A program made the position numbers and the translations under genes. The notes under the pieces are model-generated. The model saw nothing but the letters and a program-made list of their open reading frames with translations. It was not told the DNA's origin and ran no database searches. Shown in pieces: positions 1 to 64,000 of a stretch of DNA of 64,000 nucleotides. The stretch lies in contig JBMNJG010000003.1 of NCBI GenBank assembly GCA_050951545.1, forward strand, positions 1 through 64,000, written 5' to 3'. Within the stretch, counting starts at the first letter, position 1, and every line of letters begins with the position of its first letter. Source of the stretch: Limnochordia bacterium. GTDB taxonomy: Bacteria; Bacillota; Limnochordia; DTU080.

Positions 1-72
1 GGACCCGAAGGGGATCGAACCCTCGACCTCTGCGTTGCGAACGCAGCGCTCTCCCAGCTGAGCTACAGGCCC
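1..72 (-). tRNA. tRNA-Ala(CGC), 3' discriminator/CCA outside the window
   Basis: Reverse complement GGGCCTGTAGCTCAGCTGGGAGAGCGCTGCGTTCGCAACGCAGAGGTCGAGGGTTCGATCCCCTTCGGGTCC folds as a cloverleaf; anticodon CGC; G3:U70 alanine identity pair. Confidence 0.95.
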
Positions 73-93
73 TCGCGCAGTATGACCTTGCTC

Positions 94-122
94 ATTATAC
101 ATCACTCGCCCATCCATGCCAA
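94..122 (-). promoter_or_regulatory. sigma-A promoter of tRNA-Ala
   Basis: TTGGCA-N17-TATAAT just upstream of the tRNA. Confidence 0.75.
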
Positions 123-235
123 GCACCGCGTCAGCTTTTGCCACGCAATTTCCTCAGTGGATTGGTCAATACTGGACCTGACGAGCGACAAACTCACTAT
201 GATCACCCACACTTTCAGGGCCGGGGGTTAGGTCG

Positions 236-2119
236 TTGCCAAGCAAAGCAGCTCTGATGCCCGATGTGCAGATACCTGCCAAAGAGGATATCCCTCTGCG
301 CCTGTTTCCAGTAACGGTACCGATTCTGAGTTTCTCTTTCGAGAGCCTTTTCCAGCCACATCCAGAAGAGGAGTTCACTGACGAAGACCCAGTGACCGAG
401 AATTACGGCGTCCTTTTCTCCCGCACGTCTGCCAACAGCCTGTTTGATCAGATGGGCAGCGGACAGTGGTCGCCTCTATCCTGGTATCAGCTGGCTAGGA
501 AGGCCGAGAAGCTGTCTTTACGAACCCCCGAGGACGAGCTGCTCGTACTGTCCAACCTGCGTGAACGGTGGCGCCGCGTGGGAGTGATAACCTATCCCCA
601 CCAAGTGTCAACCGCTAAGAGAGTAATGAAAGAGATGGGCGGCAGAGCTATCCTGGCAGACGAAGTCGGTTTGGGGAAGACCATTGAGGCCTGTATGATC
701 CTCAAGGAGTATATGCTGCGCAACATGGTACGAAGATGCCTGATCCTCACCCCTGCCAGCCTATGTTGGCAATGGTACTGTGAACTTAAGGAGAAATTCG
801 CTGTCCTGGCCGCCATCCAGCGCTCAGAGTATGATTGGGAACGTTGCCAGGTGCTTATCGCCAGCTTGGACACGGCGAAGCGGCCGCCTCATTGCGACAT
901 TATCCAGAACATCTCCTACGACTTGGTCATTGTGGACGAAGCGCATAAGCTGAAGAATCCCGCTTCGATGAACTGGCGCTTCGCTAACAGCCTCCAAAAG
1001 AAGTACTTCCTTCTGCTGACTGCCACACCAGTGCAAAACGACCTCAAAGAGCTCTACACACTCATCACGTTGCTCAAACCTGGTCAACTGGGCACCTACG
1101 GCCAATTTCAGCGGCACTTCATGGTCGACAAGCGTATGCCAAGAAATACCCAGGCTCTGCGCCATCTGCTCTCCCAAGTGCTGGTGCGCAATCGACGCAA
1201 GGAGACACCGCTCGAGTTCACACGGCGTCATGTGCAGGCCGTGGCCGTAGAGTTTTCAACTGCAGAGCAAGAGGCATATGACGCTTTGACCCGTGCCTTG
1301 AAACTGAGTGCCCATACCTGGGGAGCGATGAGCACCAACGCCTTGTCCCTGCTCACTTTGCAGCGGGAGCTCTGCTCTTCGCCTGTAGCAGCCGCGGTGA
1401 CACTGCGCAAGCTGCTATCCAAGAGTGAGCAGCTCGCGGATGCCCGCGTCTTTACAGACCTACTTCAGACAATTGATGCTTGTCGCACCTGCAGCAAGAC
1501 CGACCAGCTTCTTCATATTATAGGTGATATCGAAGACAAGGTGATCGTCTTTACAGAGTACCGAGCCAGTCAGCAATACCTGCGTGCACGCCTTGAAGAG
1601 GCTGGCTTTGCCACGCTTGGGTTCGACGGCACCCTTTCTAGCAGCCGCAAGGAGTGGGTGCGTGAGCTCTTCCGCAAAGCTGGTCACGTCCTCGTCAGCA
1701 CCGAGTCCGGTGGCGAAGGCCTCAACTTCCAGTTTGCCTGCCATGTCGTGAACTACGACCTCCCCTGGAACCCGATGCGCTTAGAACAACGCATTGGTAG
1801 AGTCCACAGACTTGGTCAAACTCGCGATGTACACATCTACAACATGGCGACCAACGGCACTGTGGAGGAGCACATCCTGTTCCTGTTGTACGAGAAGATC
1901 AGTATGTTCAACCTCGTAATCGGTGAGCTAGACATTATCCTAGCGCAGATGGGTCAAGGTGGCGGACTAGAACGCCGCCTCTACCAGATCGCGGCTGAAG
2001 CTGCAGAAGACCCCTCACTTTGGCAGGAACGCTTGCGCGAACTTGCAGACGATTTTGTCAAGGCAACAGAGACAGCACGCGGGAAAAACGAGCAAGTCGA
2101 CCGCTGGTTGGTATGGTAA
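236..2119 (+). CDS. yqhH: SNF2-family helicase/ATPase, YqhH-like (copy 1)
   Basis: GRAILADEVGLGKT, DEAH, LTATPVQN, STESGGEGLN, YDLPWNPMRLEQRIGRVHRLGQ; followed by a YqhG-like gene. Confidence 0.9.
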   Translation: MPSKAALMPDVQIPAKEDIPLRLFPVTVPILSFSFESLFQPHPEEEFTDEDPVTENYGVLFSRTSANSLFDQMGSGQWSPLSWYQLARKAEKLSLRTPEDELLVLSNLRERWRRVGVITYPHQVSTAKRVMKEMGGRAILADEVGLGKTIEACMILKEYMLRNMVRRCLILTPASLCWQWYCELKEKFAVLAAIQRSEYDWERCQVLIASLDTAKRPPHCDIIQNISYDLVIVDEAHKLKNPASMNWRFANSLQKKYFLLLTATPVQNDLKELYTLITLLKPGQLGTYGQFQRHFMVDKRMPRNTQALRHLLSQVLVRNRRKETPLEFTRRHVQAVAVEFSTAEQEAYDALTRALKLSAHTWGAMSTNALSLLTLQRELCSSPVAAAVTLRKLLSKSEQLADARVFTDLLQTIDACRTCSKTDQLLHIIGDIEDKVIVFTEYRASQQYLRARLEEAGFATLGFDGTLSSSRKEWVRELFRKAGHVLVSTESGGEGLNFQFACHVVNYDLPWNPMRLEQRIGRVHRLGQTRDVHIYNMATNGTVEEHILFLLYEKISMFNLVIGELDIILAQMGQGGGLERRLYQIAAEAAEDPSLWQERLRELADDFVKATETARGKNEQVDRWLVW

Positions 2120-2901
2120 CTGCAAGCCAAGAGCTCCGCCGTTTCACTATGCAGTTCCTTGAGACCCTAGGGGCCTCGCTTTCGCTGGAAAACAGACTCT
2201 TGCGTGTGGAGCTGACTTCCGATCAGCTTGCCCAACTGGAAGGGCGCACTGGTCCGCGGCCCTTCTGGGACATGGAGCGAAATGAACAAACGGTGCTTTA
2301 TCTGGCTTTTGACCAAGAGAGCGCCGAGACAGATCATCGCGCCGAGTTGGTCTGCCCGGGCAGCTATCGTCTTGAGCAAATGTTAGCTTCCGCGCATCGT
2401 TTGGGCCGCCTCGCCCGTTTCACACTGTTACCGGGAAAAGATCAGCGACCCTCCGCTGCGCCTCATCGAACGTATCTGCTTTTTCATTTCCGTGTTGCCT
2501 ACGAAGGTCAATGGAAGCACGAGCAGCTAGTCGATGCCTGCGTTGATATGACCAACGGTTGTATCCGACCCGACCTGTCGCGCCTTCTTGACTGCCAAGC
2601 CATCACCACTGAGATCCCAACCAATATCGATCCGCGGAGGATTGAGATCACGGAGGCTTGGCGCATTGCTTGCGGCTACGTGACACAGGCTCTGAGCAAG
2701 CAAGATGACGGCTGGGCTCGTGAATCCCTTCTTGCCATGGCACAGGAGCGATGCATCCTTGAACGCTTCTTTCCAGACGATGAGAGCTTCTCTGATGATT
2801 CCCAGCACCTGCAGCATCTGTCAGAGCTGAAACGCCGCGCCCAGCCACGCGCGCTGGCACGAACCCGACTGGCAGCGATGATCTTTGCTCAACGCGCTTG
2901 A
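2113..2901 (+). CDS. yqhG: YqhG-like protein (copy 1, about 262 aa)
   Basis: ATG at 2113 overlaps the yqhH stop; PGSYRLEQM and LLFHFRVAY resemble YqhG blocks; size and position match YqhG. Confidence 0.7.
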   Translation: MVTASQELRRFTMQFLETLGASLSLENRLLRVELTSDQLAQLEGRTGPRPFWDMERNEQTVLYLAFDQESAETDHRAELVCPGSYRLEQMLASAHRLGRLARFTLLPGKDQRPSAAPHRTYLLFHFRVAYEGQWKHEQLVDACVDMTNGCIRPDLSRLLDCQAITTEIPTNIDPRRIEITEAWRIACGYVTQALSKQDDGWARESLLAMAQERCILERFFPDDESFSDDSQHLQHLSELKRRAQPRALARTRLAAMIFAQRA

Positions 2902-5375
2902 CTCCCCCGTGCTGCCTTGAGCCTCTCCATCTGCTGACGCAGTCGTCGCTCAGTGTTCTCCGGAAGCGGTGGCGCTGCTTCTCGCTCAATATACTCCTCG
3001 CTTGGCTCCGAAAAGGCGTTCACTGTAGCTGTAGGCGAGGGTAGTCTGCGTCGACGCGGGACATAGTCGCCCCGTTCAAGCAGAGCATGCAGCACAACCA
3101 GTGCCGCCTCCTTATCTGGTACCCGACCCTTCGTCTCAGCGTCTACATCGCCTGCTACCGCAGGTGGTAAGGGTGCACCTACGCACGACGGACACCCATC
3201 AGTACAGTTGCAGCCCAGAATTAGGTCGCAACAAGCACCCAGCACCTCCTCCACAAGCTCGTACGCTTTCAGGGCGAAACCAGCCCCACCTCTGTAACGA
3301 TCGAAGACAAAGACCGTCGGCACCCCGGTATTTGAGGAATCCACCACAGCACCAACGTCACTGGGGTCGCACATTGCGTACAGGGGTAGCACCTCACCGA
3401 TGACATTGGCTATGCCTACGAGACCCTCCATGGCGCTAACCCCCGCCACGCGAGCCGCGTGAAACGCCCTCATCGGAGGAGCCAGCCACATCGCACAGGT
3501 ATCAAGCGTGACAGGGGGAAGATCCACCGTGCCAAAACCGATACTGTCACGCTCCCCAAGTTTCACTTTCTTGAACATGTAGGTGACAAAGGTCACCGCA
3601 ACATCACCAAAAGACGTCCTGCTGCCGCGCCACTCCATCTGCATCTGCTCGGACTCCACCCGCACCCGGCGATCTGTAATCGCCTGCGTGTAGTAATCCA
3701 CATCTGCTCGGTGTACGTAGCTTACGCGTTCGTCAAGATCCAACTGCGAAACGGAGTAGGTCTCCCCATCGTGGAGATAGATGGCCTCTGTATGCAACTG
3801 AGTAAAGGCTGATATCTCGTCCGTGGATCCGATCACCTGGTTGCGTCCCTGAGTTGTATCCACAATGGTGTAGGTGTTATCACAGGCATTGCGCAGTGAG
3901 AAGTCATCCGCCGGATAACCCCGGCCCACCCAGTACCAAGCGTTGCCACGGCGGGTGATCTGACGATCTTCGGCAAGAAGATCGATCAGGGCTGAGGCAA
4001 ACGGGCCAAACTCCTCTTCAGCCACCACTGACAGAGGCAACTCAAAGATCGCGGCCCGCAGGTGGTTGAGCACAACATGAGGGTTCTCCGGGTCTACGAT
4101 GGCATGCTCACAGCTGCGACCAAAGAAGTACTTGGGATGCTGCATCAGATACTGATCGAGTGGTGCGTTCTGAGCAAGCAGAACAACCACTGCCTCTTCC
4201 TCACCGCGCCCAGCGCGCCCCGCCTGTTGCCAGGTGCTGGCAATAGAACCCGGGAACCCAACGATCAAGCAAGCGTCAAGGCTTCCAATGTCAATGCCTA
4301 GCTCCAAGGCATTGGTAGCGATTACCCCCAACAGCTCACCGGAAAAAAGCTGTCGTTCAATCTCCCGCCGTTCGCTAGGAAGATACCCTCCCCGATACGC
4401 GCGCACGGCACCAGCCAGCCCCGAACTCTCCCGCTGCAGCTGGTCACGTGTGTAGCGATATAGCAGCTCCGTGACAGCCCTTGTCCGACAGAAAGCGATT
4501 GTAGGAACGCGATTCCTGATCAGATGCACCATCAGAGGAACGGCATCCGCCTGAGGACTGCGACGCTCCATGGTCTCGCCCAGAGACGGAGGATTCCACA
4601 GCAGGAAGTGCTTCGGCCCACGAGCTGACCCATCGTCGTCGATTACAGTGAACGACTCACCAGTAAGCTCAGCAGCCAGCTGCCCGGGATTGGCGATGGT
4701 TGCCGAAGAACACATAAACCGCGGTTGCGAGCCATAGTGCGCACATATGCGTCTCAACCGGCGCAACACATTGGCTACATTGGATCCGAAGATACCACGA
4801 TAAGTGTGGATCTCATCTACCACGATCCACTTCAGCGAGCTGAAGAAATCCGCCCATCCAGCATGATTGGGCAGAATACCAGAATGGAGCATGTCAGGGT
4901 TGGTAAGAATGCAGTTACCCTCATCCCGCAGACGGCGCCTGCCGACAGCCGGAGTGTCGCCATCATAGGTGCCCGCTCGCATCTCCAGGGACGAGTCCAA
5001 CTCCTTGAACCGTAGCAGCGAGCGTAGCTGGTCCTGCGCCAAGGCCTTCGTGGGAAACAAGTACAGAGCCTTGGCCTTTTCTTCAGCGATGAGCGTTTCA
5101 AGCACTGGAATGTTGTAGCACAGCGTCTTTCCGCTTGCGGTGCCAGTGACCACTATGACGTTTTCGCCCCGACGCGCTGCGTCGACCGCCTGAGCTTGAT
5201 GGACGTAGAGCTGCTCGATACCCATCGAGATAAGCGCCCGCTCTATGACGAGAGGAAGTGGCTGAGCAGTCGAAGTGAATCGAGCGGGGCGCGCCGACAA
5301 CGTCTCCACATGTACCACTTGCCCGGCATAGTGAGCACTGCTCTTTACGTGTTCAATAAAACGCCGCGCATTCAC
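2889..5375 (-). CDS. MrfA/YprA (Hrq1-like) DEXH helicase with C-terminal DUF1998
   Basis: TGTASGKT, DEIH, SSAT, ATNALELGIDIG, QQAGRAGR; C-terminal CDPSD and CNCTDGCPSC metal-binding motif. Confidence 0.9.
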   Translation of the reverse strand: MNARRFIEHVKSSAHYAGQVVHVETLSARPARFTSTAQPLPLVIERALISMGIEQLYVHQAQAVDAARRGENVIVVTGTASGKTLCYNIPVLETLIAEEKAKALYLFPTKALAQDQLRSLLRFKELDSSLEMRAGTYDGDTPAVGRRRLRDEGNCILTNPDMLHSGILPNHAGWADFFSSLKWIVVDEIHTYRGIFGSNVANVLRRLRRICAHYGSQPRFMCSSATIANPGQLAAELTGESFTVIDDDGSARGPKHFLLWNPPSLGETMERRSPQADAVPLMVHLIRNRVPTIAFCRTRAVTELLYRYTRDQLQRESSGLAGAVRAYRGGYLPSERREIERQLFSGELLGVIATNALELGIDIGSLDACLIVGFPGSIASTWQQAGRAGRGEEEAVVVLLAQNAPLDQYLMQHPKYFFGRSCEHAIVDPENPHVVLNHLRAAIFELPLSVVAEEEFGPFASALIDLLAEDRQITRRGNAWYWVGRGYPADDFSLRNACDNTYTIVDTTQGRNQVIGSTDEISAFTQLHTEAIYLHDGETYSVSQLDLDERVSYVHRADVDYYTQAITDRRVRVESEQMQMEWRGSRTSFGDVAVTFVTYMFKKVKLGERDSIGFGTVDLPPVTLDTCAMWLAPPMRAFHAARVAGVSAMEGLVGIANVIGEVLPLYAMCDPSDVGAVVDSSNTGVPTVFVFDRYRGGAGFALKAYELVEEVLGACCDLILGCNCTDGCPSCVGAPLPPAVAGDVDAETKGRVPDKEAALVVLHALLERGDYVPRRRRLPSPTATVNAFSEPSEEYIEREAAPPLPENTERRLRQQMERLKAARGSQAR

Positions 5376-5821
5376 GAAGACGCCTCCCCCAGCGAACTGA
5401 AAGAGGTGATCATCCTGATATGCGGGATACCTGCCTCCATGAACTCCTCACCTTCGGCCACAAACCCAAAGCGCTGGTAAAAATCCGCCGCATGAACCTG
5501 TGCATGCACATAGACTCCAACCAGGCCTTCGCCTCGGGCTATCGCCACGACCGCCGAAAGCAACTTGCCGCCTACCCCTTGCCCGCGAAACTCCGGCAGT
5601 ACTGCCATGCGCCCCACACGACCGACTTGCCCCTCAGCAACCAGGCGAGCAGTGCCTACAACCTGATCGTCTAACCAGGCCACAACATGCTTCGCTATAG
5701 CATCCAGGCCATCGTACTCGATCTCAGTAGAGACGCCTTGTTCCTCCACAAAAACCTTGCGCCGCACCGCCAGACTCTGTGCAAGGGTCTGGTCGTCGGT
5801 AACAGTATCAACGTGAACCAC
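5372..5821 (-). CDS. GNAT N-acetyltransferase, ElaA/YjcF-like
   Basis: GTG at 5821 after SD GGGGGG; RRKVFVEEQGV, GRMAVLPEFRGQGVG, HAQ...FYQRFGF, FMEAGIPHIRM; GTGA overlap with the helicase start. Confidence 0.85.
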   Translation of the reverse strand: MVHVDTVTDDQTLAQSLAVRRKVFVEEQGVSTEIEYDGLDAIAKHVVAWLDDQVVGTARLVAEGQVGRVGRMAVLPEFRGQGVGGKLLSAVVAIARGEGLVGVYVHAQVHAADFYQRFGFVAEGEEFMEAGIPHIRMITSFSSLGEASS

Positions 5822-5891
5822 GTAAACCCCCCCTGAAGAACCAGCGACACCATCACAGTGCTGATGTGTTCTGCATGGGAGCAAACGTTTC

Positions 5892-7346
5892 CTACCAACT
5901 AGCGATGCCGCATACGAGGTGAAGACAGATGGGACACAGTTCGTCCCGGCAACGAGCGCAGACAGCCAGTGAACCTGGCGCCCTCCCTTGCCACGGACAA
6001 GAGCTGCCACAATCGGGACATAGAGGGGCGTTGCAGATATGGCACCGATCGGCCACACATGCTGCGCACATTCCTTTGGCGCAATCCGCACACGTGTGGA
6101 AGCAGCCAACACATACCAGTTCGCCACAGCCGCATAGGTAGGCGACATCCAACGCCTGTTCACACATGTCGCACATGTGATCGACCAATCGCTGGCGCAG
6201 TACATCGTAGACGAAGCTGACCTCACGGCGCACCGGGCCGGCCAAGCGTAGCGAGAATTCCACGCGTGGCACCCACAGGGCAGCAAGACTGATCAGACGT
6301 ACTTCGGCTCTCGTCTGATATTTGGCAATGAGCTCGCTCTGACGACGGGCCCTTTCCTTCTCGAGCTCACCGACCTCCTCCTCGTAGTCGGCTTCCATGG
6401 CCTGTGCCCTTTGCTTCATCTGGTGCAACTGCTTCGCGTAGCGGTGCTCCGAGTCATACGAGTGGGCCAGTTGCACCCGCACTGAGGATGCAGCCATCTG
6501 CCTGAACACCTTGCGCAAAGGGTCGAGCGCCTCCTGGGCAAGACCCCCATAGTACGCATCGATCCGCTCCAGGTCCTTCTTGAGACGCACCTCGGCATCA
6601 GCACTGAATTTCTCCAGATCACTCCTCAGGCGATCCTCCAGTATCTGACAGGCCTTGCGGTACAGGCGGAGCGTGGTATAGGCGTGTGCAGGCAGCATCT
6701 CACTCGCCTGTGATAACATCACCTCAAGCGGCACGGGTGCTCCATCAGTAGGAATATCGTAGCCACTTGATCTCACGTCTTTGGCAGGCACAAAGGAAAT
6801 CGTTTCGCCTATGTCTATCAGCGCGTCGGCAGATTCGGTGATGGGATCCATAAGTATCCAGACAAGCTGCTCAGACTTCTCATCAGAGACAAACGAGACA
6901 CGAAAGCCAAAAAGAAGCTGCAGCTGGTAAGAAAGGGACCGCTTCACGAGGTGCGGCCGCGAGTTTGGAAAGGACACTCTGTGTAGCGCCCGCCTCAGGC
7001 GGTCGAACTCCTTATTCCCTGTCCTAACACTCAAGAACGGATCGTCCCGGAGAACGAGATGAAGGAAATCAGGCTCAAAAGCGCGGGAAGACAGCAGGCT
7101 GGCAGCAGTTCCCCGTCCAGAGCTCAGGGCCAACATGCGGTCGAGCAGCGGATGACCGAAGGTAATGTATTCGGCAGTACCAGACGGCGAAGGGGAAAAG
7201 CAGAGCTCGAGCTGCTCGGAGACTTGTAGACTCCGAGCCAAGGCCGTGGGCAAGCTAACGCTGTTACCATCCACCCGCGCCCCACAGCTTCGCAAGAAAC
7301 CCAACACAAAATGCTGAACAGCATCGTCTTGATGCGCTGAACTCAT
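5892..7346 (-). CDS. Extended YqhG-like protein with coiled coil and C-terminal multi-CxxC region (copy 2)
   Basis: ATGA overlap with upstream SNF2 gene; FGHPLLDRM and LLFGFRVSF blocks parallel copy 1; 20 Cys in the last ~95 aa. Confidence 0.65.
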   Translation of the reverse strand: MSSAHQDDAVQHFVLGFLRSCGARVDGNSVSLPTALARSLQVSEQLELCFSPSPSGTAEYITFGHPLLDRMLALSSGRGTAASLLSSRAFEPDFLHLVLRDDPFLSVRTGNKEFDRLRRALHRVSFPNSRPHLVKRSLSYQLQLLFGFRVSFVSDEKSEQLVWILMDPITESADALIDIGETISFVPAKDVRSSGYDIPTDGAPVPLEVMLSQASEMLPAHAYTTLRLYRKACQILEDRLRSDLEKFSADAEVRLKKDLERIDAYYGGLAQEALDPLRKVFRQMAASSVRVQLAHSYDSEHRYAKQLHQMKQRAQAMEADYEEEVGELEKERARRQSELIAKYQTRAEVRLISLAALWVPRVEFSLRLAGPVRREVSFVYDVLRQRLVDHMCDMCEQALDVAYLCGCGELVCVGCFHTCADCAKGMCAACVADRCHICNAPLCPDCGSSCPWQGRAPGSLAVCARCRDELCPICLHLVCGIASW

Positions 7347-9052
7347 GCCTCTAGCTCCATGGCTTGAGGATCATCATCGAAAATATGAGCGTTCAGACTG
7401 CGTACACGCTCATAGGTACGACAAGCTTCTGCCAACTCCCGGCCAAAGGCCTCCATGCGCTCACGTAGTTCGGCCTCGTCATGCGAGTTCAAAGCAATCC
7501 CAGCGACAACACGCTCATAGGGAACCTCGAGATTGGCCAAGATGATATCCAGCTCACCAATGACCTTGGTGAACATGCCGATCTTGCGATCCAACAGATA
7601 GAGCATATACGCTTCGATGGTCTCCTCGGTCACAATGTTGATAACGAGTACTGGTCGCTCTTGCCCCAAACGATGAACCCGCCCAATACGCTGCTCCAGT
7701 CGCATCGGGTTCCAAGGCAGATCATAATTGATCAACGTCTGACAGAACTGAAAGTTGTGACCCTCGCCGCCTGCCTCTGTGCTGATCAGTACCTGAGCAT
7801 CACGCCGAAACATCGCCACTGCAGCGTGTTTGGCTGTACTATCTAGCCCTCCGTGGTAGACCGCAGCAGACACTCCGGCTTGTCGACACGCCTCCACAAG
7901 AGCCGCCTGCGTTGCCTTGAACTCCGTGAAAACGATCGCCTTCTCCTGGAGCTTAGTTAGGAAGTCTATGGTCAGGTGCAGTTTGGCAGGGGACTCGAAC
8001 TGACTCAGCTCCAGTAGCTCGGCCAGGGCTCCCTCAGAAAGCAGTTTGGCCCCCCGGGCGCGGCACATAGCCTGCAGCGTTCTCCGCGCCGCGGCCGGAT
8101 GGCTGCAGGTCTCTCGCAGAAGCAACAGGAAGGGGAGTAGATTTCGCTTGTTAGCTGGCTGTGATCGATAGGCACTGCGCAAATGACCCACCATGGCTGT
8201 GTAGAACAGCCGCTCATCTCTGGAAAGAGGCACCGACATAGAGTGCACCTCTCGCCTCGGAAAACGAACGAAAGCCTCCCGTCTGCCCCTCCGCACCATT
8301 ACCTGAGACAGAAGTTCGCGCAAGCGTACCAGATTCTTGGGGGAGTGCTTGTCGAGCATAAACTCCTGTTTAAACTGCGAATACGTCTTGAGCTGCCCCG
8401 GTTGAAGCAGGGTTATCAGGTTATACAGCTCGCGGAGGTCATTCTGAACAGGCGTAGCGGTCAGCAACAGAAGGTACTTCTTCTCGATCGCGTTGACGAA
8501 CTTCCAGTTTGCTGTCTGCCGGTTTTTCAGTCTGTGCGCCTCATCGACGATCACCATATCCCACCTGCGTGAATGAATCACCGCCGCGTTCTCTGCGCGT
8601 TTGGCTGTATCCAACGAGGCGATTATCTGCTCACCAGAGAAAGACGCTGGCGTCCTTCCCAGCGGGATATTGAGTCTGAGTTTCTCTGCTAGCTCAAGCC
8701 GCCACTGACTTACCAGAGACGCCGGTACCAGAACAAGAACACTCTGTACGAGGCCGCGCAACAGATACTCTCGGAGGATCACCCCGGCTTCGATGGTCTT
8801 TCCCAGACCGACTTCGTCGGCCAGCAAGGCCCGTCCGCGCATGTCTCGCAACACCCGCAAGACGGCTTCATGCTGATGCTCGTACAGCTCGATCTCCAAG
8901 GCATCCAGTGATACTAAGCGGTCAAATCCGCGGAACAGTGAAAGACGTTCAGCCTCACTTCTGAGATCGAACCATGGCTTACTATCATAGCTGTGGGTGA
9001 GAAAACTCCGCAGCACATCCAGGCTACGGGGATCGTGTAGAATCTGCATCAT
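7343..9052 (-). CDS. yqhH: SNF2-family helicase/ATPase, YqhH-like (copy 2)
   Basis: GRALLADEVGLGKT, DEAH, LTATPVQN, STEAGGEGHN, YDLPWNPMRLEQRIGRVHRLGQ; ATG 9052 preferred (track start 9097). Confidence 0.9.
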   Translation of the reverse strand: MMQILHDPRSLDVLRSFLTHSYDSKPWFDLRSEAERLSLFRGFDRLVSLDALEIELYEHQHEAVLRVLRDMRGRALLADEVGLGKTIEAGVILREYLLRGLVQSVLVLVPASLVSQWRLELAEKLRLNIPLGRTPASFSGEQIIASLDTAKRAENAAVIHSRRWDMVIVDEAHRLKNRQTANWKFVNAIEKKYLLLLTATPVQNDLRELYNLITLLQPGQLKTYSQFKQEFMLDKHSPKNLVRLRELLSQVMVRRGRREAFVRFPRREVHSMSVPLSRDERLFYTAMVGHLRSAYRSQPANKRNLLPFLLLLRETCSHPAAARRTLQAMCRARGAKLLSEGALAELLELSQFESPAKLHLTIDFLTKLQEKAIVFTEFKATQAALVEACRQAGVSAAVYHGGLDSTAKHAAVAMFRRDAQVLISTEAGGEGHNFQFCQTLINYDLPWNPMRLEQRIGRVHRLGQERPVLVINIVTEETIEAYMLYLLDRKIGMFTKVIGELDIILANLEVPYERVVAGIALNSHDEAELRERMEAFGRELAEACRTYERVRSLNAHIFDDDPQAMELEA

Positions 9053-9118
9053 CGACCAGCCCCGGCCTATTATGCCCCGATTGTGCTGCCAATCCACATG
9101 TGCTTCGCATAGGACCTG

Positions 9119-9886
9119 TCACTCTAGAGCTGGCATGGGCGTCTGCAGCACATCGAAGACAGCCCCAGCCAGAAGGGGAACCGCGTCTAGTGCCTCTTGC
9201 ACTGTGTTGTCATAGTACTCCCCGACGTGTACCTGAAGCGCTTGTGGGTGAAGGTCACCATTTAGTGCCTCATGGAGCACCTTTACTCCCCGCGTCACTC
9301 CTGGCGCCCTCGCCTCCAACGCAGCACGCACCGCTTCAGCAAAGCGCAAGTTCTCTTCAATGTAGGGGTTATCCACATCGCCTACCACAAGCAGCATCTT
9401 GGCTATTGGTCTCCCGGCCACTGTTACGGTCGTGTACCCCTCAGGCCTACCATCAAGAGCATCTCGGTGAATATCCAACACCGCAGCGACTCCCTGAGCA
9501 GCCTCTATTACTGGCAGCAGAACCCGACGCGCTTCAGCAAAGGACTCCCTCCACGGCACAGGCTTTTGACCCGTGACCATCTGAGCGCGCAGCTTCTGCT
9601 CCTTCAAGGACTCTTCCAGAGTCCGGCAAACCGAAACAACGTCACCGATCTCATCTGCGTGCGGCGGTGCCGGGGCATAGTTCTCAGTAGGATGAGCGGT
9701 ATACACTAAGATCATCGGCGCGTCCGCCCCAGGTTGGTCATCCTTGATCACCTTCGTGCCAAACGGGGGAACAAACCCGAAGTACTTAGCCCCCAACACC
9801 GCCACGATGACCAGCAGTACTAGAAAGAAAGTCAGGTTCGAACTATCCTTCTCCTGAAAGAACCCTGGTTGCTTTGGCTTTACCAC
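9119..9886 (-). CDS. spoIIP: Stage II sporulation protein P (engulfment amidase/endopeptidase), short form
   Basis: N-terminal TM segment; YTAHPTENY and LDIHRDA motifs; GTG 9886 after GGGGG SD. Confidence 0.8.
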   Translation of the reverse strand: MVKPKQPGFFQEKDSSNLTFFLVLLVIVAVLGAKYFGFVPPFGTKVIKDDQPGADAPMILVYTAHPTENYAPAPPHADEIGDVVSVCRTLEESLKEQKLRAQMVTGQKPVPWRESFAEARRVLLPVIEAAQGVAAVLDIHRDALDGRPEGYTTVTVAGRPIAKMLLVVGDVDNPYIEENLRFAEAVRAALEARAPGVTRGVKVLHEALNGDLHPQALQVHVGEYYDNTVQEALDAVPLLAGAVFDVLQTPMPALE

Positions 9887-9914
9887 ATACTTACCCCCTT
9901 CCTTCGGCACGACA

Positions 9915-9943
9915 CTTATATGCCGAAGGAGGAGCATGTATGT
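9915..9943 (-). promoter_or_regulatory. Putative sigma-E promoter of spoIIP
   Basis: ACATACA-N14-CATATAAG, similar to the B. subtilis sigma-E consensus and to the element before ylmC. Confidence 0.5.
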
Positions 9944-9951
9944 CCCTCTAG

Positions 9952-12609
9952 CTAACGCGCATCCCCGAAGCTCTTGATTGCCTGCTTGAGCTCAGCCATG
10001 GCTCCGCCAAATCCCTGCCAATCCCCATTCTTCAGCCTCTGCTCAGCCCTGTTGAAAGCTTCGGACACAGCCGCTATGGACGGTCTGACCTCTGCGCTGC
10101 GGGGCTGAGATGGCTGCGGCTGCCGACCCACCAGAATGTCCAGTGCTTCGGCAAGCGTTTCTCCAATGACCACGCGACTGCCCTCTGCCACGATGACGCG
10201 CTTGAGCTCGGGCAGGCGACTTTGCTCGGCTTGAAGGAACAACGGCTCCACGAAAAGCAGGGTGTCCGCTATAGGCACCACCAAGAGATTGCCGCGCATC
10301 ACCTCTGAGCCCTTCTGGCTCCACAAGGTGAGCTGCTGCGATATGTGTGTATCTTGATCGATGCGCGCCTCAATCTGGGCTGGTCCAAAGGTCAACGACT
10401 GCTTTGGGAATCTGTAGAGTACGAGCTCCCCGTACGCATCGCCGTCGTTGCGGGCAGCCAACCAAGCCACCATATTGTCCTTGCGGGAAGGAGTGAAAGG
10501 AATCAGAAAGACAAACTCGTCATGGTCCTCTCCCGGCAGACGCATTATCGTGTAGTAGGGCTCCATAGGCTGCTGCTTGCTGCCGTAGACCTCGTTAGGA
10601 ACTGCCCAGGCGTCTTCCTGGTTGTAGAATACCTGGGTGTTAGTCATGTGATAGGTTCGAAACAACGAAACCTGGAGTTTGAATAGATCCTCAGGATAAC
10701 GGATATGGGCACGCAATTCCTTAGGCATCTCTTCAATAGGGCGAAAAAGGCCCCCATACACCTTGTCCAGGGCCACAGCCAAAGGCTCCGTGTCATCAAC
10801 TAGATAGAAACGGACGTCGCCGTTATAGGCATCGGTAACCACCTTGACAGAGTTGCGTACGTAGTTCCCCCAGCCTGTGACGGGTCTGGCATAGGGAAAC
10901 CCATCCGTTGTCGTGTACGCATCTTGCACCCAATATAGCCTACCGTCAGCGGCTACCATATACGGATCGGAATCATAGCTCAAGAACGGCGCAATACGGC
11001 GCACTCTATCGTGAATGTTTCGATAAAACATGATCCGACTCTGACTATGGATATCAGTGGATAGAATGAGCTTAGCTGTGCCAAACCGCAACGAGAACGC
11101 CAGTCTGCGCAATGGATTTGATAGCTGCACACCTCCGTGCCCCTGGTAAGTCGTGGTAGCGTTCTCGTCCCCGCGAGGATAGTCAAACTCGGGTGTCTTG
11201 GTGTTGACCACTACATACTGGTTGGTTCTCTCGCCAAAATAGATCTCCGGCCGGTCTATGCGCATCTCGGGCACTCCATGGGGTGGGATGTCCGAAACGA
11301 GGAACTCAGGCATACCCTCAGGCGTGACCCGGTTGACCGGACTAGCTACCAATCCATAGCCGTGAGTATACTGCAGATGCTGGTTGATCCAAGAGGGGTT
11401 CTGTAGGCTATTGGCATCAATCTCCCGTGCGGACAGCATCACCTGCTGATAGGTGTCTGCGATCCGATACCGATCTATGTCAACATCAGCAAAATCATAG
11501 TACAGTCGGAACTCCTGCAACTGCCCATAGCTCGTAAGCAGCGGCCGCCAATCCCAAAGCCGGATATTGTCGATCGTGGCTCTATTCTCTGCCAGCTGCG
11601 ACGCCGTCAGCTCGTCCCTAGGATCGATCTCATGTGTAGCAATGTCGGAGAGTCCAAAGGCAGCACGAGTCATCGCTATGTGATTCGCAATATAGGGACT
11701 CTCGCGCACGAGCTCATTGGGCTCCACTACGAACTTCTGCACCGCGGCCGGATATAGAACACCAAGAACCACAGAGGCCACCACCAGCATGCCCAAAGAA
11801 CCTATGATCAGGCGGGTGCCCCTTCTCACAACCAAGTTGATCAGAATCCCGAGCGCCACAAGCAAGGCCAATACCATGAGGACCCTCAGAGCAAGCGCAT
11901 TGGCATGCATATCGGTGTAGGTCGCCCCATAGACCGCGCCTCTTGGTGAGTACAGCAGATGATATAGGTCAAGGTGATAGCGCCACGCCCTGAGCCCCAC
12001 TAAGCCAGCCAGCAGGAGACTCAGATGAGCCCGGGCCCGCCCGCTCCAGTAAAGACGGAACCGCTCAAAATGGAGGGTACCTGCTAACAAGTATATGCCG
12101 CCTGTCAGCAGCAGAGTCAGAGCAAACAACCCCAGCCCCAGGTAGTTGATCAGCCCCAAAAAGGGCAGTGTGAACACGTAGTAGCCGATGTCTTTGTGGT
12201 ATATCGGATCTGTGAGAGCGAAAGGCTGACGGTTGAGATATAACGCGATCCGCTGCCACGAGGGAGCTACGCTGGTGCCATACAACACCCCCAGAACCAC
12301 ACTCACTGCTACGTAGGCCCAACGTACACCACGCCAACTGAGCATGCGCGCCAATCCCTCAGGTAGCCGATCCATGGCGTGGGTTACCGAGCTACGCGTT
12401 AGCCACAGGTTGACGAAGATGAATAACGCAGCCACCAGCCCTACGCCCAGCCCTACGCCCCATAGCCAGCCTATCTGAATGCCAAACAGCTGCAGATAGC
12501 CCAGGGCTTGGAACCACCACATGTCCGTGAAAAAGACAGAGAAGACGCTGACAGCCACAACTACAGCCACGATAGCCGCAATCAGACCCCATCGCACGGT
12601 TCGCCACAT
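9952..12609 (-). CDS. UPF0182 family membrane protein
   Basis: FTDMWWFQALGY, DIGYYVFTLPF, NIRLWDWRPL, YTHGYG, NYVRNSVKVV, IRYPEDLF; ATG 12609. Confidence 0.9.
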   Translation of the reverse strand: MWRTVRWGLIAAIVAVVVAVSVFSVFFTDMWWFQALGYLQLFGIQIGWLWGVGLGVGLVAALFIFVNLWLTRSSVTHAMDRLPEGLARMLSWRGVRWAYVAVSVVLGVLYGTSVAPSWQRIALYLNRQPFALTDPIYHKDIGYYVFTLPFLGLINYLGLGLFALTLLLTGGIYLLAGTLHFERFRLYWSGRARAHLSLLLAGLVGLRAWRYHLDLYHLLYSPRGAVYGATYTDMHANALALRVLMVLALLVALGILINLVVRRGTRLIIGSLGMLVVASVVLGVLYPAAVQKFVVEPNELVRESPYIANHIAMTRAAFGLSDIATHEIDPRDELTASQLAENRATIDNIRLWDWRPLLTSYGQLQEFRLYYDFADVDIDRYRIADTYQQVMLSAREIDANSLQNPSWINQHLQYTHGYGLVASPVNRVTPEGMPEFLVSDIPPHGVPEMRIDRPEIYFGERTNQYVVVNTKTPEFDYPRGDENATTTYQGHGGVQLSNPLRRLAFSLRFGTAKLILSTDIHSQSRIMFYRNIHDRVRRIAPFLSYDSDPYMVAADGRLYWVQDAYTTTDGFPYARPVTGWGNYVRNSVKVVTDAYNGDVRFYLVDDTEPLAVALDKVYGGLFRPIEEMPKELRAHIRYPEDLFKLQVSLFRTYHMTNTQVFYNQEDAWAVPNEVYGSKQQPMEPYYTIMRLPGEDHDEFVFLIPFTPSRKDNMVAWLAARNDGDAYGELVLYRFPKQSLTFGPAQIEARIDQDTHISQQLTLWSQKGSEVMRGNLLVVPIADTLLFVEPLFLQAEQSRLPELKRVIVAEGSRVVIGETLAEALDILVGRQPQPSQPRSAEVRPSIAAVSEAFNRAEQRLKNGDWQGFGGAMAELKQAIKSFGDAR

Positions 12610-12666
12610 AGTCCGCTCGCCCCAATCGCTGCGCAAGCGGACCATCTTTCCGCCTACGTAGCTTTT

Positions 12667-13233
12667 CTAGTCACCTTCAATCCCAACATCGCCTGATTCA
12701 TCGGGACCAAAGAAGCTCAGCTCAAAATCACTCTCCATCACTGGCATCTCAAGATGCTCATCAACCGAAACCAACTGACGGTCTTCCGCGGTAACCTCCG
12801 CTGGCTTATCCAACTCCATGTAGGCCGAGGGTGCGCTACGCTGCTGTTGCGTCAGCTCAACACGCCACGATGCGTACCATCCGCCCAGTACGCCTGCCGC
12901 CAACACAGCAGTGAACAGGAACCATAGCCACAGAGACTGCCAGATGGCCGACGGCTGGCAGGCAGCCTCTTTCTCATGGGTTGATGACTTAGCCTGTAGC
13001 GGTTCTGTGGCTGCGGCATAGCGCGCAAGTACATCTTGCATGTCAAGGCCAAGCTCGCGCGCGTAGAGTTTGACAAAGGCTCGTCGATACGCCACATCAG
13101 GCAGCTGTGAGAAATCACCGCACTCCATCGCCGCAAGGTAGCGCTTCTTGATCTTAGTGCGTGACTCGATCTCATCCAACGAAAGCCCACATGCCTGCCG
13201 ATTATCTCGAAGAAAGCGTGAGAATTCGTCCAC
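12667..13233 (-). CDS. RodZ/YmfM-like HTH membrane protein (short C-terminus)
   Basis: HTH_25-like N-terminus (LDEIESRTKIKKRYLAAMECG...RAFVKLYARELGL), one TM helix; SD AGGAGG; downstream of ftsK. Confidence 0.75.
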   Translation of the reverse strand: MDEFSRFLRDNRQACGLSLDEIESRTKIKKRYLAAMECGDFSQLPDVAYRRAFVKLYARELGLDMQDVLARYAAATEPLQAKSSTHEKEAACQPSAIWQSLWLWFLFTAVLAAGVLGGWYASWRVELTQQQRSAPSAYMELDKPAEVTAEDRQLVSVDEHLEMPVMESDFELSFFGPDESGDVGIEGD

Positions 13234-13294
13234 TACTCATCCTCCTAGCGGCCATAGTGTGCCCGCCAAAAGGATGAAACCTGTACCTGAAGGA

Positions 13295-15610
13295 TTACGA
13301 TACCACCCCTTCCAATTCATCCATTCCACGGAGAACCTCCCGGGGCTTACTGCCCTGATACGGGCCGACGATGCCCCGCAGCTCCATCACGTCGATAAGC
13401 CGCGCAGCTCGAGCATACCCGACACGGAATCGCCTTTGGATCATGGAAATGGAAGCAGTGCCAGTCTCGATCACCAAGCGACATGCGTCATCAAACAGCT
13501 CATCATCTGCCTCAGCCGCGATCTCTATCCCCTCTTGCTGCTCCTGCAACACGGCTTCTTGATACTCCGGCGTGCCTTGTGCCTTCCAGAACTCCACCAA
13601 CGCCGCAACTTCCCTATCAGAGATATACGAACCCTGAGCGCGTATCGGTTTTGACGCCCCTAGCGGATGGTACAGCATGTCACCTTTACCCAACAGGCGT
13701 TCTGCTCCCACGTGATCGAGGATCACACGCGAGTCTACGCCAGAACTAACAGCAAAGGCAATGCGCGAGGGAACGTTGGCCTTGATCAGCCCAGTGATCA
13801 CATCTACAGAAGGCCTCTGTGTAGCTATCACAAGATACATCCCAGCAGCTCGGCCCATTTGTGCCAGACGGCAGATGCTCTCTTCTACCTCACCTTTGGC
13901 CACCATCATCAGATCAGCTAGCTCATCGATGATCGTGACGATGTAGGGCAGTGGCTCCTCCGTAGACTCTTCTTGAAGAACCATCCGATTGTAGCCATCG
14001 ATATTACGCGCTCCACGATCGGCAAACCGCTTGAATCGAGACTCCATTTCGCGTACCGTCCAGCGCAAGGCTCCCGAGGCCTGCTTAGGATCAATGACGA
14101 CGGGGGCCAGCAGATGAGGGATGCCCTCATACACAGCCAGTTCAACTCGTTTTGGGTCAACGAGCAGCAATTTCACCTCATGGGGCTTAGCCTTGAGCAA
14201 CAGACTACAGATAAGAGCGTTAAGACAGACGCTCTTTCCAGAACCCGTGGCGCCAGCGATCAGCAAGTGAAGAAGACGGGAAAGGTCACCTACCACTGGG
14301 TTGCCTGCTATATCGGCACCGATCACTATGGCCAGTTGAGATCGGCACTTGGCAAAAGCCTCACTCTCCGCTATCTCACGAAAGGTCACTATGGAGGTTT
14401 CTTTGTTTGGCACCTCGATCCCCACAACCGAGCGACCGGGTACGGGAGCCTCAATGCGTACCCCAACGGCTGCCAAATTCAAGGCGAGATCGTCAGCCAG
14501 ACTGGTAATGCGCTTTACCGCTACGCCTGGTGCAGGTTGGAGTTCATAGCGCGTTACGACCGGACCGCGGCTGATACTCACGACTTTGGCCTCTACACCA
14601 AAGGTAGCCAGTGTCTCCTCCAGCAGTTCGCGCTGGTCAGGCAAATTGGCCACTCTTTTCCTGCTCTTGGGCCGGTCAAACAGGGCGACAGGTGGGAGCT
14701 GGTAAAAGGGCTCCGCTTGTTTTTCCGGAGGAGCAGCTGCAGGTGTCGACGGTGGCGTGATAGCCGTGGGTGTCTTTTCCGGCGCCACTGGGGTGATCTC
14801 CATCGTATCAGACGCATCTGGGGAAGCATTCTTGAGCTGCCTATCGCGTACAGACGTGTTGGCAGCAGCGTCGTCAACAGCTGAGGGCAGTTGCTTCGCC
14901 TGTTGGCCGCTCTTGCTACTGGTCCTCTTCTTGGTTGACGCCCTGCCCCCGGCTGTCGCCGCTCTGACACTCCGCCGCTGTCCATCCTTGGCGGCTCGCT
15001 GCGCTCGACGCAGTGCTCGAGCATCCTTCCACTTCCGAAGCACATGGCGCATCGAACCAACGGCTGCCCCCACTATCCCGCGCAACCCGCCTCCGACCAG
15101 CCGGAAAAGCGCTACCGTAGCGACTACGAGTCTCGCCACCACATGGGCCACTGGCCTCTCAGTACACAGTACAGCCGCGATCAGGGACAAGGCGATCAGC
15201 ACCACGATAGTGCCGTCAAGTCCAAACGCCTGTACAGACGCTCCGGCTAACGCAGCCCCTAACGCGCCACCTCCCACTCCCGCTGTAGGCGGAGGCAGAA
15301 CCATCACGAGCTCTGATGAAAACCGCCGCTCGTGCACTAACTGCATAGCCGTAACGAGTACGAGGAAAAACAGTAGGACGGCGACGCCCCTGCGCGCACC
15401 TCCTCGCGCGCGTCTGGAACGCAACAGCATCAGCGCGCCAGCTATGGCCATGAGAGGGGGAATGCTGGAGGCCTGACCCACACTTTTGCGCAGACCGCCC
15501 GCCAGCAAGTCACCCACTACACCAGTAGACTCTGAGTACAGACTGACCAAGGCAAAAATGGCACAGGCCAGCAAACCAATTGCCCAGACATCCTTCCACC
15601 GCCGGTTCAC
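13295..15610 (-). CDS. ftsK: DNA translocase FtsK/SpoIIIE
   Basis: N-terminal TM helices; [35 protein letters not shown]; gamma domain [20 protein letters not shown]. Confidence 0.95.
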
Positions 15611-15710
15611 TACCTGTTCACCCTCACTCGTGACCTATACTCCTGGTAAGCGGCGCGAGGCCGACTCACCTGTGGATGTGTAGCTTCGTCTTGTACCATC
15701 GCACTCCTGC

Positions 15711-16505
15711 CTACCGCACTCCAATCAACGCCGCCATCCGCCCCGTCCTGCCACCGCTGGCGCGGTGACTAAAGAAGAGGTCTTGCTGACAGCTTGTACA
15801 CCAAGGAGCCGTATGGATGGCGGCAGATGACAATCCAGTCTTAGCTAGAAGACGTCGGTTCGCCAACCGCAGATCGAGCTGTTTTCCCAAAACGGCATCC
15901 GCGCCAAACGCCTCTTGAAAACGTCGGGCAAGCTGCGCAGAGACTTCGTAGCAACACGGCCCGATGCTAGGTCCGAGCACTGCCACCAAATCAGAAGGCG
16001 CGGATCCAAACGCCTGAGACATGGCCTGCACAGCGAAACGGGCCGCCCCAGCAAGTGTACCTTGCCAACCACAGTGCGCCATGCCTACCGCTCGGCGCAC
16101 CGGGTCCGCCAACAGCACTGGCACACAATCAGCGTAGAAGCTGACTAACAGGATCCCTGGTGTCTGGGTGATCAGAATATCTGTTGCGGGTAAAGAAGAC
16201 CTGTAGGCCCATGCGCCGCGACCAGCATCGGCGGCTGTCACTACGTGGCAACCTACCCCGTGCACCTGCTCCCCTGACACCCAAGCCTGCGGGGAATAGT
16301 TGAGAGCTGCACAGACTCTCTTTCGATTCTCCAAGACGTTCCTTGGCGCATCTTCAGTATGCAACCCCATATTCAAACTGTCAAACGGCGCTGGACTGAT
16401 ACCACCGTGGCGAGTGGTGATCGCATGACACACCCAGCTGTCGTCAAGCAATTCTGCTTCCACGAGGCAAGGGCCCTCGCGCCTAACCACCGCAAACAAC
16501 AGCAA
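15711..16505 (-). CDS. pgeF: Peptidoglycan editing factor PgeF (YlmD/YfiH)
   Basis: SLNMGLH, QVHG, ADCVPVL, HCGWQG, GPSIGPCCYEV, FFSHR, GRMAA. Confidence 0.9.
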   Translation of the reverse strand: MLLFAVVRREGPCLVEAELLDDSWVCHAITTRHGGISPAPFDSLNMGLHTEDAPRNVLENRKRVCAALNYSPQAWVSGEQVHGVGCHVVTAADAGRGAWAYRSSLPATDILITQTPGILLVSFYADCVPVLLADPVRRAVGMAHCGWQGTLAGAARFAVQAMSQAFGSAPSDLVAVLGPSIGPCCYEVSAQLARRFQEAFGADAVLGKQLDLRLANRRLLAKTGLSSAAIHTAPWCTSCQQDLFFSHRASGGRTGRMAALIGVR

Positions 16506-16531
16506 CCCTCCCCTGACAAAGAGTACGACTA

Positions 16532-16563
16532 AGCCCGGCGTTCCCCTTTCAGGACGCCGGGCT
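16532..16563 (-). terminator. GC-rich hairpin after ylmC
   Basis: AGCCCGGCGT...ACGCCGGGCT inverted repeat; weak U tract. Confidence 0.5.
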
Positions 16564-16608
16564 CGCCGCGAGCGTTAACGGAAATTCCCTCTGTTGCTAG
16601 GTCTATGG

Positions 16609-16869
16609 TTAGAGGCCGTATCCGGCCGTTGTAGGTGGAAGATCAACAAGAATGACGTCCTGACCAATGCGTACTATCTGTTCCCAGTGAATGACGATCT
16701 CTGAACCGCGGCGCCAGCCAAACAGGCCTGAGCCAGGCCCGGGCAGGATGATCGCCTTGATTTCGCCAGTCCCTACATCCATGTCCAGGTCATATACATT
16801 GCCCAAGCGCCTGCCATCACAGAGATTGATGACATCAAGCATACGAAGATCTGAGGCCTTCTGCAACAC
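16609..16869 (-). CDS. ylmC: YlmC/YmxH PRC-barrel sporulation protein
   Basis: SDLRMLDVINLCDGRRLG...IHWEQIVRIGQDVILV; SD GGGGAGG. Confidence 0.9.
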   Translation of the reverse strand: MLQKASDLRMLDVINLCDGRRLGNVYDLDMDVGTGEIKAIILPGPGSGLFGWRRGSEIVIHWEQIVRIGQDVILVDLPPTTAGYGL

Positions 16870-16899
16870 CGGCAATACCTCCCCGGGTGCTCGTATCCC

Positions 16900-16927
16900 A
16901 TCATATGCGCCTCGATACAATGTATGC
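16900..16927 (-). promoter_or_regulatory. Putative sigma-E promoter of ylmC
   Basis: GCATACA-N13-CATATGAT. Confidence 0.55.
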
Positions 16928-16956
16928 GCCTGTCCACTTTCGAACGAGAAGACCTG

Positions 16957-17646
16957 CTACTGTTGTCTCGGACGAGCTCGAGCTTCGGCTGAATATGACT
17001 TAGCCATGGCGTCAAGGGGTCCACGTATAGCGGTTGCGAGGCGGGTGAGGTTCTGCTGATTGAAATGCGAGAGGAAACGCCACCGTAGCTCAACAGGTAC
17101 ACCATCCCTGTTGACATGCTGCGAGGTGACCGCTGCCACACCTACTCCTGCTCCTTCTTCTGCCAGGCACAAGGGTGGAAAGAGCACGCACCACCAGTTT
17201 TTTCCGGCACCCTCACCTATAATCACTCGCACACTTCGGTATTCGCCTGGCGCCAATACGCGATTGGATCCGAACGCTTCTGGGAATATGTGGTCGCCAA
17301 TCTCCACCCGCGCAGGGTAGTCAGAGCCCAAGGCTCGCAGGGCCTCTTCGGCCGTATGAACGAGCGCTTGCTCTGCGCGCCGAACGTTTCTCTCCACTTC
17401 CTGAGCATTTCGGCCCTGGGTAGCGATCTCGCCGAGCCGCGGAATAAGGGCGTCTCGCACTGCAAGCTTCAGTTCCTGATCTGCCGGTGAGTCGCTGTTA
17501 GCCAAAACATGCAGCCGTAGCAGGTTTCGTTGGTTGTGTGCGATCCGCACCGTCTCGCGCGAATACAGGGCCAACGACGCATAGGTGATCAGCAAACAGG
17601 TAGTGAGTACGCTCCAAAGCAAACGGACTTGACAACGAGGCAACAT
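16957..17646 (-). CDS. spoIIR: Stage II sporulation protein R
   Basis: Signal peptide; LRLHVLANSDSPADQELKLAVRD, IGEGAGKNWWCVLFPPLC. Confidence 0.95.
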   Translation of the reverse strand: MLPRCQVRLLWSVLTTCLLITYASLALYSRETVRIAHNQRNLLRLHVLANSDSPADQELKLAVRDALIPRLGEIATQGRNAQEVERNVRRAEQALVHTAEEALRALGSDYPARVEIGDHIFPEAFGSNRVLAPGEYRSVRVIIGEGAGKNWWCVLFPPLCLAEEGAGVGVAAVTSQHVNRDGVPVELRWRFLSHFNQQNLTRLATAIRGPLDAMAKSYSAEARARPRQQ

Positions 17647-17690
17647 GGTCTGGTCTCCTTCAGAAGAGAATGCTCCGCAGTACCGAGGTC

Positions 17691-18464
17691 TTATTGGGCC
17701 ATGTGTCGCCTGAGATTCCTTAGCGCAGCTTTTTCCAGGCGCGACACCTGCGCCTGTGAGATCCCTATCTCATCCGCCACTTCCATCTGAGTGCGTCCGT
17801 CAAAGAAACGCATGGTCAGGATAAGCTTCTCCCGCTCTGACAGACGGGACAGCCCTTCTCTGATGGAGATGCCCTCCAACCAGTTGCTGTCCTCATGCTT
17901 CTCATCGCTGATTTGGTCCATCACGTAAATAGGATCGCCACCATCATGGTAGATCGGCTCGAACAGCGAGATGGGCTCCTGAATAGCATCAAGTGCATAG
18001 ACAACGTCTTCGCGCGGAAGCCCCAACTCCTCGGCTATCTGACTAATCGTCGGCTCTCGGGAATATCTGTTTACTAGAGCGTCGCGCACCTGAAGGGCCT
18101 TGTACGCTACATCGCGCAAGGAGCGACTGACACGAATTGGATTGTTATCACGTAGATAGCGACGTATCTCCCCGATGATCATCGGTACAGCGTATGTAGA
18201 GAAACGGACATTCTGTGAGAGATCGAAGTTATCTATCGCCTTCATGAGTCCAATGCAGCCCACTTGGAACAGGTCATCAACCAGCTCGCCTCTGTTGTTA
18301 AACCGCTGGATGATGCTGAGCACCAAGCGCAGATTTCCTTGCACGAGTTCGTCGCGGGCCTGTCCGTCGCCGGCATGCATCTGGCGCAGCAGACGGCGCA
18401 TCTTCTCATTAGTGAGCACAGGAAGCTTGGAAGTGTTAACCCCGCAGATCTCAACTTTGTTCAT
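17691..18464 (-). CDS. sigG: Sporulation sigma factor SigG
   Basis: MNKVEICGVNTSKLPVL N-terminus; DDLFQVGCIGL, IRRYLRDNNPIRVSRSLRD; ATG 18464 after GAGGAG. Confidence 0.97.
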   Translation of the reverse strand: MNKVEICGVNTSKLPVLTNEKMRRLLRQMHAGDGQARDELVQGNLRLVLSIIQRFNNRGELVDDLFQVGCIGLMKAIDNFDLSQNVRFSTYAVPMIIGEIRRYLRDNNPIRVSRSLRDVAYKALQVRDALVNRYSREPTISQIAEELGLPREDVVYALDAIQEPISLFEPIYHDGGDPIYVMDQISDEKHEDSNWLEGISIREGLSRLSEREKLILTMRFFDGRTQMEVADEIGISQAQVSRLEKAALRNLRRHMAQ

Positions 18465-18523
18465 CGCCTTCTGTCTCCTCAAGCCGAGCCCACGAATGAG
18501 GCCACTTCACCCGGCTCATCTCT

Positions 18524-18553
18524 CAGTGTTACCTCGGCTGGCTAGGCTTATTC
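18524..18553 (-). promoter_or_regulatory. sigma-F/G-type promoter of sigG
   Basis: GAATA-N15-GGTAACACTG matches the forespore sigma-F consensus. Confidence 0.65.
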
Positions 18554-18639
18554 AAAGGGGAAGCGATGGGAGGGATTGGAGTAACTGCGTGGGTACTATC
18601 CGTTAGGCGCCAAGGCGATCCGTGCTAGGGGTGATGATG

Positions 18640-19656
18640 ATGCCAGAGTATGGTCTGGTAGTCTATTTGGACGTTCAGCTCCTCATGCTCTCGGCCAGCT
18701 TCCTGATCGACTATCTCCTACTTCGAGCTACCGCAGCACTGACCCACACATCGGCAAGCTGGAGACGCCTCTGTGGCGGAGCGGCGATCGGCACTCTATA
18801 TCATCTTGTGTATCTGTGCTCGCTGCTGCGGTTAATACCCGCCTACGGATGGCTGCATCTGCTGCCCGTCGCGGTGGTGGTCTCATTCCTGATGCTTCTC
18901 ACTGCCTTCGCACCAGTACCCCGCCGGCGCTTCTGGTCCATAGTCGCTCACTTTTACGCTATCGCGTTCATGGCTGGCGGCACGGGCCTTGCCGTGGCGC
19001 GCACGTTTGGTCAGCCCAACACACTACGGCCTGTTGCAGGTATCGCCGCAGGAGCGGTGTGTATTCTGCTGGTGGCAGAGCTTGGATGGGGCGTATTGCA
19101 GCGCCGCTCTTGGCGACAGAGTCTGAAAGTGCCGCTAGAGATCACCTTTGGCACGGCCACAGCCAGCATCACGGCTCTGCTGGATACAGGTAATCAGCTG
19201 AAATGTCCACTATCAGGAGTACCTGTAATCGTCGTCGAACACCGCATGCTAGCCGAGATCTTCCCACCCAGTCTGCTAGTAGCCATTGAGCGTCTAGGAG
19301 AAGGCGATCTGAGTACCCTATCGAGCCAGATCTCCTCAACGCCCTGGTCATCGCGTTTTCGCATCATTCCCTATACATCCATTGGTGCCAGCAACGGCCT
19401 CATGATTGGTTTTCGGCCTACTGCTGTGAGTCTGTGGTTGTCGGGGCAGGTCTACGTAGCACCTACGTGTATCATAGCGCTGTCGCCTCAGACCCTAGAC
19501 CCCAACGGTGCTTATCACGCTCTCATAGGTCTTGATCTCGTTGAGGGTCATGCGACCGAACAAGAGTCCTCTAGGTCTGGCAGTGAACTTGGTAGCACAT
19601 ACACGCATGGGTGCCCAAATCTAGAGGTGGCTACCCGCCACCAAATGGGTAAGTGA
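18640..19656 (+). CDS. spoIIGA: Pro-sigma-E processing aspartic protease SpoIIGA
   Basis: VVYLDV start region, several TM helices, catalytic LLDTGNQL, RFRIIPYTSIG...GFRP; start is one of the tandem ATGs 18634-18640. Confidence 0.92.
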   Translation: MPEYGLVVYLDVQLLMLSASFLIDYLLLRATAALTHTSASWRRLCGGAAIGTLYHLVYLCSLLRLIPAYGWLHLLPVAVVVSFLMLLTAFAPVPRRRFWSIVAHFYAIAFMAGGTGLAVARTFGQPNTLRPVAGIAAGAVCILLVAELGWGVLQRRSWRQSLKVPLEITFGTATASITALLDTGNQLKCPLSGVPVIVVEHRMLAEIFPPSLLVAIERLGEGDLSTLSSQISSTPWSSRFRIIPYTSIGASNGLMIGFRPTAVSLWLSGQVYVAPTCIIALSPQTLDPNGAYHALIGLDLVEGHATEQESSRSGSELGSTYTHGCPNLEVATRHQMGK

Positions 19657-19681
19657 GGAGTACCAATAAGGAGGAGTCTCC

Positions 19682-20410
19682 ATGCTGTCAACCATGGCGA
19701 AACTGCGTCTGGTGACCCGTCTTTACTCCTTGCGCCTGCTGCAGCGGCTGGGCCTAATGCCAACCGAGCTGTTCTATGTAGGATCAAGTGATGTGCTGCC
19801 GCCCCCGCTATCCAGCGACGAGGAGAGCTACCTGCTCGAACGACTAGGCGACGGCGATGCAGCCGTTAAGACGATACTAATCGAACGCAATCTGCGCTTA
19901 GTAGTCTATATTGCTCGCAAGTTTGAGAACACGGGAGTCTTCATAGAGGATCTTGTCTCTATCGGTGCCATCGGTCTTATCAAAGCTGTGAACACGTTCG
20001 ACCCCTCGAAGAAAATCAAGTTGGCCACGTATGCATCTCGCTGCATCGAAAACGAGATTCTCATGTATCTACGCCGTAACAACAAGACGAAGGCTGAGAT
20101 CTCTTTCGACGAGCCGCTTAACACTGATTGGGACGGCAACGAACTGCTCTTGTCTGACGTACTGGGCCAGGAGAGCGACGTGATTCGCTACATTGAGGAA
20201 GAGGTAGACCGCGCCCTGTTGGCGGGTGCCTTAGGGCGGCTTTCGGGTAGGGAAAAGCGGATTATGGAGTTGCGCTTTGGCTTGACGGATGGCCAGGAAA
20301 AGACGCAAAAGGAGGTTGCCGACGCGATGGGCATATCGCAATCGTACATCTCGAGGCTCGAGAAGCGCATACTCAAAAAGCTGCGCCGGGAGATAAAGCG
20401 CATGGAGTAG
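19682..20410 (+). CDS. sigE: Pro-sigma-E
   Basis: Pro-sequence then [47 protein letters not shown]. Confidence 0.97.
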
Positions 20411-20440
20411 AGGGGCGCCCGTCCAACGAGGGGACCCCTC
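20410..20440. terminator. Hairpin between convergent sigE and ftsZ
   Basis: GAGGGG...CCCCTC imperfect stem in the 36-bp gap. Confidence 0.4.
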
Positions 20441-20446
20441 ACTTCC

Positions 20447-21499
20447 TCAGATCCTACGACGCAAGAAAGCGGGGATCTCTAACTCATCCGTGACCAGCGG
20501 CTTGATCTCAAGTTCCTTGCTCGTGAGTGACGCTCGATCGTACTGATCTGCGTCAAAGCCCGTGGCGATCACAGTGACTCGGACCTCGTCTTGCATCGCT
20601 TCGTCGATAACCGCGCCAAAAATGATGTTGGCATCGGGATCGGCAGCCTCAGCGATAATCTCCGCAGCTTCATTCACTTCAAACAGACCAAGATTAGAGC
20701 TTCCGGTTATGTTAAGCAGGATGCCCTTAGCACCCTCAATGGACGCCTCTAACAACGGACTTGAGATCGCCTCACGTGCGGCTTTGACGGCCCGATCGTC
20801 AGCCGATGCCCGGCCGATACCCATCAGTGCTGAGCCAGCGTTGGTCATTATGGCCCGTACATCGGCAAAGTCCAGGTTGATGAGCCCTGGAACCGTGATA
20901 AGATCGGAGATCCCCTGCACACCTTGCCGCAACACATCATCGGCGATGCGAAAAGCCTCCAGGATAGAGGTCCGCTTATCGACTACCTGCAACAGGCGGT
21001 CATTGGGAATTGTGATGAGGGTATCCACTTGCCCGCGCAGCTGTTCGATACCCCTTTCGGCCTGGTCGCGACGCCGTTTTCCCTCGAACGCGAAGGGTTT
21101 GGTCACAACGGCCACTGTGAGCGCCGAACACGCCTTAGCAATCTCGCATACTATGGGGGCACCCCCAGTACCCGTACCGCCCCCCATCCCGGCTGTGACG
21201 AAGATCATGTCTGCGCCGTCGACCAGTTGACCTATCTCATCACGGCTTTCCTCAGCAGCCTTCTTTCCTACCTCAGGATCCGACCCGGCCCCGAGACCCT
21301 TCGTTAACTTTTCTCCCATGCGTATCTTGTGACTCGCATTGGACGACAGTAGCGCTTGCGAGTCTGTGTTAATGGCGATGAACTGCACGCCCTGCAACCC
21401 AGCCTCTATCATACGATTGACAGCGTTACTGCCTGCCCCGCCGACTCCAAGCACCTTTATCTCGGCAAACTGGGCGCCATCAGCGTCAAACTCGAACAT
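20447..21499 (-). CDS. ftsZ: Cell division protein FtsZ
   Basis: GGGTGTG tubulin motif, NLDFADV, C-terminal [10 protein letters not shown]; ATG 21499 after AGGAGG. Confidence 0.98.
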
Positions 21500-21592
21500 G
21501 GGGGTCATTCCTCCTAGCAACTGGGTGCATAGCTGCTTTAAATTTCCACGATGTGAAGCTCATTCCTCTGAAAAAAGAACACCTTTGTCCGT

Positions 21593-22315
21593 TCAGCGGA
21601 CCACAGGCTTGTCCGGATGGCGAACATCAACCACGCTGGGCAGAGCACCTCTCTCCGACGCCTGGCGCAGAAGCGAAAGAAGGATCTGCATCTTCTCGCC
21701 CATGTCCCGCCAGGCCCCCAGCTTAGCCACAACCCCATCCCGTGTCACTAGCTCAATCTCTCCGGCAGGAGTGGTGCGGATCTCGACGACACGCAAAGCC
21801 AGCATCTCTGGCATTTCGGCTGCCACGCCCGTGGCGGCACGCATCATGGGATCGCTGAGGAAGGTCCCCGGCACGACCTTAGAGACTGACTCTAACGTCC
21901 TGATCACTGCCAACCCTAACGGACCCGTTACCTCACCAAGCACCCTGGCCTCTGCGTCAAGACTCCATAGCGCACCGTCAGCGACAATAGCCGCAACTGG
22001 TTGACGCTCGGTAAGCACCACCGTCAGTCCGCTTGGCAAGCGGCGCCTGACCCGAGCGTCCTTCACCACGGGCTCGGCACGCAAACGTTCTGTGAGATCG
22101 CCTATGTCAATATCAAACAGGTTCTGGCCTCGCTGTAAACCGCCAACGACCATGATATCAGCTTCTGAGAAGCGTTGGGTGCCGCTGACGTCGATACCCT
22201 CTAGCCGAAAGAAAGGAGATTGCAGGAACAGGTAGAGCGCTAGCGTCAAAGCGAAAAGTCCAAGAGCTACCGAAAACCCACGTTCTGCCCGTGATCGCCG
22301 CAAGGAACTCCCCAC
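21593..22315 (-). CDS. ftsQ: Cell division protein FtsQ/DivIB
   Basis: TM helix, POTRA-like SPFFRLEGIDVSG...RRRLPSGLTVVLTERQPVA; start may be TTG 22303. Confidence 0.85.
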   Translation of the reverse strand: MGSSLRRSRAERGFSVALGLFALTLALYLFLQSPFFRLEGIDVSGTQRFSEADIMVVGGLQRGQNLFDIDIGDLTERLRAEPVVKDARVRRRLPSGLTVVLTERQPVAAIVADGALWSLDAEARVLGEVTGPLGLAVIRTLESVSKVVPGTFLSDPMMRAATGVAAEMPEMLALRVVEIRTTPAGEIELVTRDGVVAKLGAWRDMGEKMQILLSLLRQASERGALPSVVDVRHPDKPVVR

Positions 22316-22431
22316 CTTCGGCCAGCATACCCACAGACACCTACTGTAGCAGCTGCGGCCGAATGATCGGATCTGCCATCCGATATACGTTTCAGGTTAT
22401 GGTTCGTTGTCGTCGTCTGATTCCCTCTTCG

Positions 22432-23709
22432 CTATACGAGAGCCTCTGCAGAGACGACACTCTTGCGGCGAATAGCAGCCCCCACCCCCCTTAGTTTTGT
22501 CTCTAGACTTTCATAGCCACGGTCGACGTGATGCACTTGCTCGAGTTCGGTGACCCCTTCTGCAGCAAGCCCAGCCAAGACCATCGATGCTCCCGCACGC
22601 AGGTCCATGGCGCTAATACGAGCCCCCATCAGGCGACATGGCCCACGCACCACTGCCAGCCGCCCATCCACCGTGATTTCCGCGCCCATCCGCAGAAACT
22701 CCGCCACATGCTTGAAGCGGCTCGAGTACACGTTCTCCATGATGATGCTGGTGCCTTGAGCCAAACAGAGCATAGCCGTAAACTGCGGTTGCATGTCAGT
22801 GGGGAAACACGGATGAGGACCGGTCCGAATATCTAGTGGCCGAAGAGATCGTGGCCCACGCACAAACAGCTGCTCGCCTTGAACATCCATCTCCACTCCA
22901 GCCTGGCGTAGCTTCGCCATGACCATTTCGAGATGGTCGGGTATCACTGGAGATAACAACAGCTCCCCGCGTGTCATGGCCGCCGCGACCATATACGTTC
23001 CGACCTCTATGCGGTCAGGGATCACCGTATGGTCAGCCCCGCCCAACTGCGATACGCCCGTGATGCGAATGGTGTCTGTGCCTGCTCCTCGGACGCGAGC
23101 GCCCATGCGGTTCAGGAAGTTTTGGGCTTCAACAACCTCCGGCTCTCTAGCCGCATTGCGAACAGTTGTGGTGCCATTCGCTAGAGTAGCCGCCATCATC
23201 AGATTCTCGGTAGCTCCCACGCTCGGAATGTCAAGATAGATCTCTTGCCCTGTCAAACGAGTACAGGCCCCAGTAAGATAACCGAATTCATCGCGTAGAT
23301 CAGCACCCATCTTGCGCAGATTGGCAACATGCAAATCCACCGGACGCGTACCTATGGCACAGCCCCCTGGATGCGCTATCCGTACTCTGCCCAAGCGGGC
23401 GAGCAGCGGTCCCATGATCTGTATGGAAGCCCGCATCTCGCGAGCGTTATCGTCAGGAGCCTCCCAGGACAAGGCCTCACCAGCTTGGATACGCATGACA
23501 CCACTGTCATCATGCTCCACCTGGGCTCCCAGACCCCTTAGTACGTCCACCATGTTCTCGACGTCCTTGATGCGCGGGACGTTGCGAATCACACACTCCT
23601 CAGAAGTCAAGAGGCTCGCCGCCATGAGCTTGAGTACGGCGTTCTTAGCCCCGCTAATGCGAACTGAGCCAGACAGAGGCTTGCCGCCTTCGATAACCAG
23701 AACGTCCAT
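22432..23709 (-). CDS. murA: UDP-GlcNAc 1-carboxyvinyltransferase
   Basis: SGAKNA, MRAS, PGGCAIGTRPVDLH (active-site Cys present), FPTDMQ. Confidence 0.97.
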   Translation of the reverse strand: MDVLVIEGGKPLSGSVRISGAKNAVLKLMAASLLTSEECVIRNVPRIKDVENMVDVLRGLGAQVEHDDSGVMRIQAGEALSWEAPDDNAREMRASIQIMGPLLARLGRVRIAHPGGCAIGTRPVDLHVANLRKMGADLRDEFGYLTGACTRLTGQEIYLDIPSVGATENLMMAATLANGTTTVRNAAREPEVVEAQNFLNRMGARVRGAGTDTIRITGVSQLGGADHTVIPDRIEVGTYMVAAAMTRGELLLSPVIPDHLEMVMAKLRQAGVEMDVQGEQLFVRGPRSLRPLDIRTGPHPCFPTDMQPQFTAMLCLAQGTSIIMENVYSSRFKHVAEFLRMGAEITVDGRLAVVRGPCRLMGARISAMDLRAGASMVLAGLAAEGVTELEQVHHVDRGYESLETKLRGVGAAIRRKSVVSAEALV

Positions 23710-23732
23710 CGAGTACACCTCTTTTTGTGGCC

Positions 23733-24638
23733 TCAGTATCCCTCCAAGCCGATGACCTCCAGCTCCAGCTGAAGATAGACCCCTCTATCATCGAGCACTC
23801 GCTTACGGATGGTTTCGATCAGTCGCATAACGTCAACCGCCTTGGCCCGACCCACATTGATAATGAAATTGGCATGTAACGTAGATACCATAGCGTCGTT
23901 GACCCTGTAGCCCTTCAGGCCGCAGGACTCGATGAGCCTGGCCGCATAGTCACCTGGCGGGTTCTTGAAAACACTGCCAGCACAAGGTTTCCCGAGCGGT
24001 TGTGTCCGCCGTCTTCGCTCGCCAAAAGCCCGCATTCTCTCCCGGATCAGCTCCGGAGCATCAGCGGTCAAGCGAAATGTCGCGGCCGTAACCGTCAAGT
24101 CCTGCGTGGTGCGGATGAGACTGGTACGGTACCCGAATTTCAGGTGCGACTGAGGCAGGAGCACGAGATTTCCAATCTGATCGGCAACCTGAACTCGCTC
24201 TACCACGCGACTGATGTCTGAACCGTGCGCACCAGCGTTCATCACGATGGCCCCGCCGACACTCCCTGGAATACCTTCTGCGAACTCCAGCCCAGACAAA
24301 CTGAGATCACCGGCCCACCGAGCGACTCGAGCGATGGGCGAGCCAGCCCCGACCGTCAGAAGATCACCGTCATGGTGCATGCTTCCCATACCCCTGCCTA
24401 TTTTGACAACACAGCCACGTACGCCTTCGTCGCTAACGAGCAGGTTTGTTCCGGCTCCCACGGTCATGACTGGCATGCCGTGCATGTGGGTTGCATGCAG
24501 CACAGTGCAGAGATCATCTACATGGGCGGGTGAGACAAAAACATCGGCCGGGCCGCCGATACGAAAGCTATTGTGGCGTCGCATGGGCTCATCGAAGCGA
24601 ACGTCACCCTGCACCTGTTGGAAAAGGTCCAATGACAT
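23733..24638 (-). CDS. murB: UDP-N-acetylenolpyruvoylglucosamine reductase
   Basis: FRIGGPAD, GIPGSVGGAIVMNAGA, GSVFKNP, HANFIIN. Confidence 0.96.
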   Translation of the reverse strand: MSLDLFQQVQGDVRFDEPMRRHNSFRIGGPADVFVSPAHVDDLCTVLHATHMHGMPVMTVGAGTNLLVSDEGVRGCVVKIGRGMGSMHHDGDLLTVGAGSPIARVARWAGDLSLSGLEFAEGIPGSVGGAIVMNAGAHGSDISRVVERVQVADQIGNLVLLPQSHLKFGYRTSLIRTTQDLTVTAATFRLTADAPELIRERMRAFGERRRRTQPLGKPCAGSVFKNPPGDYAARLIESCGLKGYRVNDAMVSTLHANFIINVGRAKAVDVMRLIETIRKRVLDDRGVYLQLELEVIGLEGY

Positions 24639-24718
24639 TCCCCTTCATACACCTATTAGGTTCCGGCGTTGACACGATAATACTATTCCCTGCTCGATGA
24701 GAGAGTTCCAATCAACGG

Positions 24719-25843
24719 TCATGTCGGCGCAGCCAAGGCCTTGACTAAAGCCACCAGTTCGCCCGTGGCGTTGGGTTTCCCCAAACGCTTACTTGCCCGG
24801 GCCATACTCTGCAGATGTCCGGGCGTATCGAGGAGTTGCGTGACCAGACTCCCCAGGGTTTGCCCACTGATCTCATGATCAAGGAGGACCTTGGCCGCAC
24901 CGTGTGCCTCCAAAACCTGGGCATTATGCAGCTGATGGTTTTCTGCAGCGTGAGGATAGGGCACAAGAATAGCGGGCAAGCCTCTTATAGTAAACTCCGC
25001 ACTTGACAGCGCGCCCCCCCTTCCGACAACCAGGTCGGCGGCAGCTAGGGCCTCGGGCATCGCGTAAATGTAGGGCATGATGCACATGTTGCCGTAGCTG
25101 ATCTTCTCGCCACCTGCATCTGGCTCTACCCCTCGTGATCTCAACTGCTCGACGACCTCCGGGTACAAAGCTCTTCCAGCAGCGTGAAGTACCTGTAGAT
25201 CACGGCGGGCATGGAGCATTGGAGCGGCTTGGAGCAAAGCGCGGTTCACGCTTCTAGCCCCCTGACTACCAGCCGTCACCAGTAGAGTGCGTCTCTTGGG
25301 ATCCAAACCAAAAGTGCGTTGCCCTGCCTCTCGCGTACAGGTGCTGATCTCTGGACGCACTGGATTGCCTGTAACCACGGTCTTGTGAGCCGGGAAAAAT
25401 GTCTTAGCCTCCGCATAGCCTACAGCAATCTCGTCGACCACCCTTGCTAGCATGCGATTGGTAATTCCGGGGAATGCGTTCTGCTCGTGGATCAACGTAG
25501 GATAACGCAAGACCGTTGCTGCCAAGAGCACAGGTCCGGAAACATACCCACCTGTTCCCATCACCACGTGGGGTCGAAATTGCCTTATCACCTTCATTGC
25601 CTGATAGGTGCCCCCTACAGCAACAACCAGAGCCATGGGAACCTCCCATGACACTCTCCTGGGAATATGGTGTGCCCGAACCGCTCTCAAGCAGAAACCA
25701 GCTCGAGGGATCACATCCGCTTCCAAACCATCCTTCGTGCCGACGAATACCACCTCGGCACCCTGATCCCTGAGCACCTGAGCGACTGTAATACCTGGAT
25801 AGATGTGTCCGCCGGTTCCTCCGGCAGCAATCAGGACGCGCAT
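24719..25843 (-). CDS. murG: Lipid II GlcNAc transferase MurG
   Basis: GGTGGHIYP, HEQN, TGNPVR, GSQGA, HQLHNA; ATG 25843 after GGAGG. Confidence 0.96.
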   Translation of the reverse strand: MRVLIAAGGTGGHIYPGITVAQVLRDQGAEVVFVGTKDGLEADVIPRAGFCLRAVRAHHIPRRVSWEVPMALVVAVGGTYQAMKVIRQFRPHVVMGTGGYVSGPVLLAATVLRYPTLIHEQNAFPGITNRMLARVVDEIAVGYAEAKTFFPAHKTVVTGNPVRPEISTCTREAGQRTFGLDPKRRTLLVTAGSQGARSVNRALLQAAPMLHARRDLQVLHAAGRALYPEVVEQLRSRGVEPDAGGEKISYGNMCIMPYIYAMPEALAAADLVVGRGGALSSAEFTIRGLPAILVPYPHAAENHQLHNAQVLEAHGAAKVLLDHEISGQTLGSLVTQLLDTPGHLQSMARASKRLGKPNATGELVALVKALAAPT

Positions 25844-25862
25844 GACTACCCCTCCACGCAGA

Positions 25863-26972
25863 CTAGGCCCTGCCACTTACCGTCTTCTCACCTGCAGCAG
25901 AGATGTTCAGCAGGATGCCTATCCCCACAAGCGTCGCCACCAACGAAGAACCCCCTGAACTGATGAGAGGTAGCGTGATACCCGTCGTTGGCAGCAGCGC
26001 ACTGACTACCGCGATATTCAGGACCGCTTGAAATGTGATCAGCGTAGTTAGACCCGTCGCCAGAGCACATCCGTAGACATCAGGAGCCTTAAGAGCAGCC
26101 CGGTACCCTCTCCAAGCCAAGGCTAGGAAAAGCAACAGCACGAGTGCTGAACCCAAAAACCCCAGTTCCTCTGCAAGAATGGCGAAGATGAAATCCGTGT
26201 GTTGCTCAGGCAGATAGGAAAATTTCTGACGGCTCTCGCCCAGCCCCAACCCAAAAAGCCCACCTGAACCGATTGCCAGAAGTGACTGAATGATGCTCCA
26301 CCCCGAATCACTCGGATCCGCCCACGGATTCAGAAAGGCGGCGATACGACGCACGCGATAGGGCTCGCGCCTCACTAGTATCACAGCAGGCGGTATTGCC
26401 GCAAGACCTGAGAGAATGAGATAGTCGAGACGCACGCCAACGCCAAAGAGCATGAGCGCTGCAGTACCCATGAGCGCCACCCCGGTCCCCAAATCGGGCT
26501 CGAGCATGATGAGCCCGAAAACAACGACCACCGGTAGAAAAGGCACGACTATGCCGTAGATGAAAGTACGCATATCAGAGCGGTAGACAGCGATGTATGC
26601 GGCTAGCAGATTGATGACCGCGAGTTTGGCTATCTCCGAAGGCTGTACCGTAAAGAATCCCAGATCAATCCATCGACGTGCCCCCAAGGTCTCGTCACCC
26701 ACTACGAGCACCAGCCCTAGCAGAATTGTAGCTATCACATAGCCAGGAACAGCCCATTGGCGCCAGAACCGGTAGTCGACGCGGGCCGTCGCGGCTAGAG
26801 TCGCCAGACCAACAGTGGCCCACATGATCTGACGCTTGAGAAAGTAGTAGATATCGCCTGTATCCCTCCTGGCCGTCGAGTAGCTGGAGCTGAAGACCAT
26901 GATGATCCCGACGACCAGCAGTGCCAGTGTGACGGCAATCAGCGTGTAATCCGGCCGCCGCTCTGATGCCAT
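25863..26972 (-). CDS. spoVE: SEDS glycosyltransferase FtsW/SpoVE
   Basis: GARRWI, QPSEIAK, EPDLGT, LPEQHTDFIF, GITLPLISSGGSS; in dcw cluster. Confidence 0.92.
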   Translation of the reverse strand: MASERRPDYTLIAVTLALLVVGIIMVFSSSYSTARRDTGDIYYFLKRQIMWATVGLATLAATARVDYRFWRQWAVPGYVIATILLGLVLVVGDETLGARRWIDLGFFTVQPSEIAKLAVINLLAAYIAVYRSDMRTFIYGIVVPFLPVVVVFGLIMLEPDLGTGVALMGTAALMLFGVGVRLDYLILSGLAAIPPAVILVRREPYRVRRIAAFLNPWADPSDSGWSIIQSLLAIGSGGLFGLGLGESRQKFSYLPEQHTDFIFAILAEELGFLGSALVLLLFLALAWRGYRAALKAPDVYGCALATGLTTLITFQAVLNIAVVSALLPTTGITLPLISSGGSSLVATLVGIGILLNISAAGEKTVSGRA

Positions 26973-27013
26973 GACCGACTCCCTCCCAGCAACGCAAGAG
27001 TCATGTGCAAAGA

Positions 27014-27982
27014 CTAGATCGTCAAGAGCCCTAATACCCCGAAGACCATGGCCGCCAACCAGAAACGTGTGACAATCTTGGACTCGGGCCAGCCCAGGAG
27101 CTCGTAGTGGTGATGGAGGGGTGCCATTTTGAAAATACGCTTTCCACCAGTCAAGCGGAAGTAGCTCACCTGAAGAATGACGGACAAGGTCTCAACCACA
27201 AAGAGACCCCCAATGATGCAAAGATGCAGTTCCGTAGCCGTAAGCACCGCAATCGCTCCCAGAGCCCCTCCGAGCGCGAGGCTACCGGTGTCGCCCATGA
27301 ACACCTGGGCCGGATACGCGTTGAACCAGCAAAAGCCGAGACAAGCACCAGTCACCGCGGCGGCCAGAATAGCCAAATCGGTCGAACCAAGCGCGTAGGC
27401 GATGATCGCATAGACTACCATCGCGACTGCACTCGCCCCCGCCGCCAGACCATCCAATCCATCCGTGAAGTTTACCGCATTAGCAGCCCCAACCACCGTC
27501 GTGGTGGCCAAGATAAGAAACAGCCATGTTGGCAACTGAACCACAGTGCCTGTGAAGGGGATGAGCAAGGACGGCCCGAGTCGGGGCTCGCCAGTCACGT
27601 ACAAGGCCAAGACCATAGCCACGAGAATCTGGCCGACGAGCTTGTGACGAGCCTTGAGCCCAAGGCTTCTCTTCGTCGCCACGATTATGAAGTCATCAAT
27701 CAAGCCGATAAGCCCAAAACCCACTACGACGAAAAGCGCGTAGGGAAGTGCCGAGTAGCTATCAGTCACAAACAGGCTGGAGACCGAGATAGCCAAGATA
27801 ATCAACACGCCGCCCATGGTCGGCGTACCGCCCTTCTTCTTGTGCGCTGAAGGTCCGGCGTCACGAATCTGCTGACCAAACTTCAGGCGATAGAGATAAC
27901 GAATCGTTGCTGGCCCAAGCAGTAGAATGAGAGCAAATGATAGTATCCCCGCCAAGACAATGGCGTTCTCCTCACTCACCAA
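27014..27982 (-). CDS. mraY: Phospho-MurNAc-pentapeptide translocase
   Basis: GTPTMGG, NAVNFTDGLDGL, FMGDTGS, MAPLHHHYE. Confidence 0.97.
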   Translation of the reverse strand: MVSEENAIVLAGILSFALILLLGPATIRYLYRLKFGQQIRDAGPSAHKKKGGTPTMGGVLIILAISVSSLFVTDSYSALPYALFVVVGFGLIGLIDDFIIVATKRSLGLKARHKLVGQILVAMVLALYVTGEPRLGPSLLIPFTGTVVQLPTWLFLILATTTVVGAANAVNFTDGLDGLAAGASAVAMVVYAIIAYALGSTDLAILAAAVTGACLGFCWFNAYPAQVFMGDTGSLALGGALGAIAVLTATELHLCIIGGLFVVETLSVILQVSYFRLTGGKRIFKMAPLHHHYELLGWPESKIVTRFWLAAMVFGVLGLLTI

Positions 27983-29403
27983 CTACCCCGCCCTTCAAGC
28001 CTTTGCGCAGTAGCCATCACAGCAGCGGCTACCTGCTCCAACTGTAGTCCTCGAGAGGCCTTTACCAACACGCCATCGCCTCTACACAGCCAATGCCCCA
28101 CAGCCGCTGCAGCGGCCAGCGCATCAGCATACCATAGCGCAGCATCAAGCGGCAGCCCGGCTTCTCGTGCACCAGCAGCTATGAGACGCCCCGCCTCACC
28201 CACACAGACGAGAAAATCGACGCCAGCGGCCACGGCCTGTCTTCCCACTTGGTGGTGGTAGTACTCATATTGGCTGCCCAGCTCAAGCATGTCGCCAAGC
28301 ACAGCGACCCTGCGCTGGCTCGTAGAGTCTGCCAAGACCTCGATAGCGGCCTGCATAGAGAGCGGGCTGGCATTATATGAGTCATTAATCAGGAGTATGT
28401 CTTCTGGCAAACGCGAGATCTCCAGTCGCATGGGGGCAGGTCGCAACTGGGCCAAGGCGTCTGCAGCCTCTTCAAGGTCGTGACCGCAGACCCAGCTGGT
28501 AGCCAATGCCGCCAGAGCGTTAGAGACGTTATGTTTTCCGGGTAAGCTCACCGTCACCTCGCTGACCGCCTGCTGGTGGTTGATCCAGAGCGCAAACCGA
28601 ACGCCCCGCTCGTCTTGCACGATCGCCTCTGCCCTAATGTTGGCCGCTTTCTCGGTACCGAAGGTGACCACACGCGCTTTTGTCAGCGTCTGCATAGCTG
28701 CCACACGAGAGTCGTCTGCATTGAGAATCACTGTACCCGAGGTTGGCAAAGCTGTCACCAGTTCCGCCTTCGCACGTGCCACGTTGTCCAAACTCCCCAG
28801 GGTTGCCAGGTGCACAGGGCCCACGTTGGTTACTACACCAAGGTTCGGCTCAACAATGCTGGCCAGCTGCGTGATCTGACCCAATCCACGAGTGGCCATT
28901 TCGACAACGCAGATCTGGTGCCCGGGCTCCAATCCTAGGAGCGTGAGTGGTACCCCTATCTCGTTGTTGAGATTGCGATATGTCGCCAAGACACTTGCCT
29001 GCATACCCAAACAAGCAGCAATCATCTCCTTGGTCGTCGTCTTTCCATTGCTGCCTGTCACCCCAATCATGGGACCATGAAAGCGACCACGATGGCCGTG
29101 AGCCAACCCATGCAAAGCGGCTAGAGTATCGGCAACCGCAACAACAAAAAAGCCATCCTGACCCAGGCTGCTACAAACCCGTTCAGCCTCCGAAGCCATG
29201 ATTACCGCTCCCTCAGCACCAGCAGCGGCGGCCTCACCCACAAAATCGTGTCCGTCAAAGCGCTCGCCCCGAAGAGCCACGAAAAGCCCACCCACTCGAG
29301 GACGCCGACTATCGATAAAGACTCCAGAACATTTCTTCAACGTGCCACCTAGCAGGTGACCGTCCGTCCAAGCAAGAATCTCTCGGGGCTGAATCATGGC
29401 CAC
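27976..29403 (-). CDS. murF: UDP-MurNAc-tripeptide D-Ala-D-Ala ligase
   Basis: TGSNGKTTTK, NNEIGVP, DSYNASP, LGDMLELG, VKASRG. Confidence 0.96.
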   Translation of the reverse strand: MAMIQPREILAWTDGHLLGGTLKKCSGVFIDSRRPRVGGLFVALRGERFDGHDFVGEAAAAGAEGAVIMASEAERVCSSLGQDGFFVVAVADTLAALHGLAHGHRGRFHGPMIGVTGSNGKTTTKEMIAACLGMQASVLATYRNLNNEIGVPLTLLGLEPGHQICVVEMATRGLGQITQLASIVEPNLGVVTNVGPVHLATLGSLDNVARAKAELVTALPTSGTVILNADDSRVAAMQTLTKARVVTFGTEKAANIRAEAIVQDERGVRFALWINHQQAVSEVTVSLPGKHNVSNALAALATSWVCGHDLEEAADALAQLRPAPMRLEISRLPEDILLINDSYNASPLSMQAAIEVLADSTSQRRVAVLGDMLELGSQYEYYHHQVGRQAVAAGVDFLVCVGEAGRLIAAGAREAGLPLDAALWYADALAAAAAVGHWLCRGDGVLVKASRGLQLEQVAAAVMATAQRLEGRGSW

Positions 29404-29439
29404 GAGCGTTCCCCCAGTCCATCGTCTCGTCTCAGAGAC

Positions 29440-30945
29440 TCAGTCTGTGCTCCCCGCATACATGCGTTTCTCTAACGCCGCCCGAGCCTCCTCTCGATCA
29501 CTGAAGTGAATCTGATGATCAGCAAACTGCTGGTAGGTTTCATGCCCCTTACCCGCGATCAGCACTACATCACCTGGCTTAGCAATGTCCACCGCTCTTT
29601 CAATGGCCTGACGGCGATCAACGATCACCTCGTAGCGGCTGGCCCCCATCTGTGCAGCCTTGACCCCCTTCACCACGTCCTCGCAGATTTGTTCGGGAGA
29701 TTCGCTACGCGGGTTGTCTGAAGTGATCACCACATAGTCCGAGAGCTCCGCCAGAGCTTGGCCCATGAGGGGCCGTTTTCCCCGGTCTCGGTCACCACCC
29801 GCGCCACACACTGAGATCACACGCCCGGGGCCAAGACTACGCGCGGTCGTCAAGACGTTGCGCAGACTGTCTTCAGTATGCGCGTAGTCCACGATAACTG
29901 CGAAGTCCTGCCCGACATCAACCCGCTCGAAACGACCGGGAACCCCGGAAACTTGCTCGAGCGCCCTTGCCCCCATCTCTAAAGAGATACCTTCGTTTTG
30001 CGCGGCTGCGAGGGCACATAGCGCATTGTAAACGTTGAAGCGCCCAGTTAGCTGCAGACTTAACGGTAGGTCTCCCACGCGAAAGGAGACTCCATTGGCA
30101 CTGACCTCAACGTCATCAGCCTGCAGGTCTGCCTTGTTAACAAGGCCAATGGTCACCAGTGGCACTCGGGCAGCTTGCGCGAACTCCCTCCAATGCGGAT
30201 CGTCAACATTGACAATCGCTACCTTATCTCCCTTAGTGGCTTCTGTAGCCACCTGAGCAAACAATCGTGTCTTGGCCTGCAGATAATGCTCAAAGCTTGG
30301 ATGAAAGTCCATGTGGTCGCGAGTGATGTTCGTAAAGACCACGACATCAAACTCAGTGCCTTCTGTACGATGCATCTCTGTGGCGTGTGACGAAACCTCC
30401 ATCACGACAGCGTTCCACGATGCCTCGACCATAGCAGACAGAAGCGCCTGAATGTCAGAAGCCTCAGGCGTGGTGCGCGCAGAGGGCAGCATCTGTCTAC
30501 CAGCCACCTGCTCGATCGTGCCAATGAGACCCGATCTTTTCCCAGCAGACTCCAGCAGGTGTCTGATCAGATACGTCGTTGTGGTTTTACCCTTTGTGCC
30601 AGTAACACCGATCACCCGCAAACTTCTAGAGGGGTAACCCCATACCAGCGCTGCCGCCTTCCCTAGGACTCGGCGGGGATAGGAGACGGCTATCTGCGGC
30701 ACAGGGAGAGGCAATATTCTGCCTACCACAAGAGCCACTGCACCTTTTGCAACCGCTTCCGCAGCATAGTCATGACCATCATAGCGGGCGCCTGAGATGC
30801 ATACGAAGAGATCCCCCTGACGCACCTGCCTGGAATCATGCGTCACCCCATGCAAGCGTATGCTACTCTCACCAACGAGGTAACCCTGAATGTGGGTGGC
30901 TAGCTCGCCGCATGTGACTTTTCCCTGTCTCAGCAAAAACCACAC
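29440..30945 (-). CDS. murE: UDP-MurNAc-dipeptide meso-DAP ligase
   Basis: TGTKGKTT, MEVSSH, DYAHT, DNPR (meso-DAP-type motif), AGKGHE. Confidence 0.96.
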   Translation of the reverse strand: MWFLLRQGKVTCGELATHIQGYLVGESSIRLHGVTHDSRQVRQGDLFVCISGARYDGHDYAAEAVAKGAVALVVGRILPLPVPQIAVSYPRRVLGKAAALVWGYPSRSLRVIGVTGTKGKTTTTYLIRHLLESAGKRSGLIGTIEQVAGRQMLPSARTTPEASDIQALLSAMVEASWNAVVMEVSSHATEMHRTEGTEFDVVVFTNITRDHMDFHPSFEHYLQAKTRLFAQVATEATKGDKVAIVNVDDPHWREFAQAARVPLVTIGLVNKADLQADDVEVSANGVSFRVGDLPLSLQLTGRFNVYNALCALAAAQNEGISLEMGARALEQVSGVPGRFERVDVGQDFAVIVDYAHTEDSLRNVLTTARSLGPGRVISVCGAGGDRDRGKRPLMGQALAELSDYVVITSDNPRSESPEQICEDVVKGVKAAQMGASRYEVIVDRRQAIERAVDIAKPGDVVLIAGKGHETYQQFADHQIHFSDREEARAALEKRMYAGSTD

Positions 30946-30969
30946 CTCTCTCCGCCACCGTTAGTGTGT

Positions 30970-33111
30970 CTACCTAAACCTCACTGTTACCACATCGCCC
31001 TTGCGAGCATATGAGCCAGCTTCTGGCTCCTGTGCATAGGCTTGCTCTCCAACGCCTTCAATACGCAGACGTAGCCCCGCCTGTCCAAGCAGCACGCTCA
31101 CATCGCGTAGTGTGCGGCCCACGGCATTAGGAATACGTACCTCCTCGGCTCTGTCGCTCTCGGGATACAAGGACAAGTGCACACTTGAGCCGCGCTTCAC
31201 CTCAGCGCCCGGCCGCGGCATCTGAAGCTCTACATAGCCTTCATTCGGGCCGTCAGTCGCGGTCCGTAGCCCTACGGCGGTGAGCATACGCGTGGCATCA
31301 GCAAGAGCCAGGCTCTGCACATTCGGCACAAACGTCTTGTCAGGTGCGGCCGTCTGCAGCGATCCAGGATCTGCCCGGCGTTCAACACCCATGTACTCAA
31401 GTGCCTCTTCGACAACCGAAGCGAAAACAGGAGCCGCCCAGGTACCCCCATAGGCTGGTCGAACACCGATCTTCACCAGCATTACCACACCCGCGATCTG
31501 CGGATCGTCAACAGGAGCAAAACCAGCAAACGAGGCAATACGATCGTTGGAATAGCCGCCCCGCGGTGAAGGCATCTCAGCAGTCCCTGTTTTACCTGCG
31601 ACGCGAAAGCCAGGTACATCCGCCCTAGATCCCGATCCATTGACTACGACTGAGCGCATGACCGTAGCGAAATCCCGAGCTGTCTGTTCGGAGAGAACCC
31701 TGCGAACAAGCTGCGGCTCAAAGGTCTTGACCAGTTTTCCGGATTTATCACGGATCTCCTTAGCAAGGTGAGGACGCATCAGCCGCCCGCCATTGGCCAT
31801 GGCCGCCACTGCCATCGCCATCTGGATCGGGCTGACGGCGACGCCTTGGCCAAAACCAATGTTGGCCCACTGCAGCAATTCGCCGTGCTTGATCTCGCCT
31901 GGACGAGGCAGTAGCCCTTTGGCCTCGCCAGGGAAATCAACGCCCGAACGGGCCCCAAAGCCAAAAGCACTTGCATACCTGTAGAAGGCCTTCGGCCCCA
32001 GACGATCTGCTGCCAAGATGGCAAAGACGGGATTACAGGAATTCTCAGTAGCCTCCACAAGGGTCTGCGAGCCGTGGCCCTGGCTACGCCAGCAACTCAC
32101 CGCTCCGCCCCAACGCACCAGACGTATTGGATCCACGAAAACCTCATCTAGCCTTGTCACATTAGCCTCAAGAGCCGATGCACCAGTAATGACCTTGAAG
32201 ATGGAGCCGGGCTCATACTGGTCCGTAAAGGCTCTATTGCGCCATGTCTCTGCTGGCACCGACGCGTAGTCGTTGGGATCGAAGGTTGGGTAAACGGCAC
32301 AAGCCAGAATCTCGCCGGTCTGCGGACGCACGAAGACCGCGATTCCGAGTTCTGATTCGGTCTCGATGACCGCCTTCTGTAGTTGTCGTTCCGCGACATA
32401 CTGAACGACCTGGTCTAAGGTCAGTACCAGGTCATAACCGTCTTGAGGTGCTAGACGCCGTTCGGTCCCTCCAGGAATGGCACGTCCCCGCGCGTCGCGC
32501 TCTCGGATGATCATTCCGGGATTACCACGCAAGTAACGATCGTAGTAGGCCTCTAAGCCTTCTAATCCCTGGTTGTCCATCCCTGCAAACCCCAATACCT
32601 GCGCAGCCAGGTTGCCGTGCGGGTAGAAGCGTTGAGGTCGGTCGGTGACGCCCACCCCAGGTATGCCTAGTTCAATCACCTGCCGGGCCGTTTCCGGATC
32701 AACTTTCAGCTTCAGCCAGACCATCGCCTGTTTGCGCGTGAGACGCTCGCGCAACCATTCGGGCTCCAGGCCCAAAAGCGGCGTGAGCTGTGCCACCACT
32801 TGCTCCACGTCCTGAATCTCCACGGGTGTGGCATAGATAGCATCAGTACTCATACTGACAGCCAACTTATTCTGATTCCGGTCAAGAATGTCGCCGCGGC
32901 TAGCTAGCAGCGGAATAGGCCGCATTCTTTGGTCGAGAGCCATGGCCAGAAAATACTGGTTACGGATGACTTCGAGATAAAGCAAGCGTACCCCGAGTAC
33001 GGCAAAGACCGACACAAACAGCATGAACAACCATGCGATACGCCGCCGTACGCTCACCATGGAAAACTTGGCCAACCGTCTGTTCCCCCCGGTGCGCCGC
33101 GGCTGCGTCAC
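30970..33111 (-). CDS. spoVD: Class B penicillin-binding protein SpoVD/FtsI with two PASTA domains
   Basis: RGDILDRN, GLEGLE, EPGSIFK (SxxK), SCN, KTG; PASTA-like VPNVQS and IPNAVG repeats. Confidence 0.9.
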   Translation of the reverse strand: MTQPRRTGGNRRLAKFSMVSVRRRIAWLFMLFVSVFAVLGVRLLYLEVIRNQYFLAMALDQRMRPIPLLASRGDILDRNQNKLAVSMSTDAIYATPVEIQDVEQVVAQLTPLLGLEPEWLRERLTRKQAMVWLKLKVDPETARQVIELGIPGVGVTDRPQRFYPHGNLAAQVLGFAGMDNQGLEGLEAYYDRYLRGNPGMIIRERDARGRAIPGGTERRLAPQDGYDLVLTLDQVVQYVAERQLQKAVIETESELGIAVFVRPQTGEILACAVYPTFDPNDYASVPAETWRNRAFTDQYEPGSIFKVITGASALEANVTRLDEVFVDPIRLVRWGGAVSCWRSQGHGSQTLVEATENSCNPVFAILAADRLGPKAFYRYASAFGFGARSGVDFPGEAKGLLPRPGEIKHGELLQWANIGFGQGVAVSPIQMAMAVAAMANGGRLMRPHLAKEIRDKSGKLVKTFEPQLVRRVLSEQTARDFATVMRSVVVNGSGSRADVPGFRVAGKTGTAEMPSPRGGYSNDRIASFAGFAPVDDPQIAGVVMLVKIGVRPAYGGTWAAPVFASVVEEALEYMGVERRADPGSLQTAAPDKTFVPNVQSLALADATRMLTAVGLRTATDGPNEGYVELQMPRPGAEVKRGSSVHLSLYPESDRAEEVRIPNAVGRTLRDVSVLLGQAGLRLRIEGVGEQAYAQEPEAGSYARKGDVVTVRFR

Positions 33112-33638
33112 TGCAGATGGCTGGCCTCTGCTTGGCCCCAGCGCGGCCAGTTGTCAGTAAGCCACTTGGTTACCGCTGCAAGAGCCCCCAGCTCTTTGGG
33201 CTCTGTCAACTCCACCTGACTCGGGGTGTCACCCTGAGCGGGGACTAGGACCAGGTATTCGACGCGTTGCGGCTCCTGCATCCCCAGGCGCTCCCTTGCC
33301 CAGCGATCGATCTGTTGAGGTGAGCGTGCCCTCATCAGTTCTAGCTGAAGGTGGCTCTGCCTTTTCTGCTCTCGAGCCAGCTCTTCGTGTAACGCAGCCA
33401 ACTCGTCAGATCGCGTCATGAGTTGAGTCTTTTGTGCAACCAGTCCGAGGGCCAATGCCAGACAGCAGAAAGCGCAGAGTACAGTGGCCCCAAGTGGAAT
33501 CGGTTTCCTGGGTGCAGATTGCCCTACTGACTCAGCTGGCTCTGTGCCTTCCCAGTTAGGTGCTGCGGATTGCCAGAATTCGTCTTGGGCTTCTGAAGGT
33601 ACTCTTAGAGTGGCGGTCCCATGGCTTACCGCTGACAT
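33108..33638 (-). CDS. ftsL: Cell division protein FtsL-like
   Basis: TM helix, coiled coil, IDRWARERLGM; between rsmH and the PBP gene. Confidence 0.75.
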   Translation of the reverse strand: MSAVSHGTATLRVPSEAQDEFWQSAAPNWEGTEPAESVGQSAPRKPIPLGATVLCAFCCLALALGLVAQKTQLMTRSDELAALHEELAREQKRQSHLQLELMRARSPQQIDRWARERLGMQEPQRVEYLVLVPAQGDTPSQVELTEPKELGALAAVTKWLTDNWPRWGQAEASHLQ

Positions 33639-33640
33639 GG

Positions 33641-34591
33641 CTATGCATTCTCCTTTGCCGACAGAACACGCTCTGCCGCTCGTAGAGTAGCACTGCGAGC
33701 GCGAGGGTTTCTCTTGAGCTCAGCTGAACTGGGTCTAACACCTTTTGTAGTAAGGACATGCATAGTTGGTTTTCGTCCACAGACACACCCCAGACGTGGG
33801 GGACAGATGCACGGATTGGCGCTGGAGCGGAAGAAATTCTTGACCATGGCATCTTCAAGACTGTGGAAGCTGATGACAACCAATCTGCCTCCAGCACGAA
33901 GCACTTGGAGCGCCCCTCGAAGTCCCCGCTCTAGATTGCCCAACTCATCGTTTACCGCTATCCGTAACGCCTGAAAGGTACGCCTTGCAGGATGTGGACC
34001 ACTTCGCCTGGCCCCCGCCGGAATGGCTTCTTTAACAAGCTGTGCCAACTGAACTGTGCTCACAATCGCGGTCTGTTGTCGTGCGCGGACGATGAATGAT
34101 GCTATACGAGCTGCCCATCGCTCCTCGCCAAACTCGCGCAATACCCGGGTCAACTCGTCTTCTGTCGCCGTGTTCACTATATCTGCGGCTGTCTGTTCTT
34201 GTTGTGGGTCCATCCGCATGTCCAAGGGAGCTTCGTGCTGGTAGCTAAAACCGCGCTGCGCCTCGTCTAGTTGAGGGCTCGATACACCGATATCAAGCAA
34301 AACGCCGTCGACACCTGACGAAACCCAGGCTTGTACCAGATCAGGAAGGTCCCCGAAATTGCCGTGCAGCAGACGCACCCTATCTCCATACGCTTGAAGC
34401 CGCTGCCCGGCAGCAAGCAATGCCTGCGGATCGCGGTCAATGCCGACCACCCGTGTCTCCGGATGGGCCTGAAGAATGGCTTGGGCATGTCCGCCTCCAC
34501 CCAAAGTACCGTCGATGAAGGTACCGCCCTTGGTCGCCTGTAAATATTCCACGGCTTCATCGCGTAAGACCGTCTCATGCCGGTACAGCAT
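33641..34591 (-). CDS. rsmH: 16S rRNA m4C1402 methyltransferase
   Basis: DGTLGGGGHA, DIGVSSPQLD, PLDMRM, FQALRIAVN, SFHSLED, NPRARSA. Confidence 0.97.
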   Translation of the reverse strand: MLYRHETVLRDEAVEYLQATKGGTFIDGTLGGGGHAQAILQAHPETRVVGIDRDPQALLAAGQRLQAYGDRVRLLHGNFGDLPDLVQAWVSSGVDGVLLDIGVSSPQLDEAQRGFSYQHEAPLDMRMDPQQEQTAADIVNTATEDELTRVLREFGEERWAARIASFIVRARQQTAIVSTVQLAQLVKEAIPAGARRSGPHPARRTFQALRIAVNDELGNLERGLRGALQVLRAGGRLVVISFHSLEDAMVKNFFRSSANPCICPPRLGCVCGRKPTMHVLTTKGVRPSSAELKRNPRARSATLRAAERVLSAKENA

Positions 34592-34605
34592 CCCAGTATC
34601 CCGCC

Positions 34606-35037
34606 CTAAATTCCGAGATCAACAATCTTCTCCGCAATGGCCTCGTATGACTCGGTAGCTGCACTGGCGTAGTTCCCCCACTCTTCAGCCGCCCATATCT
34701 CTACCCGATTGGCTACCCCGATGGATACTACATCACGTTCGATACCAGCGTATTGACGCAGTGTAGGAGGCAGGAGAATGCGCCCTTGCTTGTCTAGTGC
34801 ACACTCACTAGCTCCAGCAAATAGCAGGCGGGCAAAAGCCCGGGAGTCAGCCTTGGTAAGAGGAAGAGCACGTAGCTTGTCTGCCAACGCTTCCCATTCC
34901 TGGGATGCATAGACAAACAGGCACCGGTCCAGCCCGCGGGTCACCACAAAGCTGGCTCCAAGTTCCTCTCGGAAACGAGCAGGGATAATCATGCGTCCCT
35001 TGTCGTCCAGAGTGTGTGCATACTCCCCCAGGAACAC
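34606..35037 (-). CDS. mraZ: Transcriptional regulator MraZ (143 aa)
   Basis: GTG 35037 gives MFLGEYAHTLDDKGR...DKQGRI...RVEIW. Confidence 0.96.
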   Translation of the reverse strand: MFLGEYAHTLDDKGRMIIPARFREELGASFVVTRGLDRCLFVYASQEWEALADKLRALPLTKADSRAFARLLFAGASECALDKQGRILLPPTLRQYAGIERDVVSIGVANRVEIWAAEEWGNYASAATESYEAIAEKIVDLGI

Positions 35038-35041
35038 TTCG

Positions 35042-35067
35042 CTCCACTTCCCTCCACTTCCACCCAC
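35042..35067 (-). promoter_or_regulatory. MraZ-binding direct repeats
   Basis: GTGGGT-N4-GTGGAG-N4-GTGGAG with a 10-bp period directly before mraZ. Confidence 0.8.
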
Positions 35068-35180
35068 TGGATGGTCATTTCTAGGGACATGGCGAGTACT
35101 CCTCCTCACGCATCGCCTTTTCTCAGCGCTTTTGTACGATGTTTACAGCTACTGGTCGGGGGTTTGTGAGCAACTACAAC

Positions 35181-35221
35181 AAAAAAACCGAGGGCCAGCG
35201 TGTACACTACACCAGCCCTCG
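35181..35221 (-). terminator. Intrinsic terminator after the Nif3 gene
   Basis: CGAGGGCTGG...CTGGCCCTCG stem followed by T7. Confidence 0.8.
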
Positions 35222-35243
35222 AGTAGAAAACGCCTACCGATTC

Positions 35244-36053
35244 CTATGGCATGCACGACACAGGATCTGCCTCATGAGCCACATGGAACTTGCAGGCTTG
35301 ACCCTCTGTTCGTGCCCGCTCCTCCAGATACTTTGCCAGCTGCGGCGCTACCATCCTCTCAGTTGCGAAGTGCCCGGGATCAAGCACACACAACCCAAGG
35401 GCCTCAGCATACACAGCGTCATGATGCTTCATGTCACCCGTGACATATACGTCGACACCCGCCGCCTTAGCCTGAGCTAGATAAGAAGCCCCTGAACCGT
35501 TTACAACCGCCATACGCTCCACACACGGTGGCGGCGCTCCACTGACACGCACTCGACCCACACCCAGCTTCTGACAAAGAGCGCCAGTTAACCGCTCAAA
35601 ATCAACAGGGTCACGTAGCTTTCCGACCCGACCGTACCCCGCCCCCGGCACCTGCCTGTCCAGAGGGACTAGCGGTTGCCCGCTATCGAGCCCACACGCC
35701 TGCGCAGCCCAGTCTCCCAGGCCGCCTGGCGTCGCGTCAAGGTTCGTGTGCGCCACGTAAACAGAGAGCCGCTCCCTCACGATGCGCATGATCAAGCTCT
35801 CGTGGGCATCGTCCGCCCGCAGCGTCCGCAAAGGCGTGAAGATCAGGGGATGATGCGCCACAACCAGCTGCACGTCCGCCTGCAGAGCCTGGTCAACTAC
35901 CGCCTGATTGACCCCCAGGCAGACAAGCACCTGACTCACGGGGGCGGCTTGCTCGCCGATTTGCAGACCTACGTTGTCCCACTGCTCCGCGAGATGTAAA
36001 GGCGCCAACTCCTCCATCCAGCGCTGAACATCACCGACTCGCACGGATCTCAC
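35244..36053 (-). CDS. Nif3-like dinuclear metal protein (short form, no PII-like insert)
   Basis: WDNVGL, AHHPLIF, AHTNLD, TGDMKHH, GHFATE. Confidence 0.9.
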   Translation of the reverse strand: MRSVRVGDVQRWMEELAPLHLAEQWDNVGLQIGEQAAPVSQVLVCLGVNQAVVDQALQADVQLVVAHHPLIFTPLRTLRADDAHESLIMRIVRERLSVYVAHTNLDATPGGLGDWAAQACGLDSGQPLVPLDRQVPGAGYGRVGKLRDPVDFERLTGALCQKLGVGRVRVSGAPPPCVERMAVVNGSGASYLAQAKAAGVDVYVTGDMKHHDAVYAEALGLCVLDPGHFATERMVAPQLAKYLEERARTEGQACKFHVAHEADPVSCMP

Positions 36054-36757
36054 CAGAAGAGGAACTCCACCTGGACGTTGGCTCTCAGGGTGATCTCGCC
36101 AGGAGCAATCTCCGTCTGTGCACCCATGTCGAACGCCGCCTTCGATGCTGTGCGCAGCTCGTTACGGGCTGGAGCGGAATAGCCCGTCTGATCCTGGATG
36201 CGGTTGACGCGCAAAGTGGTTACTCCGGCACCCTCGGCCAGAGCCTCCGCCTTCTCCCGCGCATCACGAACAGCTGCCGTAAGCGCTTGCCGGAGCAGCT
36301 CAGGTGCCCGACTCGTGCCAAACTGAATCTCCCGCACGTTAGACGCGCCGGCGTTGACAACTGCATCAAGCACTGCACCTAGCCTGGCGATGTCGTCAAT
36401 CTTGATATACAGGTCATGAGTGGCCCTGTATCCCCGCAACACCTGCTGGCCTTCACGGTAGTCATATTCGGCTCCCACGCGAAAGTCACGGGTCTGAATC
36501 GACTTGTCAGGTACACCTAACCGCTGAATGGCGCGCCGCATCTCTTCCATACGCATCGCTACCTCCGACTGCGCAGAGGCTGCCGTCTGGCTCAAGACTG
36601 AGACTCCTATCACTACAGTCGCTTCATCAGGAACAGCCGTTATTTCCGCGCTGCCAGTGGTCACGAGCACACCCGCGGCTTGGTTGGCTGATGCCACACC
36701 TGTGAGAGCCAAGGCAATCACCAGAGCAACCGCGTATGTTGTTTTTCTTCTTAGCAA
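36050..36757 (-). CDS. SIMPL/DUF541 domain exported protein
   Basis: Signal peptide; VTTGSAEITAVPDEA, AVRDAREKAEALA, PGEITLRANVQVEF. Confidence 0.85.
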   Translation of the reverse strand: MLRRKTTYAVALVIALALTGVASANQAAGVLVTTGSAEITAVPDEATVVIGVSVLSQTAASAQSEVAMRMEEMRRAIQRLGVPDKSIQTRDFRVGAEYDYREGQQVLRGYRATHDLYIKIDDIARLGAVLDAVVNAGASNVREIQFGTSRAPELLRQALTAAVRDAREKAEALAEGAGVTTLRVNRIQDQTGYSAPARNELRTASKAAFDMGAQTEIAPGEITLRANVQVEFLFW

Positions 36758-36806
36758 ATCAACCCCACCTTTCCCAATCTTGAGCTATGCCATACCTCAC
36801 AACCAT

Positions 36807-37295
36807 CTACAGACGCACGCATCCAAGCCAGTACACTGCCCGGGCCACGGCGATGCCCATGACCATCCCAGCCAAGACTTCTCGACCCGTATGACCCAGA
36901 GACTTGGGGACCCAAAACTCCTCAAGCAGATCCGGGGCAGCCCGCTCAAGAAGAATGCGCAAAGTCTTGGTCTGCTCCTGCATGGCACGGCGGATAATCG
37001 CTGCATCATAAATCACAATTACTGCCATGATACCCGCGACACCTGTCTCCGAAGACTGCCAGCCGTTGTGCCACAAAACCGACATGAACAGAGCCCAGGC
37101 GAGAGCTGAATGAGAGCTGGGCATCCCGCCTGCTTTCACCAGAGCCGCTCTCGGAGCCTCGTTACGGGTCACAGCAGCGATGAGCGCTTTGATGACCTGG
37201 GCTACCACTGCTGCCAGAATGGCACTGACAAAAGGCACGTTCGTTTTGCTGAGCAAGAACTGAACCATATGCGCAGATCGCATGTCAACGCTCAC
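36807..37295 (-). CDS. Divergent PAP2 (DUF212) membrane protein
   Basis: AQVIK, GGMPSSHSA, YDA..RR, LGHT..EV.AG. Confidence 0.85.
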   Translation of the reverse strand: MSVDMRSAHMVQFLLSKTNVPFVSAILAAVVAQVIKALIAAVTRNEAPRAALVKAGGMPSSHSALAWALFMSVLWHNGWQSSETGVAGIMAVIVIYDAAIIRRAMQEQTKTLRILLERAAPDLLEEFWVPKSLGHTGREVLAGMVMGIAVARAVYWLGCVRL

Positions 37296-37350
37296 CCTCT
37301 TTTGTACAGTCCATGCTCACCTGTAGCGTCAGTTTAGGCTAGGTGTCAAG

Positions 37351-37376
37351 AAGGAGGCTCCTATTGGAACCTCCTT
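37351..37376 (-). terminator. Hairpin after tRNA-Glu
   Basis: AAGGAGGTTCC-AATA-GGAGCCTCCTT on the minus strand. Confidence 0.6.
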
Positions 37377-37383
37377 CCCCATA

Positions 37384-37459
37384 TGGTACCACCAGCGGGA
37401 TTCGAACCCGCGCCACCGCCTTGAAAGGGCGGCGTCCTAGGCCCCTAGACGATGGTGGC
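37384..37459 (-). tRNA. tRNA-Glu(TTC)
   Basis: Cloverleaf GCCACCATCGTCTAG...CCGCCCTTTCAAGGCGG...GGTTCGAATCC...ACCA. Confidence 0.95.
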
Positions 37460-37465
37460 CAACAC

Positions 37466-37542
37466 TGGTGGGCCTGGCAGGACTTGAACCTGCGACCATC
37501 CGATTATGAGTCGGACGCTCTAACCAACTGAGCTACAGGCCC
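37466..37542 (-). tRNA. tRNA with CAT anticodon, probably tRNA-Ile2 (lysidine type)
   Basis: GGGCCTGTAGCTCAGTTGGTTAGAGCGTCCGACTCATAATCGGA...ACCA; paired G1:C72 and no GGG/CCC anticodon stem, so not the initiator; Ile2 versus elongator Met is inferred. Confidence 0.85.
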
Positions 37543-37562
37543 GCCTGTCAGTCACGCGGCCT

Positions 37563-37591
37563 ATTATACCACGGTCGCTTGGCCTTGGCAA
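37563..37591 (-). promoter_or_regulatory. sigma-A promoter of the tRNA pair
   Basis: TTGCCA-N17-TATAAT with extended -10 TG. Confidence 0.8.
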
Positions 37592-37686
37592 CTTTGCTTA
37601 ACACCAAGACAACCCTTTTCGAACAAGCCTTTTTTTGTGCATATATCATCGGCCACGCACTACCCTAGTATAGAGGTGAGCCACAT

Positions 37687-38622
37687 ATGCGCGGCTATTC
37701 CCCAAGAGCGTGCTGGTCTGTTCTGGCGCTTGCTCTGATAGGATGTGCCTTGCGTTTGCCCGCAACGCAGCCCCATCCTGCCATGCTCTTCCACGGCACT
37801 GCCGTCACCGAGCTTGTTGCACAACCGTCCCACAGTGAGTCAGGTCGTGCTGTCCCGGCCTCAGAGCTGCCATGGAAACAAGATCCTGAGTTCCATGCCG
37901 CCATGAGGCGCAGCCAGACCCCGCTGCTCATGGCTGCATTCCGAACCGAACTTGGCGAGTCAGTAGCGCACGAGACACACAACATCGCACTGGCTGCAGA
38001 ACGGCTTACTGGTCTGATTATCCCCGGCGGAAGTGTCTTTTCGCTTAACCAGACTGTCGGTCCCTACAGTGAAGCCAAAGGTTTTCGCCTCGGGCAGAAC
38101 TACGTGGGCGGCCGGGTCATCCTCGACGTTGGTGGCGGGGTATGCAGAATCGCTACCATGCTCTACAATCTCACCATTCTCAGCAATCTACCGGTTGTAC
38201 AACGCAAACCACACACCATGGTAGTGCCCTACGTACCACCCGGACAGGACGCGACAGTCTCGTTGACCGCTGGCGTCGATTACAGATTCCACAACAACAC
38301 TCCCGGTCCGATCTTGATCTGGGCTAGGATCGTAGGCGACACGCTGTACATGGCTTTCTATGGACAGCAGGAGACTCCCACGGTGAAGTGGCGGCACCAG
38401 ATCCTATCTCACAATCCAGCGTCTACCGTCCGCAGACACAATCCTGAACTCGGGCCCGGCGAGGAACGTCAGCTGAGCCCGGGGTATGATGGCTATCGCG
38501 TACGCTCCTGGGCTGAAATAACCTTCGCAAACGGGCAGACCAAGACTCGACATCTGGGAGTAAGCCATTACGTGGTCTCCCCAAAGATCATCGAGCATGG
38601 AGACCCGAAGCCTGCGCTCTAG
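37687..38622 (+). CDS. VanW domain protein with C-terminal G5-like region
   Basis: Signal peptide; NIALAA, FSLNQTVGP, GGGVCRIATMLYN, YVPPGQDATV; SD GAGGTGA. Confidence 0.85.
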   Translation: MRGYSPRACWSVLALALIGCALRLPATQPHPAMLFHGTAVTELVAQPSHSESGRAVPASELPWKQDPEFHAAMRRSQTPLLMAAFRTELGESVAHETHNIALAAERLTGLIIPGGSVFSLNQTVGPYSEAKGFRLGQNYVGGRVILDVGGGVCRIATMLYNLTILSNLPVVQRKPHTMVVPYVPPGQDATVSLTAGVDYRFHNNTPGPILIWARIVGDTLYMAFYGQQETPTVKWRHQILSHNPASTVRRHNPELGPGEERQLSPGYDGYRVRSWAEITFANGQTKTRHLGVSHYVVSPKIIEHGDPKPAL

Positions 38623-38645
38623 GAACCGACTTGGCCCGTACATGC

Positions 38646-38680
38646 AAAAAAGCCTGATTACGATGTCGTCATCAGGCTTT
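38646..38680. terminator. Terminator between vanW and tRNA-Asn
   Basis: AAAGCCTGAT...ATCAGGCTTT inverted repeat with an A6 tract (U tract on minus strand). Confidence 0.8.
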
Positions 38681-38754
38681 GGCTCCCCGGGCTGGACTCG
38701 AACCAGCAACCACCCGGTTAACAGCCGGGTGCTCTACCATTGAGCTACCGAGGA
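38680..38754 (-). tRNA. tRNA-Asn(GTT)
   Basis: TCCTCGGTAGCTCAATGGTAGAGCACCCGGCTGTTAACCGGG...GGAGCCA. Confidence 0.95.
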
Positions 38755-38781
38755 CTATCTCCGGTCAAGCTCACCATACTA

Positions 38782-38810
38782 ATTATAGCCTGACCGGATT
38801 GTGTAGTCAA
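38782..38810 (-). promoter_or_regulatory. sigma-A promoter of tRNA-Asn
   Basis: TTGACT-N17-TATAAT. Confidence 0.85.
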
Positions 38811-38831
38811 CATCTTTTGCGCCGCGCTTGC

Positions 38832-39956
38832 CTACTCCAGAAAGTCCTTTAGCTTCTTACTCCTGCTCGGATGCCGCAACTTGCGCAGAGCTTTCGCCTC
38901 GATCTGCCGGATGCGCTCCCGAGTTACGCCGAACACTTGCCCCACTTCCTCTAGCGTGCGAGTGCGCCCATCATCAAGGCCAAAGCGAAGGCGTAACACG
39001 CGCTCCTCTCGCGGAGTAAGGGTGTCGAGAACCTCCTCGAGCTGCTCCTTGAGCATCAGGAAAGAGGCGGCCTCCGCCGGAGCAAGGGCATCCTGATCCT
39101 CGATGAAATCGCCTAAGTGACTGTCTTCCTCTTCGCCAATAGGCGTTTCAAGAGAGACTGGCTCCTGTGCAATCTTCATGATCTCTCGTACTCGCTCGAC
39201 GGGCAGGTCCATCTCTTCAGCAATCTCCTCAGGTGTAGGTTCTCGCCCTAACTCCTGCAAAAGCTGACGAGAGATACGGGTAAGCTTATTGATGGTTTCC
39301 ACCATATGCACTGGTATGCGGATTGTCCGCGCTTGATCAGCGATAGCTCTCGTGATAGCCTGCCGAATCCACCATGTCGCATAGGTACTGAATTTGTACC
39401 CCTTGCGATAGTCAAATTTCTCAACAGCCTTGATCAGGCCAAGGTTTCCCTCCTGGATCAGGTCGAGGAGAAGCATGCCCCGGCCGAGATAGCGTTTGGC
39501 TATGCTGACTACCAAGCGTAGGTTAGCCTCGGCCAGGCCTCTTCTCGCCTCTTCCTCACCCATTTCAATCCTCTTAGCCAGCTCCACTTCTTCTTCGGCA
39601 GTAAGGAGAGGAACACGGCCTATCTCCTTGAGGTACATGCGCACATGGTCGTCAAGACCTACGCCTTCCGGAAGGGCCTGATCATGCGTGGATGCATCTG
39701 ACTCTGACTCTGGCTCTGCGTCACGGCCCTCAGCTTCGTCTGTGACAACCCTGTCAGCAGGCTTGGCGTTATCGGCCACGAGATCAATTCCCTGGCTTTG
39801 TAGGTGCGTGTACACCTCGTCTATCTGGTCCGCACTCAACTCGACCTCTTCCAGAGCATTCATGACCTCTTGATAGGTAAGAGCGCCCTGCTGCTTACCG
39901 CGCTGCATGAGAGCACGTAGCCCCTCAACCTCGATCGGTCCCTCTTTGCCAGTCAT
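38832..39956 (-). CDS. rpoD: Primary sigma factor SigA/RpoD
   Basis: [66 protein letters not shown]. Confidence 0.98.
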
Positions 39957-39973
39957 GCTTGTTCCCCCCTTCC

Positions 39974-41770
39974 CTATGACGCCTCAGACTGAGTGCGGCA
40001 GTAGCTCTGTAACGTCTTCCGCCATTCACGGAATGCCAAGAGGCCTTCGCTCATCTGCGTCATGTACTCCACAGGGTTGTGTTCCACTAGTGCTGCCAAC
40101 CCCTCTTCTATTGCCCTTAGTTCCTCTCGTAATTGCTCGAGGCGCATCCTCGTAAGATAATCCCGCCAAGACAGACCACTCTCGGGCGGCTGCACAAGTA
40201 TAGAGGCGATGTCGGAAGTCATCTCAGCTTCCAGGTGCTCAACCAACGCCGAACCTGATCGCCCTTCGGCCAATGCCTGCAGAAGCTCATTGTAGCACCC
40301 ACTCCGAAAAGGAGAGGGGCCAAGCTCTTCAACTACAGCAGCTACCCCCGAAGTATCATGGATCAGGCAACGCACCATCTCTCTCTCCAGCAAAATCCGC
40401 CCATCGGGCACAACCACACCCGTACTATCCGCTGAACCTTTACTAGTATCGCGGTATGCTGGATTTGTATGCCGCCACGTCCTAGCCCGGGTGCCTCGCT
40501 CACCAATGACCTCACTTGCGAGACTGCGTGGTGAAACACCGAGCCTAGATGCAATTCTCTGGATGTAGGCGTCCCTTTCTACCGGGCTATCCAGGCACCG
40601 GAGAATAGGCACCGCGGCACGTACTCCCTGCATACGCCCGGCCACGCTGCGCATATCCGCTAGGCTCAGGGCCTCCTCCAAAAGGTACTCCGTCAGCGGT
40701 AAGGCTCGTTCCATTTGCGCAAGAAAAGCAGAACTCCCCTTATCAGCGATGAGACTGTCCGGATCATGTCCATCGGGCAGCCCAACGACCCACACAGTGA
40801 ACCCGCTGTCTTGAAGCACCCCCGATGCCTTTGATATGGCTCGGCGGCCTGCCTCGTCAGCATCAAAGCACAAGTACACATCACTGGCAAAACGTCGCAG
40901 CAGCTGCGCATGTTCTTCGGTTAGCGAAGTGCCACAGGAGGCCACGGCGTACCCAATACCGTTTCGCTGTAGAGCGATGCAGTCGAAATACCCCTCAACC
41001 ACCACGACTCGGCGTTCACGACGCATTGCCTCTTTGGCCTGAGCGAGTCCGTAGAGCTGCTTTCTTTTCACATAGACGACCGTCTCAGGCGAGTTCAGGT
41101 ACTTTGGTGCACCACCCTCAAGGCTTCGAGCACCGAAAGCGACCACTCTGCCGTGGGTATCAGCAAACGGAAACATGATACGTCCGCGAAAGCGATCATA
41201 TGCCCCTCCAGAGCTCTTTGCTACTAACAGCCCTGCCTTCTCCCCAGCCTCTGCTTTTCCGCTGTCAACTAAGAAGTTCGTTAGGGCATCCCAGCGATCT
41301 GGCGCATAGCCCAGCTGAAAGCGACGTATCCACGCAAGTTCTACCCCACGACTTCGGAGATAATCTCTCGCCTTCTCCCCTTTTGGCCCCTGAAGAGCAC
41401 GCTGAAAAAAAGAGCAGGCTAGTTCATTCACCTCAAGTAGCTCGCTGCGCAGACGCGCCTGAGGGGAGGCATCGACAGTCTGTGTGGTATGCATCGCCAC
41501 CCCAGCTTTTTGCGCCAGTAATGCCAATGCCTCAGGAAATGCAAGCCCTTCCATCTTCATCACGAAATCGAAAATGTCGCCGCCAGCTTTGCAGCCAAAA
41601 CAGTGATAGAGACCTTTTTGGGGATCGACATGGAAAGACGGCGTCTTTTCATGATGAAACGGACACAGACCGACCAGGCTTTTGCCAGTCTTTCGCAGCT
41701 GCACATACTCCCCGACCACTTCGGAGATGTTTAGCCTAGCGCGAACTTGCTCCTTGAGATCCCCTGTCAC
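39974..41770 (-). CDS. dnaG: DNA primase
   Basis: [11 protein letters not shown]...CFGC zinc finger, [23 protein letters not shown]; GTG 41770. Confidence 0.96.
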
Positions 41771-41949
41771 GCCCCCACCTCTTATAAAAATCAACCCAAG
41801 ATAGCCACGTCACGGACTCATTTAGCCCCGCTACTTCGAAGGTTCTGCGAGCTAAGCCCATCTCCTTCCAAGATAACCTGTATCTCTCGGCATCGCGGTC
41901 GCCTGGACGGAGTAGTCCCTACGTGAGCGCATGGCTACCAGGCACAGAG

Positions 41950-41981
41950 GAGCCCGCGCCCTCTACTGCTGGCGCGGGCTC
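41950..41981 (-). terminator. Hairpin after ppdK
   Basis: GAGCCCGCGCC-N10-GGCGCGGGCTC perfect 11-bp stem. Confidence 0.65.
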
Positions 41982-42028
41982 TCCACAGCCATCCGTAGTT
42001 CGCTATCTATCGCAACGCCATCTTCGCC

Positions 42029-44662
42029 TTAGCGCGGGCTGTCGATATTCGCCTGCGCTGCGGCCAACTTGGCAATGGGCACCCGGAATGGCGAACAGCT
42101 TACGTAGTTCAGACCCGCCCTGTGGCAGAAATCTACCGAAGTCGGATCCCCACCATGCTCACCACAGATGCCGATCTTCAGATCAGGCCGCGTCTTGCGC
42201 CCTCTCTGCACACCGAGCTCTACCAGCTGACCGATACCCTCTTCATCGATAACCTGGAATGGATCCTTCTCGACGATGCCATTCTCGGTATAGAAGGGTA
42301 GGAAGGTAGTGGCATCATCGCGGCTGAAGCCGCAACCCATCTGAGTAAGGTCGTTGGTACCGAAAGAGAAGAACTCCGCTTCTTCGGCAATCTTGTCAGC
42401 GACCAAGACCGCTCGGGGTACTTCAACCATAGTCCCAACGGTATAGCCGACCTTGACACCAGTCTCTGCCATCACCTTTTCGCCGACTGCTACGACCTCG
42501 GCCTTGAGCCTGTTGAACTCGTCCTGGAAACCAACGAGCGGAATCATGATCTCAGGAAAGACCTTGACGCCCTCTTTTGTCAACTGGCAAGCAGCCTGGA
42601 AGATCGCCTCGGCCTGCATGCGGTAGATCTCCGGATAGGTGACGCCCAGGCGGCAGCCCCGGTGACCAAGCATCGGGTTGAACTCCCGCAAGCTCGCCAC
42701 GCGGTCTTTGACCGTCTGCAAGGAGACCCCCATGACCTTAGCCAACTCAGCCTGCGCATCCTCCTCATGCGGCACAAACTCGTGCAACGGCGGATCCAGC
42801 AAGCGAATGGTAACAGGCAGATCATGCATAGCCTTAAGGATTCCGTAGAAGTCATCTCTCTGCATTGGTAACAGCTTTGCCAGAGCCTTCTCGCGCCCCT
42901 CAGCATCGGCGGCCAAGATCATCTCACGTACAGGCAGGACTCGACCCTCGCCAAAGAACATATGCTCCGTGCGGCACAGGCCAATGCCCTCAGCCCCGAA
43001 GTTTCTGGCGACTTCTGCGTCGTGTGGCGTGTCAGCGTTAGTGCGTATGCCCAGCGCCCGGAACTCATCCGCCCACTCCATTAGCTGCCCTAGCTCACCT
43101 GACACTTCCGGTTCTACAAGCTCAACCTTGCCGATAGTCACTTCACCCGTGGTACCATTGAGAGTAATCCAATCGCCCTCGTTGAGACGCTGGTCGCCAA
43201 TCTGCATATAGCGCTGAGCTTCATAGATACGAGCGTCACCACATCCAGCGACGCAGCACTTACCCATACCGCGCGCTACAACCGCTGCGTGGGAGGTCAT
43301 TCCACCACGAGAGGTGAGAATCCCCTGTGCTACGTGCATACCACCGATGTCTTCCGGAGAGGTCTCGGACCGAACAAGAATAACCGCATGTCCCTTCTCA
43401 GTCCAGGCCTCAGCATCCGCAGCAGTAAAGACCACTTGTCCTACCGCTGCCCCAGGGGAGGCTGGCAATCCTTTGGCAGCTACTGCCACCTTGGCTTTCG
43501 GGTCGATCATGGGATGCAAGAGATGGTCAAGCTGCCCCGGAGGTACACGCTTCACCGCCGTCTTTTTGTCGATCAGACCCTCGGCGACCATCTCCACGGC
43601 GATACGCACGGCAGCCTGAGCCGTCCGCTTGCCCGCACGGGTCTGCAACATATAGAGCGTACCATCTTGGATGGTAAACTCGACATCCTGCATCTCCCGG
43701 TAGTGCTCCTCGAGCTTATGGTAGATGTCTACGAGCTCAGCGTATACATCGGGCATCGTCTTCTCAAGCTGAGCGATAGGCAAGGGAGTGCGAATACCCG
43801 CAACCACGTCTTCGCCCTGGGCATTCATCAGGTACTCACCATAGAAGATGTTCTCGCCTGTGGCAGGGTCGCGCGTAAACGCTACGCCGGTTCCGGACGT
43901 CTCACCCATGTTACCGAAGACCATGGCCTGCACATTTACCGCGGTACCCCAATCGCCTGGAATGTCGTTGATCTGCCGATAGCGTTCAGCTCTCGGATTG
44001 TACCAGGAATCGAAAACAGCGTTGATTGCGCCCTTCAACTGCTCCCACGGATCTTCAGGGAAGGGTTTGCCTGTCTTTTCGGCAACGAGGGCTTTGAACT
44101 GCCCCACCAAGAGCTTCCAGTCATCAGCCGTGAGTTCAGTGTCGAGTTTGACGCCTTTCTTAGCTTTCTGAGCCTCGATCAGAGCCTCGAAATCGGCGTG
44201 CTCGACACCGAGGACTACGTCCGAGTACATCTGTACGAAGCGACGGTAGCTGTCGTATACGAACCGGGGATTACTCGTAGCCTCGACCAATCCCTTAGCC
44301 GTAACGTCGTTGAGGCCGAGGTTGAGTACCGTATCCATCATCCCGGGCATGGACACGCGCGCTCCGGAGCGGATACCAAACAGAAGGGGGTTGTGTGGGT
44401 CGTTAAACTTTGAGCCCATGGCCGCCTCGACCTTGGCTAAGTTCTCCCGCACCTGTTCTGCCAGTCCCTCAGGCCACTTGTTTCTGTTGTTGTAGTACTC
44501 AATGCAGACCTCAGTTGTGATCGTGAAACCAGCAGGAACCCGGATACCGAGTGAAGCCATTTCGGCTAGATTGGCACCCTTGCCTCCCAACAGGTTTCGC
44601 ATCTGGGCCCTACCTTCGGAATCGCCACCACCGAAGAAGTAGACCATCTTCTTTACGCTCAT
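42029..44662 (-). CDS. ppdK: Pyruvate phosphate dikinase
   Basis: LGGKGANLAEM, RSGARVSMPGMMDT, GGMTSHAAVVARG, SFGTNDLTQ, GICGEHGG. Confidence 0.98.
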   Translation of the reverse strand: MSVKKMVYFFGGGDSEGRAQMRNLLGGKGANLAEMASLGIRVPAGFTITTEVCIEYYNNRNKWPEGLAEQVRENLAKVEAAMGSKFNDPHNPLLFGIRSGARVSMPGMMDTVLNLGLNDVTAKGLVEATSNPRFVYDSYRRFVQMYSDVVLGVEHADFEALIEAQKAKKGVKLDTELTADDWKLLVGQFKALVAEKTGKPFPEDPWEQLKGAINAVFDSWYNPRAERYRQINDIPGDWGTAVNVQAMVFGNMGETSGTGVAFTRDPATGENIFYGEYLMNAQGEDVVAGIRTPLPIAQLEKTMPDVYAELVDIYHKLEEHYREMQDVEFTIQDGTLYMLQTRAGKRTAQAAVRIAVEMVAEGLIDKKTAVKRVPPGQLDHLLHPMIDPKAKVAVAAKGLPASPGAAVGQVVFTAADAEAWTEKGHAVILVRSETSPEDIGGMHVAQGILTSRGGMTSHAAVVARGMGKCCVAGCGDARIYEAQRYMQIGDQRLNEGDWITLNGTTGEVTIGKVELVEPEVSGELGQLMEWADEFRALGIRTNADTPHDAEVARNFGAEGIGLCRTEHMFFGEGRVLPVREMILAADAEGREKALAKLLPMQRDDFYGILKAMHDLPVTIRLLDPPLHEFVPHEEDAQAELAKVMGVSLQTVKDRVASLREFNPMLGHRGCRLGVTYPEIYRMQAEAIFQAACQLTKEGVKVFPEIMIPLVGFQDEFNRLKAEVVAVGEKVMAETGVKVGYTVGTMVEVPRAVLVADKIAEEAEFFSFGTNDLTQMGCGFSRDDATTFLPFYTENGIVEKDPFQVIDEEGIGQLVELGVQRGRKTRPDLKIGICGEHGGDPTSVDFCHRAGLNYVSCSPFRVPIAKLAAAQANIDSPR

Positions 44663-44992
44663 GTACACAGCCTCCCCTTCTACTCCAGCAGCGCTACTGG
44701 CGCTGCGCAGGTCATCCCGTGTCTCGTATGCTCTCGCGCTCTACGCCTCGACCCGTTTTTCACAGACCGAAGCGCGACTACCATCACCCTTGAGGGACTA
44801 CATTTGCCCCAGGTGGGCCTATTACACCCCCATACTGTTCTGCATGCCGGAGCATACTTCCTGCCGAGGAAGATCTTTTTCGTCGATTTCTCTGTCAATT
44901 TTTCGTTACAGACGCCTCCCCAAGTGGACCAGCGAACACCTACCGCAGCTGCCTCGACGCCCGCACCGGATGTTGTCCGGCCCGGCTGGCGT

Positions 44993-45436
44993 TCAACACT
45001 CTTGCGGCCCCTCATGACCATCGAAACTCACCACGGTAGGCGCTTCGTCGTCACGCTCAATCTCGATGCTGCAACGCCCCAATAGACAAGCAGCACTGCC
45101 CAGCAGGGCCAGATGGGGTGAGACCACAGCTCCGACAACCCCGGCAGTCACAGGAAGCTCTGCCAGAGTCCGACCGTCCCTTTTAATCCGTACCTTGGTG
45201 ACATTTCCCCGTTTAACCAACTCCTTGATCTTCGCAGCCAACTCGTGCCCCTTGGCCTCAAAGACCTCCCACTGAGCAGTGCGTGTGCCCTGCGCCTGGC
45301 TACGCTGTTCATGAAGAATCAAAGCCCCAAGCACATCGCCTTCAGCCTCATCAAGCAAGGCAGCCGCTTCGGCATATGATAAACCTGTACGTTCCCGGAT
45401 CATCTCGACCTTCGTCAAACGATCTGCGCTCTCCAC
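44993..45436 (-). CDS. DUF4342 domain protein
   Basis: GTG 45436 after GGGGAGG; KVEMIRERTGLSY, KIKELVKRGNVTKVRIK; typical neighbour of recO. Confidence 0.8.
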   Translation of the reverse strand: MESADRLTKVEMIRERTGLSYAEAAALLDEAEGDVLGALILHEQRSQAQGTRTAQWEVFEAKGHELAAKIKELVKRGNVTKVRIKRDGRTLAELPVTAGVVGAVVSPHLALLGSAACLLGRCSIEIERDDEAPTVVSFDGHEGPQEC

Positions 45437-45524
45437 TTTGCTCCTCCCCAATGAATCGTGTTGCGCGGTGCTGGTATGTCCGCGGCCAACCACGCGTACT
45501 CCCCGGAACTGGCTTTTTCCCGCC

Positions 45525-46295
45525 TCAGCCATTCATGGCCTGAATAGACTGCAGGAAACTCCAAGCCTCCAACCTTGTCTCCAGTCGGTACTCCAATCCC
45601 TCCAGCAATAGGCTCTCCAACGAGGCGTTTTCTGCTTCTCCCAGGCGAAAAGTGACCAGACGTGAAGACGCTATCTCCAAGAGAAACCGCATCGATTGCC
45701 ATACAGCCCCACTTATGGATAGCGCACGGGGATCCATATGCGCACACGACTGGCACAGTAGACCGCCCTCGGCTGTGCTAAACAGCAGCGATGCCTGCTT
45801 ACCTACAGCAAACGGGCGGCGACAATGCACGCACGCCTCGAGTTCTGGTCGATACCCCATTACATCAAGGGTGTGCAACTCGAACCATCTCGATACTAAT
45901 GATGGGGCGATTTCGCCGCTCTCAAGTAGGCTCAGGGCCTGCAGAATGATCTCAAGCATGTTTTCCGCGGGCTGTTCCTCAGGCAGTGCAATATGTACGA
46001 TCTCGGTGAAATGTGCCGCATAGGCCATAAGCAGAAGATCCTCGCGCAACCTACGAAACGGTTGGGTTATCTCACCTTGGCTCAACGTATGCAGGCCTCG
46101 CCTATTCAGGAAAAGCAGGAAATCACCATGGGTGAAAGGCTGGGCAAGAGCCAGCAACCTGCTTCGCACGCGGCGCGCCCCCCGAGCCACCGCATCCATC
46201 TTGCCCCGTTCTCGCGTCAAAAGCGTCACGATCTTGTCGGCTTCACCTAGATCGCGGGCGCGCAAGACGAGCCCCTCCAACCTATGCAAAGACAC
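45525..46295 (-). CDS. recO: DNA repair protein RecO
   Basis: LGEADKIVTLLT...GK...ARGAR, CVHC and GGLLCQSC zinc motifs. Confidence 0.93.
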   Translation of the reverse strand: MSLHRLEGLVLRARDLGEADKIVTLLTRERGKMDAVARGARRVRSRLLALAQPFTHGDFLLFLNRRGLHTLSQGEITQPFRRLREDLLLMAYAAHFTEIVHIALPEEQPAENMLEIILQALSLLESGEIAPSLVSRWFELHTLDVMGYRPELEACVHCRRPFAVGKQASLLFSTAEGGLLCQSCAHMDPRALSISGAVWQSMRFLLEIASSRLVTFRLGEAENASLESLLLEGLEYRLETRLEAWSFLQSIQAMNG

Positions 46296-46318
46296 AGACT
46301 AGCCCCCAAGTAGCTCAT

Positions 46319-46540
46319 TTACCTCCGAAACAAACGCAGCAAGAGGGAGAGAATTACACTTATCAGCAGGCTGCTGGCGAGTGGCAAGTAGAGAGAGAAG
46401 CTCTCCTTACGGATCACGAAATCACCGGGAAGACGGCCTAAGGGAAGGGACTTACCGCCGAACATCAACAAGAGCCCAATCACGACCAGCAGGGCTCCCG
46501 TCGTCACCAGTAGACGTCCCATTGCTGACACATCACCCAT
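46319..46540 (-). CDS. DUF2905 small membrane protein
   Basis: ATG 46540 after GAGGAGGAG; LGRLPGD...[15 protein letters not shown]; follows ruvB. Confidence 0.85.
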
Positions 46541-47585
46541 CGTGCTCCTCCTCGGATGCGAAAAGATTGCCTTGGCCGTACTCTCTGGGTGGCTCAGCGC
46601 CGAAATAGCGATACCCGAGATCGGTAAGCAGACGCCCACGTGGGGTACGCTGCAATAACCCAAGCTGCATGAGGTACGGCTCATACACATCCTCTATCGT
46701 GCCCACTTCTTCTGCCGTGGCAGCAGCCAGAGTTTCTACGCCTACTGGTCCGCCACCGAACATCTCCATGATGGTCAGCAAGAGCCGCCGATCTGTCTTG
46801 TCAAGGCCCTGCTCATCGATGTCATAAAGCTGCAGAGCCCGTTGGGCCACGTCGCGGGAAATGCGGCCATCCCCTCTGACTTCTGCGTAATCGCGCACTC
46901 GTCGCAGCAGTCGGTTGGCAATGCGCGGAGTGCCGCGCGCCCTTCCGGCGATCTCATTGACTCCTCCGGCATCCACCTGAACGTTCATCACGCGGGCGGA
47001 TCGCTCCACGATGGCTGCGAGTTCAGCGGTCGTGTAAAACTCGAGCCGCTCGATTACCCCGAATCGGTCTCGCAGCGGCGAGGTTAACATGCCAGCTCTC
47101 GTCGTCGCCCCAACTAGGGTGAAGCGAGGCAGATCCAGACGTAGACTGCGCGCACCGGGACCCTTACCCAGAACGATATCGACGGCAAAGTCCTCCATTG
47201 CCGGGTACAGCACCTCTTCGATAGTGCGATTCAGTCGGTGGATCTCATCGACGAAAAGAACATCACCCGCCGTCAGATTAGTCAGAATCGCTACGAGATC
47301 GCCCTGCCGCTCGATGGCAGGACCTGATGTCATCCGCATTTGAACGCCCATCTCGTTGGCCAGTATGTTCGCCAAGGTAGTCTTGCCTAGTCCAGGCGGC
47401 CCATAAAGAAGCACGTGATCGAGTGCTTCGCGCCGATTACTAGCGGCCTGAACAAAGATTGACAGCTTCTCTTTCAGTCGCTCCTGCCCTATGTACTCGG
47501 CAAAAGAGCGGGGGCGCAATGAAAGATCGTACTCATTATCATCGTCTCGCCGTGTTGGGCCGACCAGACGCTCCCCTTGTTCCAT
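46533..47585 (-). CDS. ruvB: Holliday junction branch migration ATPase RuvB
   Basis: LRP...[38 protein letters not shown]. Confidence 0.97.
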
Positions 47586-47708
47586 GCCTGGCAGGAAGCC
47601 TCCTTTGAGAATCCTTCTACGCTGCGGCATCGGCATGAGCGCCCTTCATTTTCATAGCTCGTGGCGGGCCGCCAACACGCCTCAGAACCCAACTATGCAA
47701 TTCGTCCG

Positions 47709-48332
47709 CTATGCTGACGATACCAGTAGGCCGAGGGCTGCGCGTAGCAAGGCGGAGGCGTTCGCACTATCATCGCCCTGAGGCTGTTGCCGCGTCAGTG
47801 CCTGGGCTACTGCCCGCTCTGCCTCCGATCTGCTGTATCCCAGCGAAACCAACGCTTCCACAGCATCCTGTGCTGGTCTCGAATCTCCGAGCATTACCGA
47901 GGTTACAGGCGTCGGCGTCATGAGATCATCCACCTTGAGCTTATCGCTAAGCTCAAGGAAAAGACGCTCAGCTGTCTTCTTTCCAACACCGGGAATCTGA
48001 GTCAGTGCCTTTAGGTCGCGGGTTACCACTACTCGTGCCAGATCCGAAGGAGAGAGCCCTGACAACACAGCCATCGCCAATCGAGGCCCCACTCCACTGA
48101 CGCTGATCAGCAACTGAAATGTCTCTTTCTCAGAAGCAGTGGCGAAGCCATACAGAAGCAAGGCTTCTTCACGCACGTGAGTGAAGACATACAAAGAGAC
48201 CTCCGTGCCTACTGAAGGCAACATGGCTAGTGTCGCTTGGGAGACAAACAAGCGAAAACCGACACCACCCGCATCAAGGATGATGTAGTCAGCATGCATG
48301 TCATGGAGCACACCCCGCAAGCGGGCTATCAC
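47709..48332 (-). CDS. ruvA: Holliday junction binding protein RuvA
   Basis: MIARLRG, HVREE...LYGF, VSGVGPRLA, IPGVGKKTAER, ALVSLGY. Confidence 0.96.
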   Translation of the reverse strand: MIARLRGVLHDMHADYIILDAGGVGFRLFVSQATLAMLPSVGTEVSLYVFTHVREEALLLYGFATASEKETFQLLISVSGVGPRLAMAVLSGLSPSDLARVVVTRDLKALTQIPGVGKKTAERLFLELSDKLKVDDLMTPTPVTSVMLGDSRPAQDAVEALVSLGYSRSEAERAVAQALTRQQPQGDDSANASALLRAALGLLVSSA

Positions 48333-48350
48333 GAATCCCTCGCCTCCCAG

Positions 48351-48857
48351 CTACTGGTTACCGTCTCGCACAAGCCGCAGTAGCCCACTTTCAGCATGAA
48401 AAGCATGGCACAGAGCCACCGCCAGGGCGTCAGACACATCATCAGGCTTGGGCACTTGGCCCAAGCCGAGCAGGGTGCGCACCATATAGCCTACCTGGCT
48501 CTTCTCAGCTCGTCCGTGCCCTGTGAGAGCCTGTTTGACCTGCAAAGGCGTATACTCATCGACTGGTAGGTTCTGTTTGGCCAGACACAGAAGTGCCACG
48601 CCTCGCGCCTGGCCTACTGCCAGAGCAGACGTGACATTCCTATTGAAAAACAGCTGCTCCACGGCGGCCATGTCGGGACGAAACTCTGCGGTAAGCTCCA
48701 AAATGGCATCGTACAAGATGACGAGCCGCTCTGAGTGAGTCATCCGAGCCTCGGTGGCGATTTTTCCGTAAGCAGCGGCCTCGTACTCCCCCTTATTTGC
48801 CGCGACGATACCATACCCGGTTATCGCCAGCCCGGGATCCAAGCCTAGAATCAACAC
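48351..48857 (-). CDS. ruvC: Holliday junction resolvase RuvC
   Basis: ILGLDPG, VEQLFF, QARG, EYTPLQVK, DDVSDALA; GTG 48857 after AGGAGG. Confidence 0.96.
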   Translation of the reverse strand: MLILGLDPGLAITGYGIVAANKGEYEAAAYGKIATEARMTHSERLVILYDAILELTAEFRPDMAAVEQLFFNRNVTSALAVGQARGVALLCLAKQNLPVDEYTPLQVKQALTGHGRAEKSQVGYMVRTLLGLGQVPKPDDVSDALAVALCHAFHAESGLLRLVRDGNQ

Positions 48858-48948
48858 CGCTACACTACCTCCTGGCGACCACCTGGTTCCCTGACAGCTT
48901 CGGCCCAGAACAGTATTTCCCTGCGCCAACCCATCCTTTAGTCTTAGC

Positions 48949-49467
48949 CTAGTCGCCCATAAGCCCATCGATGAGCTGCTGCCGCTCGTCTTCGTCTGCA
49001 AACGGGATCCCCGCCTTCAGACGCTCTCGCTCGCTTGGGCGAATGCTCTCCACGGGGATATCGGTCATCCCACGTAGCACACTGCATTCCCCGGGCTGTC
49101 CATCAAAAATGGCTACCCTGCTATCCCTCTCTCCAAGATAGCCACCTTTGGGCGAAGGAGCACAGCGGACTTCAGCAACAATCTCGTCGGCAGTGAAACG
49201 GACCACACTCCAGGACGGTTGGCGTCGATGCACGTCGACAAGCGTCGCCCCGACCAATTCGACGGGCACTGGGCTGCTCGCTTCAGCTCCTCTTCGACCG
49301 TCATCAAGAATGTAACGCAGGGTCATCCGCGCCCCCGAAATCAGGCGCTCTTCGCTGACAGTTGCGAAACCGCGATCGGGCAACAGGCGAGCATAGGTGA
49401 AGGCAAAGCTGCCCGCAAAAAGCAGGATTCCCAGGCCTAACCAGATCCAGCCACTCACGCGCCGCAT
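48949..49467 (-). CDS. bofC: BofC C-terminal domain protein
   Basis: N-terminal TM; GYLGERDSRVAIFDGQPG...ERLKAGIPF; upstream of ruv genes as in Bacillus. Confidence 0.7.
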   Translation of the reverse strand: MRRVSGWIWLGLGILLFAGSFAFTYARLLPDRGFATVSEERLISGARMTLRYILDDGRRGAEASSPVPVELVGATLVDVHRRQPSWSVVRFTADEIVAEVRCAPSPKGGYLGERDSRVAIFDGQPGECSVLRGMTDIPVESIRPSERERLKAGIPFADEDERQQLIDGLMGD

Positions 49468-49579
49468 AGTTCACCCCCGATCTCCGGCCCTTGTGTTAAC
49501 AGGGCTCCTGCCCGTAGCATCTCCAAAATGGAGCAAACATTGGCAGGAAAGAGATCCGAAGTTCCTTGCAGCGTGTAGC

Positions 49580-50344
49580 CTAGTCTTGCGCCTGAAGTGC
49601 CTCCAACAGCTCCGACGTCAACTCAAGATTGGTGTAGACATTCTGCACGTCATCATTGGCTTCCAGCGCTTCAATCAGTTCGACGACTCGGCGAGCCTCG
49701 GACTCCTCAACAACCATCGTATTCTGCGGCCTCATGGTCAGCTCCGCAGAATCGATAGGTACTCCATCTCGTGCTAGGGCCTCTTTCATCGCGTTTAGGT
49801 CCTCAGGGGCACCGATAATCTCGAAGCCCGCATCGGTAGTAGCCACCATATCCTCGGCCCCGGCCTCAAGAGCGCTCATCATCAGTTCGTCTTCCCCTAG
49901 GGAAGTGCCGGCGTTGGCCACGCAGATGACAGCCTTGCGCTCAAACATCCAGCCCACGCATCCACTCTCACCGAGACTCCCGCCGTGACGAGAGAAAATG
50001 TATCGGATGTCACTTGCTGTGCGGTTGCGGTTGTCGGTAGCAATGTCAATAAGAAGCGCTACTCCCCCTGGCCCATATCCTTCGTACACAAACTCCTCGT
50101 AGGTAAGACTCTCCAGCTCTCCCGTACCCCGCTTGATGGCACGCTGGATGTTATCACTGGGCATATTGATGAGACGAGCTTCATCGATTGCCATCCGCAA
50201 GCGGAAGTTGACATCTGGGTCGCCCCCACCCTCACGCGCAGCCATGGTCAGCTGTCGGGCTACTTTCGTGAATGCCTTAGCTCGCCAGAAGTCCTCTTTT
50301 TCCTTTTTTCGCTTAATGTTAGACCACTTGGAGTGTCCAGCCAT
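49580..50344 (-). CDS. yebC: YebC/PmpR family protein
   Basis: MAGHSKWSNIK, YEGYGPGG, TDNRNRT, DDVQNVYTN. Confidence 0.96.
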   Translation of the reverse strand: MAGHSKWSNIKRKKEKEDFWRAKAFTKVARQLTMAAREGGGDPDVNFRLRMAIDEARLINMPSDNIQRAIKRGTGELESLTYEEFVYEGYGPGGVALLIDIATDNRNRTASDIRYIFSRHGGSLGESGCVGWMFERKAVICVANAGTSLGEDELMMSALEAGAEDMVATTDAGFEIIGAPEDLNAMKEALARDGVPIDSAELTMRPQNTMVVEESEARRVVELIEALEANDDVQNVYTNLELTSELLEALQAQD

Positions 50345-50421
50345 GCATACACCCCCCCTACCAGCTATCTCTTCATCTACATAAGTTTATCACGCAGGTA
50401 GCTGGTTGCAAAGGTGCGATG

Positions 50422-51063
50422 CTATACCGAGGTGAGCTCCTTCATCTGCCGCAGCACATAGCGGTAGACTGCGTACACCAGTAACAGAGCAGGCAGTAGT
50501 GACAATGTACGGATAGTCACCAGAAAATCGTATAAAGCATGTAACACAGCAGCCAGTAAGAAACTCCTGAGCACAGCGAAAGAGTTGGCTGCCCCCATCC
50601 GATACAGACCAAGGTAGACCCCGAAAATACCTGCAAATGATGCATGGGCCAAGGATGTGATCACGGCGCGCACAAAGACCACCTGGCTGCCAAAAGCAAT
50701 GGTATACACAGCGTTTTCCACCACCGCGAAGCCCAGAGCTGCCGTAACTGCATACACAATGCCATCTTCGGGCTCATCGAAATGCCATGAGTAGAAGGCT
50801 ACCGCGAAGGCCGCCAGAAACTTGACCCCTTCTTCGATCAGACCGATCGCTAGCAGACCAACCAGTGAAGCTCCTTCGCCGACGAGTAAGGGTCGCAGTG
50901 GCCGCTCGAGCAAGGCTGCTGGTATGACGGCTAGCATCCCTGCTACGAATGCTCGTGCAAGCATGCCAAGAGGTTCACGACGACGATCACGACTGGCAAA
51001 AAACCACACCCACAAAATTCCAGGCAGAATCGAAACCACAGCGATAGACACAGCGTTCAGCAA
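50422..51063 (-). CDS. prsW: PrsW-family intramembrane protease
   Basis: EEGVK, DGIVYA...GFAVVEN, HASF, LHALYD. Confidence 0.88.
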   Translation of the reverse strand: MLNAVSIAVVSILPGILWVWFFASRDRRREPLGMLARAFVAGMLAVIPAALLERPLRPLLVGEGASLVGLLAIGLIEEGVKFLAAFAVAFYSWHFDEPEDGIVYAVTAALGFAVVENAVYTIAFGSQVVFVRAVITSLAHASFAGIFGVYLGLYRMGAANSFAVLRSFLLAAVLHALYDFLVTIRTLSLLPALLLVYAVYRYVLRQMKELTSV

Positions 51064-51131
51064 CAGATGTGCCCCCCTGCAGCTGCCGCGGTCAGGCAGT
51101 GCCTGTGTGGTTTGCCCAAGGATCAGCCTTG

Positions 51132-51650
51132 CTAGCCAGCATGAGTGCTGTTAGATGACGCCCGTATGACCACAAGAAGGTAATCGAGCCCTGCCAGAAG
51201 CGAGAGTGCTGCTCCAGTATACAGGAGGAAACGAAGAGCAAAGAGATTCGCCAGACCAGCCACCAAGGCGGGGAATAACAGCAGAGAGGCTGCCTTGCCT
51301 AGAGGGCGAGCACTAACCACCTTGTGTTGAGACAGGAGCCAGGCACCTCCAACTATGAGGGCCAGCTCCTTTCCTAGCAGTAAGAGCACGATCCACAAGG
51401 GAGCGAAACCACTAGCAGCCACCAAAATGAGACCCGTGGCCTGCAGCAGCTTGTCTGCGACCGGATCAAGCCACTTGCCTGTCGTGCTTATCTCGCCTCG
51501 TCGGCGAGCCAGCCAACCGTCCAAGGCATCTGTCGCTGCGGCAAGGGCGAAGACGACAGCGGCCTGTCCGGGTGCGTGCGCGCAGTGAAGCCACACCACC
51601 GCAGGTATGAGCAGAAGGCGCAGTAGCGTTACGAGGTTGGCCAGCGTCAC
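51132..51650 (-). CDS. CDP-alcohol phosphatidyltransferase (PgsA-like)
   Basis: DALDGWLARRRGEISTTGKWLDPVAD signature; GTG 51650 after GGGGAGG. Confidence 0.9.
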   Translation of the reverse strand: MTLANLVTLLRLLLIPAVVWLHCAHAPGQAAVVFALAAATDALDGWLARRRGEISTTGKWLDPVADKLLQATGLILVAASGFAPLWIVLLLLGKELALIVGGAWLLSQHKVVSARPLGKAASLLLFPALVAGLANLFALRFLLYTGAALSLLAGLDYLLVVIRASSNSTHAG

Positions 51651-51729
51651 TTTCTTCCCTCCCCACATTGCCCCATCACTTCCATGGAGAACCTAGTGGC
51701 AGTCGTCCCAGATCCAGAAGAGGGGACTC

Positions 51730-51912
51730 CTACTTGAGTCCCCACATCTCCTCCATGTTTCGGAGGATCCTGTCCAGTCTTCGTGCCCGGGCCTCTAGAC
51801 TCCTGAACACCTTGCTATAGGTGTTACTGTATCCATAGGCGCAACGCAGAGTGTACAACCGATCTTCGACACGCTCATACTCACCACGTATGCGATCCAC
51901 ACTGACGACCAT
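51730..51912 (-). CDS. Small hypothetical protein (60 aa)
   Basis: Fills an intergenic gap, strong SD GAGGGAGG, amphipathic helical pattern. Confidence 0.6.
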   Translation of the reverse strand: MVVSVDRIRGEYERVEDRLYTLRCAYGYSNTYSKVFRSLEARARRLDRILRNMEEMWGLK

Positions 51913-52010
51913 GCATGCGCCCTCCCTCGGATTTAGGGTGCACAGGCTGGCCGCAGCATGATACAGTCAATCACAGGTATCGGTGGTTAGGATGCTCGCA
52001 GAGGCCATCA

Positions 52011-53396
52011 CTAGCTGAGGCTCTGGATCTCCGCCCCTTGCTGAGGAGTCCCGATGACAATGACATCATCGTACCCACGAGCGAGGACTTCATCGTACAG
52101 CTCTGGGTGAAGCCCTTTCAGATAGTGCTCATAATACTCGGTAATCACGGTGTGCACAAATGCCTCGACTGAATCTTGATGTACAAGGTTGACTGTACAT
52201 CCACCGAACCCCGCACCCGTGAGTCTGGCGCCCACGGCCCCCGCAGAGCGCGCCACACGAACCAGCTCCTCAAGCGCTGGGCAGCTGATGCCGTATTCAT
52301 CACGACAGGAGGCATGCGAAGCATTCATAAGCTGCCCAAAGGAAATGGCATCGCCAGTACTTAGTGCCCTGACCGCCTTCTCTACTCGCTCACCTTCTGA
52401 GAGCACATGACGCATGCGACGTAGTAACGGAAACCCCTCTGTCGGCATAGGAAGCGCGTTTCCATCACCTAGACGCATATAGCGCTCTTCGACATCCGCG
52501 GTCGTGACTCCCAAAGACGCTGCTACCTGCCTTATGCTCCAGTTAGCATCGCCAAGAAACCTCTCTGCTTCCGCCAATAGCCGTGCGGAAGGCAACACCG
52601 AGAGTATCTCTGAGACACGAACCACTGTGTCAGGTACACCGTAGTCCCGCAATGCATGCGCTAGTAAAGCGGTGGCTATCCGACACTCAATAGGCAACCG
52701 GTTGTAAAGCAGACGCGCTTCTGCCGTCTTGGGCGCCTGAATCATACTGTTGCAGATGACCACGCTGTAGGCTGGCGGCAGATGTACGGTGGTAGCACGC
52801 AAAGGAAAGAAGTCAATCTTCAAGGATGTTCCAGCCTGAGCTAGTAACACGACAGCCTGATCCATGCCGCCGCCCATAGTACCCACGTAACGCTCAGCCG
52901 CAGCCATCTGCTCAGCTAACTTCACCCTGTCTAATGGCCATCCATGAACCGCCAATACAGCTAGAGCTGAGGCGACAACCATGGCTGATGACGAGGAGAG
53001 ACCAGCTGCTGCGGGCAGATCACTATCGACGAGGGCGCAAAAGCCGCGCATATCGCTCAGCTCTTTTCCGTCATCAAGCGCCTCGGAGACGAGGCCTTGC
53101 ACGCCAGCCTTAACGTAATTTCCCCAGTCACCCGTAGCATAGGGCCCAATATCTGCAGAGAGCATGAAAGAACGCGGTTCAAAGCGCTCCGCAGTGTTAT
53201 GCAGATCAACACGACGATCCAGTCGTGGCGCCACAAGCATGCGTATTTCGCGTTCGATGGCCGTAGGCATTACAGGGAGTCCATTGTAATCTGTGTGCTC
53301 GCCGATCAAGTTGACACGACCGGGCACTCGTACGCAGTGTGTAGGAGCGATCCCTGGGAAACGCTCCCTGAACTGTGTGATCAGATGGTTGGGCAT
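52011..53396 (-). CDS. GHMP sugar 1-kinase, galactokinase family (GALK2-like)
   Basis: PGRVNLIGEHTDY, PAAAGLSSSSA, GTMGGGMDQ, GARLTGAGFGGC. Confidence 0.9.
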   Translation of the reverse strand: MPNHLITQFRERFPGIAPTHCVRVPGRVNLIGEHTDYNGLPVMPTAIEREIRMLVAPRLDRRVDLHNTAERFEPRSFMLSADIGPYATGDWGNYVKAGVQGLVSEALDDGKELSDMRGFCALVDSDLPAAAGLSSSSAMVVASALAVLAVHGWPLDRVKLAEQMAAAERYVGTMGGGMDQAVVLLAQAGTSLKIDFFPLRATTVHLPPAYSVVICNSMIQAPKTAEARLLYNRLPIECRIATALLAHALRDYGVPDTVVRVSEILSVLPSARLLAEAERFLGDANWSIRQVAASLGVTTADVEERYMRLGDGNALPMPTEGFPLLRRMRHVLSEGERVEKAVRALSTGDAISFGQLMNASHASCRDEYGISCPALEELVRVARSAGAVGARLTGAGFGGCTVNLVHQDSVEAFVHTVITEYYEHYLKGLHPELYDEVLARGYDDVIVIGTPQQGAEIQSLS

Positions 53397-53444
53397 GAAG
53401 CAAAGACACCCCTTTAGTAGCCACTATCATCCGCGGCCCAGGCC

Positions 53445-54188
53445 CTAAGCCTGGCTATCATCGCCCGATTCCTCTTTAAAGAGCTTTCCCGCAGCTTGCA
53501 CATCCTCAGGCGTACCGATGTCACGCCAGTACCCTGCGAGGGGATAGCCGCGCACGTCTAGTCCGGCGGCGAGCATGGCCTGAATAGCATCAGGTAACTC
53601 GAACTCTCCGCGTGCACTCGGGCGCAAACGGGCCGTGTACTCGAAAACGACTGGGTCGAACACATACATGCCCGCATTGTTCCAGTTCGTGGAAGATGTG
53701 CCCTTGGGCGGTTTCTCCTTGATCTCCTGCACGCGATTGTCGGGTGCCAGATAAACGGCAGCCCCCCTATATGGATCGTCGACCCAGTTGAGCCCTAGTA
53801 TCGCATTGCCTTTAGTCTCTTCAAACGCCCGTATCATGCCCGCATAGTTCGATGCTGGCACCAGAATATCGCCATAGGTCATAAAAAAAGCGCTGTCACC
53901 AACGGAGTCTTTGGTCAGATGGAGAGCGCTACCCGTCCCATCGGGAACTGGTTGCCTCACATAGCGAATACTCACGCCCCACGGGCTGCCGTCACCAAAG
54001 AACCGCTCAACCACCTCGGCTAGATAACCTGTTACCACAACAAACTCGCGCACCCCTGCCTCGGACAGCGCGCAAACAATCCGTTCTAGGCAAGGTTTGT
54101 CCCCTACCGTAACCATAGGCTTGGGCCTAGTACGTGTCAGCTCGGCCAAGCGCGTCCCCCTGCCTGCCGCCAGGATAACCGCTTTCAC
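53445..54188 (-). CDS. Sugar-1-phosphate nucleotidyltransferase (single NTP_transferase domain)
   Basis: GTG 54188 after AGGAGG; KAVILAAGRGTRL...PKPM, YGD, EKP, RGEFELPD, WRDIGT. Confidence 0.88.
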   Translation of the reverse strand: MKAVILAAGRGTRLAELTRTRPKPMVTVGDKPCLERIVCALSEAGVREFVVVTGYLAEVVERFFGDGSPWGVSIRYVRQPVPDGTGSALHLTKDSVGDSAFFMTYGDILVPASNYAGMIRAFEETKGNAILGLNWVDDPYRGAAVYLAPDNRVQEIKEKPPKGTSSTNWNNAGMYVFDPVVFEYTARLRPSARGEFELPDAIQAMLAAGLDVRGYPLAGYWRDIGTPEDVQAAGKLFKEESGDDSQA

Positions 54189-54468
54189 CCTCTGTAGCCT
54201 CCTGCTCATCTGGCCGTGGTCGCCGCAACAACCTGCGCCATAGCCGCTCAAGTCATGCAACCTTCGACCCCATACAGGCAATCCCCTCCCGATTGCACCC
54301 GTCCGTCCCCTAGAGAGGCAGGAAACCCTAAGGCTTGTAGTTAATTCTCACGTAAAGGATTAGTTAAGGAGTACGCGTGTCGGCGCCAACCACATCGCTG
54401 GATGAAAATCGGGGCCGCCGACATGCCCGCACAGCATCACATCATTTTTCTGGGGAGTGGTCGGCGGC

Positions 54469-55917
54469 GTGTCTGATTACCCGCGTGTTGCCTCATTCAA
54501 GGATGCTCATGCCTTTGCCGAGTACATCGAATCGCTTGGCGCTAACCTGCCCATTGATGACGAGATCATTACTAGCTCTGCTTCGCCATTAGCCGCACCG
54601 CTTTCTATCGCAGGCCAACACGTAGGCAATCGCTGGTGTATCCAACCTATGGAGGGTTGGGATGCCACGGCGGATGGGCGTCCGAGCGAGCTAACTGAGC
54701 GTCGCTGGCGACGTTTTGGCGAGAGCGGAGCCAAGCTTATCTGGGGTGGTGAGGCAGTCGCTGTCCGACACGATGGTCGAGCCAATCCCAATCAGCTGCG
54801 CATCGGCACTGACACCGCAGCTCGCCTGGAGCATCTACGCAGCATACTGGTTGCGGCACATCAAGCGCATCATGACACGATTACAGACTTGCTTGTTGGT
54901 CTGCAGCTTACGCATTCAGGTCGTTACTGCCGCCCCAATGAAAAGCACAGAGGGGAGCCACGCATTCTCTACCACCACCCTCTGCTAGATGCCCGCGTAG
55001 GTATCGATGCGCAAGACGACCGACCAGTGCTTTCTGACATGGAGATCGATGAGCTTATCGCTGACTTCGTCGCAGCAGCTAAGCTGGCCCAAGAGATTGG
55101 CTTTGATTTCGTCGACGTCAAAGCATGTCATGGCTATCTGGGGCACGAGTTTCTCAGCGCTTTCTCCCGTCCAGGGCGCTACGGAGGCACGCTGCAAGGC
55201 CGGACAACTTTCCTCCATGAAATCATCAAGGGTATTCAGCGGGAGTGCCCTGGGCTCCTTATCGGCGTACGGCTAAGTGCATTTGATTCGGTACCCTATC
55301 GCCCAGACGAAGAGCACCGAGGACAGCCCGAGCCATTTGAGCATTGTCTCCCCTATCACTATGCCTTTGGCTGCGATCCGGATAGCCCCCTAGAGACCGA
55401 CCTGACGGAGACCATCGCGCTGCTTGCGACACTTCGTGATCTGGGTGTAGCCGCGGTCAACATCACCGCAGCCAGCCCCTACTATAACCCACACCTGCAA
55501 CGACCCGCTTTGTTTCCACCTTCCGACGGCTACCTCCCACCCGAGGATCCGTTACAGGGAGTGATCCGGCAGATTGAGGTCGTTCGCCAACTCAAGAAGC
55601 AGGTTCCCAACCTGCCCATGGTCGGATCCGCCTATACCTATCTGCAGGAGTTTCTGCCCCATGTAGCGCAAGCCGTGGTCGCAGCGGGCTGGGTAGACAG
55701 TGTTGGCCTGGGCCGCATGGTGCTGTCGTATCCACGTTTCCCGACCGATTGCCTGCAGGGGGAGCTCAACCGAAAGGCAATCTGCCGTACCTTTAGCGAC
55801 TGCACCACAGCCCCTCGCCACGGCATGGTGAGTGGATGCTACCCTCTAGATTCGTTTTTCCGAGAAAGGCCTGAGCGTGCGCAGCTTATCCAGTTAAAGA
55901 GGGGGGAAACGTCTTAG
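54469..55917 (+). CDS. NADH:flavin oxidoreductase (old yellow enzyme superfamily)
   Basis: [39 protein letters not shown]; GTG 54469 after GGGGAG. Confidence 0.85.
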
Positions 55918-55982
55918 ACGTATCCCAGACTGAGGCGAAAGGAGTGAAGGTCGCTATCCTCGTAGGGTAGCGACCGCCGACC

Positions 55983-56306
55983 GTGAAACTGCTTGTCGCT
56001 ATTGTCAGTGACGATGATGTAAGAACCCTCTTGAGTGCTCTCATGAAAGCGGGTCATAGGGCGACTCGATTGGCCAGCACGGGTGGCTTCCTGCGCAAGG
56101 GCAATACCACGTTACTGTTGGGCGTCAAAGATAGCGACGTAAACAAGGTGCTGCAAATACTCCGCCAGACGTGTCGTCGCCGCACGGAGCCGTACCCTGT
56201 GAGCATTGGTGAGCACCCGACGATCATTCCGCAAGAAACCGTCGAAGTAGAAGTGGGAGGAGCGACCGTCTTCATTCTTCCCATTGAGCGGTTCGTGCAC
56301 ATGTAA
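55983..56306 (+). CDS. darA: PII-like c-di-AMP receptor DarA/PstA
   Basis: MKLLVAIVSDDD, TRLASTGGFLRKGNTTLLLG, VEVGGATVF. Confidence 0.93.
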   Translation: MKLLVAIVSDDDVRTLLSALMKAGHRATRLASTGGFLRKGNTTLLLGVKDSDVNKVLQILRQTCRRRTEPYPVSIGEHPTIIPQETVEVEVGGATVFILPIERFVHM

Positions 56307-56320
56307 CCCCAAAGCATCGG

Positions 56321-56346
56321 GAGAGCACCCGCCGGGTGCTCTCTTT
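56321..56346 (+). terminator. Intrinsic terminator after darA
   Basis: GAGAGCACCC-GCC-GGGTGCTCTC followed by TTT. Confidence 0.75.
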
Positions 56347-56360
56347 GTGCATCATGCCGC

Positions 56361-57476
56361 TCAGAAAAGCACACCACTCCGACGCGCCTGGACATTGGCC
56401 ACTAACCCCACCGCAGTCAGGTTTACGATCATGGCACTGCCACCATAGCTGACGAAAGGTAGTGGGATACCAGTCACCGGCATGACCCCTAGAGCCATGC
56501 CTATATTCTCGAAAACGTGAAAAGCCCACATCGCGAGCAGTCCCGTTGTGAGAAGCATCCCATAGCGATCGTAGCCTGTGGGGAGTCTCTTCACTGTGTC
56601 TAGGAAGACCCACAGGAATAGCCCTAGAAGAACCACACAACCCACGAAACCAGCTTCTTCAGCAAAAACTGAGAAGATGAAATCGGTGTGATGTGCTGGC
56701 AGAAAGCGTAACTGCGCCTGTGTGCCCTTGAGATAGCCCTTACCGAAGAAGCGTCCTGCTCCCACCGCGATCGAGGATTGGATCACATTATAGCCAGCTC
56801 CGAGACGATCAGCCCAAGGGTTAAGAAAAATCGTGAGCCTCAGCTTCTGGTAGGGGCGAAGAGCGAAATGATAGACCAGAGGCAGTATCGGGAGCACGAT
56901 CGCAGCCATACTCCCAAAGACTCTTCCAGGCACGCCGACAACAAATAGCATGGAGATCAGAATGGCTGCAAAGACCAGAGCCGATCCTAGGTCGGGCTGT
57001 ATCATTACCAGACCAAAGGGAACAGCGGTCGAGATCAAGATGGGCAGGAAATCGCGTACGCGATCAAAGCCTGCCTGATGGCTCTCCAGCTGGTCAGCCA
57101 ACACGAATATGAAGGCCAGCTTGGCAAATTCGGCAGGCTGCAACTGAAATGCACCAAGCCGGAACCAGCTCTGAGCCCCGCCTGCCCGTCGCCCTATCAG
57201 GAGAACCAGGATTAGACTACCGACAGCTGCCCAATAGAAGTGTCTCGTGTAGTGGCGGTATATATGGTAATCGGTGCGAAAGGCAATAGTAGCTCCTGTC
57301 AAGCCGATAGCAATGGCTACCATCTGCCGCTTGACATAGTAGAAAGGATCGGAGGTGGCATGACGACTCGCGGAATAGAGGGTAAACAGACCAATACACA
57401 GGATGGCCAGTACGCCTCCGACCAAGTTCCAGTTTACCCGCTTTACAAGCCTCTTCTCGACAATGGCCACCGTCAA
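56361..57476 (-). CDS. rodA: SEDS protein RodA
   Basis: GAQSWF, QPAEFAK, QPDLGS, GYNVIQS, FLPAHHTDFIF, PVTGIPLPFVSYGGS. Confidence 0.92.
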   Translation of the reverse strand: MTVAIVEKRLVKRVNWNLVGGVLAILCIGLFTLYSASRHATSDPFYYVKRQMVAIAIGLTGATIAFRTDYHIYRHYTRHFYWAAVGSLILVLLIGRRAGGAQSWFRLGAFQLQPAEFAKLAFIFVLADQLESHQAGFDRVRDFLPILISTAVPFGLVMIQPDLGSALVFAAILISMLFVVGVPGRVFGSMAAIVLPILPLVYHFALRPYQKLRLTIFLNPWADRLGAGYNVIQSSIAVGAGRFFGKGYLKGTQAQLRFLPAHHTDFIFSVFAEEAGFVGCVVLLGLFLWVFLDTVKRLPTGYDRYGMLLTTGLLAMWAFHVFENIGMALGVMPVTGIPLPFVSYGGSAMIVNLTAVGLVANVQARRSGVLF

Positions 57477-57503
57477 GTCCCCCCCTTGCCCAACTCATCG
57501 CGG

Positions 57504-58556
57504 CTACGAATCCAGGGCCTGCCGCAGATGCAACCACAGATCTGACGTGGCCAGCCCGTGCCGCCACACGGCCACGCCTCGCAGACCAAGGTCGCGAGCC
57601 ATCAACGCCTTGTACCGCCCCGCTCGTATCCCGTCCCACCAAGCATCCCCGCCGGAGACAGTAGCATGCTCCCCGTCGCCTTGCCCCTGCTCCATCGACT
57701 GGCTCATCCGACGCGCAGGCAGCACCTCGGTAGTCCAACCCGCCCCCCGCTTATGCCAGATGTAGCCGTAGGATGGCAGACCGAGAATCAGACGATCCTT
57801 TGGAACATGACGCATCGCCTCAAGAGCATTATCCCTTACCCACATCAAGGGCGCCACCGGTCCGGGACCCGTGTGAGGTCCATGCCGATCATATGCCATA
57901 AGAATGACACCATCGCTCACAGAAGCGAGACCGGGAAGGTCATGTAAGACCGCGTACGCCTCGTGGAAATCTACCTGCGGAAAGGCCGCTATCCACAGCT
58001 GAAGGCCCCGTGCCCTCAGCATGCCATGCAGCTCAGCAGAGAACATCACCAGGTGAGGTCTCACGCTAGCCCCGAGATACTCGACGTCTAGCACCAAGCC
58101 GTCGAGATGTCGCTCTCTCGCCCAGTTAGCCAGATTCTCAGCAAAGCGGAAGGCACCCTCTTGACGACATAGAATCGCCGGGCAACCAGCTGTTGTGCCA
58201 TACGGACCTGCATAGGCGACAAGCGGCCAGACCTTAGCCCCTTGTGAATGCGCCTCCCTCACGACCTCATCGCTAAAGACCTCTGAGGTCAGATTACCTT
58301 CTGCATCAAACCGCAACCAATGAGGAGAGACTACGTCGACCTGCCCACGTAGTTCACCCCGCAACCCCGCTAATGTCTCCTGCGGATCGGAGCCGGAAAA
58401 CGCCACAATCCAGGGATGTCTTGCTTCGTCTTCCGGATGCTTAGCTGTCTGCCGTGGTGCTTTCTCTCGAGTCATGATGATCGCCATGCCGATCACCATC
58501 ACTATCATCAAGGCCAAGGCCCATCTCCATAGGTGGGCTCTATGCGATTTCGCCAC
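57504..58556 (-). CDS. Membrane-anchored GH18 glycoside hydrolase (YaaH/YdhD-like, no LysM)
   Basis: LDGLVLDVE catalytic motif, LMAYD, PGPVAP, LGLPSYGY, GVAVW. Confidence 0.85.
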   Translation of the reverse strand: MAKSHRAHLWRWALALMIVMVIGMAIIMTREKAPRQTAKHPEDEARHPWIVAFSGSDPQETLAGLRGELRGQVDVVSPHWLRFDAEGNLTSEVFSDEVVREAHSQGAKVWPLVAYAGPYGTTAGCPAILCRQEGAFRFAENLANWARERHLDGLVLDVEYLGASVRPHLVMFSAELHGMLRARGLQLWIAAFPQVDFHEAYAVLHDLPGLASVSDGVILMAYDRHGPHTGPGPVAPLMWVRDNALEAMRHVPKDRLILGLPSYGYIWHKRGAGWTTEVLPARRMSQSMEQGQGDGEHATVSGGDAWWDGIRAGRYKALMARDLGLRGVAVWRHGLATSDLWLHLRQALDS

Positions 58557-58588
58557 GGCTTCCTCAATGCTCCTTTAGTGTGCTCACT

Positions 58589-60214
58589 CTACCTCATCGC
58601 GGCCATCCACTCTGCTTCATTACCGGTAACCGAGGCCGTGTCCTTGAAGCTCAGCTTCGGATAGTTCTTCTCTGCCCAGTGTAACGCCCATTCGCTCTTG
58701 AAGAGCACTGCAAGACGTCCAAAGCGATCGAGCACACACAGACTGTCACTACCCTCCAAGCGCTTGGGGTCAGCCTCACCTTGTACCCAACGTGCAACCT
58801 GGTAAGGGACTGGGACCAATTCCGCATCCACCCCATACTCGTGCTCGAGACGATAGTTCATGACGTCAAATTGCAGCGCCCCCACGGCACCAACGATGGT
58901 ATCTATCGCCCCCCAACCAACCGGGCGAAACAGCTGAACCGCGCCCTCCTGTGAAAGCTGATCAAGCCCTTTCACCAGCTGTTTGCGCTTCATCGCATCC
59001 TTTAGCCTCACAACTGCAAACCTCTCAGGTGAGAAATAGGGAATGCCCACAAAGTGCATCACACGCCCCTCTGTGAGAGTGTCTCCTATCTGAAAAGCCC
59101 CAGGATCGAACAACCCGATGATGTCACCCGGGTATGCCTTATCTACTAACGAACGTTCCTGCGCCAGAAACTGCTGAGGCTGAGACATGCGCATTTGCTT
59201 GCCCAAGCGAACATGGAAGGCACTCATGCCACGGTGGAACTGCCCGGAAACCACACGTACAAAGGCAACACGATCGCGGTGCGCCGGATTGAGGTTGGCT
59301 TGGATCTTAAACACAAAGGCACTGAACTCCTCATCCACTGGCTCCACCCATGTCCCGCCTTCTATCTTACGACCAAGCGGAGCAGGAGCCATGCCCAGGT
59401 AATGCTCGAAAAAGGACTGCACACCGAAGTTGTTTAGAGCACTACCAAAGAAAACAGGAGTTAGCTCACCCCGGCCAACGCGATCCATGTCCAGCGGATC
59501 GCCTGCTATGTCTAGCAAGCTGATCTCTTCTACCAGAGTACGGTGTGCATCCTCGCCGAGCACCACACGCAAGGCTTCGCTATCAGGCTCAACGGCGATC
59601 ACGGGAACTCGTTTCTCGCCGTGACCTACCTCCTGGTAGATCTCACAGCGGCGGTGTACCCGATCATAGATACCCCTAAACTCTGGTCCCATCCCTATTG
59701 GCCAGTTGACAGGAGTCGATCGGATCCCTAAGACTTCCTCAATCTCAGCCAATAGCTCCAAAGGCGGGCGTCCATACCGATCCATTTTGTTTATGAATGT
59801 GAAAATCGGCAGCCCTCGCTGGCGACACACCTCGAACAGTTTTCGCGTCTGCTCTTCTACCCCGTTGGCAGCATCTATAAGCATAACCGCGCTATCAACC
59901 GCCATGAGCGTGCGATAGGTATCTTCACTGAAATCCTGGTGACCAGGTGTGTCTAAGAGATTGATGGCGTAACCTGCATAGTCAAACTGCAGCACGCTCG
60001 AGGTCACCGAGATGCCTCGCTGTTTTTCTAGTTCCATCCAATCGGCTGTAGCATGCCGTTGCGCCTTCCGAGATTTCACGGCTCCGGCCAAGTGAATGGC
60101 CCCACCGTAGAGCAACACCTTTTCGGTAAGGGTTGTCTTACCAGCATCAGGATGGGAGATAATAGCAAACGTTCGCCGCCGAGCGATCTCTGCGGGTAAA
60201 GTACGATCAACCAA
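58589..60214 (-). CDS. prfC: Peptide chain release factor 3
   Basis: RRRTFAIISHPDAGKTT, LDTPGHQDFSEDTYR, NKMD, HRDRVAF, GAVGALQFDV. Confidence 0.97.
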   Translation of the reverse strand: MVDRTLPAEIARRRTFAIISHPDAGKTTLTEKVLLYGGAIHLAGAVKSRKAQRHATADWMELEKQRGISVTSSVLQFDYAGYAINLLDTPGHQDFSEDTYRTLMAVDSAVMLIDAANGVEEQTRKLFEVCRQRGLPIFTFINKMDRYGRPPLELLAEIEEVLGIRSTPVNWPIGMGPEFRGIYDRVHRRCEIYQEVGHGEKRVPVIAVEPDSEALRVVLGEDAHRTLVEEISLLDIAGDPLDMDRVGRGELTPVFFGSALNNFGVQSFFEHYLGMAPAPLGRKIEGGTWVEPVDEEFSAFVFKIQANLNPAHRDRVAFVRVVSGQFHRGMSAFHVRLGKQMRMSQPQQFLAQERSLVDKAYPGDIIGLFDPGAFQIGDTLTEGRVMHFVGIPYFSPERFAVVRLKDAMKRKQLVKGLDQLSQEGAVQLFRPVGWGAIDTIVGAVGALQFDVMNYRLEHEYGVDAELVPVPYQVARWVQGEADPKRLEGSDSLCVLDRFGRLAVLFKSEWALHWAEKNYPKLSFKDTASVTGNEAEWMAAMR

Positions 60215-60306
60215 GTATGCATCCGCCCTTCTCGAGAAAAAAGCGCGTGAAACACACACCGCAGCTAGTCTACCACTAACTGCGCTTAGCAGGAAGGGCT
60301 GGCGGA

Positions 60307-61098
60307 CTATGATGACAGAAAGCCTCCATCAACCGGAATCACGGCACCATGGACATAGCTTGCTAGCTCTGATGCCAGAAAGAGGGCTACTCCAGCCACT
60401 TCATCGGGTTTGCCCCATCTACCGAGGGCCAGTCTGCTACTGAAGTCGTAACCAGTCTTCATCAGATGCACATCCACGCTACATATCGCTCGCTGGATGA
60501 GCTTCCTCGTGCCAGGAGTGTGAATGGCGCCAGGAAGAATGACATTCGCTCGGAAGCCGTGCCGACCGTAGTCACGAGCAAGGGCCCTTGTCAGAGCGAT
60601 GACCGCGGCCTTGCTCATACTGTAGTGGGCCATGTTACGCTTAAAGGGCAGGATGGCCTCAATGGAGGAAACGTTGATGATGCAGCCGCCCTTGCCCAAG
60701 CGTCTACCGATGAAGTCTTGGCACATCCAGAAGGCAGCCTTGGTGTTGACATCAAAAGTCATTGCCAGAAACTCGTCATCGATCTCCTGGAAAGCCTTCA
60801 TCGGGTAGATGCCAGCATTGTTGATCAGCGTATCAGGCACTTGCGTCAGGGACTCCCAGAAAGCTGTGATTTCGCCTTTGTTTCTCAGATCCACCATGTG
60901 GCCCGTTACTGTAATCGAGAACCTGTCGCGTAGTTCCTGCACTGCCTTCTCCAGGCCTTCCTTATCTACATCGACCAGGCAAAGATCACCACCAGCATCG
61001 GCAAAACAAGCGGCCATCGCCCTGCCAATGCCCGACGAGGCACCGCTGATCAGAACCGTGCGCCCCTTCATAGACACCCCGTGAACGACTGAATCCAT
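60307..61098 (-). CDS. Short-chain dehydrogenase/reductase
   Basis: GASSGIG, NNAG, SS, YSMSK, VDGG. Confidence 0.92.
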   Translation of the reverse strand: MDSVVHGVSMKGRTVLISGASSGIGRAMAACFADAGGDLCLVDVDKEGLEKAVQELRDRFSITVTGHMVDLRNKGEITAFWESLTQVPDTLINNAGIYPMKAFQEIDDEFLAMTFDVNTKAAFWMCQDFIGRRLGKGGCIINVSSIEAILPFKRNMAHYSMSKAAVIALTRALARDYGRHGFRANVILPGAIHTPGTRKLIQRAICSVDVHLMKTGYDFSSRLALGRWGKPDEVAGVALFLASELASYVHGAVIPVDGGFLSS

Positions 61099-61122
61099 GG
61101 CGCACGCTCCTCGCCTTCCGTG

Positions 61123-61181
61123 TGACTGGCCGGTCAGTCATTGGCTGCCTTCATCATACAGCGACGCGGCAAAGCAGTCAA
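61123..61181 (-). promoter_or_regulatory. sigma-A promoter plus palindromic operator of the SDR gene
   Basis: TTGACT-N17-TATGAT (61181-61153) and the 18-bp near-palindrome TGACTGACCGGCCAGTCA (61140-61123). Confidence 0.6.
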
Positions 61182-62698
61182 GTGGCCTCTGAGCGATCAG
61201 CTCCATGGGAAGCTTTGGAGGCTACCAACGCCGTCCTTACATCGTGAAGACGGTCTTTGCTGCCGAGCACCATGACGATATCGCCTGCTTCGACAGTGGT
61301 TCTCCCAGTCGGGACGATATAGTCACTCTGACGATTGATAAGCACAATCAGCGTTTCAGCAGGCAGACCTAGATCCGCGATCGGCTTTCCTGCCGCTGCA
61401 GACGTCACTGGAATGGCTACTTCCAGCAGATCGTTGTCCATGTTCTCCACACTAATCTCTAGCGGACTCCGCGGCTTGATGATCATGTCGGCTCCCACTC
61501 CGAGCCACCTGGCCACAGTGGGGATGGATGTCCCCTGTAGCAGTGTCGAGGTCAACACGACAAAAAAGACTACGTGAAAGATCGTGTCCGCCTCCTCAAC
61601 CCCGGCCAACAGAGGCATGGTTGCCAAGACAATCGGCACAGCACCACGCAAACCCACCCACGAGATCAGGGATTTCTGCTGCAGCGTCAGTTTTGTGAAA
61701 CTAAGCAGTGAGAACACGGCAATCGGTCGAGCTACCAGCATCAGGAAAGCGGAGACGGCTAGACCCAGACCGGCTACCTGAATAAGGCGAGAGGGAAAGA
61801 CCAAAAGACCCAGGGTCAAGAACATCAGGATCTGCATCAACCAGGCCAAGGAGTCGAAGAAACGCGATAGGGTGCGCTGGTGAATCACTGTACTATTAGC
61901 CATGATGATCCCCGCAATGTAGACTGCCAAGAACCCACTTCCTCGTATTAGAGCAGTCACTGCATAGACAAACATGACGAGAGCCAACAGGAGCACGGGG
62001 TAGAGACCCTCGTATTCAAGATTAATGCGATTAAGCAGTGCTACCAAACCGCGACCCGCCAATAAGCCGATGATCGCGCCCACAATCATCTGCATCACAA
62101 ATAGAGGGACCATATCCAGCAAGCGTGCACCGGGTTCCGTAAGCAGATGGATGCACCCAATAGTCAGGAAAATGGCCATCGGGTCGTTGGCCCCCGATTC
62201 TAGCTCCAACAACGGGGCCAGATGGCCCTTGAGAGCCGCTTTGCGTGAACGCAGCACACCGAAGACCGCAGCAGCATCCGTAGACGAGATGACCGAGCCC
62301 AAGAGCATAGCTTCCACAAGAGGGAAGCCTAGAAACCGATGCACAAAAAAACCCACCAAAAGCGCCGTGATCAACACACCAGCAGTGGCCAGCGAGATCG
62401 AGTACCAGAATGCAGGCTTAACTGCTTGCCACTTCGTACTCAAGCCACCAGCAAACAAAATGATGGCTAGCGCTGTTACCCCCATCAGCTGAGACAGCCA
62501 TGGGTCATCAAAGTAGAAGCCTCCGGGGCCATCCGATCCAAACAACATGCCGACCAGAAGAAACAGCAGAAGTGCCGGGATGCCCAGATTCCCGGCCAAT
62601 TTGCTCGTGAAGACGCTGGCCAGAATGAGCAAGGCCCCTCCAAGGATAATGTGGTCGATCTGCACAGACTGCAGAATCTCGTATATGTTTGCCTCCAC
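61178..62698 (-). CDS. nhaP2: K+/H+ antiporter CvrA/NhaP2 with RCK_C domain
   Basis: SSTDAAAVF, LELESGANDPMA, GSGFLAVY, WVGLRGAVPIVLA; C-terminal TrkA-C-like IVPTGRTTVEAGD. Confidence 0.9.
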   Translation of the reverse strand: MEANIYEILQSVQIDHIILGGALLILASVFTSKLAGNLGIPALLLFLLVGMLFGSDGPGGFYFDDPWLSQLMGVTALAIILFAGGLSTKWQAVKPAFWYSISLATAGVLITALLVGFFVHRFLGFPLVEAMLLGSVISSTDAAAVFGVLRSRKAALKGHLAPLLELESGANDPMAIFLTIGCIHLLTEPGARLLDMVPLFVMQMIVGAIIGLLAGRGLVALLNRINLEYEGLYPVLLLALVMFVYAVTALIRGSGFLAVYIAGIIMANSTVIHQRTLSRFFDSLAWLMQILMFLTLGLLVFPSRLIQVAGLGLAVSAFLMLVARPIAVFSLLSFTKLTLQQKSLISWVGLRGAVPIVLATMPLLAGVEEADTIFHVVFFVVLTSTLLQGTSIPTVARWLGVGADMIIKPRSPLEISVENMDNDLLEVAIPVTSAAAGKPIADLGLPAETLIVLINRQSDYIVPTGRTTVEAGDIVMVLGSKDRLHDVRTALVASKASHGADRSEAT

Positions 62699-62759
62699 TT
62701 ACCGATCCCTGCTTACTCAGTAATGTCGTGTAGCCTCGTACCAAGAGCCCTACAGAATC

Positions 62760-62804
62760 TTGTCAGGAGGCGGTTCAGCGAAACGCTCCACCGCCTCCTG
62801 ACAA
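62760..62804. terminator. Long GC-rich hairpin between the membrane protein gene and the antiporter
   Basis: TTGTCAGGAGGCGGT...ACCGCCTCCTGACAA perfect 15-bp stem plus an AGCG/CGCT inner stem. Confidence 0.55.
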
Positions 62805-62855
62805 CAGAACGGTACTACCTTAGTCTACGCCACAGCAAGCTGCCGCATAGAATGG

Positions 62856-63998
62856 TTAGTCGCTTCTTGACTTAGTCTTGGCATCCGCCCATTCCTTAAC
62901 GACATCCTTACTGCCCAACCCGATGGCGATGGCTGCAGCCAGGCCCAGCGAACCCAAGAGAATGGAGAAGGCAGTTACGACAATCGTCTCCGCAATTCCC
63001 AGCTGCTCCAACGACATGGTAGCGGCGAGCACCAAAATGGCATACTTAGCTACGGAAGCCATCCATACCGGGTAGTTGGTGTTCTCTAGAATACCGGCTA
63101 GACTGCGCGCCGCGAACTGCCCCACCCCATAGCCAGCCACCAAGATCACAACGGCAACGACTGCATTGGGGATGTATGCAAGTATGCTACCGAGGATGAC
63201 ACTGAGCTGCTCCAATCTGATGATGCTGAAGACCTCAACGAGGATAAGCAACAAGGTGATCCCACTTACTACGCCACCCACTATCTGAGGAATATCTGCG
63301 CCGCCGGCCTTCTCATCACGCAGAAGGCCCCAACGTGCGAGAAACCGCGTGACATTCGTCCGTTCAAGCAGCGTCGCCGTTAGCTGCCCGACCCAGCGGG
63401 CAAAGGCTACCCCGACGGCCAACAGCAAGATGGCCACGGCAATGCTGGGGATCATATTGAGCACCATTGTGAGCATGCTGATCGCAGGTCCAGAGATCGC
63501 CTGCAAACCAAGCGACTCCAAAGCCGAGATAGCGACAGGAATCAGCACCAGCACAAACGCGATAGTGCCCAATGAGCGCGACAGAGGAGTGGCAGCGAAG
63601 ACCTCACCGAGGCCACATCTCTCCGGTAGCGTATCGACTCCACTGCTAGCGAGAAAGCTCGTGACGATGCCCCGAATGATCTTGGCGATCACATAGCCCA
63701 CCAGCACTGTGGCAATAGCTGCAGCTAATCCCGGCAAGAAGCTGAGAGCCTGCGTAGTTACCTGCTCAAAAGGCTCTTTGAGACCCTCGAGCTGCAGGGC
63801 GCCTAGCAGAGCGGGTAAGAAAACGACCAGAACAAGGTAGTAGACGAGGTTTCCCGCACTAGCGATCCACTCCGCCTTTTGCTCTGGAGCCACAGCCTGG
63901 GTTCTGTCGAGAAAGCTCCCGACCTTCTCCAGACGTAGCAGCCTGACCACAATGCTGCGCAGAATAGTGGCTATAACCCAAGCAGCCAGTAAAATGAG
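62856..63998 (-). CDS. Conserved TM-helix repeat (CmpX / mechanosensitive-channel-associated) membrane protein, 5'-truncated by the window edge
   Basis: Repeated [FMY][LI]P-xx-xxA TM units, ALESLGL, AIAIGLGSK; frame stays open to the window end. Confidence 0.75.
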   Translation of the reverse strand, partial: LILLAAWVIATILRSIVVRLLRLEKVGSFLDRTQAVAPEQKAEWIASAGNLVYYLVLVVFLPALLGALQLEGLKEPFEQVTTQALSFLPGLAAAIATVLVGYVIAKIIRGIVTSFLASSGVDTLPERCGLGEVFAATPLSRSLGTIAFVLVLIPVAISALESLGLQAISGPAISMLTMVLNMIPSIAVAILLLAVGVAFARWVGQLTATLLERTNVTRFLARWGLLRDEKAGGADIPQIVGGVVSGITLLLILVEVFSIIRLEQLSVILGSILAYIPNAVVAVVILVAGYGVGQFAARSLAGILENTNYPVWMASVAKYAILVLAATMSLEQLGIAETIVVTAFSILLGSLGLAAAIAIGLGSKDVVKEWADAKTKSRSD

Positions 63999-64000
63999 GA

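Follow-up and report, generated by a model that had tools for sequence, protein, structure and literature searches.

The locus at 52011..54188 of the window (the whole 64,000-nucleotide stretch of DNA analysed, from a spore-forming bacterium of anaerobic digesters) raises the question of whether a sugar kinase and the nucleotidyltransferase beside it act in succession, and on which sugar. The initial annotation read the pair as a eukaryote-like GALK2-type kinase and a transferase that would together convert GalNAc or a related sugar to its NDP-sugar. The features concerned are:

53445..54188, minus strand: single-domain sugar-1-phosphate nucleotidyltransferase (PF00483), 247 aa from GTG 54188
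53397..53444, minus strand: spacer of 48 nt from transferase stop to kinase start
52011..53396, minus strand: long-form (GALK2/plant-type) GHMP anomeric sugar kinase, 461 aa, assigned from Pfam, NCBIfam, PDB, tree and fold
54189..54456, no strand: intergenic region shared with a divergent OYE-like gene, presumed from its position to be the promoter region of the pair
51730..51912, minus strand: conserved 60-aa ORF 3' of the kinase gene, in family f1 only, doubtfully part of the unit
51132..51668, minus strand: CDP-alcohol phosphatidyltransferase paralog (PF01066, 108.8), adjoining in family f1 only, doubtfully part of the unit

The 461-aa kinase contains every string for which it had been singled out: YVGTMGGGMDQ, KIDFFPLRAT, ICNS, ECRIATALL, LMNASHASCRDEY and SCP. 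Its three Pfam domains (GalKase_gal_bdg, GHMP_kinases_N and GHMP_kinases_C) and its score against the general galactokinase model of NCBIfam (TIGR00131, 251.5 bits, above the cut-off of 226.65) mark it as a predicted galactokinase family member within the GHMP kinases. Pfam found no domains of any other type in it, and the APH-fold domain (PF01636) characteristic of AmgK and NahK was absent. Four other galactokinase equivalog models of NCBIfam scored 153-212 against cut-offs of 385-509, none of which was passed (NF003472, 211.5/499; NF003705, 204.1/385; NF003006, 186.5/443; NF001816, 153.3/509).

Among solved structures, human GalNAc kinase (2a2c) is by far the best relative in a phmmer search of the PDB, with 247.8 bits and a single aligned stretch covering residues 8-433, whereas yeast Gal1p (160 bits), human GALK1 (149) and L. 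lactis GalK (138) each align in two stretches. The AlphaFold model (pLDDT 93.7) gave the same picture: Foldseek ranked 2a2c/2a2d first at TM 0.85-0.89, and ranks 1-8 were all GALK2, Gal1p or Gal3p. By sequence and fold, including the segment joining the N and C domains, the kinase is closest to GALK2 and Gal1p. The catalytic motifs are intact. An alignment of 42 relatives shows no variation at R27, E33, H34, D36, G176-G177-M178-D179, S134-S136 or in the loop T393-G399, and almost none at G175 and Y231; among these positions are GalK's Arg and Asp at O1, its signature Glu-His-x-Asp and its phosphate loop rich in Ser. Tyr231 matches Gal1p in the phmmer alignment, where GALK2 has Phe.

A quick IQ-TREE tree of 64 rows, built without named human, yeast or plant sequences, gave a three-way split of unsettled branching order into a eukaryote clade (support 95), ordinary GalK (99) and bacterial long-form kinases (87), and the window's kinase fell outside the ordinary GalK clade with support 99. 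A grouping with ordinary bacterial GalK, which the initial annotation had named as a refutation of its reading, is therefore not what the tree shows. PDB scores, NCBIfam, Foldseek and tree thus agree with the earlier view of a GALK2/plant-like enzyme rather than an ordinary bacterial GalK. The sub-cut-off scores, the tree position and the missing gal neighbours set it apart from an ordinary bacterial Leloir GalK. Calling the kinase "eukaryote-like" holds for its long GALK2/plant-type form but overstates its rarity: there are hundreds of bacterial relatives, 120 at 45-74% identity among the matches listed, and many of those listed carry the JGI label N-acetylgalactosamine kinase. In the ESM Atlas the nearest clusters are one bacterial and then plant and green-algal galactokinases, so that similarity to GALK2 does not tell GalNAc from Gal.

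The single-domain transferase upstream was also as first described, on the same strand and 48 nt from the kinase start. It has one NTP_transferase domain (PF00483, 144.4 bits, residues 2-233 of 247), above the gathering score, and a GxGTRL loop that reads LAAGRGTRL, which together identify it as a putative PF00483 sugar-1-phosphate nucleotidyltransferase. The open frame extends over 53445..54281 on the minus strand, with further in-frame starts at ATG 54209 and TTG 54281; AGGAGG stands before GTG 54188. No NCBIfam equivalog cut-off was passed (score/cut-off: rmlA 120.5/360.65, rmlA_long 162.6/320.25, galU 97.9/326.8, MurU 114.1/250, Arch_glmU 191.9/292.1), the top matches being the N-domain of Arch_glmU, rmlA_long and AglF (152.8), so that these models assign it neither a nucleotide nor a sugar. 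The acetyltransferase half of Arch_glmU is missing. RmlA structures are the best PDB matches, and there is a weak likeness to IPCT (E 6e-12 in the PDB, 67 bits in NCBIfam). The transferase tree is unrooted, with outgroup branches of 6-10 changes per column.

Pattern scans for promoters and terminators, in which matches occurred at the level of shuffled sequence, showed no terminator-like site in the spacer and no promoter-like site within 54189..54456; a minus-strand promoter-like site at 54140-54112 falls inside the transferase gene. The upstream intergenic region contains one 11-nt inverted repeat (54375-54385/54416-54426) and no Rfam match, and over 50000-56500 Rfam gave nothing above chance, only one snoRNA model (E 0.17) inside the kinase gene. 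Both genes are matched, at 99% or greater identity, by short contigs assembled from biogas-fermenter RNA libraries, one of which (X15 record 4, 53275-53482) spans the spacer. These low-depth assemblies do not resolve strand or a single transcript and are open to DNA carry-over; stretches not covered by RNA-library contigs carry no meaning.

The window was divided into 54 greedy ORFs, of which a Pfam scan covered 47, together with one 60-aa ORF; the remaining seven (PPDK, recO, ruvABC, prfC and one overlapping ORF) were named by eye only. None of galT, galE and galM is among the neighbours of the pair within the window, as had been noted, and the Pfam scan of window ORFs found no amino-sugar genes nearby. 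The Leloir genes are elsewhere in the same genome, where contig C4 carries a complete deoR-galT-galK-galE operon with a canonical GalK between galT and galE. An ordinary GalK-like gene is also present in all seven other kinase-bearing genomes of the class, which makes redundancy of the long-form kinase unlikely.

Within the class, the long-form kinase was found in eight of 95 genomes (E<=1e-70): all six of family f1, the window's own included, and both of family f5. At the same threshold it was found in none of the 87 genomes of 14 other families, and a sample of 400 more genomes from across the phylum did not contain it either. The co-occurrence suggested at the outset is complete in this set: each of the eight kinase genes has the transferase immediately upstream in the same orientation (in G003 the pair runs off the contig end), and the kinase was never seen in the class without it. 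The two families belong to different orders, and every flanking gene differs. In f1 the pair lies between darA/OYE and the small ORF, followed by the CDP-OH transferase, prsW and yebC, and in f5 the order is DUF188, the pair, gnd and zwf. Because order and strand persist between entirely different flanks, the pair is the conserved unit, and comparative genomics supports a predicted functional link between the two genes.

The closest homologues of the transferase (40-48% identity) are in 20 genomes that lack the kinase, so this subfamily has a role independent of it. In seven of eight loci inspected in family f12, an ORF of about 480 aa abuts the transferase homologue. Pfam assigns it to the PGM/PMM mutase family in the four loci tested, and in those loci the neighbour is therefore a likely supplier of sugar 1-phosphate.

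In other phyla, the flanks examined of 15 of 15 long-form kinase loci (L001, L003, L005 and L130-L141) contained neither transferase type, so the pairing seems to be lineage-specific; SSF transporters or purD adjoin those kinases instead. Of 151 Gemmatimonadota genomes sampled, 17 encode a related kinase together with a transferase of the NTP_transf_3 type; the two genes are on one contig and no more than 7.1 kb apart in 14, and within one open frame in three. In one such fusion, P0121, the N-terminal part shares 53% identity with a stand-alone transferase, that of L004. A Gemmatimonadota subclade thus has, to judge from its gene content, an independent kinase/transferase association with a different type of transferase. 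A genome-contig scan with the shared IGEHTDYN pattern retrieved mostly ordinary GalK, only L001-L005 being long-form or related among the matches listed, and a metagenome-contig scan with the signature GGGMDQA...IDFFP found at least one contig, of 1 kb. A kinase/transferase fusion of related kind is also encoded on contig C11 of the window's own genome.

The pair probably constitutes a sequential route from sugar to sugar 1-phosphate to UDP- or dTDP-sugar. The two genes would form an operon that activates a free hexose of galacto configuration in two steps: the GHMP kinase would use ATP to phosphorylate the anomeric hydroxyl and the upstream RmlA/ST0452-like transferase would combine the resulting sugar 1-phosphate with UTP or dTTP. 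Such a route, bypassing GalT, would be of Isselbacher or salvage type and would run beside the ordinary Leloir operon, its product perhaps serving envelope glycans or catabolism. The probable role of the transferase is that of a short, general nucleotidyltransferase for hexose 1-phosphates in this lineage, fed elsewhere by a phosphohexomutase, and in two families it may have gained the kinase as a second supplier. Against the sequential route stand the lineage-specific pairing, the occurrence of the transferase subfamily without the kinase, and the failure to pass any equivalog cut-off. As for the sugar, galactose is the tentative first choice at a little less than an even chance; a sugar other than Gal or GalNAc is possible, if unlikely, and GalNAc is a shade less likely again. 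A literature search found no enzyme assay for any bacterial long-form kinase.

Other readings share part of this evidence. It is unlikely that the two genes are co-located without acting in sequence, with the transferase serving as the lineage's UDP-glucose (or hexose-1-phosphate) pyrophosphorylase on the product of a mutase, and the kinase as a second galactokinase passing Gal-1-P to GalT, so that UDP-Glc would prime the Leloir cycle. The mutase coupling of the nearest transferase homologues fits such an arrangement, as do the presence of GalT in the genome and of a mutase orthologous to the f12 partner, still on contig C16, and the small number of candidates: the genome has only four PF00483 loci, and the three scanned with NCBIfam (the window's transferase, C11:45986 and GlmU) all fall below the GalU cut-off. 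A canonical GalK already stands between galT and galE, however, the kinase in the class always has its adjoining transferase (8/8), and the related kinase/transferase fusions argue for consecutive steps. That the adjacency is inherited gene order of no functional meaning is very unlikely: the pairing is confined to two families and other phyla have the kinase on its own, but the order and strand of the pair survive in two orders of the class despite wholly different flanks, and the logic of the partner is met again in the mutase loci and the fusions. Least probable of all is a larger module including the small ORF and the CDP-alcohol paralog, in which the transferase would supply a CDP- or NDP-activated sugar phosphate and the membrane-bound paralog would add it, as the phospho-sugar head group, to a lipid or a polymer, in the manner of inositol-1-P cytidylyltransferase / DIPP synthase. 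The paralog, one of two copies in the genome, scores below the pgsA cut-off (86.5 against 109.1), which the true pgsA, on contig C12, passes with 140. It follows the kinase, together with the 60-aa ORF, in all f1 genomes in which the region is assembled; this ORF matches no Pfam family and is 58-80% identical in five of five other f1 genomes. The ORF is absent from the two f5 loci, where the paralog is not beside the pair either, synteny within one family is weak evidence, and the transferase, for all its weak likeness to IPCT, is far nearer the RmlA, AglF and ST0452 types. CDP-alcohol transferases are not known to use an NDP-hexose.

The reading nearest to the initial annotation, a dedicated 1-kinase for GalNAc (or another amino sugar) with a UDP-GalNAc pyrophosphorylase, as a bacterial counterpart of human GALK2-AGX1, is doubtful. 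Human GalNAc kinase is indeed the best solved relative in sequence and fold, the ordinary Leloir set already present suggests a different sugar, and among family models the transferase comes closest to the N-domain of the archaeal ST0452-type enzymes, which accept GalNAc-1-P. The same similarity class nevertheless includes plant and algal galactokinases and yeast Gal1p, which act on galactose; Tyr231 is the residue of Gal1p and not the Phe of GALK2; the neighbourhood has no amino-sugar genes; and the bacterial GalNAc 1-kinases characterised in PMC11992087 are of APH/NahK type. Of the route first proposed, the functional link between kinase and transferase is thus supported and the choice of GalNAc is not, since likeness to GALK2 fits Gal as well. 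A fuller version, in which the GHMP kinase and short uridylyltransferase would by themselves lead in bacteria to UDP-GalNAc or another 2-modified galacto-sugar nucleotide, as a GALK2-AGX1 counterpart that spore-forming Bacillota of different orders pass on as a cassette of the two genes and that feeds envelope glycans, is somewhat more doubtful still.

If the sequential route is correct, the long-form galactokinases of bacteria, a large clade that is widely annotated, would gain their first assigned function, and chemo-enzymatic glycan synthesis could draw on a compact, thermally robust-looking two-enzyme path from free sugar to NDP-sugar. The switch of partner between mutase and kinase in the transferase subfamily would mean that de novo and salvage supplies of sugar 1-phosphate are exchangeable. 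No long-standing question is opened, because the pathway logic is textbook knowledge.

That logic is already known from GALK2-AGX1, the USP of plants and Leishmania, FKP and ScGalK/ScGPUT. In human GalNAc salvage, GALK2, a GHMP-type GalNAc 1-kinase, is followed by UAP1/AGX1. The window's pair resembles this system in having the closest solved kinase relative and an anomeric kinase followed by a pyrophosphorylase, but its second enzyme is a short RmlA/ST0452-like PF00483 protein instead of a UAP1-type one, and its genes form a putative operon. AmgK-MurU, the NahK of the LNB/GNB pathway and BT4240 of B. thetaiotaomicron are likewise routes in which bacteria activate amino sugars with an anomeric kinase, and MurU is also a short PF00483 transferase, on whose model the window's transferase falls below the cut-off, as given above; their kinases, however, are APH-type and not GHMP (for BT4240, PMC11992087). 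The earlier statement that known kinase-pyrophosphorylase routes use non-GHMP kinases was incomplete, as the human system, FKP, GalK with USP and ScGalK/ScGPUT are all GHMP cases. Plants and Leishmania have a GalT-independent route of GalK and UDP-sugar pyrophosphorylase (PMC6329318 and PMC4722067). With a GHMP kinase it takes Gal-1-P to UDP-Gal, as the window's pair may do, and plant and algal clusters lie near the window's kinase, but USP belongs to another pyrophosphorylase family and the pair here is bacterial with adjoining genes. The FKP of Bacteroides fragilis is an L-fucokinase/GDP-fucose pyrophosphorylase (PMC11982464 and PMC6468028), in which GHMP kinase and nucleotidyltransferase steps again follow one another within a fused protein, akin to the related fusions in Gemmatimonadota and on contig C11; it differs in being specific for GTP and fucose, in its kinase subfamily and in being a single polypeptide. 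In Solitalea canadensis, as PMC11267548 describes it, the galactokinase ScGalK and the promiscuous glucose-1-phosphate uridylyltransferase ScGPUT serve UDP-xylose salvage. The likeness lies in a bacterial galactokinase and a uridylyltransferase reaching an NDP-sugar in two steps; the natural proteins of that system are separate, and the fused construct of about 70 kDa suggests that ScGalK, unlike the long-form kinase of the window, is of ordinary length.

The transferase-kinase pair of the window is a real feature, rightly observed in the initial annotation. All of the kinase strings quoted there are present in the open reading frame, the 247-residue form of the transferase corresponds to a GTG start, and the reported spacing matches the gap up to the kinase ATG:

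52011-53396, minus strand: kinase, open reading frame of 461 aa
53445-54281, minus strand: transferase, open reading frame; GTG start at 54188, nine bases after AGGAGG, giving 247 aa
Between the two, minus strand: 48-nt spacer from the transferase to the kinase ATG

By Pfam, the kinase contains GalKase_gal_bdg, GHMP_kinases_N and GHMP_kinases_C domains, and the transferase a single NTP_transferase domain across nearly its full length. Invariant among 42 aligned relatives of the kinase are, among others, R27, E33, H34, D36, the GGMD179 segment, the Ser-rich loop and TGAGFGG, with roles known from galactokinase structures; since these catalytic residues are invariant, the kinase looks active.

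The kinase is GALK2-like, as proposed, by four tests. In a search of all PDB sequences, human GalNAc kinase gave 247.8 bits in a single unbroken alignment over residues 8-433; yeast Gal1p (160), human GALK1 (149) and the galactokinases of L. lactis (138), B. infantis (118) and Pyrococcus (109) aligned in two pieces, because the middle segment is absent or different in those galactokinases. Among NCBIfam models, the kinase passed the general galactokinase model (251.5 against a cut-off of 226.65) while its scores on the four other galactokinase equivalog models ran from under 50% to slightly over 50% of their cut-offs. An AlphaFold model made from the alignment of 42 relatives (mean pLDDT 93.7) retrieved 2a2c and 2a2d at the top of a Foldseek search (TM 0.85-0.89), with Gal1p and Gal3p next and GALK1 at a TMq of 0.72. 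A tree of 64 rows gave three groups with no supported order of branching among them: ordinary GalK (support 99), a trio of proteins labelled eukaryotic (95), and a 31-row bacterial clade of the long form, i.e. the GALK2/plant type (87). The genome's own Leloir GalK falls in the first group and the window kinase in the last; grouping with ordinary bacterial GalK, which the initial annotation had named as counting against its reading, is therefore not what the tree gives, though neither does it place the kinase's clade as sister to the eukaryotic group.

The description of the kinase as eukaryote-like makes it seem rarer than it is, since the long form is no rarity among bacteria: the 120 top-scoring database matches (45-74% identical) belong to metagenome bins from Bacillota, Ignavibacteriales, Spirochaetaceae and other groups, and are labelled galactokinase at NCBI and often N-acetylgalactosamine kinase at JGI. 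The closest ESM-Atlas clusters are Acidobacteriota first, then galactokinases of Streptophyta and Chlorophyta, and GALK2 likeness therefore does not imply GalNAc, the substrate first favoured. Searches of freely accessible articles turned up no assay for any long-form galactokinase from bacteria.

Within the class, the kinase (E<=1e-70) is present in 8 of 95 genomes: all six of family f1, including the window's own, both of family f5, and none of the 87 in 14 other families; it was found in none of 400 further genomes sampled from the phylum. The check on co-occurrence that had been suggested gave a uniform result, with the transferase immediately upstream of the kinase on the same strand in all eight genomes, including G003, where a contig end cuts the pair and leaves the kinase N-terminus and the transferase both on C11. 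The two families belong to different orders of the class and have no flanking gene in common, the sequence of genes being darA or OYE, the pair, a 60-aa ORF, CDP-OH transferase, prsW, yebC and ruvC in f1; DUF188, the pair, gnd, zwf and a cyclase, closely packed on a single strand, in f5. At the f5 loci (L101:3957-9243 in G018 and L102:5935-11111 in G013), a DUF188/YaiI gene precedes the pair, and genes for 6-phosphogluconate dehydrogenase and then glucose-6-phosphate dehydrogenase follow it at spacings of 40-80 bp. The conserved unit is the transferase-kinase pair itself.

Otherwise the window consists of housekeeping DNA from a spore-forming bacterium, with the dcw cluster, spoIIGA-sigE-sigG, spoIIR, spoIIP, ftsK, dnaG and sigA, as well as yebC, prsW, darA and genes for a CDP-alcohol phosphatidyltransferase, an OYE-like flavoprotein and a RodA/FtsW protein (PPDK, recO, ruvABC and prfC were named by eye only). 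As noted initially, no galT, galE or galM adjoins the pair in the window, nor does any sugar transporter or glycosidase regulon. The Leloir set of this 3.64-Mb genome (16 contigs) is deoR-galT-galK-galE on contig C4, and all 7 of the other long-form-kinase genomes also possess an ordinary GalK-like gene.

Most of the 342-nt "gap" 3' of the kinase is occupied by an unannotated-looking ORF of 60 aa (51730-51912, minus strand) with a GAGGGAGG ribosome-binding site. Every one of the five other f1 genomes has this ORF, at 58-80% identity, whereas f5 lacks it; it has no Pfam family. A second CDP-alcohol phosphatidyltransferase (51132-51668, minus strand) fails the pgsA model (86.5 against a cut-off of 109.1); the other copy, on contig C12, clears that cut-off with 140. 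Divergent from the pair, 54457-55917 (plus strand) encodes a 486-aa Old-Yellow-Enzyme-like protein, far under all NCBIfam cut-offs and with a Pfam match limited to residues 46-279 (84 bits); this gene adjoins the pair in G005 too, and does not in G004. A membrane-anchored GH18-like protein (55 bits; 57504-58556, minus strand) is encoded immediately 5' of a RodA/FtsW-family gene, in surroundings otherwise rich in division and sporulation genes.

Near-identical copies of the stretch occur in digester, bioreactor, landfill and sludge metagenomes. Short contigs from four biogas-fermenter RNA libraries match both genes at 95-100% identity (mostly 99% or more), and one of 208 nt (53275-53482) runs across the spacer, taking in 122 nt of kinase sequence on one side and 38 nt of transferase sequence on the other; being low-depth assemblies without strand information, with DNA carry-over possible, these contigs give a weak hint of co-transcription.

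The transferase reached no NCBIfam equivalog cut-off. Its best partial matches, to the ST0452-type N-domain, rmlA_long, AglF and MurU models and to RmlA structures, suggest UTP or dTTP, the nucleotides used by these types, but point to no particular sugar. Its subfamily (E<=1e-57, 40-48% identity) also occurs in 20 kinase-less genomes of the class (17 from family f12 and three from f151), and therefore has a kinase-independent role. Twelve f12 loci were fetched and eight inspected, seven of which have an ORF of ~480 aa directly against the transferase with zero gap; in all four loci tested with Pfam it is a four-domain PGM/PMM mutase, with a NUDIX gene close by. At L115:52-2747, L117, L123 and L124 (f12), mutase and short nucleotidyltransferase lie end-to-end, with the NUDIX hydrolase convergent or adjacent. 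The f12 genes would constitute a compact unit from hexose-6-P to NDP-hexose, and the subfamily thus has one of two partners, a mutase for the step from sugar-6-P to sugar-1-P or an anomeric kinase for that from the sugar to sugar-1-P, as expected if the transferase uses up its neighbour's product. The orthologous mutase is still present in the window's genome on contig C16, beside htrA. Only four PF00483 loci were found in that genome; NCBIfam scans of three of them, namely the window transferase, C11:45986 and GlmU, all stayed below the GalU cut-off.

When longer relatives were sought, P0121 emerged, a protein of 812 aa that joins an NTP_transf_3 domain to a kinase sharing 39% identity with that of the window. 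The first 340 residues of P0121 share 53% identity with a stand-alone transferase of a Longimicrobiales genome (locus L004), whose gene lies two genes away from that of the kinase there, an SSF transporter separating them. Among 151 Gemmatimonadota genomes sampled (partner detection at E<=1e-35), 17 possess both a related kinase and an NTP_transf_3-type transferase, within 7.1 kb on one contig in 14 (same-strand in 13), 12 kb apart in one and on separate contigs in two; ten further genomes have a GALK2-related kinase with no partner detected at this threshold. Three of the 17 encode an NTP_transf_3-type transferase fused to a GALK2-related kinase in a single open frame (744-849 aa):

G586, contig C3, 1709380-1711539: fusion
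G544, contig C1, 3110249-3112372: fusion
G568, contig C1, 2041880-2044000: fusion

In sister genomes of these the two parts are encoded apart, and an SSF transporter gene separates or flanks them. Evidence against a general pairing is that the kinases of other phyla closest to the window's stand without a transferase: neither type was found in the fetched flanks of three long-form kinase loci from other phyla (L001, L003 and L005), nor in those of 12 Gemmatimonadota loci whose kinases are 42-47% identical to the window's. Of these 12, four have purD as a neighbour and another four an SSF symporter, which in three cases comes with an Rrf2 regulator.

Outside the window, contig C11 of the same genome (about 178117-180816; L104:4118-6817) encodes a protein of ~899 aa in which a GlmU-like NTP-transferase domain is joined to a GalK-like GHMP kinase domain (TIGR00131 149.8, under cut-off), followed 3' by genes for a hexapeptide acyltransferase, a Wzx-like flippase, a polysaccharide pyruvyl transferase and an ATP-grasp protein. 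Proteins related to this fusion, 816-972 aa long, are known from Pirellulales, Chthonomonadales and a Promethearchaeota bin.

The pair is rather likely to be an operon for making an NDP-sugar, in which the kinase would convert a free sugar to sugar-1-P and the transferase would convert this to NDP-sugar, bypassing GalT. The non-Leloir two-step route first proposed is thus plausible and comparatively well supported, with GalNAc, the sugar it named first, as one candidate among others. Given known galactokinase structures, the conserved Glu-His-x-Asp signature suggests that the substrate is a galacto-hexose whose C6 hydroxymethyl is free; Tyr231, which in the PDB alignment pairs with Tyr in Gal1p but with Phe in GALK2, may lean slightly towards Gal. 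The coexisting Leloir set argues for a different sugar or for a different fate, as a glycan precursor. By contrast, the neighbouring gnd and zwf of f5 are a hint of catabolism via UDP-Gal, UDP-Glc, Glc-1-P and G6P.

The initial statement that known routes of this kind use non-GHMP kinases is only partly right. Activation by a GHMP kinase and a pyrophosphorylase is already established elsewhere, human GALK2-AGX1 being one case. Further cases are plant and Leishmania GalK-USP (PMC6329318, PMC4722067), Bacteroides FKP (PMC11982464, PMC6468028) and the bacterial pair ScGalK/ScGPUT (PMC11267548). The bacterial GalNAc 1-kinase BT4240 is of the APH/NahK type (PMC11992087), unlike the GHMP kinase of the window.
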